A DNA stretch of 63,868 nt, filler included. It is 12 parts of 12 records of this genome, joined end to end, with 100 filler letters (N's around TTAATTAATTAA, not from the genome) between each part and the next. Parts side by side here need not be neighbours in the genome. Positions count along the whole stretch, not along the records: positions 12,374 to 17,182 come from SRR15195285_1310; 11 more parts are not named here. One strand, written 5' to 3'. The notes below the pieces were generated by a model. It did no database searches. It was not told the DNA's origin and saw only the letters and a program-made list of their open reading frames with translations. A program made the position numbers and the translations under genes. Shown in pieces: positions 1 through 63,868 of the stretch. Position 1 is the first letter of the stretch. Every line of letters begins with the position of its first letter.

Positions 1-30
1 GACTGACTGACTGACTGACTGACTGACTGA
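1..30. other. Artificial (GACT)n padding
   Basis: Perfect GACT tetramer repeat at the window start, placing TGA in all three forward frames. Confidence 0.8.
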
Positions 31-402
31 GGTGCTTGGCTGTGGCGGCGGCGGGGTGGGCGCTGCTGGTAGGGGTGTGGCGTAGCGTGGTGGTTGCGGG
101 GTCTCGTTGTCGTGAGGTGGACGGGCGCTAGCAGGGCGGGTTGGTGCGATGAGCGTGGGCATGACGATGCGCTGAGGGCTCTTGCCGCGGTCTAGTGGTA
201 GCTTTGTTGTGTCCATCGTACCACGCGGCGTGGTGGTAGTGGCATGTTCGTTAGCCTGGCCCATACGTAGCCGTGTGATGCGCAGGGCGTGGTGAGGCGT
301 CTGTGAGAGTGCTGGAGGCGGAGCCGTGAGGCCGCGGTGCTGATGCTGCGGGGTGGCCCAGATGGCGACTACTCGCCTCAGCTTTAGCTCTGAGCGGTGT
401 CG

Positions 403-3400
403 ATGAGCTGGTCCGACGACGAGGACATCGGGTTTGGCTTCGGCCGGAGCAAGTCCTTGGAGGACAGCGACGACTTTGAGTCGAGCTGGGACGCGCCGGA
501 GGTGGCGGCCAACGTGAAGGCTGCGGCGCCGGAGCCGGCCGAGGATGAGGACCTCTTCACGCTCGAGGGTGCCTCCGGCTTCTTGCCGCCCATCAGAGAC
601 ACGTCGTCGCCCGCGCATGAGGAGCCGCCACCCAGGGCCGCCGCCGCCGCGATCGGCAGCCGCTCGTCACCGCTGACTCTGCCAGACTTGTCGTTGTCGT
701 CGCCGCGGGCAGGCGTATCGTCACTGGACAGCAGGCTGGGCCCATCGCCGCCCAGCGGGCTTGGTGCAGTGGCGCTCGTGCCGCTGGTGCCACCAGCGTC
801 GTCCACGCCACGCCCAGAACCGGCGGTCGACGCGGCCGCCATCCGCGCACAGGCTCAGAGAGAGGCCGAGGCTCTGGAGGCAGAGCGTAAGCAGGCGGAG
901 GCGGACGCTGCGGCGTTTCGATTAGCGCTCGAGCAAGAAGCCGCCAAGCGGAAGGCTATCGCCGACGCGGAGGCACAAGAACAAGAGAAAGCTAGGCAAG
1001 AGGAGCTTGTACGGCAGGCCGCAGCGAGGCTCGAAGCAGAGCGAGCGGAGGCGGAGCGCCTGCAGCGCGTGCAGGAGGAGAATGAGCGGCAGCAGAGAAA
1101 ACGTGAGGAGGAAGCACGCGAACAGGCGCGGCATTTGGAGGAAGCACGGGCAGCACAGGCTGCCGAAGAGGAGGCTCGCGAACAGGCGCGGTTTGTGGAA
1201 GAGGCACGGGCAGCACAGGCATCCGAGGAACGGCGCATGAAGGAGGCTCAAGTACAGTCACACGGGGACACGAGCAACGCAAGTGGTTCCGACTACGCCG
1301 ACGACGATTTCGACGACGACTTCGAAGATGACGATAGCGATGGTGATGGTGGTGACAATGGGAACGGTTCGGGTGATTTTCCGGGTAAGGAAGCGATGGC
1401 GGCGCAGCCATGGGCAGAGCCAGAGCCCGAACCAGAGCTGAGGTCCCACGCTCCTCACATACCTGGGCCCAGGCCTGAGCCTGAACCCAAATCCGATGCA
1501 TTTGCGACGGACTCGACAAATTCGATCAGTGGCAGTCGTACTCACAGCGGTGATGGCCCTGAATGGTCTCCGAAAGGGTATTCGAGTCAGGTACCGCCTT
1601 TTGGTAGCAGCTTGGGTACTGCAGCCCTCGATGACTCAGGTTCGCCTTCCGGTGTAGCAGCGGCATCGAATGCGGCCGAGTCACACGGCTCCTTATCAGC
1701 TCTAGATCGATTAGCATTTGAAGCATCTGTCGCGGAAGGAGCATCACATATTGCGGACGAAATGGGGAAGGAGCTTGCGGCAGAGGTGACGAAAGCTCGG
1801 GCAGCGGTAGAGCAGGCGGAGGCAAACGACCACGAAACTGCTCGTACTAGTACTAGCGGATCTGGAGCGGCGGACTACAGCGATGAAGATTTCGAAGATT
1901 ACGCTGACGATGACGATTTCGAGGACGACGACGCAGGTCAAACCTCAGAGGACAAGGAGCACAATCTGTTTGCGCACGCATCCGTGCCAGTTTCCTCTGA
2001 GCGCGACCTTGAAACTTCGCCTGGGCAATCATTGTCACCCATCGGAGTGGTGGCAGCTCCAGCTGCAGCTCCGAGTTCACCTGTTAAATCACTGCTGGAT
2101 ACACTCGATGCAGCTGCAGGAGACAAGATCAGTCTGCCGCCTGCGAACAGTGAGGCAGCAGGCACTGCGCCGAAGGTACAGCAGCCAGACTTGCAACCAA
2201 CGCCTTCTGCGCAGCCTACGGCACCGAAGGTAAAACAGTCCGAATTGAAACCAGCGCCACCCGTGCAGCCTAAACCGACAAAGCTAGAGTCGCAGTCGCA
2301 GATGGGGATGAGAGCCCGGACGCGGGTCGAGGTGGCTTCTCTCAAGCCAGTTCCACCACCGGCAGGGACAGCACCACCGTCAAACGGCGCGTTCAGTAAG
2401 GCAGTGCATACCGAACGCGACGTAGAGCAGTGGCGGAAGAAGAAAAACCGTGAGGCGCGGCGCAAAGCAAGAGAAGCGAAGCGGCTTGCTGAGGAGGTGG
2501 AAGCGAAGGAACTCGCGAAGAAGGCGGCTGTGAAAGCAGCGCTTGAGGCAGCCAATGCACGGCGAAAACGCCGGGAAGCCAAGCAGCAGGTTGCGATTCG
2601 AGAAAAGAAGCGGAAGAAAAAGGAAGCCAAAGCCAAAGCGGCGGCCGAGCTGGCTGCAGCTATGGAGGCCGAGGCTCGTGCCAAGGAAGAAGAGCGGCTG
2701 CGCGAGGAAGAAAAGAAGCGGATGTTGCGTGAGCGAGGCCGTGCTGTAATCGAGCAGCAGCGCCTTGCTCGGAAAAAAGCAACAGAAGAAAAGAGGTTGC
2801 TGCGTCTCGAGAGGCGGCTGGCTGCGATGGAGCGCGAACATGCTGTCGCGTTGGTCTCCGACAGTGCGAACGAGAAGATAAAGCTAAATGCCCTGGCGAG
2901 TCGAGTTGCTCAATTGGAGAACGAAATTCAGGCAGAGGAACACGAAATCGATCAGCTCAAACTTCCTGCGATTGACATGCCAGCAGCACAGGTGCAATCA
3001 GCGCGGACACCACACTCGAAGAAGATGAATCTTGCTCCAGGTGAGGAGCGTGGCTGGGTCACAAACCGCACGCCGAAAGAGGCTACAGACCCAAAGGCGA
3101 AGGCAGCGAATGACATGGCGCGGAGTCGGCGTGCGGAGATAAAGGAAAATGACGGCCGTCGCCGGCAAAATAATCGAGATTTGTTGCGCAAGAAGCGTGC
3201 GGCACAGAAACAGATAGCCGCTGCAAAGCGGAATGCAGCGACGAAACTACAGTGCGTATACCGCGGGTTCAGTGTGCGCCTCAACGCCACGCGCGCCGCC
3301 ACAATGGCGCGCGAGCAGAATGAAGCAGCGACGCTCCTGGGTGCGAACTGGAGGGGAGCAAGGACCCGCCGCCACTTCCAGGGTGAGCGCAGGGCTGCAG

Positions 3401-3768
3401 AAGTTGCAGCAGCAGATGCCGTACTTGGTTCAGTCTTGCGCAACTGGTTTCCACAGCGGCAGCTTTGGCGGCGACGACGGACGCACGCTGAGACTCAACG
3501 CAAGCTTCAGGAACTTGCGAGCCAGGAGCTGGGTGCCTCGCAGATTCAGGCAGTGTATCGTGGACATCGCACGCGCAAGGAGCAAAAGTGGCGCGACACG
3601 CAAGAAGGCTCGCCGCAAGAGCAGCTGAGTACAGTACCTATGGTGCTGGCACCCGTGCCGCCAGCACCGGAGACGTCGCAGCGCAAAAAGCATCATCGGC
3701 GTGGCGTCGTGGGTGCACCTGCCGTGGTCACAGCCAACGCGACGCCGAGCCGCGCAATCTGGCTCTGA
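403..3768 (+). CDS. Large low-complexity coiled-coil protein with three IQ (calmodulin-binding) motifs
   Basis: Open ORF from ATG 403; E/A/R/K-rich coiled coils; two acidic DYxDDDF tracts; IQ-like motifs LQCVYRGFSVR, LGANWRGARTR, IQAVYRGHRTRK. Confidence 0.75.
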   Translation: MSWSDDEDIGFGFGRSKSLEDSDDFESSWDAPEVAANVKAAAPEPAEDEDLFTLEGASGFLPPIRDTSSPAHEEPPPRAAAAAIGSRSSPLTLPDLSLSSPRAGVSSLDSRLGPSPPSGLGAVALVPLVPPASSTPRPEPAVDAAAIRAQAQREAEALEAERKQAEADAAAFRLALEQEAAKRKAIADAEAQEQEKARQEELVRQAAARLEAERAEAERLQRVQEENERQQRKREEEAREQARHLEEARAAQAAEEEAREQARFVEEARAAQASEERRMKEAQVQSHGDTSNASGSDYADDDFDDDFEDDDSDGDGGDNGNGSGDFPGKEAMAAQPWAEPEPEPELRSHAPHIPGPRPEPEPKSDAFATDSTNSISGSRTHSGDGPEWSPKGYSSQVPPFGSSLGTAALDDSGSPSGVAAASNAAESHGSLSALDRLAFEASVAEGASHIADEMGKELAAEVTKARAAVEQAEANDHETARTSTSGSGAADYSDEDFEDYADDDDFEDDDAGQTSEDKEHNLFAHASVPVSSERDLETSPGQSLSPIGVVAAPAAAPSSPVKSLLDTLDAAAGDKISLPPANSEAAGTAPKVQQPDLQPTPSAQPTAPKVKQSELKPAPPVQPKPTKLESQSQMGMRARTRVEVASLKPVPPPAGTAPPSNGAFSKAVHTERDVEQWRKKKNREARRKAREAKRLAEEVEAKELAKKAAVKAALEAANARRKRREAKQQVAIREKKRKKKEAKAKAAAELAAAMEAEARAKEEERLREEEKKRMLRERGRAVIEQQRLARKKATEEKRLLRLERRLAAMEREHAVALVSDSANEKIKLNALASRVAQLENEIQAEEHEIDQLKLPAIDMPAAQVQSARTPHSKKMNLAPGEERGWVTNRTPKEATDPKAKAANDMARSRRAEIKENDGRRRQNNRDLLRKKRAAQKQIAAAKRNAATKLQCVYRGFSVRLNATRAATMAREQNEAATLLGANWRGARTRRHFQGERRAAEVAAADAVLGSVLRNWFPQRQLWRRRRTHAETQRKLQELASQELGASQIQAVYRGHRTRKEQKWRDTQEGSPQEQLSTVPMVLAPVPPAPETSQRKKHHRRGVVGAPAVVTANATPSRAIWL
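1105..1230 (+). repeat. Two-copy ~60-nt coding tandem repeat (EEEAREQARxxEEARAAQA)
   Basis: Near-identical units GAGGA.GC.CGCGAACAGGCGCGG...GCACGGGCAGCACAGGC. Confidence 0.8.
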
Positions 3769-4078
3769 TTTGCCGCCGACGCGAGCTCCGACCTGAGCTC
3801 ACCTCTTCGAGGTCTGTGTGCGTGTGCGAACGCACACAATCAAAGATGTACTTTTACACTTCGTAAATGTCTCACTAGCGTCCCCCTTTACGTAGTGTAG
3901 GGCTATGCCCGGGAGGTGCTAAACTCCGATTCGCCGCTACTTGGCATCTCGGTGGGCCATTATCCCAATAGACTAGCCCCCGCGTTTTCGTTAGCGGCGC
4001 GGCGCTTCCGCCGCCAAAGCAATCCCGCACCTGCTGCCGTGATCATCACCAGCACAACTACCACCGAAACCACACCCG

Positions 4079-4178
4079 NNNNNNNNNNNNNNNNNNNNNN
4101 NNNNNNNNNNNNNNNNNNNNNNTTAATTAATTAANNNNNNNNNNNNNNNNNNNNNNNNNNNNNNNNNNNNNNNNNNNN
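4079..4178. other. Artificial contig linker (N-run, TTAATTAATTAA, N-run); first of 11
   Basis: The same 100-nt linker also starts at about 12274, 17183, 20672, 27149, 30986, 36398, 43997, 49321, 53511 and 60635. Confidence 0.98.
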
Positions 4179-4277
4179 AGCAGCAGCAGCAGCAGCAGCG
4201 GCAGCAGGAGCAGGAGCAGGAGCAGCACCGCCACAACCACAGCCACAACCATGAATAGGTCAAAATAACTGACTGAC

Positions 4278-5122
4278 CTGCAATGCCCTGTTTCCGCACG
4301 ATGTAGGCTAGCAACGAGGGGACGCTGGCTTCTGCCATGGCGCGCTCGTCGGCATCTTTCGCCTTTACCAACGCCTGCTTCTGCACCTTGGCGCGGCGGC
4401 CGGGATCTGCAAGTGACAGCAGGTGATCATGGTGAGCTGGGCATGGGTAGCAATGAAGTAGTGCAGCAGCGACTCTGCGCACAGGTTACAGAGTCTGACA
4501 CTGCCCGCGAGTAGGCCCCGAGGAGGAAGGAGGCCACGGCCGAGAGCTCGCTACCCGGTCCTGACCTAGCCAGCCACATCGCCTTCACTGGTTCGTACGC
4601 CGCGAACTGCGTGGCAGGCTTGAGTGCGAGGAGTGTGTAGCCACCGATGCCAGCGTGGAGGTTGCCCTTGCGCCACACCTCTCCCGCGATTGTGAGTAGC
4701 CCCTGCGGCTCGTCGGTGCCCATGCGGTTGCGCATGATCACAGTCACCTTGTCGATCGGGATTGTGAAGGGAAGCTGGCACCACTCCGAGCAGTAGCCGA
4801 TGGCAAGCGTCGTCAAGGCTCCCGGAGCAGAGCCAACGAAACGCACGTACAGGCTTCGTATCAGCGTGTACGCAAAGAAGTAGCCGAACTTCTCGACCAT
4901 ACTCTGAAATCCCAAGATAATCGACGTCTTGCCCCACAGGCCCAGCACGCCATCCTTCTTCACAATACTCTTGACAATGGACACAATTCCCTCGCTTGAG
5001 CCAGACTGCATCCGCGTCTTGAGGACATCTAGCGGAAACAGCACGAGCGCCGACACGAATCCACCCAGCGCACCCGACAGTGCACCGGCGAACGCCTTTG
5101 TGAACTCCGAGGGCGCCGCCAT
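4278..5122 (-). CDS. Mitochondrial carrier family (SLC25) protein, probably peroxisomal adenine nucleotide carrier-like; 3' truncated, spliced
   Basis: Carrier signatures FPLDVLKTRMQ and IPIDKV; removing intron ~4407-4482 restores the third repeat YPGRRAKVQKQ; next donor GTCAGT near 4277. Confidence 0.85.
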
Positions 5123-5831
5123 CCTGACCGTTCAACACAGCAGCACGGGAAGGCAGGTCGCAGACGACGTAGTCGGGACGCGGTCAGGCTGACTACGGAC
5201 CCCTCGAGTACAGACAGAGACACAACCTAGTAGCTTTAAGCTGTAGCGTGGCAGCGCTGCGCACGGCGGGGACGAATGGCGAAGCCGATGGGCAGCCCGC
5301 GGCGGGTCCGTCAACGGCGTCGGCGATCGCGAAGCGCCGGATTGTATCCGCTTACGTGTGCACGCGCCCCAGGCAAGTTTCAACTGGAGTGTGGAGTCCA
5401 GAAGGTGGCGAAAATTCCGCTAGCTAGAGAGACCGAAAGTTCCGCTCCGATACGCGATAGATCAGGGGCACCTGGATAGATCTACAACCGATACACCCAA
5501 CACTGGGTTTGCGTATAAAGCGATATTCTGTATTCGAGCGCAGAGTCGCGCGCGCGCGTGGGCCCCGAACCGGCCCGGCGCGGGGCCCGCGGCCGCGCGG
5601 CGGCAACTTGCACTCGCGCGTGGTCGCCTCATCGCTCGCTTTTGGACCGATCGGCGATCGATGTCGCTCGGCCGACAGCGCAAGACGAGCTCACGCAACA
5701 CCACACACACACAACGAGGCTCAAGGTCCTTTCTTGAGCTCCGCTTCGTCCAGCTTAGGCCTACTGGGCTTGCTCGACACACCAGGCCCAGCGGTTCTTG
5801 ACCCCGGCGGCAGGAACATCCTCACACGGCC

Positions 5832-8675
5832 ATGGCACCATCTCTTCGCGCGATCTCTGCTGCGGCTGGCTTTCAGACACCGGACGACCTGTGCCAGTAC
5901 CCCTGCTCTGGTCCCTGCCGGGTTGATGCTACGCGCGAGGAGCTGCGCCGCCTCCGGCTGCTTCCAGAGATCAGCGCTGTGGTCTTGACCGTCAACGGCG
6001 GCAGCGACTCGTACGACAAGCTCTTCACGGAGGTCAAGCAGAAGGGCCCCGAGGGCAAGGCTGTGGCGGTGTACGAGGCCAACTACGAAGCCCTCGGGGC
6101 GATTGCCGCCGCGCTCCAGGGCGACCAGTCGCAAGGAGGCATCTACGCTGAGCTGGCACAGGATGTAGGCAGCTTGGCTGACCCGGCCAGCTTCGTGGCA
6201 AACCTTGAGTGCTGTGGCTGCTGCTCCGAGTCCGGGTTCGGAGCGCGCCCTGAAGCCAAGTCTGGCCTCTGGCAGCTTGTCGAGGCCTGTCTGAGCCGCG
6301 GCAGCTTCGTCATGGCATCTGACTTCTCGCTTAAGGCAATCATCAAGGAATGGAAGCAAGAACATCTCGGGCCACTACCGTTTGTGCAACTCCCAGGTGG
6401 GTGCAACACTTCCTTCGACTTGGGCTTTGACAGCGCAGATCTGATTACCGCGCCTTCAGCACAGCTGAATGTGGTCGGACAGCTCTGCGCAGACGGCAAG
6501 GCTGCGTCGCGCGCCATGGGAGGAACGATCGTCTATGCTATCGACAAAGTAGGTGCTGAAGCTGCAGGTGCAGCTGGCGTAACGCTGCAGGTGCTGACCG
6601 TCGTCGAGAAGGTGGACGGCATGAATACCTCTACAGATCCACGCTTCAAGCACCACCTCTGCACCGCAGGCGGTAGCTGTGGCGTAGCCGGCCACGTGTT
6701 ACTGACCTATCCGTCTGGTGGTCGCCTACTGACCTCGATGGGACACTGGATCGAGCTCACGAAGCTTCATGGATGCACGGAGGAATCTGTGCTCCAGGCA
6801 GCCGAGCGCCGCGGGGCGGCCTACTCGCGTGCTATCCGGGAAGAGCTCGACAGCTGCGCGACCCAATCAGAGCGCGACCGAGCGCTGCAACGGTGTGGGG
6901 CACAGTTGGTGCAGAATGCAGCGCCGTGCATGGTTCGCAACAGCGCGGGTGGGCTGTCCTATGAAGTAGACGACTCCACCAAGCTGCTGCGGTACCTCAT
7001 TCTCGGCTCAGAGGGTACTTACTACGTCCAGCCAAAGGAGCACACCGCTGCAAATCTTACTGCACTCCTGCGGATGCTGAAGGCAGGCAAAGGTGAGGAA
7101 GCAGTCTCCATCATCAAGGCTGTCAGCACGGAGGGACGAGCCGCACGCCAGACACCAACCTTGCTGGCGCTGGCGATGTGCTGCCAGCTGGGCGATCAAG
7201 CCACGAAGACCGCGGCGTATGCTGCCCTGCCAGTGGTGTGTCGGATTCCGACACATCTGATGGAATTTCTGGACAAGTCGGAAGCTGTAGCCAAAACGAA
7301 AGAAGGAGGTGGAAGCACCGGTTGGGGCCGAGCCCACCGTCGTGCAATCTCTTGCTGGTACAACGAGTTCCGCACCTCAAACGCCAAGGCGTTGGCTGAG
7401 GCAGTGACCAAGTACCAAAAGCGTCAGGGTTGGAGCCATCTGGACGCATTGCGGCTCTGCCACGTGAGGCCGTCGACGTCCGCCCATGCTGTGGTTTTTC
7501 GTTACATCGCCAAGGGTATAACTGCCGCAGCGGAGGCTGTGGAGCTGACAGCACCCGCAACTCCACCCAGAGATTCACAGCCACCGGCTGAAACAGCGGG
7601 AACGAAGAAACGTGTCCTCGAGGATTGTCCAGCTGCTTCTGCGTCGTCCGTTCTGGAGTATCTCAATGCTGTGGAGGAGATAAAGGCACTGAGCCCCACG
7701 AAGGATGCTCTAGACAGTGCAGACGCGACTGTGGATCGGTGCACTGAGCTGATAGAGACGCATAACCTCGTGCGTGAGCATGTACCCACGCATTTGCTGG
7801 GCTCCAAGAAAGTGTGGAAGTCTCTGCTCAAGAGGATGCCGATGACCGCGCTTCTACGCTCCCTCGCAAAGATCACCGCGTTGGGTGTACTGGATGACGT
7901 GTCAGCCGTCCATTCAATCGTGAAGCGACTTACGGATCCTGACGCAGTCGCCAAAGCACGGCTGCACCCGCTGTCAGTGTTGACTGCACACCGCACGTAT
8001 TCGTCTGGACAAGGCGACAAGGGAAGTCTTACCTGGACGCCCAACGCCGAGATATGTACAGCGCTGGAAAAAACTTTCACGCTGGCGTTTGCCACGGTCA
8101 GGCCAGCCGGCAAGCGGTTCCTGCTGGCGATTGACATATCTGAGTCGATGTCTGCACCAATCTCCGGTGGCGGCGGTGCCACGCTGAGCTGCGCAGAGGC
8201 AGCAGCTGTAATGGCTCTGATTCTCGCCAAGACTGAGCCTTCCTGCACTGTAATGGCGTTCGCGGAGACCTTCGTCCCAATGCCAATCAGCCCCGAGATG
8301 TCACTTGAGCAGGTGCTCGGTGCAGCAGAGAAGCTGCGTCTTACTGTTCAACCAGCTGGGACTGACTGCTCAGTGCCGATGCAGTGGGCGTTGCGGGAGC
8401 ACCTTCTCCCACAGCAGGTGGCAGGCCCGACGAGCTACGACTGCTTCGTTGTCTTTACAGACAACGAGACGTGGTCAGGAGAAATGCAGCCGGCAGATGC
8501 TCTGCGCCGCTACCGTGACGCCAGCGGAGTTGCGGATGCTCGGCTCGTGACCGTAGGCTTGGCGAGCAACGACTTCAGTATTGCTGACCCAGAGGACACC
8601 GGCATGCTGGATGTGGTTGGGTTCGACACCAGCGCACCCGATGTCATCGCAAACTTCGCCGCCGGACGCATCTGA
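5832..8675 (+). CDS. RO60: Ro60 (TROVE + vWA) RNA-binding protein with an extra N-terminal ~366-aa domain
   Basis: Ro60 motifs VRNSAGG..YEVDD..LLRYLILGSEG, GWGRAHRRAI, KYQKRQGWSHLDALRLCH, LVREHVPT, MPMTALLRSL, MIDAS DISES, FTDNETW, ADPEDTGMLDVVGFD. Confidence 0.93.
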   Translation: MAPSLRAISAAAGFQTPDDLCQYPCSGPCRVDATREELRRLRLLPEISAVVLTVNGGSDSYDKLFTEVKQKGPEGKAVAVYEANYEALGAIAAALQGDQSQGGIYAELAQDVGSLADPASFVANLECCGCCSESGFGARPEAKSGLWQLVEACLSRGSFVMASDFSLKAIIKEWKQEHLGPLPFVQLPGGCNTSFDLGFDSADLITAPSAQLNVVGQLCADGKAASRAMGGTIVYAIDKVGAEAAGAAGVTLQVLTVVEKVDGMNTSTDPRFKHHLCTAGGSCGVAGHVLLTYPSGGRLLTSMGHWIELTKLHGCTEESVLQAAERRGAAYSRAIREELDSCATQSERDRALQRCGAQLVQNAAPCMVRNSAGGLSYEVDDSTKLLRYLILGSEGTYYVQPKEHTAANLTALLRMLKAGKGEEAVSIIKAVSTEGRAARQTPTLLALAMCCQLGDQATKTAAYAALPVVCRIPTHLMEFLDKSEAVAKTKEGGGSTGWGRAHRRAISCWYNEFRTSNAKALAEAVTKYQKRQGWSHLDALRLCHVRPSTSAHAVVFRYIAKGITAAAEAVELTAPATPPRDSQPPAETAGTKKRVLEDCPAASASSVLEYLNAVEEIKALSPTKDALDSADATVDRCTELIETHNLVREHVPTHLLGSKKVWKSLLKRMPMTALLRSLAKITALGVLDDVSAVHSIVKRLTDPDAVAKARLHPLSVLTAHRTYSSGQGDKGSLTWTPNAEICTALEKTFTLAFATVRPAGKRFLLAIDISESMSAPISGGGGATLSCAEAAAVMALILAKTEPSCTVMAFAETFVPMPISPEMSLEQVLGAAEKLRLTVQPAGTDCSVPMQWALREHLLPQQVAGPTSYDCFVVFTDNETWSGEMQPADALRRYRDASGVADARLVTVGLASNDFSIADPEDTGMLDVVGFDTSAPDVIANFAAGRI

Positions 8676-8841
8676 GTGCTAGGGCCAAGATAGGATGAAA
8701 GTGGCCGAATTGAAGCGACAGATAGATAGCCTGCAATCTGGTCAAACCTAATGATAATAACAAGTTGGCCAACTAGTACTGCAACCACCACCCGCCCATG
8801 CATTCTTCTTACTGCCGTCACCTCTATGCATTGTGGTACTC

Positions 8842-11800
8842 TCAGTTCGTGCGCCCATGAGCCTCAATGAACTGTTGAAAATTTGAGGTGAGATCGGTCA
8901 GGTGCGTCTGCACAGTTGTGAACTGATCCTGAAGTTTTCCTTGCACGATGGTCACCTCCTTCTTCACGTTGGTAAGCTCGTCCGCTACGGCCTCCATCTG
9001 CTTGTCCACGCCCACGACAGCTGCCTTGCGTTTGAAGTGCTTCGGGTGTTTCAGTTCGTTAAGCCCGTGCCAAAATTCTTCACGGGTGATGTCATGGTCG
9101 CCGTCTGGGTCAAAGATGTCCGAAAGCAACGCCATGTACTCTGGCTCAGGCAACGTGGTGCTAACTAGCCACCTCTGCCACGGACTGAGGAATACCTGTA
9201 CTTGGACTATGGCTAAACAGTCTCGACCATTCCGACTACGAACCGCCTCTACTTGTCCGCCACCCGCCTGCTTCATCTTCCGCAAAACCTCCTTCACACC
9301 TTGCTCACTCCAGCCATCGCTTCTGTCGCTCCATGCGTCAATGATGCCTGAAAACTGGGCCTCTGCGTCTTTGCGAGTGGGGCATAGAGCTTTCAGCTTC
9401 AACCCGCGCTTTCGGTGCTCTTCCTTTTCGATTTGCACGCGCACGACAGCGGGCAACTTGGCACGGTACTCGGCATACTCGTCCAGGAAGCTGGCGAGAT
9501 TGGCGGCAGACAAAACCTGCACTGTTGTCATAGAAGGTGGGTGGCTTTCAGCAGTGCTCGGTGTCCATCGACGCCTGAGGAAATCCTTCCGACCCTCCCT
9601 GCTAATCAGAAGGTCAGCGGCTGGCGGCTGACCTTTTGCAAGGACAGTGTGCGTAGACTCCATGCGATCGACACCACCGCCGTGCCCCAGTGCTGACCGC
9701 TCGCCAAATATCTCACCTTTCCTCAAGAGCATCTCCACGTCGTCTCCTGCTAATGGGCGATCATACATCCCATCCTCATCGTACGGAGGGTCTGCACGTG
9801 CGATGCTTCTGCAGTAACCAGACGAGATGATGTAAGTATCCACACAGCTGTGGCCTTGCCGAATGATCTCTTCGCCGTCGGGGCATTCTCTGCATGGACC
9901 TCTAAACCTGAGAGGCTCGAGCCGTACGATCAAGTCCACGAGAGCGATCTCTGTCAGCGAGAAAAAGAGCTTCGATGTAGCGAGCAGCTTATAGGTGTCG
10001 CTGTAAATCGTCTTCACGACGTTGCGTGCCATCGCACCCTTGAGTCCACCCGGCATGAGCTCTAGCACATTGCGCTCGTCTATGGCTTTATGCTCGTGGA
10101 AAACACGGTCAAAGTGTGCACGGATCCTGATGCGTTCAGGCCGAGGAACACGATGGCTGCGAAGATACTCCTTGATTTTGGGCATCTTCTCGTTGTACTC
10201 TTGGATCTTTGGATCGAGTTTGCTTTCCATAATCACGGAGCTCAAAGTTCCTGCAGTGTACGCGAACGTGCATGTGCCGAGGATTTCGATGAATACCGCG
10301 AACATCATTTCAGAGTTGGTGACGGGGGTGATGTCCCCATATCCAACCGTCGTCAGTGTCGTCGCGGACCAGTACAGACTTGTGTAATATCGATCCCACA
10401 GCCTGTCCGTGTCGCTGCCTAACTCTGACAGCGCCGAAGTTTGGAACCAAGACGTGCAACCTTCCGTGCTGGGTGCTGTGCACTCCTCGACACCCTGCAC
10501 TCCAAGGAAATGCCACGCACAGGCAGTCCAGTGGGCCATTGTGATAGTTGTGCAGACTGCACGGAACACAGCCATCGCTTGATAGAACTCTCGAAGATCT
10601 TCGCAGTATTTGTCTAGCAACCTGCCAATCCGCGCCAGCCGCAGCAGCTTCGCTAGCCGCAGAAGCCTCAGAATGCGGATAGCTCGGGTTGACCCTACCA
10701 TCGTGCCGCCTTCCACACTTCCATCCGAGTTGATCTCATCGGTCGCCGCATCGACTATCAGCGCAATATACGTCACCGGCAGGCAGCTCACAAAATCTAC
10801 GACAAACCAGCCTCGTAGTGGCATTCTGGCGAGCTTGGTCACCACTAATGCGCACTGGCGGCACGAGCGTGGCACCCCGGCGTGACAGCAACGACCACAG
10901 CAGCACGTACAGATGTTCAAGCAAGCTGTCGCATCCCCGGCTTCCTCCTCTTTCTGAAACTTCACGTCCACGCTCATCAACGCGTCGCCATCCAGTGCCC
11001 CTCGAGTCGCCGCAAGTGCCATCCCTGACCCTGAAAAATTCTCGCGCGGCGTCCGTTCCAGGTCCGCCGGTACGATCGTGTAATTTTTCTGTGGCCCCCA
11101 TCCAAGGTAGTTCATCGCCACATCGCGGCCCCTCGACACTCGCAGGCCAAACGAGTCCATGTAGCCAGTGAAAAAGTTGAGGAAAAGATCCACGAAAAAG
11201 GTTAGGTCCGCGACCAGGTCGACAATGAACCACGCACTCCCGGGTTCGACTTCAATGTCAAACCCGATACGCAGCGGAACGCAGAACGCGACGTAGAAGA
11301 TCAGGACCAACAGCCACAAGTCCCACGAAACGCGGAACGCTCCGTCTGGATGAATAAACCATGTTTTCGGCTGGCAGCAGCGGATACCGTCCTGTCTCTG
11401 CCGCACATCCCGCTCCGATGCCTCCTGCAGATCGATGTCGCCGTAGTCGACGGCACTGGAAGGATCGTCGACGTCGCGTTCGTAGTCGGTGATGCCGTAT
11501 TGAAGAATGTGCTTGACGAACTCGCCTTTGCTCAGCATGTGTTCCTGCGGTTGATGGTGCGCTCGCGCTGCTGCATTTTCGCTCGCGAGGAAACCGTCCC
11601 AGAGGCTGAGGACATCATCATCGCGCACATCGCCGTACTCGGTGCGCATCATGTCCACGAATTCCGCCTGCAGGATACGACCGCGCGGGATCTTGGCGCC
11701 GGTATCGTCCTCGTCATAGGCGTACTCGTCGAACATTGCTCCCGGTTCCTTCGGCCTGTTCGGAGTGTTCGCAGTGGGAGACTCGACGTCGGTGCTGCGC

Positions 11801-11952
11801 AGCCGCAACCTATCGCTGATGTCGGTGCTCACTTGCAACGCAGTTCTGACGCTGCGACCCAAAACGCGCATGGATGTGACGCGCCGCAGCCTGCGCGCGT
11901 GGATCTCCTCTTCCCGCGCGGTGAGTCCCGCCACTTCTTCCGCTCCCGCCAT
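8842..11952 (-). CDS. Voltage-gated, cyclic-nucleotide-binding-domain K+ channel (KCNH/HCN-like) with EF-hand-like motifs
   Basis: S1 FRVSWD; S4 RILRLLRLAKLLRLAR; pore TTLTTVGYGDITP; C-linker; CNBD (GEIFGE); DPDGDHDITREEF; terminal coiled coil. Confidence 0.92.
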   Translation of the reverse strand: MAGAEEVAGLTAREEEIHARRLRRVTSMRVLGRSVRTALQVSTDISDRLRLRSTDVESPTANTPNRPKEPGAMFDEYAYDEDDTGAKIPRGRILQAEFVDMMRTEYGDVRDDDVLSLWDGFLASENAAARAHHQPQEHMLSKGEFVKHILQYGITDYERDVDDPSSAVDYGDIDLQEASERDVRQRQDGIRCCQPKTWFIHPDGAFRVSWDLWLLVLIFYVAFCVPLRIGFDIEVEPGSAWFIVDLVADLTFFVDLFLNFFTGYMDSFGLRVSRGRDVAMNYLGWGPQKNYTIVPADLERTPRENFSGSGMALAATRGALDGDALMSVDVKFQKEEEAGDATACLNICTCCCGRCCHAGVPRSCRQCALVVTKLARMPLRGWFVVDFVSCLPVTYIALIVDAATDEINSDGSVEGGTMVGSTRAIRILRLLRLAKLLRLARIGRLLDKYCEDLREFYQAMAVFRAVCTTITMAHWTACAWHFLGVQGVEECTAPSTEGCTSWFQTSALSELGSDTDRLWDRYYTSLYWSATTLTTVGYGDITPVTNSEMMFAVFIEILGTCTFAYTAGTLSSVIMESKLDPKIQEYNEKMPKIKEYLRSHRVPRPERIRIRAHFDRVFHEHKAIDERNVLELMPGGLKGAMARNVVKTIYSDTYKLLATSKLFFSLTEIALVDLIVRLEPLRFRGPCRECPDGEEIIRQGHSCVDTYIISSGYCRSIARADPPYDEDGMYDRPLAGDDVEMLLRKGEIFGERSALGHGGGVDRMESTHTVLAKGQPPAADLLISREGRKDFLRRRWTPSTAESHPPSMTTVQVLSAANLASFLDEYAEYRAKLPAVVRVQIEKEEHRKRGLKLKALCPTRKDAEAQFSGIIDAWSDRSDGWSEQGVKEVLRKMKQAGGGQVEAVRSRNGRDCLAIVQVQVFLSPWQRWLVSTTLPEPEYMALLSDIFDPDGDHDITREEFWHGLNELKHPKHFKRKAAVVGVDKQMEAVADELTNVKKEVTIVQGKLQDQFTTVQTHLTDLTSNFQQFIEAHGRTN

Positions 11953-12431
11953 CCCAGCAGCGGCAGTCCGCAGCGCCAGATTGCCCCGGCAGCGCACTGT
12001 GTGTGCAGCTGATCCGTCCTCCCAGTTTTCAGGTCTCTGTGATGGAGCCGCTCGCCGCTGCAGTCAATCCCCAAGTCGCTCTAAAATCACAGTGTGCCTG
12101 AGCGGGTGTGGCATAGCCCACTAAGCCTGTCTACCGTCCTACGTCATACAGATACACAGTGTACGCAGTGTACGCGGGGCGGCTCGGCTGGCTGTGTGTG
12201 TTTGCGCAACCCTCTTCACCAGCAGCGCCAGCAGCAGCAGCAGCGCCAGCAGCGCCAGCAGCGCCAGCAGCAGNNNNNNNNNNNNNNNNNNNNNNNNNNN
12301 NNNNNNNNNNNNNNNNNTTAATTAATTAANNNNNNNNNNNNNNNNNNNNNNNNNNNNNNNNNNNNNNNNNNNNTCAAGGGCCTTGGGTCTGATCGACGCA
12401 CCGCGGGCACACATCAGTAGTGCGAGGGCGG

Positions 12432-15098
12432 ATGATGGTGCTGCCGGCGACGCTAAGTACGCTCGTGGTCGGCGTAGTCGCCAGTAGCAGCGGCAGTGAT
12501 TCGCGAGCGATGCTGAGTCTTTCACCAGCCCCATCGCTAGCGCTAGTCTACAGCGATCGGTCCTTGAATACCACGGCGTCCATCATTGAGCGTGTCGTCT
12601 CGCGCAAGAGCGGCTGTGGCATCGTCAAGGAGCCGGCTAAGAGCAAGCTGACGCTTACGCTGGAGATCGACTCAGACCTAGGGCCCGAGGCGTACTCTGC
12701 TACTTTCGACGGGGAGCGCTCCGCGACAGTGCGTGGCGGCGATCGCGCGGGGGTTACCTATGGTGCCGGGGCGTTCCTGCGCTCAGCGCAATTTACACCA
12801 GTCGGGCTGATTCCACCCCAGCACGCACCACCCTCGCCCGCACCACCGCCGCCGCCGCCACCGATTCCCATTGGCAGGGAGTGGTGGGCTGGCGAAGCAA
12901 ATCGCTCATATGCCTACGGAGCGTGTGGTGGCAACGACCCGCAGGGCTGCCCACAGGTGCCGCTGCTTGGCCTTGTCGACAGTCTCGAAGAGTGCAAACA
13001 GCTATGCGTCAACTCCAACATCACCCACTGCACATCCTGCGGCTGGATTCCCAATGACGCCCAGTGGTCGCGTCGCTGCTACGGCCGGCATGATGGAGTT
13101 TGGAACCCTAGCCCCGTCCAGGTCCCAGGCGCAGCCTGGGCACGACGTTTCAAGATCCCCTTGCCGCCGGCTCCGCCTCCGCCGCTGCCTCCCGCACCTG
13201 GACCGCCACCGACGATGCAGCCCTGGACAGCGCGCGGCGCACCAGCAGTACCGGGTTCTTTCCGTGGCTTGTATTTTGCCACGCATTTTGGCAACTTCTT
13301 TGCCAATGCGCCGGCTACTGCGATCCATGAGTACCTCGAAGATATGGCTCTGTGGGGCGCAAACACATTAGTAGTCATCGCGGAGCCGGCCAAGTTTGAG
13401 AACATCACCATGCTCGGGCCGTTGCTTGATCGCAACGCGCAGATTGGCGCATTTGCTCAATCGATTGGCTTCAAAGTTGGCTGGATATTCAACAACGAAG
13501 GCTTCCAAGATGCCTATCACCAGGATGAGCATGGAAATTACGTATCAAATATCTCCTTTACATATCCTCAGCAAGAAGGCGGTGACTTTGGCACTCCAAC
13601 GATGCCACAGTTCCTAATCTGCCCGCACAATGGTCTCGATTACCTGAAAAATGGGGTTTGGGGTCCCATCTTGCGGCGTGTCGCAGCCAACGGTCTGCAT
13701 CTGGACCACTTGATTGCCTGGCCATATGATTGGGGTGGCTGCGGTTGTCAACAGGACTGGCCATGGGGGGCTGTTGGGTTTCCTCGCTTTTCGACAGACA
13801 TTCTCACCATGGCTACAAATGAATGGGGACACGCAGGTGTCGAGGGGACGCTTTCAACCTGGCACTTCCAAATGTCCACCGCAAAACCTCCGGCGGATGA
13901 GTATGGTGGCTTGGACAAATGGCTTCGTTCACACAACGACGGCGGTGTCGCCGCGCACGCACACGCGCACACGCAGACACAGCCACAGCCTGAGGAGCAC
14001 GTTCGCCACGCAGACACAGCTGGAGGATACGGTGGCCTTGGCTACAGCCGACTCTTGCCACGTGATCACAACGTAGTACCCGAATATCAAGCTGCTTCCA
14101 CCGCAAATTGGACTCACACTATGAGCGCTGTACCCGGAGGCTTCCAGTGGATTGCAGCACACGGGAAGGTCGGCGGTTTGCCGACGCTTGACTTCCCTGA
14201 GTACTCAATGTTCAGTGGGTGCCCTTGGGGCGGATATGGGGCAAATCCAGTCCCACAGACGATGCAGACGGACTGGGATACGCACGGCGACATCATTAGT
14301 GGAGGAATGCCGTACTCGGAAGGCATCTACCTTGATATGAACCAGGTCATGCGCCAACAGCAGTACTGGTCCGGACGACTCACGAACGAGACTCTTCTAG
14401 AGTACAATCGGTACGAGTTTGGATGGGCAGCCGCGGAGAATATCACACAAGCGGTTCGCATCCTTGAGACCACCCTGGGGTGGGAGGCTGGGCCGTTTCC
14501 AAAAGGGAAGGATCTTGCAAAGAACGGCAGCAGCCAGTACGCGTTTGCACTTCTGAATGATGCGATGCTCAGTATGACCGAATCAGCAAAAGCCAGCTGG
14601 CGCTGGCGCATTCTGTACCTGCGTGCGCAAATTGATGCTTTATCGTTCAGGGGTAAAGCTACGAATGCAGCCCTGTTGAACGCTTCGTTCGACGAGCTGG
14701 CCAAGATTTACCACGTGGAGAGCAACTGCTGCCATCCAGACAGCCCGGCCGACTGTACGGATGCGATTGATACACAAGCAAACTGCACGATGAAAGTTCT
14801 GCGCCCTGGCTTCAGCGGAAAATCTCCAGCAGAGTGCTCTGACGTCCGGTTAAAAAAAGACGTAGCTACACTCGGTCGGTCGCCGAGTGGCGTGCCACTT
14901 TTCAGTTGGCGCTACAAGTCCACATTATCGCTATCGATGCCGAGTGGCTTCGAGCCATGGCAGCGATTCGTTGGAACAACAGCGCAGGCGTTGCTGTCAA
15001 TAGGCCGAGGAGACGCTGTGTTGCTGAACGCTTGTGGCGGATACCATGCTGTTGACTACTCGCGCATCGACGTGGACTTCGGGCCGGTGTTGCAATGA
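12432..15098 (+). CDS. Secreted glycoside-hydrolase-like protein with a Cys-rich (PAN/apple-like) insert and a C-terminal Peptidase S74 chaperone domain
   Basis: Signal peptide; hexosaminidase domain-2-like LGPEAYS..VRGGDRAGVTYGAGAFLR; barrel motifs FRGLYFATHFGNF, EDMALWGAN, WPYDWGGCGC, GGMPYSEGIY; tail SDVRLKKDV..GTTAQ..AVDYSRI. Confidence 0.8.
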   Translation: MMVLPATLSTLVVGVVASSSGSDSRAMLSLSPAPSLALVYSDRSLNTTASIIERVVSRKSGCGIVKEPAKSKLTLTLEIDSDLGPEAYSATFDGERSATVRGGDRAGVTYGAGAFLRSAQFTPVGLIPPQHAPPSPAPPPPPPPIPIGREWWAGEANRSYAYGACGGNDPQGCPQVPLLGLVDSLEECKQLCVNSNITHCTSCGWIPNDAQWSRRCYGRHDGVWNPSPVQVPGAAWARRFKIPLPPAPPPPLPPAPGPPPTMQPWTARGAPAVPGSFRGLYFATHFGNFFANAPATAIHEYLEDMALWGANTLVVIAEPAKFENITMLGPLLDRNAQIGAFAQSIGFKVGWIFNNEGFQDAYHQDEHGNYVSNISFTYPQQEGGDFGTPTMPQFLICPHNGLDYLKNGVWGPILRRVAANGLHLDHLIAWPYDWGGCGCQQDWPWGAVGFPRFSTDILTMATNEWGHAGVEGTLSTWHFQMSTAKPPADEYGGLDKWLRSHNDGGVAAHAHAHTQTQPQPEEHVRHADTAGGYGGLGYSRLLPRDHNVVPEYQAASTANWTHTMSAVPGGFQWIAAHGKVGGLPTLDFPEYSMFSGCPWGGYGANPVPQTMQTDWDTHGDIISGGMPYSEGIYLDMNQVMRQQQYWSGRLTNETLLEYNRYEFGWAAAENITQAVRILETTLGWEAGPFPKGKDLAKNGSSQYAFALLNDAMLSMTESAKASWRWRILYLRAQIDALSFRGKATNAALLNASFDELAKIYHVESNCCHPDSPADCTDAIDTQANCTMKVLRPGFSGKSPAECSDVRLKKDVATLGRSPSGVPLFSWRYKSTLSLSMPSGFEPWQRFVGTTAQALLSIGRGDAVLLNACGGYHAVDYSRIDVDFGPVLQ

Positions 15099-15220
15099 TC
15101 GTTGGGAGGAAAAACTGAGGCTTCATTGAATCACTTTTGGTACCTGGCTGAGTAAAAAAAAGAGGCGGACGACTGCGAGTCGATCGCCTAAGTGCCCGAG
15201 CCATGCTGTGCAGTGTAATA

Positions 15221-16620
15221 TCAGGCTTCTGTTTCGAAGACAACATCCGCCATTGCCAGTGGGTTTGGCCCCAATCTTGTCGCACCAGTGGGCGCGCCTT
15301 CATCGCGCATTGCAAGCTTCTGCACCGCACCGAGCGCGTACGCCCTTTCAACTGCAGTACCCAGGCCAAGCTCACGCCAACCTTCATGTCCAAGGTGTTC
15401 AAGCGCCGATCCAGCGACGCTGTGCTGGGCCACGGCATCCGCCGCCTTGGTCAGCGCCGCCTGCCCGGGCGCTGGTGCTGTTTCAGCCTCGCGCTGCAAA
15501 AATGCGGACACCTGCGCGCATGTCCACCTCTGAAACATTTGCACCGACTGCATGGATGTGGCGCGTCGCGCCAATTTTCGCCTGCGAACAATCTCGGCCA
15601 TCGCTTCATTTTTCCAGAAAAAAGCACCCTCAGGTTTTCCGAGCGAGCTTGGCTTCAGCGTAGCTTCCTCTGGGCTAAGTACTATACCCAGGCTCAAATG
15701 GACTAACAGGTTGAACAGACCTCCCATGACGACAACCATCTTCACTTGGCTTTTTAGGAACCACAAAAATACAATCGCACCGAACAACACGCTTCCGGCT
15801 AGATCGAACCGCTTATACGCATACAGAGGGACGGAAAACATCATCAGCGTCGCTCCGTAGTTGAAAAGCAGGCAGTTTCGGCCGAGAAACCCACTCAAGG
15901 TTCGAAAGTACTCTTTCCCGGCCGCGGTGGTCAAGAACAGCTGCAGATTCATCATGGCCACGCAGCAGACAACGTGGACTGACATTGCCAGGGCCAGCAC
16001 GCAGAAGAGAACCTGGTCAGCGACTGTGTGCACTGTGCAGTCCCACCGCGGGATCTGCTCAAACAGTGGGCCCTCAGACAAGTCCGCACTGCCGTCGCCT
16101 TCAAGGCACGCGGCGTGCGGTGACGGGTCTAGGCTGGCCTCCTGTGCGAGACCGGCAAAGCAGAAGGCAGCGAAGAGTGCCGCCATCTGCAAGTGTGTCT
16201 CCGCTTGCACATGAAGCTCGTGCGCCGTTTCGGGGTTGTTGACCCAGTTGGCTGACATCGTCGTAAACTTGAAGTCCAGGCCAAACGACTTGATGTTATT
16301 CGCTTGGTCGTCGAGCAGGTGGCCCGAGTGCTTCAAAATGTACGCACGCACAGCGGCGTCGCTGCGGACGTATGATGCGGCGACACTGAGACTGCGAGTG
16401 TCGTGGCGCTGCGGCGCCTCGATGCGGCTCACTGTGGCTGCTGTCCAACTCGACAGATAGTCTATCTGTGGCTCTATGGGGGATGGAGGGCTCGCTGTCT
16501 GACACACCTGGGAGAGTCGCCGTCGTTTTCGCCGCTCTGGCCGGCGTCGGTTGCATCGCTGGCTGCTGCGCCGGTCCGGAGCTGTTGTTGAGGAGGACTG
16601 GGCTGGGTGCTCTTCATCAT
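15221..16620 (-). CDS. Multi-TM (Orai/PGG-like) membrane protein with C-terminal SAM domain; start uncertain
   Basis: Four to five hydrophobic helices; SAM pattern WTCAQVSAFL..VAGSALEHL..WRELGL. Confidence 0.65.
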
Positions 16621-17077
16621 CTTGATCGAGCACTCCGCCCTAACACGCCTGCAGAGCGACAAGATACACGACGAAATATGCCTCTCTTGTCGCCGGGGAC
16701 CCCTACGCAGCGCACCAAGCCCCTGAGGCCCTGCTGTGGTCGACGACAATTTTACAGTCGATACTATGTAGTACAGCGTCGCGGGTTACCGCCGCGCGGG
16801 TACACGCACGTCCCCGAACCCCGATTCTCCGATACACGTAGGATCCTACCGGCGCGGTATCAGGCTACATGTATCAGCGTCACAGCGATATGACGTGATT
16901 CATTGTCCATCAACGTCAGCATCTCACGAAAAGCCGGATCTGCAAACAACGCTTGCTTGGAATGGTATAGTTTATTGACATTGCATACAAATGCAAACAA
17001 AACTAAGCGCTCGTGGACCTCAAGCCAAACGGATGAACGCATTGACTTGACGCAAACAACGAAGACGACAGGGTGCA

Positions 17078-17182
17078 GACTTGACTTGACTTGCAAAGGC
17101 TTTTATTGTACAAGTAGATTACCGTAGGGGATTAAAATGTTTGTTGCTTGCGAAGCAAAGCAAAGCAAAGTAAGGCTTTATT
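17078..17182 (-). mobile_element. Two putative non-LTR retroelement 3' tails (AATAAA plus short tandem repeat)
   Basis: Minus strand reads AATAAAGCCTTA(CTTTG)3 and AATAAAAGCCTTTG(CAAGT)3; the contig breaks at the second. Confidence 0.5.
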
Positions 17183-17352
17183 NNNNNNNNNNNNNNNNNN
17201 NNNNNNNNNNNNNNNNNNNNNNNNNNTTAATTAATTAANNNNNNNNNNNNNNNNNNNNNNNNNNNNNNNNNNNNNNNNNNNNAGCACCACCAGCAGCAGC
17301 AGCAGCAGCAGCCTGCGGCGTAGCAGCAGCACTGTGAGCCCGTGCGGTGGAA

Positions 17353-19806
17353 ATGAGGGCAGTTTTACCGATGGTCGCCTGTGCATTGAGCGCTCAGGTT
17401 CGTGGTGCAGCGAGCGCCAAGCACAACATCCTGTACATTATGGCGGACGACCTGAACGCTGACTGGAAGAATGACCGTCTTGCTTGGATGCCCAATCTCA
17501 AGAAGTTCTTCTCGGAAGAGGGGACGCAGTTCGAGGTAGGTGGGATAGTGTAGGGGTCCCATCTGTGCGTTGGTGTGGATGCGCTTGGTCGCTGACATCT
17601 CGCTTGCTCGTGCCTTGCTGCGTCCGGAGCAGAATCACGTGGCGGCACAGCCAGTTTGCGGCCCGTCGCGCTCGTCAATGCTCCTCGGGCGCTACCCGCA
17701 CAACACGGGCTACGTGAACAACGACGACGAGCCGTCCTATGCAAATTTCCTGAAGCAAGCGAACAACACAGTTGGCAGATGGCTGATGGATGCGGGGTAC
17801 TACACGGCTTTCTTTGGGAAATACGTCAACGGCATGGAGGGGCACGTGCCGTCCGGCTGGTCATACTGGGGAGCTCTGGTTAACACTTATGACTTCTACA
17901 ACGCTACTGTATGGATGAAAGACTGGGAGGATCCACATTTTGGCCCCCCACAACAACGGCTCATGACGCACATCCACCAAGCGGACTTTCTTGGTAACTT
18001 CACCGTGGAGCACGCTGCCAAGGCAATCGCAGCGAGCCGACCTTTCTTCATCTCCGTGACCCCGGTAATGCCGCACTGGGGAACCTGCTATGGGCCGGGC
18101 CCTACCTCCGTCTATCCTGCATACGACCCACATTGGGAGTTTGACCTTGGTGGTCCACACGCACCGACTACAAAAATCTCTTGTGGCACGACGTGCGCCA
18201 TGCCGATCTCGCCGTGCCCAACCGACCGCAACCGGCACAAGTTTGACGGTCAGACCAATCCGCGCATCAAGGATGTGTGGAACGTCTCGATTAAAGGCAA
18301 CCGACCTCAATTTATGCGCAATCTCGAGCAGGCAAGTGGCCATCTGACAGAGTTCCAGGCTTGGCGTGAGGATATTGGTTGGCAGAACCGCTCCGCCTCG
18401 TTAATCGACCTGGATGAGATGATTGGAGGTATTGTACAGGGCATCAACAAGCTTGGCGTGCTGAATAACACAGTGCGTCGGGCATGTCTTTCTGTGCCGC
18501 GCCAGTGCTACAAGTGTAGTTTTCGTGCGTGTGCAACTGCAGCCACAGCTGAAACAGACTACGGCTACTGCTATTCCTGCGGCAAGTGATGTTCTTCACA
18601 AGCGATAATGGTTACCATTTGGTGGGTTCGTGTGTCTTGGGACTCCACAATCCACACACGCGCTTGCAACTCCCTTACCTGCGTTGCTGCTGGTCGTGTT
18701 AGGGAGAGCACAAGATGCCGTTTGGGAAAGGAGAGCCATATGACACTGATGTGCGCCTTCCGATGTACGGTGCGTGTTCTGTTCGCGTGCACAGAGTACT
18801 CTGTACACGCGAAGCCATTCAGGTTAGTCCTCTCTAAGCAACCGCACGCCCAACTAACAGCCGTTGGTTTCGACCAGTGCGCGGCCCTGGAGTACTGCCC
18901 GGTCGTGTGCTCCCACACCCAACGAATCACCTCGACATTACCGCAACCATCGTCGAGCTGGCGGGAGCTATTGCAACGCCAAATCCCGCAGGTCCACTTA
19001 CAGATCCCGCGCTCGATGGCCTATCATTCCTGTCCGACCTGGCCCACAACGCACCTCCCACCCGGCTTGCTGATTCGTGGCGGCAGCACTCCTTCTCTGA
19101 GTTTTTCGCTGACGACAACACTTGGCGTCTAGTACGCGTGGTCAACTCTACGCACAAGTTTTCCTTCATCTGGTGGTGCACAAATGACACGGAAATTTTC
19201 GACATGCAGGGAGACAAGTGGCAGACAGTAAACGTTGATGGTGAGGAGGGCAATGCGTTCGCTGTACGGGCTGCGGACGATGCTGGCCGAATGATCGCTC
19301 CGCTGGGTGTCTGCAAGGGCCGGGCATGCAACAAGCCCGTGCCTGCTGCTACCACACCCACTGATGGCTCTCTGACGTGCTACCAGACGAAAGGACGGGG
19401 ATGGCAGTACCTCGGTTCCTTCAACCTGATTACCGACAAAGAAACAAACAGAGTCATCGGTATCCGAGGCTGGGCAGTAGATCTTTCCTCTAGCTTGCCT
19501 GGGAAGAAGCCTGGAACAGAGCCCGTGATTGTGCGCCTGCGTGTCAACGGCAAGTTTGGTCTGATCAAGCCGACTGTTGCTGACATGCCCCGCATCGATT
19601 TACCGACAGCAAATCCAAATGTTCCTGACCCTTACCACGGCTGGCAGTACAATGCGACAGATCTACCAGCATCGCTCATGCAGGGACAGAAGCGGGTCAC
19701 CCTTCTTGGTCACGTGGGCGAGAACGGTCAATATCACCCGTATGGTGGCAAAAAAGGTGCGGGTGTGGAACGATGTCTATGCCATGGCGTCGAGTGTCCA
19801 TGCTGA
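17353..19806 (+). CDS. Secreted formylglycine-dependent sulfatase (N-acetylglucosamine-6-sulfatase-like), four introns, extra C-terminal domain
   Basis: NILYIMADD; CGPSRSSMLLGRYPHNTG (CxPxR); GKYVNG; TSDNGYHL/GEHK and VRGPGV recovered after splicing. Confidence 0.92.
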
Positions 19807-20771
19807 GGGTGTATACGCGCCGGGTATAATTATAGGTGTACTCGAACATTGTTTTGAATGCTATTCAATATATTGGTCGTCTCAGCAGCAGGGAATATAT
19901 GGGGGGACTTGGTGACCCGGATGCATTCGTGAAGGATCATTTCAATCGGCGCATCGTTGGTGGTAGTGAACTGAATGCACAACGCGCCTAGGGTCTGTGA
20001 AAGAGTTCTTTGACAGTGTGGACGCAGTCGATAGACACTCCCAGTGTGGAGCAGAAGACAGGCCATTCGCATCAACAGTGTTCGGCGGGCGTCGCCAGCC
20101 CTCGACCGACCCTCGCTCTTGTCACACGAGCCACCCGCCTCCACGCGCCACTACCGGTCCCAGGCGTGCCTGGGTGCATGCTAATCATTGCTATAAGTGC
20201 CCAACTCGCCTGTCGAAGTCGGGTCACTATTGCCTACCACAATTGATTCCACTCACTGCAGTTTCATCGATAATCACCACCACAACTACACTTTCATTGT
20301 TGCCCACCACGTCTGAAAGCAACCATCGACAGCAATTACCACTATAAATCCACTGCGCCTAGCTGCTTGACTATATCATGCATGTGTATTGGAATTCCTA
20401 CTAGTAGATGATGTTTTTGTCTAATCGCTCAGTAATTACTCAGTGATATTCTTCCTTCATTTATTGCACCGGTGCCATCAATCATAGAGTCCACCGTACA
20501 ATTATGCAACTGCTGAGATTCGACTCTTCAGTCGACCAGCTTGACGAGCAGCGTGCCAGCATGGTGGTCTGTGTACTTGCAGTTCGTGCACGCCGTCTTT
20601 CCACCGCGTCTCCACGGGCGATTGGCACAGCCCTCGTCGCTGTAGTCGGAGGGGCCCGGGGGCCACACCACNNNNNNNNNNNNNNNNNNNNNNNNNNNNN
20701 NNNNNNNNNNNNNNNTTAATTAATTAANNNNNNNNNNNNNNNNNNNNNNNNNNNNNNNNNNNNNNNNNNNN

Positions 20772-21985
20772 TCAACCTGTCCCTCGGCCAGCGAGGCAGC
20801 ACACTCATAGAGTTGGTCTTGTTCATCGCGCAGGCAGGAGTCTGTTGCATCTACATCTCACTAGTCACCGAGAACCTTTTGCAGCTCGTGCCTGCGGCCT
20901 CGCGCCCCTCGATGACGCTAGCCCTGCTCACGCTAGCACCAGTGCTGTTTGGAGGAATGGGGCTGGTTAAAGGCGTCGCAGAGCTGCGCTCAATCGCAAT
21001 GGTTGGGAACACTGGAATGGTGCTGGTGACGATTGTCTGCGCGGTGTCAGGCTTCGCTGCGCTGTTCTGGCCAGACGCTGCACTCGGCCCGTCTGGGGAC
21101 ACAGCGGCATATGTAGGTCACGCTGGACCAGTCACGGGTTTCCGAGACCTCGTGATGCTGACCTCGAGCACCTTCTACGCATTTGAAGGCATGGGCCTAG
21201 TGCTGCCGGTCTCTAATGCAATGGTGGAGCCGGAACGATTCGGACAAAGTCTGCGGATAGCAAGCTTGATTCTGGGTACATGTTACGCGTTGACTGGTCT
21301 GAGCTGTGGCGTTGCATTCCGGTCGGAGGGGCTGGGGCCTGGGTCGGTGACAGCCTTTCTTGCGAGCCACGCACGGGAACGTGGCGCGTCTGGCACGATC
21401 GTTGCGGCTTACGATGGATTAAACGCACTGGTAGCACTGGTTGTCTACTTGACATTTTCGCTGCAGCTGCTGCCAGCTGCCCAGGTGCTGAGCCGTTGGT
21501 GCACTAGTTGTAGCTGTTGCAGTGACGGTGGCGGAACAGCGCCAACGGACGAGATGCGGCCGCTGACCAGAGAATCGTCAGCGCCCACAACCATCGGGGA
21601 GGACGTGAAATTGGCTGTCGATGACAAATGCATCGATGACGATCAGAGTCTCCGGTTCAGCGAAAGTGATGCAGTCCCAAAGTCTGAACGAAAGTGCGAT
21701 GTCCAGAGGACGACGCAGCGGTTGTCGCTCGTGGCGGCTTGTATCGCCCTCACTGTGGCGGTACCACAAGTTGGGCTTCTTGTTGGGCTATTCGGCTCTG
21801 TGGCCTGGACAGTCCTGGCGGCAACCCCGCCGCTTTGCCGGCTCATGCTGCTTCGCAGCGCTGGTGTGCTGCGATGTGGGGCACGCGTTGCATTTGACGT
21901 CTGGTTTATATGTTTTTGTGCTTTTATCACAGTAGTCGGGACAACACTGGCGATGCAAGACATTTTGTCTTCGTGGCAGTTGTAA
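20772..21985 (+). CDS. Amino acid transporter (AAAP/SLC36-like), 5' truncated
   Basis: QAGVCCIYI; YAFEGMGLVLPVSNAMVEPERF; VPQVGLLVGLFGS; multiple TM helices. Confidence 0.88.
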
Positions 21986-22153
21986 TAATTGAACTAAAGT
22001 GGCAGTTGTACAAATTAAACTGCAGCTTCTCACCACTACTAGTTTTCATGAGTTTAGGGTACACTCTCCGTGATTGGGGTGTAGCTAGCCGTGCATCGAA
22101 ATCAACAGCCACCAGCCCTGCCGCTAGACCGTGACACCGGTAGTACTGCAGAA

Positions 22154-24810
22154 TCACAATTCATGGGCAACCGGAGAGGTCGGCATGCGCACACTGACCC
22201 GCTGCACCACACGACGGCAGTCTGTATAGTCTACTTCTCCTTTGTGAATTAACTGTCGATTGTCCCACATCGTTACCTGGTGAGGCACCCATGGAATTGA
22301 GGATGAGAACTCAGGCTTGATCATGTGCTCGTACAAGTGCCCCAGGATCGCGTCAGTCTCCTCGTGGGACATTGCGTCCCCGTCTGGGCCACACAGCGCC
22401 GGAGAGCCATCGGATGTGCCGGTGAACGTCGGCGAACAGAAGAGTGCCGGCTCGCCAGTATCTGGGTGGACCGTGACGAGCGGCTGCAAGGTATCAGGCA
22501 TCATGGGCTTGTCGTTGAGCTTCATGGAGCCGGTTTGTTGCATTGCAGCAAGAGAATTTGTGTCGGAGCCCGGGTTGTAAGCCTTGCCAGCGGAATGGTA
22601 GACCTGAAGCCCGGAAATGAGACGCTTGAAGGCGGGAGAGAGGGCTTCGTACGCCATGATCGTGTTGCAGAACTTCGTGTTATTCGTGCCAAACGGCGGT
22701 GTTTCTGAAGTAGAGCGCAGAAAGCTGTAGGAGGCAGGAAGGGGCTGGAAGGAATGATCAGAATGCCAGTTCTCTCCGAAGATCACTGAGGCAGCCTTTT
22801 CACGTACAATCTCCAGCACTTCCGGGTGGCCATCTAGTCCGTCGGCAACGGCATGAACTTCAGGCTTACCAAAGAGCTTTGTGAACTCAACGTGATCGGC
22901 GACCGAGAGCTCCGGCGACTGGTTGGGAAATGCAAGGATGCCTCCTGAGTCAACAATCGTGTCGCGGATCACCTGGGCAGCAGGATGCGCAACATAATCA
23001 TGAACAGCGGCAGTAGCGTCGAAGAATGAGCCTGACGTGACCCATGGCCAAGATCGTTAGGGCAGACAGGCTGTTGTATACTCACCTGCACGTCCTCATC
23101 AGACCAGTCGTAGTGCTCCGCAATCTTGACTGCAGGCAACACGGCACCCAGTACTCCTCCAGGCTCCTCTGTGAGGCCTGCCAGCAGGCGATGATCGCGG
23201 TGACGGAACCTCGTAGACGGTGCAGAAGTTGATGCATTAATTGCCGGCCAGTTGTACACTGGCACCTCACGCTTGCCTAGGTGATCGTCGACTGTGGTCC
23301 AGCCGGTGGCAAGCGGAGGAAGCTGGATCTGCTGCGTCATCGACCCACTTTTGTGCATCAACTCAGGCTGACTCACGTCCATCACCTCAGACACCGCAAC
23401 GAGCATTGCATCCACGATCTGATCAAGTTCTTCTTTGGTCAATCGTGCTGGTAGGCGCACATCACAGGCGTTGTTCAGCATGGCACGGGTTTGTGGCAGA
23501 TCTGGAACGTGCCCAAGGAACTTCCAGTTCCAGAAGGCACGTGCGTTGTCGCTGCTCAGACCGAAGATCTGCACCTTGCAACCTTGTGCCTCCGCATGCT
23601 TGGCGAAGGCCTTGGCTTGGTCCTGAGTCATGTTTCTAAGGTTGAACTGGATCGAGTCCGGGGCCCTAAGCTCCGGCTCAAGCGGTGGGGGGACGACGAA
23701 GAACGGGCTTTCGTTTAAGCGCTCCGCAACGTAGTCGTGGTTCGCACGGCCGTCCTCGATTCGACGGTCCAAACATGTCGAGATCTGCGGCCGGATCACT
23801 GCTGCGCTGAGGTTTTGCATCCGGACGTTGTAGAGCGGAAGCTGGTTCTGCCACTCAGCAAAGGGTTCCGCGAGCACGTCGTGTTTCTTCCAGTTGTGTT
23901 CGTATGCCCCAGACATAATCACACATTTGGCCGCCAGCTCAGGATCATCCGTGATGAGGATGCCACCCTCACCAGCGTTGACCAGCTTGTACGACTGGAA
24001 AGAAAAGCAGCCGATATTACCCAGTGTGCCAATCTTCTTGTCTTTCCAGAGGGTGCCTAGTGAGTGAGCAGCGTCCTCTATGACCGGCAGCCCACGCTCC
24101 TCGGCCATTGCCATGATGGCATCCATGTCAGAGGTGTGGCCGCGCATGTGGCTAATCAGGATGCAGTCAATGGTATCGTCCAGTTTTGCCTCGAAATCCG
24201 CCAGGTCGATGCGGTAGTTGTCCCCAACTTCGCACAGGACGGGAATGCAGTCGGCGTGCACCACCGCGGACGGCACCGCAGCGAAGGTGAACGCTGGGAT
24301 CAGAACTCGCGCGTCACGTTTCAGCCCGAGCGCCTTGAGCGAGAGGAACAGAGCTGCAGAGCACGAGGACACTGCCAGCGCATACTTCGAGCCCATGTAG
24401 GCCGCAAACTCAGTCTCGAGCAGGGAGACGGGTGAGGGAGATGACGAAGTGTAGCGAAAGAGATCGCCGTTGGCAAGCATCCGGTCGATCTCCTCGCGCG
24501 CAGCGTCGGGAATCGCTTCGGCAGTGTACACATCGATAGGCACCGGCTCTGCCTTCGCCTCGGGCTCGATGCTCACGATATCAGGCTGGACGTCGTCGGC
24601 AGCACGTGGGGCTGTGGCAAACCGCCTAGCGAGGCTGCCGCACGATGCTCGGAGGCTCGGTGCAGTGAGCGTGCAACCAGCACGTGTAGAGCGTGCACCT
24701 GGCGTGCACGCCTGAGCGGCACGCCTCACCGCGATGCTGCCGAGATGCCACGAAGTCCCGAAGCGGCACCAGGTCCCAAAGTTCATTGAGTAGGCCATCA
24801 ACACCGCCAC
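22154..24810 (-). CDS. Fusion of a DegT/DnrJ/EryC1/StrS PLP aminotransferase and a TauD-family Fe/2OG dioxygenase; intron 22973-23085
   Basis: VIEDAAHSLG and CFSFQSYKLVNAGEGG (PLP Lys); phase-0 GTGAGT...CAG intron joins in frame to ENWHSD, HPDTGEPALF, WDNRQLIH; R/S/A-rich N-terminus. Confidence 0.9.
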
Positions 24811-25558
24811 CGCGCGTGGGGCCCCGCGAGTGTCCCAGCTCCTGGCGCTAAGACTGACCTTAACGTATCCCTGACCAACAACGACTTCCTGGCACGAATG
24901 TCCTGCTCCCTGCTCTGCATGGCTCCAATTTTATCTATATTGCATTCAATAATGGTAGTCGTAGAGTGGATGGAATGCGTGGGTCGCGCGGCCGCGGGCG
25001 TCGGCTCCGCGCTCGCGATGCATCTTGTTCTTGATCTTCCATGCACTCAACTCAGCACACCCGCGGCGTGTTCGCTGTTGCATCTCGATCGGAGAGGAAG
25101 TCCGTCCGTGAAGACATGCAACTGCTCCGTGCTCGCGCATGCCGGTACACGGCATGAATATACATATATGATGTGAATGATGATCGAGAAAAGGGTGAGT
25201 CCGCCCCATGCAGACGCTACATCAACTCGTGATTTCTCGACCCGGCCCGCCGCTGAAATCAGTGAATGCTCAATGCGAGAATGAATGTGTATGATGATAT
25301 CACCCACGCTGACGCTGACGGCGGTCCGAGGGCGTGACGCTACACGCGTGAATCTGAATTCTTGGATTCTTCGAAACAGCAGGCGCGAGAACGGTGTGGG
25401 CGCGAGCCTTCCGGTCCGCACTGACCCACTGAGTATCGAGTTGTGGCTGGTGGTCAGAACGCCCTAGGCGGCTAGCTAGCGTTCGCGCCCTCTCTCCGTC
25501 GGCGATCTCCGCCAGTCGGTGGCTGGGCCAGGCGCCAGCAGACGGAGACGCCTCGATC

Positions 25559-26926
25559 ATGGCAGCAACTAACAATCCCGTGAGCCGGCTGGGAGACTAC
25601 CCAGCCGGCTTGGACGATGGGGTGGAGCCGGTGCCGCCGCCGCCGCAGCACAGCCGCCCGTGCGTGCTGCCGCGCGAAATCGCGTGGCTCGGGACGTCGC
25701 TGCGTACGGGCGGCTCGGCGCCGCTCTGGTTGTTCATTCTCGTTCTCCTCGGGGCGGCGCTTGGGTTCTGCCTCGCCGCCCCGGTGACCATGACGCGCGT
25801 TGCGGGACGCCAGCACGCATCGCCGGCGATCTGGCTGTTCAGCATCCTGATTGCGGTGGGCAACGTCCTGATCCTGCCCGCGCTCTTCTCGCTGCGAACG
25901 GCGCTCTCGCCGGACGCCGGTCTCGCCGCGCTGGGGCTCGGCGAAAAGCGAGTGGCACCAAGCACGGCGGCTGCGCTTGCGCGCTGGCGCTGGGTGCACT
26001 ACATGCCGGCGCTGCAGATGCCGGGGACCGGGATCCTGATGGGGTTGGCTCTGCGGGATTCCAGCATGGGGTGGGGTGAGCAGCTGCACTTCTGGCTGCT
26101 CGTGCCGCTGGCGTGTGCCGTCTGCGGCGTGCACGTCTACTTCGCCTGGTGGATGACGATGAAGACCGGCGCGGCGCTCGCGGCCGTCGACATAGAGCGC
26201 GTGACTGCGAGCGCCCATGCCTGCACGCCCTCCGACCGTGAGGCCTGGGTGCGCGACGTGGCGCGGCCCACGGCGAATCTGCACGCCGGCCTCCTGCAGT
26301 CAGTCTCGCAGACCTTCGGGACGGGGCTCGGGGCGACGACCTTCTCGCTGTGGGCCTACGCGCTGGCGGCGTTCTGCAGCACGCTCGACGCCCCGTTCGT
26401 CGCCGCGCTCGACGCGGCAGCTGGCTTCCCGATGGGTGTGGCCATCGCATTTTTCGGCGTCTCCTGTGCCTTCTTGCCCTTGCTTCTGGCCATGGACCTC
26501 GCCCGAGTCTCGACCCTCTGCGACGAACTATTGGAGGTTCTGAATGCCAACAGGCTGGATAACACGCATGATCTCGCCGTGCGCTCTGAGCTCTCGCTCC
26601 TCATCGACTCGCTCAACCACCTGAATGGGCGACAAGGGTTGGGTTTCACCAGCTTTGGTGTGGTGGTGGACATGCGGACGCTATACCGCGTCGGCACCGG
26701 CCTGGTTGGCATGATGTCAACAGTTATCCCGCTGATACTCGGCATGATGGATCCGGAAGTGGCCACCGCGGTGGACTGCGGTGGCGGTGGTGGTGGGGGG
26801 CATAGCACAGCAGGAGTGGTACTTACGAGCATGGAGGCGATGGTGCTTGACACGCTTCGGGTGCCGTCTGATGTCCAGTGCAATGTGAGCTATGGAATCG
26901 TGCAGTGCCATGCTGGAGGCGAATGA
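25559..26926 (+). CDS. Gustatory-receptor-like 7TM ion channel (7TMIC/GRL) candidate
   Basis: About seven hydrophobic segments; C-terminal QGLGFTSFGVVVDMRTLYRVGTGLVG resembles the GR/OR TM7 region. Confidence 0.65.
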   Translation: MAATNNPVSRLGDYPAGLDDGVEPVPPPPQHSRPCVLPREIAWLGTSLRTGGSAPLWLFILVLLGAALGFCLAAPVTMTRVAGRQHASPAIWLFSILIAVGNVLILPALFSLRTALSPDAGLAALGLGEKRVAPSTAAALARWRWVHYMPALQMPGTGILMGLALRDSSMGWGEQLHFWLLVPLACAVCGVHVYFAWWMTMKTGAALAAVDIERVTASAHACTPSDREAWVRDVARPTANLHAGLLQSVSQTFGTGLGATTFSLWAYALAAFCSTLDAPFVAALDAAAGFPMGVAIAFFGVSCAFLPLLLAMDLARVSTLCDELLEVLNANRLDNTHDLAVRSELSLLIDSLNHLNGRQGLGFTSFGVVVDMRTLYRVGTGLVGMMSTVIPLILGMMDPEVATAVDCGGGGGGGHSTAGVVLTSMEAMVLDTLRVPSDVQCNVSYGIVQCHAGGE

Positions 26927-27126
26927 ACACACATGTGGCATCCATAGCTAGACTAACAGCAGTCTCTACACTCTACAGTGAGTAGCAGTCACTCAGTCTC
27001 TAGAGTGAGTACCGTCATTCATATAGGACGATACTTTGCAGACATTACACGCCCAGACCTCGGATTTTCGAGACTGCTCTCTTAAAGTTAGACCCACAGG
27101 TATGCCCGTGCACGTGCACATGACAC

Positions 27127-27148
27127 CGGGCATAAGGCCTTATGCCCG
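27127..27148. repeat. Perfect 22-bp palindrome at contig end
   Basis: CGGGCATAAGGCCTTATGCCCG. Confidence 0.9.
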
Positions 27149-27248
27149 NNNNNNNNNNNNNNNNNNNNNNNNNNNNNNNNNNNNNNNNNNNNTTAATTAA
27201 TTAANNNNNNNNNNNNNNNNNNNNNNNNNNNNNNNNNNNNNNNNNNNN

Positions 27249-30200
27249 AAAGCATCGATGCCATCATCATAGCCATCACTGTCGGTATCTGTGTCGGTGT
27301 CTGCGTTGTCTCCGACGTTGTCTCCATCACCATCCGCCCACTCGGTCGGATCAAGAGGGAACACATCTTGCGCATCTGGGTAGCCATCACCGTCATCATC
27401 AGCGTCCGCTGTATCACCTATACCGTTGCCGTCTGTGTCAACCCATTCTGTGGGATCGAGTGGGAACGCGTCCACACCGTTGTCGTACCCATCGCCATCC
27501 ACATCGCCACTAGCATTGTCTGGGATTCCATCTCCATTGAGATCTGCCGTCTCTGTTGGGTCGAGAGGGAAGTCATCAGCACTGTCAGGCGTACCATCTG
27601 CATCATCATCGCCGTCACGATTGTTTCCTGTTCCATCGCCATCTGTGTCGAGCGTTTCAGTTGGGTCCAGCGGGAAGGCGTCAGCGGAATCTCCCACACC
27701 ATCATTGTCGTCATCGACATCAATCGAGTCGCAAACTCCGTCGCCATCTGTATCTGCGCCAGCTTGTGTGGCGTCCAGAGGAAAGCAGTCAGTATCGTCA
27801 TCTATGCCATCGTTGTCGTCATCAGCGTCCGCGTAATCAAGGACACTGTCTCCATCTGTGTCCGGGCCCCTCGTACTATCGTTCGGGAAGGGGTCGACGG
27901 CATCAGCGACACCGTCGTTGTCGTCATCAGGATCAGCGTTGTCTCCCACACCGTCGCTGTCGAAGTCGGCTGTCTCGGTATAATCGTACGGGAAAGCGTC
28001 AAGAATGTCTGGCATGCCATCAGCGTCAGCGTCGGCGCCGTTCGCGAAGCGCGCCGAAACTGCAGTACCTGCGTTGACGACGTATGTGCACTGGTCTGCA
28101 CGGGTCTGTGCATCACCACATGCCTGTTCATTGGCAGCAGCATCCGCGACTATCACCACCGCACCACACGCGGTGACGTCTGCTGCATTTGATGGGTCGG
28201 TTGCAACGCAGGTGTCCTCTGCACCAGTCATACCACCGGTGGAGGTAAAGTCAACGCTGACGACTGCTGCCAACGTTGTGACAGGGTCTGCCGTGACAGC
28301 CGGAGTACTATCGGTAGAAGTGAGCGCAACATCGGCACCTTCTGGAAGTCCAACAAACGAAGCGATCGCCGTTGCATCTACAGCCACTGTACCACCCAGG
28401 CCTCCCGTAGACGCGACTCCAGAGGAAATGAGAGATGACATCGGTGCTTCAATGACTTGCTCGATGGAAGATGTGGAAACCGATGCGTCGACGCCTGCAT
28501 CAGCCAAGGTAGCTGACAACGAGTCTTCAGATGAGCCGGTCAAAAGCTGGTTCGCAACTGTTGCCGAGTTCTCGCCTGGGGCAACAGTGACTGAAACGGA
28601 CAGCTCAGTCTCGACAAGAACTGTCGCATCGCCATTGTCAGCAGCGGTCAATGCCATACCACTGATTGCCGTTCCTGTCGTGTCCATATTGCTTGTGACC
28701 GAAGTGCCCAAGTCATCCAAGCCACCAGCGAACATGCTAGCCGACTCGAGCTCCAGGACTAGCGCTGTAGAGGCCCCACTCTGCAACCGTCGGGTCTGCG
28801 TTCCAGTGGTGCTGGTATCAGTTGTATCCTCTTGGTGTTGCATCCGGCGCCTCCCGGAGCCCATATCACCAATGCTTACGTCAGATGCATCTAGACCCAA
28901 GCTCACTGCGACTGCATCAATGAAGACCTGCAAAATATCAGCACGGTCAGCGTCCGATGCGCTATCAATCAGGCGTGAATCGAGCCCATCGATATCGATT
29001 GCCTTGGACGCCTTGGCAGTGTAACTGGTCACTTCAACCAAAGCGCCCACAGGATAGATTGCCTCCATAGCAGTGAGCAGCTCAGCGCGAGACACCTTGC
29101 CAGTCACATTTGATGCAGATGACGACGCAATGATTGTATTGTCCCCTTCGATGATCGTCATATCGCGTTTCATGGAAGTAGAGCCGTCGTCGTCTGAATC
29201 CAGGACTGGGTCTGGAAGTGAGAAAGTCAGTTCAGTGGCAGTGTTGAGCAACATCACATCGTCTGTTTCACCGCACATTCGGACGTCACCAGTTTGTGAG
29301 AAGGCTGCTGATAGAGCATTTGGGAAAGAGCTCGAGTCCAACTTATCTGTGACCATCATTGTCGTGTCAATCTTGAATGTGATGGCAATCGCACAAGGGT
29401 CTACGACTCCACCCGAGGTTTCTAGCTCAATAGTGAGAATCGCTACCGTGGCTCCACCAAGTAGGAACTGCACGGTCTCAACGAATTGTATTCGAGCATC
29501 AGCACCACGTTCTGTGCTCGAATCGAAGGATGCCAGGTCGTACCCACGCAGAGTGACGCTTGATACAACCAGCTGCCGGTATTCATTGACCTCAGTCGCC
29601 TGATCGTCCATGGATCCAGTGGCGTACGTGCACACAGGAACACCACTGATCGAAACTGCGGAGCACGTGTTCTGGTTGGCTGTAGCATCAGTGCCAAGCG
29701 GAGCCGAATCACACGCAGTCACGTGCGTGGGCTCAGCTGGATCAATGGCAGTACACATGTCGCCCATGGCTTGTGCAAGAAGCCTGGCCTTGTCGACAGC
29801 TGCTTCGGCGTCGAGATGACCGTCTAGTTCCGCGGCTACTGTGCGAGGCTCAAGCGTTTCCTGGCGTGGTGGGAAGCGATTGTCACCACGCTGATTTCCA
29901 TCTTCATCGGTCCACTCTGTGGGATCGTCGGGGAATGCATCTGCTGTGTTCACGTAACCATCTCCGTCCTTGTCCAAGTCGCTGTTGTCACCAGTGCCGT
30001 CATTGTCAGAGTCAACCCACTCAGTCGGATCTAGAGGGAATAGGTCCACATCATCAAGCACGCCATCGCCATCGTCATCCATATCAGCTTCGTTGCCCTG
30101 CCCGTCGCCATTAGTGTCCGTCGTCTCCGTCGGGTCCAGAGGGAACGCATCCGCCACATTGTCAACGCCGTCGTTGTCAGCGTCAGAATCCAAAAAGTCA

Positions 30201-30985
30201 CCAATGGCATCCCCATCAGTGTCAGACCACTGGCGTGGGTCCAATGGGTACAAGTCCACCGCATCGGCCACGAGATCGCCGTCATCATCTCCATCTGCCG
30301 TGTTGCCGACGCCATCTCCATCAGTGTCGACCGATTCGGTCGGATCTAGTGGGAACAGGTCAGCCACATCTGAAATGCCGTCCGCGTCATCGTCGCTGTC
30401 CACGTTGTTTCCGAAACCGTCTGAGTCGGTGTCAATCCATTCAGTTGGGTCCGCTGGGAACGCGTCAGCGTCATTGTCGTAACCATCGCCATCTGCGTCA
30501 GAGGACCCTTCGTCAGAATCTGATAGACTGTCGCCGTCACTATCATTGTCAATGAAATCTTCAATACCATCGCCATCAGTATCAACAATTCCTTCAGTGC
30601 CATCAGGGATACCATCGTCATCTGAGTCTTCCATACTATCAGGGATTCCATTTCCGTCGCTGTCGAGGTCCAGGAAGTCGGGAGTGTCGTCACCATCCGT
30701 GTCCGCCATGGGTGTGGTTGTAGCAGTGTAAGAGCAACCAGGAGCACAGCTGGCAGCTGTTGTGTCGGCAGACCCAGCGAAGGCAACGGCACAGTCCGGA
30801 GTTGCAACGGCATCTGTGGCCGTGCCGGTGCACGCCTCCACAGTTTCAACATGCCCTTCGAACTTATCGGTGCGTCCATCACCATCACTGTCGAGGTCTA
30901 GATAGTTGAGAATGCCATCACCATCGCTGTCAGCTATGCCCTCAACAGAGTCGGGAATGCCATCGCCATCGCTGTCGTCATCAAG
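27249..30985 (-). CDS. Thrombospondin type-3-like Ca2+-binding repeat surface protein, truncated at both ends
   Basis: Dozens of DxDGDG..D.FPLDPTE repeats in two blocks flanking an S/T-rich region and small Cys modules; frame open across the contig. Confidence 0.88.
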
Positions 30986-31085
30986 NNNNNNNNNNNNNNN
31001 NNNNNNNNNNNNNNNNNNNNNNNNNNNNNTTAATTAATTAANNNNNNNNNNNNNNNNNNNNNNNNNNNNNNNNNNNNNNNNNNNN

Positions 31086-31757
31086 CCGACTAAAGGCTGA
31101 AGTCGCTTGAGTACTTCCTTTGCCACCACCTCGTGCAGAATGGCCGGTTCGGCAGGCAGCTGGTAACTCCCAAGCACCATCACGTTTGGGAGCTTCTTTG
31201 CTGTGTCGACAGCAAGGGGGGCGGTCAAACGACGGAAGAATGGTAGGAGCAGGGCGAGGGGCAGGTTGGTTGCGGCGAAGAGTCACCGACCTAAATGTTG
31301 AGAAAATGCCTCCGCTCGCTCGCTCGGAACAGAGGACTGCTCTGCGGCAGCTGTCATCAATGTGCTCACTGCTGGCATCGGTGACTGCGGCCAACCATGC
31401 CGACGTGTTCAGTAGTTCGAACGCCCAGCGAGGTGAATGCAAGTGCGGAGCCTGGCTGGCAACATGCGCACGTATTTGTTGCTGCTTGACGCAGATAGGT
31501 TTGGCATCGTCCGCGAGTCGTCACCAACCCACACAAACACGGTGCCTGCGCGACCAGCACACTCAGTTGGGGGACGGCGCCGGCGCTGGTGAACGACGCC
31601 GGACGGAGCTGCGGGCTGGCTGGCTGGAGGTCTACTGCGGAGGTCGGCGTCACTGACCAGTGAAGAGCGCGAAAAGCACGTGGACGCGTACACCCTGCCA
31701 TTCCTCTGTAAACTGGTGTAGTTTGATCTGTGGCTCGGGCTCCGGCTCAGGCTCCAT
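31086..31757 (-). CDS. PSMG4: Proteasome assembly chaperone 4 (PAC4), three introns, 3' end at contig break
   Basis: Spliced product IKLHQFTEEWQGVRVH..GTVFVWVG..PNLSAS..KY / PAVSTLM..AFSQHL / AKKL..VLGSYQL matches the PAC4 pattern (LHNF, FLWVG, VSTSL, LAQRLARK, VFVSYNL). Confidence 0.75.
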
Positions 31758-32214
31758 TCCAGCGCCGACGTGTCCGCCCTCCGATGCGTCGCGCCGCGCG
31801 GCGGGCGGCGGCGGCGCCACCAGGCAGGCAGCGCTCCCGCGCGGGCGGAGCCCCGCGCGGCCCCATGCATGCGCACATTTTTCAACACGTATATGCCGGT
31901 ATATATGTGCCCATGACCGGCGCTCGTGGGGGCGGCGGGCCCATGCATGACCGCGGCGCCAGCTTCCCAACGCCCCCGCAGCCAGTCGTGTTGGATTGGA
32001 CATGCACCAGGGCCGCCGCCCATTGCCTTCACACTTTATTCGAATTGTTTCGGAAACTAAAGTGTGAAGGCAATGGGCCGCGGCCTATAGGACTATAAAA
32101 ATCCAGCCGTATTTTGTATGATTCTATACTCAGCTAGATCTAGCTACTAGTAGAAGGTCCGCGTGTGGCTCAAGCACAAGTCGGCGGCGCGGCCCGCGCG
32201 GGCCAACGCCGGCG

Positions 32215-35200
32215 ATGATGCTGCTGCTGCCAGCGATGGGGGTCGTCTCCATGTCCGTAGCGGCGAGCGCAGCCGCCGCGTGCCCGGAGCAGTGCAGCCT
32301 GAACGGCATGTGCTTGCCCACCGGCGCGTGCCAGTGCGATACGCCGTGGACTGGCGCGAACTGTGGCGTGCTGGAGCGGCTGGCGGTAAACGCGACGCAG
32401 CAGCCCGGCGCGTCCATCTTCGGCTACAGCCCGAACGTCTCGAGCTGGGGTGGCAGCATCCTCACCGACGAGCGCGGGCTGCACCACCTATTCGTCGCGC
32501 AGATGCAGACAGGTGGGCTGATCGGCTGGGGCTCCGAGTCGGAGTGTGTGCATGCCACCAGCACCAGCCTCGGCGGGCCCTTTTCCAAGCAGAGCGTGCT
32601 CGTGCCGAAGGAGTGCCACGGTCCCGTCGTCCTGCATGCTCCGGACGGCGAGTACCTCATGCTGCACCAGGGCGACGGCCGAGGATCCGCTCGCAACACC
32701 AGCAGCCCCGCCGACTTCATGCATCACAGCAGCAGCCCCGCAGGCCCGTGGGTGCCGACCACAACCACCCCCGCCTCGCTCGACCCCGAGGGCCGCGGCT
32801 GCGGCATGCCCACGGCGGCCTTCCACCCGAACGGCACACTCTTCGTCGTATGCGGCAACGGCCACCGCTTGTACGCCGCGGACACCTGGGATGGGCACTG
32901 GCGGCTGGTGACAGCGCTGGTGACGCCACCAAAGTGGGAGGACCCTACGCTCTGGTTCGACCGCCGGGGAAACTGGCATATTGTTTACCACGTTTGGGCG
33001 GCAGAACCCTTCGAGGCGCACCACGAGCCCGCCTCAGGCCACGGCTTCAGCAGCACAGGGACAGAGTGGACGTTCTCGACCACCCAGCCTTTCACGGGGA
33101 CGGTCAATTTCACCGATGGCACAAGCAAGCAGTTCGCGACCCGTGAGCGACCACAGATGATCTTTACCGATGCAGCGCGGCACACTCCAGTCGGGCTGAC
33201 CTCTGCAGTGAGCCCGCAACCTTTGGGACCGTGGTGCAAGGAGTGCAAGATGGGAGCATGCTCACAGTGCAAAGTTTCCCCCGGCCGTGACTGGACGTAT
33301 ACGATCTTTCAGGCACTCCGGACGTCACAGAGCACTGCTGAGAGCATACAGAGCACGGTGAAGAGCGACGACGACAGGGCCGTGCCCACCGCTAGGACTG
33401 CTAGCACAACGACTGCTGGCATGACTGTGTCCGTCGACAGTTCGCATGTTTTGTTCGAGGTAAGCGATCGCGGTGAGGCAGGCCTCATGGAGGATCTTGG
33501 TTGCGCTGTCGAAGACACTTGCCCATTCGGCAAGGCCTGGTTCAAGCAGCGGCTCACGCAGCTCGGGAAAGGCGGAGGCAATTCGATGCGGCTTGGTGGG
33601 GGTGCGCAGGCATGCGCTCTCTACAACGTCACCGGCAAGCTCACGCTGGACGCGAACGTGACGAACTCCTACGTCATCAAGCACTACTGCAAGTCGCGGT
33701 TTCCGATTATCATCGATGCCGAGTTCTGGGACAGTGTGCTGGACGACTTGACCGCAGCGAATGTGACTCTCATCTTCGGCGTTAACTTCGCAATCGGGCG
33801 CGCCAATCCGGATCCGAGTGGCGCACCGCCGAAGGATCAGCACTGGTCGCCGGTGTCGTCGGGGTTTGATGAGCTGCTGAAGTACACGGCGAAGCGATCG
33901 CCAAACGTGGTGTTTGCCTTTGAGCTGGGTACGTACGTGACGTACCACTAGTATGTTATCCAGTGCGCTCCTTCCTAGCCTGCCTTGATTACTTGGTTGT
34001 TGCATTCCTCACCTGACCTCTGGCGGCTGACTCAAATTTTCGCTTGGAACGTTCTCTGTCTGTTTCTTACATAGGCAACGAGCCACGCAGCGGCAAATTT
34101 GGCTACATGCCGAGCGGTGAAACGTACGCTGCCGACTGCGCAGCGCTTCGCAGCATGGTGAAGACTGCCTACTGGCCTCTGAAGTATGCCGGCGCCCCCA
34201 CCTCCAGCCTCATCCCGAAGGTCGTCTGCGGAGACTGGAGCTGCGAGGCGGAGCCGAACTCAAAGAAGCCTCCTGATCAGTGGTGGGCGATGGTGGATGG
34301 TCTCAACAAGGCTGCCACCGCGCCGATCGACGGCGATGCGCACGGCTCGGTCGATGCGCTGTCGCTTCACTGGTACCCTGCCAGTAGTGAGGACAAGCAC
34401 GATGCAAAGGAGGATCTGAACGCGACGCGGCTGGATGCATTCAGCGATGTCTTTACGAGGTTCAAGCAAGAGATTGCAGCAGGCTGGGCGGGCGAGGTCT
34501 GGGCGGGCGAGACGGCGAGCCTGCAGAATGGCGGCGGTGACGGTGTCAGCAACGCCTTCCAAAGCACGACATGGCTATGGGATCAGCTAGGCCAGCAGGG
34601 GGAGGCAGGCATCAGCCGCATGCTGCGTGAGAGCATCTCTGTCGGTCGGTATGCCCAGGTCAACTCAACGGATGGCGCGCCCTTGCCTGACTTCTTCTCA
34701 ACGCTGCTCTGGCGAGAGGTGGTGGGGAGCAAGGTGCTCAGCCCGATGGATGATAACGTTCTTGAGGGTAGCACCACCACCACCAACAAAAACACGCGCA
34801 TCGACAACCGCGGCAAGGAGCTGCGGGTGTACTCTCGCTGTGCACGAACGTCAGCAGCGGAGGTCGTGCTCGTGCTTGTCAACCTCTCGCCGACAGTGAC
34901 ATCAACGGTGACGGTCGGCGGAGTCAAACCCGGCAGCCAACAGAAAGAGTGGCTGCTCACAGCTGGCACCGGCACCGAGGTGCGGTTTCGAGTTTCTACG
35001 CTGCTATGTTTACCAATAATCGCTGAAAGTTTTGCTCTGGCTTGCCTACTGCTGCTGTGTACTGTACGCAGGTGTGGAGCTGGGGGCGAAGCAAGGCGGT
35101 TGCGTTGAATGGAAAGGTCTTGAGGCTGAGCAAGGCAGGTGAGCCACCGCAGATGCTACCGAGGAAGAGCCTGGCAGGGGCGGCGGTGAGCGTTGCACCG

Positions 35201-35260
35201 CTAAGCGTGGCGCTCGTCCAGTACGAGCCAGCGGCAGGTGCCAAGGCGTGTGCGCCGTGA
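32215..35260 (+). CDS. Secreted EGF + GH43-like beta-propeller + GH79 (heparanase/beta-glucuronidase-like) multidomain hydrolase; introns 33929-34074 and 34980-35071
   Basis: CSLNG.C..C.C..WTG.NC; SSWGG, WEDP, RERPQ; RLGGG; FELG/NEP acid-base; VWAGET nucleophile; WLWDQLG; PLPDFF. Confidence 0.85.
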
Positions 35261-35463
35261 GCTGGCCTACTACTACTACTATTACTAGCAGCAGAGACAC
35301 AGCGCCGTGTACTTATGTCAATGTTCAAACACGTGGGTGCATGTATGTCAATGTTTTATTGAAATCCATGCACCAGCACACACAGTCCTTTAGTACAGTG
35401 TAGCGCGCACACACACGCACAGTGAACCCATCATAGGACTACGCAATCACAATCGCAATCGCA

Positions 35464-36397
35464 TCATATGAACACGAACTGCTCCTTCAGGCGAAAGCGC
35501 TCGATCGAGTACAGAGCTTCGTATTCAGGGCCGAGCGCAGCATTATCACCCGCGAGGGCAACCTTTGCCAAGAGCTCTGCTGTGAGGCTCGCTTGACGCC
35601 AGCCGTTGAAACTATGGCCGGTATTCACGAGCAGTCCACGCTTGGCTGTGAGCCCAACCACTGGCTGGCAATCAGGCGTGACGGGTCGGCTGCCAGTCCA
35701 CCGGCTGACGCGACTCATGTCGCATACCATGTCGAGGTCCGGCACGACTTCCCTCACTGCTAGCTCTAGCCTCTGCAACGAATAGAACGACCGCTCGATT
35801 GAGCTTATCAGATACAGGTCAGGTCACTGGTGGGCAGAAGCAGACAGCAGACGCGCCGCTCACCTTGTGTTGGGGAGGGACATCGGCCCCTTCTCGAACC
35901 TGCAAGCCATCGTGTGGCCCAGCACCGTCGGTCTTCCCGTTCGCTGCAGCCATGTCCGCGTAACATACAGTGAACCGCATGCTGTTGCCAAGCCTGGTCA
36001 TGTAGAGCCCGAGACCACTCACCACTACGTGCGGCGTGGCATCCGAATCGCCGTGAGAGTCAGGTCGCAGCAGTGGCACTGACATCGAGCAGCCCCTCAG
36101 CCCGATGATTGGCAAGTGTACGCCAGCGCTCCGCGTCAGCGCGACGGGAGTTCCGATTGCGTGGCGCCCCCGATTGCCCGGGCGTGCCAGAACGCATCTA
36201 CAGCTGCGTCGCGTACGACGGCAGCGGCAAAGCGTTCTACGTGCCAAAAGAAACCGGACGGCACGTTTGTCGACGGCATTGCCACGACGGAGATAGGCTC
36301 AGAGCACGCGAATCATAGTGCCACGCAAGCGGGTGGGAGTTTCCGAGCCCACCCTCCACTCCCTCTCGCAACCAGTTACACATGCATGCATTAGGGG
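35464..36397 (-). CDS. FAD-dependent oxidoreductase (D-amino acid dehydrogenase/DAO family), C-terminal part, spliced
   Basis: LPIIGLRGCS; WTGSRPVTPDCQPVVG; VNTGHSFNGW. Confidence 0.8.
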
Positions 36398-36497
36398 NNN
36401 NNNNNNNNNNNNNNNNNNNNNNNNNNNNNNNNNNNNNNNNNTTAATTAATTAANNNNNNNNNNNNNNNNNNNNNNNNNNNNNNNNNNNNNNNNNNNN

Positions 36498-36967
36498 CGG
36501 CTCTGGCTCCGGCTCTGGCTCCGGCTGGATCTTCGGCTGGGGCTGGGCCAGGCTTCGCTACGGCTGTGCGGAGCAGTACTACGGAGGAGCCTTGTAAGGT
36601 TCAAAATAACCCAGCGGGTAGATGCCCTGGGCATGGCACCGATTCCAACTACGGCATCATGCGATCGTCCATCTGCACAAATGTCACAAGCGTAGCCGCG
36701 CAGCGCCTGGCTCAGGCTCCGACTCCGGCTGGGGCTCCGGCTGTGCCAGGCTTTGCTACGGCTGTGCGCAACAGCAGTACTACGGAGGAGCCTTGCAAGG
36801 TCGAGGCTACTGGCGATGACGACACTGGCGCAGACGCAGGCACAGCTGACGACAACCAACGAGCAGGCAAGCGACCCCGATATGCAGCGTATCCTACGGA
36901 CTGCCCTCCAGAGTGGTTGCACAACGCCGCCAAGGGCCGCTGGCGCCCGGGCTCAAAACTACTTTGA
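36498..36967 (+). CDS. C-terminal fragment of a hypothetical protein with a two-copy internal repeat
   Basis: PGFATAVR(N)SSTTEEPCKV occurs twice in frame; convergent with the next gene. Confidence 0.4.
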
Positions 36968-37072
36968 TTTCGTTCTCGGACTATGTTCCATCTGGTCACT
37001 CACAATAAAGCCAGCGTAGAGAATAGTCAAATGGCACCTGCGTTGTTCTGTCAGGATAGGCAAGATTTCACT

Positions 37073-40000
37073 TCATGGCCGCGCTATCTTCGGTTTCTCC
37101 TCTTCTTCTGGAGACTTTTTTGTGGCTGGCGAGCGCAACGCCATATCCGCAGTTTGCGCACCCATCACTGTGCTCACTCCCGCACCCAGAACCATCCTGC
37201 CTCCGCTGTTCGTACCACTGGTCTCACCAGCATCATGATGCTCACCGTGACTGCCACGGCTGCCGCCACCGCCTCCTCCACCGCCGCTGCCGTCGTCATC
37301 GTCCTGATTGTCATCCTCGTCGCTGATCAGCGTAGCTGCCGCATCGGGGGTCTCTGGCGTGTCTGCCATCTCAACATTCACAAAAGCGCCCGCGCCACCT
37401 TCCATGTCGATATCAATGTCGCCGTCGATTTCCAGCTCGAAACTTTCGGCGGCACCCTCGAGTTCCCCCTGAACAACCCCCAATGCTGCCTCCTCGAGGG
37501 CACACCCGCCAAGCAGCAGACCAAATACCAGCTCTAATGTCCTGCCGAACATGATCGCTTTTAAAGGATCGATCAGAAAGTTGCGCCATAGCTGTGTCAT
37601 CATGACGGCTACAAGCCACTCAACAGTCTTCTCTTCAGAAAACAAGATGGTCGTTGCGGCGACAATCGTTGCCGACATGACAGCAACCACAAACACATAG
37701 ATGAAAGGAGCCATCATTCGCCACCCTGTTCTTGGTGCAATTGGGAGGGTCTGGATATGAAGAAACCAGAGTGTGATAGCCGCTCTTGTTTGGAGCCGGT
37801 TGAGGACCACATTTGTTGCTTCGACTGTAGTGCTGGCATTCGCAGCAGCCGTAGTATCGTCACCACAACCTTGCGCAACTATATTTGACAGCTGCGACAG
37901 CTGACACATTGATGTAGAGGCTTTACTGGTATGATCTGTCGGCGATACTGCGTGTCTCTCGTTGCCGCTTTTTCCTGCGTGGTGTTTCCTGTAATGTACG
38001 TGCGAGCCGCTGCCGGTCGAGAACACCCAATCGAGCTCCGTTTTACTTGGGCGCACACCATCGTTGAGGTCCGTTAGTAATGACCGCAACTCCCGTCGTG
38101 TGAGGCCAGGGCGCTTTTCGTCTAACATGTCCAGTTGATCGAACTTTGCGTCAATCATCTGCAGCTCGTGTTGCAAGCCACGCCACATGGCTAGCGGAAC
38201 TACGAGATCACTCTTGAGGACAGCACCGTCACCAAACTGGCCTCGCCTACCACTATGTTCGGCTAACCTGATGACATAGTCCACATCGGACTCAGGCACG
38301 GCCTGTTGCTGACCGTCACCAACATCACTAGTTTCGTTATCGTTGAAAAGAAGCTTGGCCATCAGCGCAGTAAGCTGATCTCGCGAAATTGTCCCGTCCA
38401 TCTGCATTCTCACGTCCTGTAATGCACGCGCCACCCATGCCTCGTGCACTTTCATTTGCGCAGCAACTGCCTTCCGAAGCAAGCCGACCCGTTCGGAACT
38501 CGCCCTTTCCAAATCCATTTCGATCGCCCGACGAGTTTCAACGTGCGTGTACCATATCATCACCGCCTTTCTCAGCTCCTTGTGATCTAGCTGACCATTG
38601 CCATCGGCATCTGCTGTCTTCAGAATCCATTCCATCTCCTCTGATGCTGGGGTGATGCCATCATTAAGCATCTTCAGCACCTGGGCCACCTCCACGGGCG
38701 TCAGCGAGCCACTGCTCTCAGTATCGTACTCGCTGAATTTGCTGTCGATCATTTGTACCTCGTCCCGCATCGCAAAGTATCTCGCCAAAGCTGGCACAAT
38801 GCGCACTTGGTGCATGCACTCTGGGTGTGCGACGTTTGCAGTCGATAAGATAAAGTCCATCGAACTCGCAGCACCCTCGTTGCTACTGCCCATCTCTTCG
38901 TCTACAGCGTTCATCATGTTTCGCAACTCCCTCGAACCGATGATTCCAGACCCACTCTTGTCGAAGGTTTTGAAAATTGTTTCACAGTGGGCTCGCATTT
39001 TCTCACAACGTTGGCTCATCTTCACACGATGCTCACTGGCACCGCCGTGAGGGCATTTTGGTGGCATTGGAACCTCCCGGTTGGCATGAACGATAGGATA
39101 CCACACAGCAACAGCACCCATAATCTCGTCTCGTCCGATCGCCCCGTCCCCTGAGCGGTCTGCTTGTGACATAACGTATTGAACTTCAGCCTTGCTCGGG
39201 GTGTTCCCGTCATTCAGATCGGTCATCATCAGAGTGAGCTCGTCTGCAGTGAGGAGCCCATCGCCTGAACCGTCAAACTTGTCGAACGTGCCTAGAATGC
39301 GAGTCTGTTCCTCCTGCAGGCTCAGATATAATGGCAGCGCCAATCTGAGTTCGCCTCGGTTGATGGCCCCTGTGGCGCTTTGGTCAGCAGTTCTGAGGAT
39401 GAACTCCACAGATCTATCATCCACTGGGTCTGGGCTGTTCATTTCTTCCATAATTAGGCGAAGCTGCTCAACATTGATGGACCCTGTTCCCTGGGGGTCG
39501 TATGTCCTCCACAGCTCCTCCAACGACTGCGAATGCTTGCGCACTTTTTCCGTCAAGATTGTACGAGTTTGCGAATGCTCGTATATTTCGAGCTCTGGGA
39601 CTGGCCGAAGCCAGTAGCAGCATAAGCGTAGCAACTTCATCGGCTTTGTCGATCTACAGCAAGGGCACGACGCCCGCAAGCACGTGCGTTTTCTTTTTAT
39701 GTACCTGATGCAAGTACGGTCATCGCCTCTGGACTTAGCTTCTCGGTCCGCTGAGCGTTTTGAGTCCTTCTCTCGTGCCTCGCGAACGATTTCAGCTGTC
39801 TGGCCCTCGAGGACAGCTAGATGTGCCTCAAATGGCGCTCTGAGCCATGCAAAACCAAAATTCAGAATTCCAGAGATGGGTATGGATAAGACTGCAGCCA
39901 AACCGGAAGCCCTGAGTCCATTTCCTTCACATTCTGCGTCGCATTCCTCTGTGCATTTCTGGTATCTGTACAGTCAAGGTTGCCGACATTCCGTTGGAAT

Positions 40001-43000
40001 GACCAATGCAGATGAGTGAGCTCTATTGATTGCACTGTAATTAGTTATTTGCATCATCCTTGCTCTAGTGCAATCAACTGAGCGTTTGCAACTACAGCTG
40101 GTTGCAACAGGTAGCGTAGACTTACGTGTCATCTGTACAGACATCGTAGCAGTCAGGTGAAGGTTTCGTGAAAAAGATGACGTTGAGCACCATGCCTAAT
40201 GCAGCAAGTCATACTAGGTCAGGACATCAAGTCGCAACCGCAGGCAACTTATTCAAAATTTCAAGCAGATATTGAGTGTAGTTTTACCTATCAAGATTCC
40301 CAACCACAGGACGACAAATCTGTGAGATTTGAGATATGGATCTCCTCTGTAACCGAGTACGATGGCAGCCAGCGGCCACTGAATGCGAAGGTCGATGGCA
40401 AACTTGTGCAATATAGAAACGTTGTCCAAAGAAAGCAGCTGTCGCTTTTGCGCAAACCTAGACGACCGAAGCTCATACTGCTCTCGAAGCAGTTCTGCTG
40501 TTGATACCTTGCGCACCAGATGTTGATAAATCTTGATGGCGACGGCCATCGATACAAGCGATAGTAATGTAGTGATACAGGCTATGATGGCTGAAACAGG
40601 ATTCCTTTTTAACCACTCCTTGTCGAGAATCGCTTCCACATCCATTCGATTGAAGCTCACTGGCGGCCCAAGCATAGCAGCAAAATTTGTCAAGTGATTG
40701 AATGCACAATGCAGCGAATTATTTGTGACATTGACGAACTCGCCATCCCGTCGCCACTCCCGCAGCTCTTCGTCCCAGTAAACGCACAGCTCTGATACTG
40801 TTCGCACGTACTTCTCCCTTAGTTCTTCGCGCATACAGGCGCACGCTTCTGGCCAACGGTGGCAGTCTTCTGCTCCGCCACGAATGCCTGGACATCCAAT
40901 CATTGTTCCGTCTTCTTTCAATTTTGAGTTAGCACACGAGTCAGTCCGCCGTGGGCACACAGTCATTTTCTCCTCTTCTTGCCTTCGCAGCTGCTCGGCC
41001 TGTTGTTGTAAAGCCATCGAGAAGTTTGAATCGTTGAGATATGAACTACACCCTGATGCTGGTGATGAACCTGACATTGCCAGCAGCACCATTTCCTCTT
41101 CCAAACTTGTCCTGTTCCAAGAAAATGAAATGAACTTGTCGACTTCCATCAACGACTTTCTGGCCAGGTTCTTCGAGAAATTGAGCTCGCGGCTTGTGTT
41201 GACTAATGGGATGCTGATAATGAACGGCTCCGATAGGTTGGCTATCTCCAGTTTTCGTGCACCACTACTTTGGAGCACTCGTCGTCCTCCCACTGGTGTA
41301 TTGATGTACTTGAAGTCCACAGAGAGCAGCGATGACGCAAGCTGGGAGCCAGTCCCGTCGCTCAGCATTTCGGGTGCAGCGAAAAGCGGCCCAAGGCCTG
41401 AGTACTGGATAACTTGAGAACTGATCGCCTGCCCGGCGGCCACTGTCAAAGCTGCGCTAGGTACACGGACGAGACCAGCGAGAGTGCGCTGATCAAACTG
41501 CTCAGGGGAGTCTCGCTGCACCCAAAGGCCGAAGTTGTCGGTCCTAAGCAATGTTTCTGCCTCACCATTAACCATCTGATTGACAACTCCGTCTCCCAAA
41601 TTATCGATAGCACCTGCTATGACCATGCCTCGGTCGATACCATCACCACGATTGTCGCTTTGTTGTGTGCGGCGTCGCGAAGTGATATCATTTTGGATGG
41701 ACATCGCCATCAATAGATTAGAAACGGCTCCAGCAATTCCCTCGACTGGAAATGTGCCGGTGGATAGCGCTCCAGCTTCAGCCAACGATTTCACCAGTGT
41801 TGTTGCGGTGTCTGTCGCAGCAACAGTCAACTCTACGGGCGAAGAAGTGATTAGCTCCAAGCTGCTGCCCAGCCGACCAATTGCATCTGTTGCCAGAGCA
41901 AGAGGAGCCACGCCTGAGTCGGTGTCAGGAGTCAAGACATGTGCCGCCAACGCGTCGACAAGAAGCTCTCGAGACTCTCGTATCTCGTCAGTTACGGTGG
42001 TGTCTTCTCTCGACGACAGTGCGCCAGCAAGCGCATCGACAAGCTGTGCAGTCTGCGAGGCGTCTCCAACACTTTCTGCAGCACTCAGAAGTCGTCGAGT
42101 AGAGTTTTGTGTCAGTTCTGCTTGCATTGGAAGGACTCTGACAACCGTTGAAGCAGAGCTGAGACCATCCAATGCGTCCAGGATGCTCACATGCACGGAA
42201 TATGCATGATCCGTGGATGCTGGCCCTTGTGGTAGTACAGCGCGTGTTAAGGGCGAGGCCCGAAAGTCCTGGAGATATCGATCGTTGCCAAGAAGTGTGT
42301 ATCCAAAGCGATAGCGAAATCCGTCAGTTTCATCTTCATCTGTCCATCCCTCTGTGCTGAGCGAAAAGACCGTCTCGATTGCTCGACCCTCTGTGGGTAA
42401 CACGGTGAGCAAACCACCTGAAGGAGGACGGTTGGTTTCTATCAGGAGCTCCTGGAAGCCAATCGCTCCTGTGGATGACTCAGCAGTCAGCACAAACGCG
42501 TAGCTTTGCCCTGGTGTGAGCACATCAGGCCGTACAACGAGGTTGCTGTCCACTGAGACACTAGCGCTGACGCTCGCGTATATATATCCATTTAATGGTG
42601 TGGAAACCATATCAGGCGACAGCGAGAACGGTAGACCAGACTCCAATTCAGCAGACCATCGCCATGCATAGAGATCTTCATGGACAGAGTTTGGTGCGCT
42701 TATTGTGCCAATTATGCTGAATTTCTCGTTGCTGTTAATCCTGCGTTGCATAGTTCGCGCGATATTCACTGTAGCAGCACCTGCAGCTATTGTGACGACG
42801 GCTGTTGCAGATACTGGCATTTTCCCTGTTTTTTCAACTGTCACCACAAACTGCAACGGCTCTTGCCCATCAGAAGCAGAAGCTAGCTGTGCGCTTGTAG
42901 CCTCGAGCACTGGTGCTGTCAGGTTCCAGCCAGATAACGAGCAAGCAACGCCAGCAGCTGTGCATGACCAAGTGTAGCTAAGCAAACCATATGTCAGTCG

Positions 43001-43996
43001 TTCGTCTACACTGAGGTCTGGATCGTGGCTTTCAGATGCATCGAGGCGGAGGTCTTGACTCCCAGAGATCGCACGATTGTTTCCGCCGAGGATTGTCACA
43101 AACAGTGGCTGTGAAGCCACTGTTATTACTACATCCGCCGAGGCGATTTGCCCACCTTCATCGACGGATACCCGTAGTGTCGTAGTTCCTGGTCTCAGTG
43201 TATATGGTGGCATTTCAAATACTGATGTATCCTGGGCAAAATCTAACAACTCAGTATCTCCATCGACTGCGCTCCAGCGGTACGTCAACGACGAGGACAC
43301 AACAGAGGTGTCACAGAGCTGTACCGGGGTGGCAATTGCTGCCACCCGTGTGTGCTGTGAGGCCAGGGTTTGCATTTGAGCAGGTTCAACCACGACTTGT
43401 AGTGCAGGAACACAGCACCCATCCCCAGGTTGGCAGTCCTGTGCAGTTGGACACGGAATGCCAGTACCTGACTGTGGTTTATATTCGCTCCATGTGCGCA
43501 CTCCTGCAGCTTCACACGATGAAGAGCAAGAGGACCATTGGCCTGCACAATCAGTATTCAGAGGGCAAAGATCATCGCCCGGCTGGCACTGGGTCACTGA
43601 AGGGCACGCTCTGCCGTGCCCGCTCTGAGCCACAGCCTCCGACCAAACACGGCCACAATCAGGCGTGCAGGTGCTCCACATACCCACACAGTCAATGTCA
43701 AGTGGGCAGCTACCACCACCTGGCTGACAATCTAATGCTGGCGGGCACACCAGGCCATCGCCGCTCTGAGCGACAATCTGCGTCCACACACGATCCGAAG
43801 CTGGTTCACAGGCATTTGTACAGAGTGACCAAGTTCCAGCACAATCCACATCAACGACGGTATCGCAGCACAGCTCATTATCAGTGCCAGATGCGTCACA
43901 CGTCTCAGCCACGCACAGAGCTGCAGCAGCGTTGGCGTCCACGACCCAGCCGTCCGCACATGTAAATGTCGAGCACGCTGCACGAGCCACACAGCT
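37073..43996 (-). CDS. Polycystin-1-like receptor: TSP1-like repeats, REJ, GAIN/GPS, TM helices and a large EF-hand array; 5' truncated
   Basis: DC.G.WS.C repeats; LDASESHDPD; NRPPSGG; GWTDED; GPS CVYWD..W..G..CAFNHLTNFA; ORFs 40253-43990 and 37073-39901 join in frame through a short exon at ~40126-40195 with GT-AG introns. Confidence 0.85.
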
Positions 43997-44710
43997 NNNN
44001 NNNNNNNNNNNNNNNNNNNNNNNNNNNNNNNNNNNNNNNNTTAATTAATTAANNNNNNNNNNNNNNNNNNNNNNNNNNNNNNNNNNNNNNNNNNNNAGGT
44101 TCCTAACGACGTGCCCAAAAGGCACATGCAGCTGAAATGGCCTTGGCGTAGGGCCGCTAGAAGTGGTCGGATAGGAGCGTTGTTTTTGGGGTCTTCGGTG
44201 GGCGCTCGATTTTTAAAAATCAGTATTTCTCCGCCGTGCTGGATGATGTTGCTGAATGGAGGATAACCCTGAATGTTTGTGCGCCGAAACACAGGACGAA
44301 ACTCGCGGAGGATGTGTTACATTTCAATGTATTCCGGCGCTTGCGGGCTCTTTCCCGCTGCTGCTTCCGTACTGTGTGTTTCGTCCAGTTGTACTATGAA
44401 TAGTACCGCCTATCGATGGAAAGCTTGTAGGCTCAGCTATCCTCTTGATGTACGGTACTTGAGCCACAGACTACATTTGCAATCTGAGGACCCAGTGGAC
44501 CGTGTGCTGGAGAGTGCTAAACTGAAATTGCCATGCATTGGGTTTTGGAGACTACTCACGTACTCGGTGATGTGGGCGTAGGCCGGCACCGGGCGTGGCG
44601 GCGCGCGCAGTAGATGGATTACTACTCCATACGTTTGTAGATGTACCTGCTCATACAGGTACTACTAGGTCGGCAGGTCGGCACACGTGCTCACCAAAAT
44701 AATGCGCCAT

Positions 44711-47700
44711 TTACGCGCTATGCAATATTGCCGCGAGATCGACCTCAGCCCCTAGGGCGTGTGCCAGGATGTCCAAATCTTCTTTCGCGGCATCCTCTCC
44801 TACTAGGCGGCGCACTGCTGCCCTCAATTGCGCCTTGCCCTCGGCTTCACGACCCGTCTTCACCATCACGCAGCAGAAGAGTTCGCGCGTAGATAGCACC
44901 GCTCCCAAGTGGAAGCCGATAGACGCGAGGCCCTCGGCAGAGGAGCACAGTGTAGCCTCAGCCTCATCCAGTTGACCCTTGGCCGCTAGACACCGACCTT
45001 GGATGCGCAAACCGCGCAAACGCACGTTCATGCTGGCGTTGCCTCCTTTCGATACATCATCCAATGTTGCAACGCGCTCCGCCCAAGCCAGCGCATCATC
45101 GATTCGACCGAACTTCTCGTACACCATCGCAACCACGGTAGCAAGACAACTTGAATCTCCACCACAGTTGTACATCCATGAGAACGGCAGGCTGGCACAA
45201 CACCATCACCCACACAGTACATGCAATATCGTGAGGTCGAGGGAGTGTAATGCTACTCGACTTGTGGCTACCCAAGAATGATGGCCATGCGTACCCGCAG
45301 TTGGCTAATTCCACGTGTTCTTCCCATGACGGCATCGCCGCCAAGGTTTCTTCCGCGTCAAGCTCAGGCCCCGAGAGAAGCACATATATCATCTTAAACA
45401 TCCACTCAACGTATTCGACGCTGACCAGCCCCGGTGTGGTATCGCCGCGGCGGCGTAGTGGGAACACCATCGTTTCAGCCATAGTGTCCAGTGTCTCACC
45501 AGCGTTGGACCACGTAAGGCGGAGCTTCTCCAGTGCAACGCGCAATGGCTCGGGGCGGTTCAGGTCCAGCGCAAGCGTCCACCAGTACATCATGCCGAAC
45601 TTAGTCCCTGCTTCAAGTGATTGGTTCGGCTGCGCCAGCATCTTGTCCACACTGTTTGTTCCCATTTCATAGGCCTTGATGCCTTCGGACATCTGGCCGT
45701 AGTGCTCAGCCATGACCGTGTAGCCTGTTTGAGAGCCCATTACGCAATCTATGCCTGCACAGCCAGCGGGCAGCCTCATGCTGACTCAGCAGCAAAACAT
45801 GCGCCCACCGGAACAATACAGCTAGCACAGGCTGCACCCTACGAGAAACTTACCCCAGGTTCCCTGATCTTGCACGAGAAAATTGTGACACTTCTCGAAG
45901 GTATAAAACTCGTACGCCTGCTGCACGAAGTTTGTCCCATCCTCATCCAGAAAGAAGGCGTCCCAGTCAAAGTCCGCAGTCAGGGAAGGCTGCACCAAAT
46001 TAGCAGCAGCTAAGAAAATCTTGCACAGCTGTTGCGTGCGTATGTCTGGGTGAGAACGAGCGCCGGTCGATAAGGGGGAAAGATACGACTTGAATCCAGG
46101 GCCCCAGCTCGAGGGTTCGCCGAACATCGTCATCGCCACCACGAATATATGGCACAGTGCAGCATAACTCGGCGCCCTGACCGCTGCATCTTGCTGCAAC
46201 ACATGCACCATCCTTGGAATGCGACTGGCGTCCGCCGGATCGTTCGCGCAGCTCAACTCAGCGAAAAGCATGAGCTCCAGGCTGTCTTGTGCCTGACGCT
46301 CTTCACCATCTGCATCGCTTGCGCTAAGCTTTTCTAGCGCATCGAGGCCACGACGGAACCACTTGAATGATTCCTGCGGCTGCCCCAGCCGTTTGCACAG
46401 CAATGCTATTGCTGCCGCACGGCAGGCCAGCGCCCACAGCTCATTTGCGGCTTCAGACGCTGCAATGAGGAGCTCAAGCTTTTCTGGTCCAAGGGCTTCT
46501 GCTACGGCGAGAGTGATGATGTCGGGAGGGGAATCACCTAGCCACTCGCTGAGCACGAGAGCGTCAGGATTTGAATCAGCGCCCATTGATTCTTTGACAT
46601 GCTTGACGGCGGTATCATTGACATATCTGACACGCTGGTCAGGCTGCCCGAGACCATCTCCTGCTAATGTCCTGTCCAGCATCACGTAGCGCATTAACAT
46701 CACGAACCAAGGAGCAATAGAAACCCGTTCAGCAGAGCCTCACTCACCACGCGGAGTTGAGCTCGGGAGACTGCGGCCGATTTTCGCGAAGGACGTTGAT
46801 TACTCTGCGGTGAGCTTGCCGTAACTCTTCGTCCGTGTGCATACCAATGGTGAAGTCCCTGACAACTGCGTCCACGGGAGCTGATGTCAGAACAGCACTG
46901 CAACTCACTTTTGCAGACCTGCACAATGGTTTGCTTGGCCAAGGAATCAAAGAAGATAAGTCGAGAGTGCTAGCTCAGTTGATGCTATAGCATTTTGCTT
47001 ACTGTCGTGTAATGAAATGTTGTCTACTGTGCCCAGCACTGCACCCAGGCACACACAAAGAGAAATGGCGCTGAGGGGCGGGTGACAACCTGACAAGCTG
47101 TGAGTAAATTGCAATTGGTAGTATGTACCTAAGCTGCGCTCGATCAGTACTTTCATCCACTTGCGAATCATCATGATGCGGGGGCGCGGGGCGGGTTTCT
47201 CTTTAGTACTGCAACTGGCTTGGAAAATCATGGCTAGGATGTCCAATGGTACGGCTGTGTCTTCAGGTATGAGGGCCAGGCACTTGAAGAGTGCCGTAAT
47301 CTTCTCCTTCTGCGAGCCACTGATCGAGTTGAGGGATGTCTTGATAACCGTTTCCTCCACAGACTGCTGGCTACCGTCTGCGAAATCGTCTTTTAATACG
47401 GCGAGGATCCCATCCCAGTCACTTGAAGCATCGAGGTCGAGATCTTTGACAAGCTGTCCAGCGATAGAAATGGCCAGAGGCAGCTTGTTGCAGAATTTCA
47501 CAATGTCGAGCGCTTCCTTTGGCAGTGACTGGTCCGCTTTCAGCGCAAGGCCGGCAGTTGAGAGAAGCATGTCCACTGCCTGCTGCTCGTCGGGTAGCTC
47601 GATCGAAATGATGACTGAGCCTACATTGCTCGCATTCAAGTCTTCGCTACTGCCAGTGCTGCCCACCAAAGCCGCACGTACACGTGATGAGGCGAGGATT

Positions 47701-60831: not shown

Positions 60832-61576
60832 ATGCTGGCCCACGCGATGATGCGCCGCCTGCCACGCGGCCAGCCGCAGCTTCTGCAGGCTCGACTGCTG
60901 CATACGACGCTGGTTAACGTCTACTGCAAGCCGGGCACCGCGGACAAGGTGGTGGAAGCCACGGTGCGAGGAGTTGCCCGCCCGCCGCTGCCGCCGCGTT
61001 GTCTGGCAGCCTTGAGTCGCGTCACAGGCGCTGGGTCGTTGCTGGCCGTCCCCTCTCGTGCTCCAGCTGTCGCGAGAGCTGCCCAAACGACCCCTGCCCG
61101 ATCGATCGCGCGCCAGTGCTCGCGTGCTGAACCTGTTGCGCACGCAGATCACCAACTGCCAGAACAGTGTGGAGGAGCCGGGATGCCTGCGCTTCGACCT
61201 GTTCCGGTCTGACGCCGACCCGAATCATCTGATCATCGAGGAGATGTACCAGACAGCAGAGGACGCCGCGAAGCACAAGGAGACGGCTCACTACCTTACG
61301 TGGCGCGATGCAGTGGCTGATTGCATGGAGAAGCCGCGCGAAGGAATGGGCGTCACACCTTTATTCACGCAGCGCCCCGAGCTTCGTGCTCCCTACGCAC
61401 GGTGGAGCTCGAGCGCAGGCACCGTGAAAAACAGCTGGCTCGGCAAGGGCGACGCGGGCGAGGAAGAGGCAGTGAAGTACACCCCAGGGACTCACGGCTC
61501 ACAAACAGCCGAGCGACCGTTTCGAGTCTGGCGCGAGACGCAGGCGCCGACGCTGAACGGTGCGACGGGCCACTGA
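60832..61576 (+). CDS. ABM-family, LsrG-like protein with presequence; intron 60964-61147
   Basis: LVNVYCKPG..VEAT / ITNCQNSVEEPGCLRFD..HKETAHYLTWRDAVADCMEKPR joined in frame. Confidence 0.82.
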
Positions 61577-61719
61577 GGCTTCTGGGCAGCGCTGTGCCTG
61601 ATCGACAGCAGTGGCACGAACGGGTGGGTTGGTCGGGTCAGCCATCAAATGCATACGTGTCCATCATATACTCTCTGCGTCGACATAGCCACGCCGTGTA
61701 GCCCGTGTTTACGACATCC

Positions 61720-63180
61720 CTAGTGGTAGTCATGGAAGTTTGATCCTTGTACACAGCTCGGCTTGGAGTTGTTGCCGACGCCTCCATTCCTTCCAAGACG
61801 GGAGCTTGCACCCTTCGTCAGCGAATTCTTTTCTCCTTCGTTGATGAAATCTAGCTGCGCTTTCTGCGTCGCGCTGGCCAGGGTTTCTCGTAGCTTAGCC
61901 TCTGCCTGCTTTGCGTCCCACGCCCCGACCTCAAAGTCGTCCTCCTTCCGCGTCAGCGCTGTGGACTGTGCCGTCGTTGCGAAGAGCTCCTCAACGGAGC
62001 CGAGTGTGCTACCGCCGCCGCCGCCACCGCCGCTCCTTGTGCTTGTAGCAGCCACGGAAGGCGGCGGGTTGGCCACGGTAGCCTTGCGGCGCTTCGCCGC
62101 ACGCTTCGCCTCCTCTGCGCCTGAGTCAGAGTCAGAGTCAGAGTTCGAGTCTCCAGATTCGTCGTCAGACGCGTTTGAATCATCGTCGTCGTCATCATCT
62201 GAGTCATCAGAATCGTCAGAGTATCCAACTACTGCTACTGCACGACGTTCCACTGGTTTTCTAGTGGCTGAAGGCGGCTTGTCCCGCGCTCGCCCTGCCT
62301 TGCCACCGCATGAGGGGCAGATTTCAGCCAGCAGAGCTGCGTGCTTTGACTTGATTTCTGCCGGGAAGCTCGTATGCGCAGCGATCGTGTCGTACGGGCA
62401 GGGCGTCAGCCGTTCCGGCCGCTCCCAGAGCTCGGCTGCTGGAAGCGCCCCAATAGTCGTCAAGGTGAGTGTATGCAGTGGTCGACTGCCCGTGTCGTCG
62501 CTGACGAAATTGAGAGGGGCGAGTGCGACAAAACGGCCCACGTGCGGCACAGACGAGTTCTCGTACGCTGCACGCTCCCAGGGCTGACCCTCGCCTGCGG
62601 CGAAGTGGTACCGCGGGCGCATCAACGCGGCCGCGCATCCAGCCAGCCTGCAAGGCTTGCGCAACGGCGCGGAGGCGGGAGCTTGGCCGTCCAGGTGCTC
62701 CGGTGACGCGATCGCCGCTGGCCAAGAGTTACTGAGTAGGATGTCCGAGCCCACGAAGCCTTTCTGTGCAGCAATCTCCGCGAGCGCTCCGAGTGCCTTG
62801 TCCGTGGCGCCAGCATCTGGAGAGTCTGAAACGAAGGCAACGCTCAGCCCGTGCAGCTCACGCACGCCAGCACTGCCTAAGAACTCCATGTTATCGCAGA
62901 ACGTGCCACTGGCGCCAATGGCTTTGAGCCACGTCAATCCGTTGAAGTCGCTCCCTCGCAGAAAATACGTGGGCAGCGGCGCCTTCGCACGCCCTGAAAG
63001 ATACTCGGCCACGTCGATGCCGTCCGCCGCGCTGTCCTCATCCTCGCGCGGGAAGAACTCGCCCACGCACAGCACGCATGAAAACGTCAGTCCCAGCCGC
63101 TCGCTCTCCGCTGCGACCTGCTCGTACAGCTTCCCGAATCGCCCTTGTACGCCAGCCGCCACCGCCACGGAAACGGCCAT
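61720..63180 (-). CDS. CWF19L1/Drn1-like pseudo-metallophosphoesterase, lacking the CwfJ C-terminal domains
   Basis: VLCVGEFF; APLPTYF; DILLSNSWP; RPRYHFAA; WERAAYEN; RFVALA. Confidence 0.8.
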   Translation of the reverse strand: MAVSVAVAAGVQGRFGKLYEQVAAESERLGLTFSCVLCVGEFFPREDEDSAADGIDVAEYLSGRAKAPLPTYFLRGSDFNGLTWLKAIGASGTFCDNMEFLGSAGVRELHGLSVAFVSDSPDAGATDKALGALAEIAAQKGFVGSDILLSNSWPAAIASPEHLDGQAPASAPLRKPCRLAGCAAALMRPRYHFAAGEGQPWERAAYENSSVPHVGRFVALAPLNFVSDDTGSRPLHTLTLTTIGALPAAELWERPERLTPCPYDTIAAHTSFPAEIKSKHAALLAEICPSCGGKAGRARDKPPSATRKPVERRAVAVVGYSDDSDDSDDDDDDDSNASDDESGDSNSDSDSDSGAEEAKRAAKRRKATVANPPPSVAATSTRSGGGGGGGSTLGSVEELFATTAQSTALTRKEDDFEVGAWDAKQAEAKLRETLASATQKAQLDFINEGEKNSLTKGASSRLGRNGGVGNNSKPSCVQGSNFHDYH

Positions 63181-63720
63181 CCCTCGTGCTCGTGATTAGT
63201 TTGCCCTCAAAACCGCCTCTGAACCGTGAACGTCAGGGAGGGAGGGACTCAAGCCGAGCAGCGCCGAGCGAGGGATCGCGCGACGGATGTCAGCGCACGC
63301 GGCGCGCCGGCACGCGCTCGCGCGAGCGAATCGAAGCTCCATCGGCCGGTGCGGCGCCCTGACTCGACTGACCAGGTGACTCTGCTCGTCCCCAGCTCGC
63401 GCTCGTGCTGATGAGTCGCGTCCTCAAGTGCTGCACGCAGGATCAAATATTTGCACTGATGCGATGAAATTTAAATCATGGACCTTCAATAAGACAGTGC
63501 CCAGGTTGCAACCGTGGAAGAAGAACCGTGCCAAGACGAGCACTTTTTGAATTGAGCCACGCACACGCGCTCCCAGCCGTCCTCGGCCACCTGAGACGCC
63601 CACCTTGGGGGCTGGGCACCCACGGAGGCCACCAAGCCACGCTCGCGCCACCACCCGAGGTGGACAGCTCGTGATTTGAAGCATCTCTTCCTTGGCTCTA
63701 CCTTGGGCTTCCCACCAGAT

Positions 63721-63806
63721 CTATGCCGGCATAATTTTCCGGCATAATATGCTACTCCGGCATACTGCAGAATGATGTGCAGTTCTCGGCATAGTGTGGC
63801 ATAATG
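63721..63806. repeat. Cluster of GGCATA motifs
   Basis: Five forward copies (63728, 63741, 63759, 63788, 63798) and one inverted copy (63722). Confidence 0.75.
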
Positions 63807-63868
63807 TACGTAGTACGACTACCGAACTCTCAGTCTTCGGAAATCCAGGGTGATTTGAAATGTGGCTA

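Follow-up and report, generated by a model that had tools for sequence, protein, structure and literature searches.

A glycoside-hydrolase-like barrel protein of a eukaryotic genome ends in a short-form Peptidase_S74 domain

We describe a barrel enzyme of a marine eukaryote, probably secreted, whose C-terminal tail is a true S74 domain, of short form, in a context that is new for it. On balance, we think it probable that this tail cuts itself off between a Cys and a Ser, which would part the mature enzyme from a piece of 9.3 kDa. The known role of S74 domains is to help trimeric viral fibres assemble and, to our knowledge, MYRF is the sole well-studied cellular eukaryotic case. The S74-tailed enzyme arrangement, which is conserved in related organisms, has apparently not been described before: our literature search returned no description of this enzyme-S74 architecture, though supplementary tables of virus papers may list S74 partners.

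The gene (Table 1) is an uninterrupted, single-exon ORF read from an ATG; the same ORF is open upstream to a GTG at 12420, and its stop codon occupies 15096-15098. Its N-terminus is hydrophobic, with Kyte-Doolittle 11-residue means of 1.6-2.15 across the first 10 windows, and hydropathy reveals no further TM-like segment in the 887-aa protein, which contains 11 N-x-S/T sequons and 18 Cys. Together, these features fit a secreted protein, and we consider the barrel enzyme to be probably secreted and glycosylated, judging from hydropathy, sequons and Cys. The preliminary description of this DNA had placed a hydrolase-type barrel in frame with a signal-peptide-like start, and both elements hold, the start by hydropathy and the barrel by the fold matches given below.

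Table 1. Features of the gene; positions count along the window, i.e. the whole stretch of 63,868 nucleotides that was analysed.
Feature	Position	Strand	Basis
Whole gene	12435..15098	+	Continuous ORF, 887 aa; 100% identical 887-aa protein P0002 in public collection
Signal-peptide-like hydrophobic N-terminus MVLPATLSTLVVGVVASSSG	12435..12500	+	Hydropathy; inference
GH20b-like N-terminal alpha/beta domain (P0001 residues 38-118)	12531..12773	+	Pfam Glyco_hydro_20b
Two proline-rich linkers around a Cys-rich PAN/apple-like module	12807..13235	+	Comparison with bacterial relatives
(beta/alpha)8 barrel and C-terminal helical bundle	13236..14714	+	41 homologues, AF2, Foldseek
Cys-rich connector CCHPDSPADCTD...NCT...LRPG...EC	14715..14837	+	Conserved in 8 relatives; pLDDT below 50
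Predicted cleavage site, Cys 14835-14837 / Ser 14838-14840	14835..14840	+	Alignment to 3gud, MyRF dyad
Short-form Peptidase_S74 / ICA domain, 86 aa	14838..15095	+	Profile, family and fold matches
Lys of the Ser-Lys dyad (S+5)	14853..14855	+	Sequence; invariant in alignments A1 and A2

The last 86 residues read, in frame and as first quoted, SDVRLKKDVATLGRSPSGVPLFSWRYK...FVGTTAQALL...DAV...GYHAVDYSRIDVDFGPVLQ, with a calculated mass of 9.33 kDa. They open with SDVRLK (14838-14855, the Ser codon being 14838-14840), and this is the only [ST]Dx[RK]xK-type tail within the whole window. By itself, the tail scores 18.6 bits (E 0.0023) with the Peptidase_S74 HMM, and the whole protein 13 bits, against a Pfam gathering score of 22; the alignment of the tail falls in the correct place and register, over profile positions 1-52, and the relatives P0003 (20.0) and P0006 (16.9) are likewise under the 22-bit cut-off. 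We nevertheless place the tail in the family because three of its relatives carry PF13884: P0043, which is 64% identical to the tail (E 1.3e-18) and for which PF13884 is precomputed, P0126 (tail match E 8.3e-7; 30.3 bits) and P0157 (E 1.0e-5; 27.7 bits), the last two being above the cut-off.

An exhaustive phmmer search with the 86-aa query against 1.84 billion representatives gave 249 matches at E<=1e-3, 14 of them at E<=1e-10; among the 150 matches listed of these 249, nearly all span the whole tail and are placed at the C-terminus, and 124 have SDxRxK. When 112 sequences were scanned with PF13884 (110 of the 150 listed matches, P0003 and the window's tail), 91 were matched at E<=0.01, the best at 2.5e-12. 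Throughout the 35-row tail alignment A2, S, D, R, K, G, A, Q, L and one D are invariant. A look-up of tail-family clusters (10 matches) gave metagenomes as the only sources, and a word-indexed search among longer proteins gave seven matches with uninformative names. Searched against the PDB as a single sequence, the tail returned noise only; the tail-family profile returned exactly four matches at E<=1, all of them ICA domains with SDxRxK aligned, namely the tail fibre 8jov (0.002) and the GA-1 neck appendage chaperone 3gud (0.0031), and more weakly 6f45 (0.43) and MYRF 7dc3 (0.5), with SDVRLK of the tail lying opposite SDERLK in 8jov and SDERHK in 3gud.

Predicted structure leads to the same family. 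The AF2 model of the tail (pLDDT 86.6) has a single helix of at least four residues, at residues 58-63, and no long helix. In BFVD it matches entries named 'Intramolecular chaperone auto-processing domain' or 'Endosialidase chaperone' (E 4e-5 to 1e-2, TMq 0.58-0.72, prob 1.00). Over 48,161 chains, VIA-align ranks the MyRF ICA domain 7dc3 at the top (60 aligned residues, rmsd 2.3, 25% identity) with a Z of 3.6, in a range where, by the tool's own account, the match may be a common arrangement, and has 3gw6 (Z 2.4) and 3gud (Z 2.1) lower down. Foldseek with the tail model against the PDB gave nothing at E<=0.001, and 29 of the 30 Atlas clusters closest to the tail are S74 (scores 0.90-0.91), which we treat as a lead only. 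From the BFVD matches, and from 7dc3 coming first among solved chains, we assign the ICA fold to the tail; the original proposal of a Peptidase_S74/ICA-type domain with a Ser-Lys motif is thus borne out by family, PDB profile, BFVD and VIA-align matches. The C-terminal helix that makes up the trimer core, a triple coiled coil, in characterised ICA domains (endoNF, GA-1 gp12, T5 pb1 and MyRF) is missing: the tail stops 86 aa after the Ser, and its alignment to 7dc3 reaches no further than residue 675, where alpha4 (N670-K705) starts. For this reason we speak of a short form and not of a complete ICA domain.

Could such a tail be a chance motif, or the product of an assembly or gene-model artefact that fused two unrelated genes? 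The Pfam score under the cut-off would suit this, as would the RNA library X4, whose contigs flank the enzyme-tail junction on both sides with none bridging 14838 (such libraries can contain DNA). However, the junction is kept in eight independent proteins, 58-80% identical over aligned columns, and eight independent relatives with the same junction cannot be put down to mis-assembly; of the nine relatives aligned, only P0045 is without the SDxRLK segment. Moreover, the ORF is continuous, and one DNA contig of a public run, possibly from the source sample, covers 14020-15400 across the junction. Aligned public contigs show no joints inside the gene, save cross-matches at Pro-rich repeats: those at 12863-13165/13167 have sides of 20-21 letters and are probably foreign, and the Pro-rich parts of the insert draw foreign contigs. 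With 249 homologues of the tail and its junction in eight assemblies, we regard the chance or artefact explanation as refuted, and give it next to no credence.

The enzyme part is less easily named. Its N-domain scores 26.4 bits with Pfam Glyco_hydro_20b (cut-off 26.1, E 1.3e-5), and the enzyme-family profile run against the PDB aligns it to the N-terminal parts of GH20, GH84 and GH67, the alignment taking in the N-domain and first barrel strands only. A PAN/apple-like insert, with a sub-threshold match to PAN_1 (E 0.11), sits between the N-domain and the barrel and is missing from the bacterial relatives inspected. The barrel has 41 homologues in a mostly bacterial, unnamed family, whose bacterial members run to ~520-740 aa and have no tail. 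AF2 models the barrel and its helical bundle with pLDDT 75.3 and pTM 0.81, and together with the alpha/beta N-domain they make up the three-domain fold of GH20, GH84 and GH89 enzymes. Foldseek against the PDB pairs the barrel with enzymes of GH84 and GH20, BtGH84, human OGA and the GH20 enzyme GcnA among them, at E 6e-7 to 7e-6, prob 1.00, TMq 0.39-0.48 and 8-11% identity; in the Atlas, it lies near unnamed bacterial clusters and NAGLU barrels. Invariant acids of the enzyme family are D165, E222, E362, D367 and E411 in the numbering of alignment A3. Where barrel strand 4 ends, GH20 enzymes have D-E as their pair of catalytic acids, and GH84 enzymes D-D. The protein thus resembles the GH20, GH84 and GH89 hexosaminidases in its GH20b-like N-domain, its barrel fold matches and its nearness to NAGLU clusters in the Atlas, and departs from them in its TM-scores of 0.39-0.48, in its closest relatives, which are unnamed bacterial proteins, and in having no Pfam match to the catalytic-domain model of any named GH family, Glyco_hydro_20b being non-catalytic; NCBIfam, run on the enzyme and two bacterial relatives, matched no family either. 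As modelled, the enzyme part is a GH20b-like domain with a GH84/GH20-like barrel and is glycoside-hydrolase-like.

Tails of this kind also occur in viruses, and we must ask whose gene this is. S74 is reported as ubiquitous at the C-terminus of polinton-like virus fibre proteins in protist genomes (PMC12220804) and as present in giant-virus genomic islands (PMC13620141); 151 of 201 pattern-matched stretches in viral contigs, giant-virus MAGs included, encode a relative of the tail, and its BFVD matches include Megaviridae and Ostreococcus virus entries. The two reports and the count in viral contigs would agree with the gene belonging to an integrated virus, either polinton-like or a giant-virus insert, in which case its product would be a fibre or depolymerase of that virus. 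Yet the larger ORFs nearby (an IQ-motif protein, Ro60/TROVE, an ion channel, a DegT aminotransferase, EF-hand, REJ/GPS and P450) are cellular in type, the GC content near the gene (0.55-0.57) is that of the window as a whole (mean 0.566), and the relatives of the barrel are cellular bacterial proteins. In the tail tree, which has few columns and weak resolution, a group of 19 tips centred on the enzyme tails, with SH-like support of 94, includes none of the 80 viral tails. We therefore hold a viral insert to be very improbable, and the initial view of a eukaryotic gene stands, its neighbouring ORFs being of ordinary eukaryotic cellular type. The 11 tail matches among named phages are marginal (34% identity at E 1e-3) and confined to a single group of Brucella phages; we set these aside, as the alignment overruns the end of the annotated structural-protein gene.

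Comparison with known systems brings out shared and differing features. With phage ICA domains (PF13884; endoNF 3gw6, GA-1 gp12 3gud) it shares SDxRxK, a Ser and Lys five residues apart and a C-terminal position, and, as in the endosialidase tailspikes, an ICA-type domain is joined to a glycan-degrading type of enzyme. Unlike them, it has a tail of 86 aa, against 129 residues in the 3gud chain and 133 in T5 pb1 as given in PMC4690869, with no long C-terminal helix predicted; a globular barrel and an unmodelled Cys-rich linker stand upstream in place of a triple beta-helix, and the gene is cellular and eukaryotic. MYRF and Dictyostelium MrfA (7dc3) are likewise eukaryotic cellular proteins with a phage-type Ser-Lys domain, and 7dc3 is the tail's best structural match among solved chains, although by sequence the similarity is marginal. 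MYRF is described as a transcription factor of the ER membrane that has a beta-helical stalk and a trimerising alpha4 (PMC8326128), whereas the partner here is probably a secreted enzyme, and stalk and alpha4 coiled coil are both missing; the MYRF ICA domain is internal, as in the relatives P0006 and P0043, and the window's tail is C-terminal. Polinton-like and giant viruses of algae have the same short tail type in their contigs, but on large modular fibres or adhesins with laminin_G_3, collagen and adenovirus-fibre domains, and not on a hydrolase-like barrel encoded among host genes.

In the mechanism that we favour, the S74 tail would fold within the secretory pathway, and its Ser-Lys dyad would cut the chain between the Cys that ends the connector and the Ser that opens the tail, yielding the mature enzyme and the 9.3-kDa fragment; in relatives with an internal tail, two enzymes would be parted in this way. 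In 3gud, the GA-1 chaperone in its released state, the chain starts at the Ser aligned to that of the tail, and MyRF S587/K592, the equivalents of endoNF S911/K916, are described as indispensable for cleavage (PMC8326128). The same source reports that MyRF cleavage requires trimerisation, for which the alpha4 coiled coil N670-K705 is the main force, that K671, on alpha4, lies close to the reaction centre, and that endoNF cleavage involves a residue from the triple beta-helix lying upstream. Here, AF2 predicts neither beta-helix nor coiled coil in the connector, the 37 residues before the tail have pLDDT <50, no fibrous stalk or triple beta-helix is predicted upstream, and Pfam finds no fibre or collagen match. 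As there is no stalk upstream and the tail ends where the trimer helix begins, self-cleavage before the Ser, and its site, are what we infer. The trimerisation of enzymes that the preliminary description suggested may also occur, but the tail stops short of the helix that is its main force in MyRF.

Alternatively, the S74-derived tail no longer cleaves, and has become a permanent C-terminal module for, say, oligomerisation, surface attachment or glycan binding. A tail without C-terminal helix or upstream stalk, whose MyRF alignment ends just where alpha4 begins, would suit this, given that MyRF cleavage needs the trimerisation driven by alpha4 (PMC8326128); so would the co-occurrence of a Cys at -1 with a Cys in the tail (13/15 vs 13/119), by which the tail may stay tethered in any case. 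We find this reading rather unlikely. All 35 aligned tails keep the motif residues S, D, R and K, as do 8 of the 9 relatives, which would not be expected if the domain had been freed from catalysis, and the tail's length is common to the whole short-form family, viral members included, so that the short form is probably a working unit.

Returning to self-cleavage, some relatives carry the tail inside the chain. In P0006 and P0196 the tail is internal and the chain runs on into a PAN-like module and a GH29 fucosidase, and in P0043 it likewise continues beyond the tail; an internal tail in two relatives suggests a self-cleaving separator between enzymes. Metagenomic relatives include ubiquitin-S74 fusions reading ...LRLRG/SDxRLK, and the idea of a portable tag, already raised in the preliminary description, gains from the same kind of tail being found on many unrelated partners. 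We could speculate, with some hesitation, that a lineage of marine eukaryotes adopted a short S74 module of viral origin as a protease-independent tag for processing in general. Such a tag would need no fibrous stalk, and may also dispense with the canonical coiled-coil trimer; it would remove itself from the C-terminus of secreted enzymes and split multi-enzyme polyproteins, parting the barrel from the PAN module and GH29 fucosidase in P0006/P0196. It might process further precursors too, as the ubiquitin-S74 fusions bring to mind. In the enzyme lineage, a disulfide between the conserved Cys at -1 and the tail Cys might hold the two pieces together after the cut.

A conserved S74 tail on a globular enzyme, with neither stalk nor coiled coil, raises two questions: what is the minimal self-cleaving unit? 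And do eukaryotes use S74 as a built-in maturation or polyprotein-splitting device? Should the 86-residue form cleave alone, it would have practical interest as a small tag able to remove itself, and the capture of a domain by host from virus would be documented in marine plankton. The barrel, for its part, is a member of a sizeable unnamed family of glycoside-hydrolase-like proteins.

Judged only from its own sequence, the S74 (Peptidase_S74, PF13884) identity of the 86-residue tail that closes the window's enzyme is weak: the Pfam model aligns where it should and in register, over profile positions 1-52 of 58, but the cut-off of 22 bits is missed both by the tail alone (18.6) and by the whole protein (13), and PDB searches with the single tail sequence returned noise only. 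It is the family that decides. When the 86 residues were searched exhaustively with phmmer against 1.84 billion representatives, 249 proteins matched at E<=1e-3, 14 of them at E<=1e-10; among the 150 matches listed of these 249, nearly all span the whole query at the extreme C-terminus, in proteins of 65 to 1785 aa, and SDxRxK is present in 124 and the looser [STC]Dx[RKAQ]xK in 131, the remainder being mostly fragments that begin past the motif, or variants. When 110 of the 150 (hand-picked, mostly longer) were scanned with Pfam alongside P0003 and the window's tail, 91 of the 112 sequences matched Peptidase_S74 at E<=0.01 (best 2.5e-12), with P0126 (30.3 bits) and P0157 (27.7 bits) above the Pfam cut-off; P0043, which shares 64% identity with the tail of the window, also has PF13884 precomputed. 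Invariant positions in the 35-row tail alignment are S, D, R, K, G, A, Q, L and one D, and its profile has exactly four PDB matches at E<=1, all four being intramolecular chaperone (ICA) domains with the motif aligned: the tail fibre protein 8jov (E 0.002), 3gud (E 0.0031), which is the chaperone released from the GA-1 neck appendage protein and whose chain begins at the aligned Ser, the long tail fibre 6f45 of S16 type (E 0.43) and MYRF (7dc3, E 0.5).

Predicted structure agrees, with caveats. The AF2 tail model (pLDDT 86.6) had no Foldseek match in the PDB at E<=0.001; in a viral structure library it matched predicted proteins from phages and from giant viruses of algae that are named "Intramolecular chaperone auto-processing domain" or "Endosialidase chaperone" (E 4e-5 to 1e-2, TMq 0.58-0.72). 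Across 48,161 solved chains, VIA-align gave top rank to the ICA domain of MyRF (Z 3.6, rmsd 2.3, 60 residues, 25% identity) and lower ranks to 3gw6 and 3gud, all such Z values being low in absolute terms, and 29 of the 30 nearest ESM Atlas clusters are S74 clusters (scores 0.90-0.91, a lead only). Our conclusion is that the tail truly belongs to the S74 superfamily, as first proposed.

The gene reads as one unbroken ORF, and P0002 in the public protein collection has the same 887-aa form. The C-terminal letters quoted earlier agree exactly with the translated sequence, and the tail has a calculated mass of 9.33 kDa. Since the N-terminus is hydrophobic, no second TM-like segment is seen in the protein, and 11 N-x-S/T sequons and 18 Cys are computed from the sequence, the product fits a secreted glycoprotein. 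No other tails of this kind were found within the window.

Features of the tailed enzyme and of two neighbouring proteins, in positions of the window
Feature	Position	Strand	Basis or remark
ORF, unbroken	12420 (GTG) or 12435 (ATG, MVLPATL...) to stop 15096-15098	+	ORF reading
Barrel family	13236-14714		barrel-family alignment (A3)
Low-complexity insert within barrel	13930-14010		pLDDT below 50 (model)
-1 Cys codon	14835-14837	+	sequence
Tail, last 86 residues	14838-15095	+	begins SDVRLK
Tail Ser codon	14838-14840	+	sequence
Tail Lys codon	14853-14855	+	sequence
Putative cut	between Cys (14835-14837) and Ser (14838-14840)	+	proposed mechanism
Tail Cys codon	near 15033-15035	+	sequence
Ro60/TROVE protein	5832-8672	+	with vWA domain
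REJ + GPS protein	40256-43990	-	1245 aa, polycystin/adhesion-receptor-like

Upstream of the tail, Pfam places Glyco_hydro_20b at residues 38-118 of the window's protein (P0001), barely at threshold; next come two proline-rich linkers and, between them, a PAN-like module rich in Cys that stays below threshold (E 0.11). The part from about residue 273 to 765 has 41 homologues in its family at E<=1e-3, mostly bacterial or metagenomic proteins of about 520-740 aa that carry no family name; the bacterial members inspected stop soon after an ...IYHAE motif and lack the tail. The AF2 enzyme model, a barrel with a helical bundle (pLDDT 75.3, pTM 0.81), matches GH84 O-GlcNAcases and GH20 hexosaminidases in Foldseek at only 8-11% identity (E 6e-7 to 7e-6, TMq 0.39-0.48), the barrel-family profile aligns with GH20, GH84 and GH67 chains only over the N-domain and first strands, and in the Atlas the neighbours are bacterial clusters without a name, along with NAGLU barrels. 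The "hydrolase barrel" first described therefore holds at the level of fold, but does not allow assignment to a named GH family. Neither Pfam nor NCBIfam has a model that covers the barrel, which therefore represents a sizeable unnamed glycoside-hydrolase-like family. It occurs mainly in Verrucomicrobiota, Planctomycetota and their relatives, and its alignment shows an invariant block WPYD.GGCGC...PWG together with the likewise invariant E222, E362 (YSEG), D367 and E411. The window's barrel also holds a His/Thr/Gln-rich insert (AAHAHAHTQTQPQPEEHVRHAD), not present in the bacterial relatives inspected.

An artefactual joining of enzyme and tail by mis-assembly is ruled out by the same junction, ...CCHP.SP.DCTD..DTQ.NCT..LRPG......EC/SD.RLK (the slash marking the start of the tail), in eight independent proteins (P0003, P0006, P0043, P0044, P0052, P0158, P0192 and P0193; 58-80% identity to the window over aligned columns). 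A single DNA contig spans 14020-15400. RNA-library contigs flank the junction on both sides and none bridges it; no splice-like joints were seen inside the gene among the contigs compared, and the stretch is present in 19 public marine runs from 15 studies. The 76-aa P0045 has the LRPG connector and the tail's second half but not SDxRLK; this dyad-less relative may be a variant or a mis-called fragment. Long ORFs without introns are typical of the window, which also contains 22 runs of 44 N, paired, between larger ORFs.

Relatives of the tail are encoded in 151 of 201 pattern-matched stretches of a viral-contig collection, including phage-sized contigs and giant-virus MAGs. PMC12220804 describes fibre proteins with C-terminal S74 domains in polinton-like viruses of protist genomes, and PMC13659346 and PMC13620141 describe S74 domains in algal giant viruses. 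A virus insert in the window is argued against by even GC across the region and by the larger adjoining ORFs, which look like cellular genes (IQ, Ro60/TROVE, ion channel, DegT aminotransferase, EF-hand, REJ/GPS, P450) and bear out the eukaryotic setting. In a poorly resolved FastTree of 214 tails (74 columns), the nine enzyme tails fall with six tails of other upstream sequences in a 15-tip group (support 74), and the surrounding 19-tip group (SH-like 94) includes none of the 80 viral rows. The window's GTTAQ-type variant is common to 19 of 154 proteins examined. Partner domains found by Pfam include ubiquitin (3 of the 112 scanned sequences), EF-hand, fn3, papain-type protease, collagen, Hint and Arf; this variety upholds the idea of a portable tag in general terms, but most partners have no Pfam domain. 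In P0102 the order is reversed, with S74 at the N-terminus (residues 13-90), then about 460 residues that include a hydrophobic segment close to the C-terminus.

How might such a short tail work? According to PMC8326128, MyRF cannot be cleaved without its Ser and Lys, the counterparts of S911/K916 of endoNF, and the ICA domain must be a trimer for the cut to occur; the alpha4 coiled coil at the C-terminal end (N670-K705), whose K671 lies near the reaction centre, is given the main part in forming that trimer, and in endoNF an upstream triple beta-helix residue also participates. The window's tail retains the dyad. It stops 86 residues past the Ser and is modelled without a long helix (the 7dc3 alignment ends at residue 675), and it is preceded by 37 residues of Cys-rich linker, left unmodelled, and no stalk. 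Because the dyad is kept though helix and stalk are absent, and because all short-form members share the same length, we lean towards a short form that would be a self-sufficient cleaving unit, cut between the -1 Cys and the Ser. A Cys in the loop before GYY occurs in 13 of the 15 tails with a -1 Cys and in 13 of the 119 without (134 tails); the Fisher's test value of 2e-9 is inflated, as only about four independent lineages are involved. This co-occurrence suggests a disulfide from the mature C-terminus to the tail, which may position or tether it.

Eukaryotic proteins with S74 are already listed in domain databases, so its bare presence in protists is not new. Also known are the domain and its chemistry, and the S74-tailed glycan-degrading enzyme is the phage archetype; what appears new is the eukaryotic cellular setting, a stalkless globular partner, the short form and an internal "separator" arrangement. 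In agreement with the preliminary description, a full-text literature search (main texts) found no S74 domain described on a cellular eukaryotic enzyme; the literature found concerns MYRF/MrfA and viral fibres.

The domain is internal in P0006/P0196 and P0043, close relatives of the window's enzyme. In P0004 and P0005 the same barrel is preceded by GH18-like and GH79 domains, and their available sequences end within the barrel, short of the tail position. In P0069, P0124 and P0138, and in the fragments P0122 and P0186, ubiquitin is fused directly to a short S74 tail (...LVLRLRG/SDxRLK), the S74 Ser following the ubiquitin C-terminus; self-cleavage there would free a ubiquitin-like moiety without a deubiquitinase. 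Beyond the tail, P0006/P0196 have a PAN-like module and then a GH29 alpha-L-fucosidase, and a cut at the internal tail would part two enzymes; P0006/P0196 may thus be a self-splitting two-enzyme polyprotein.
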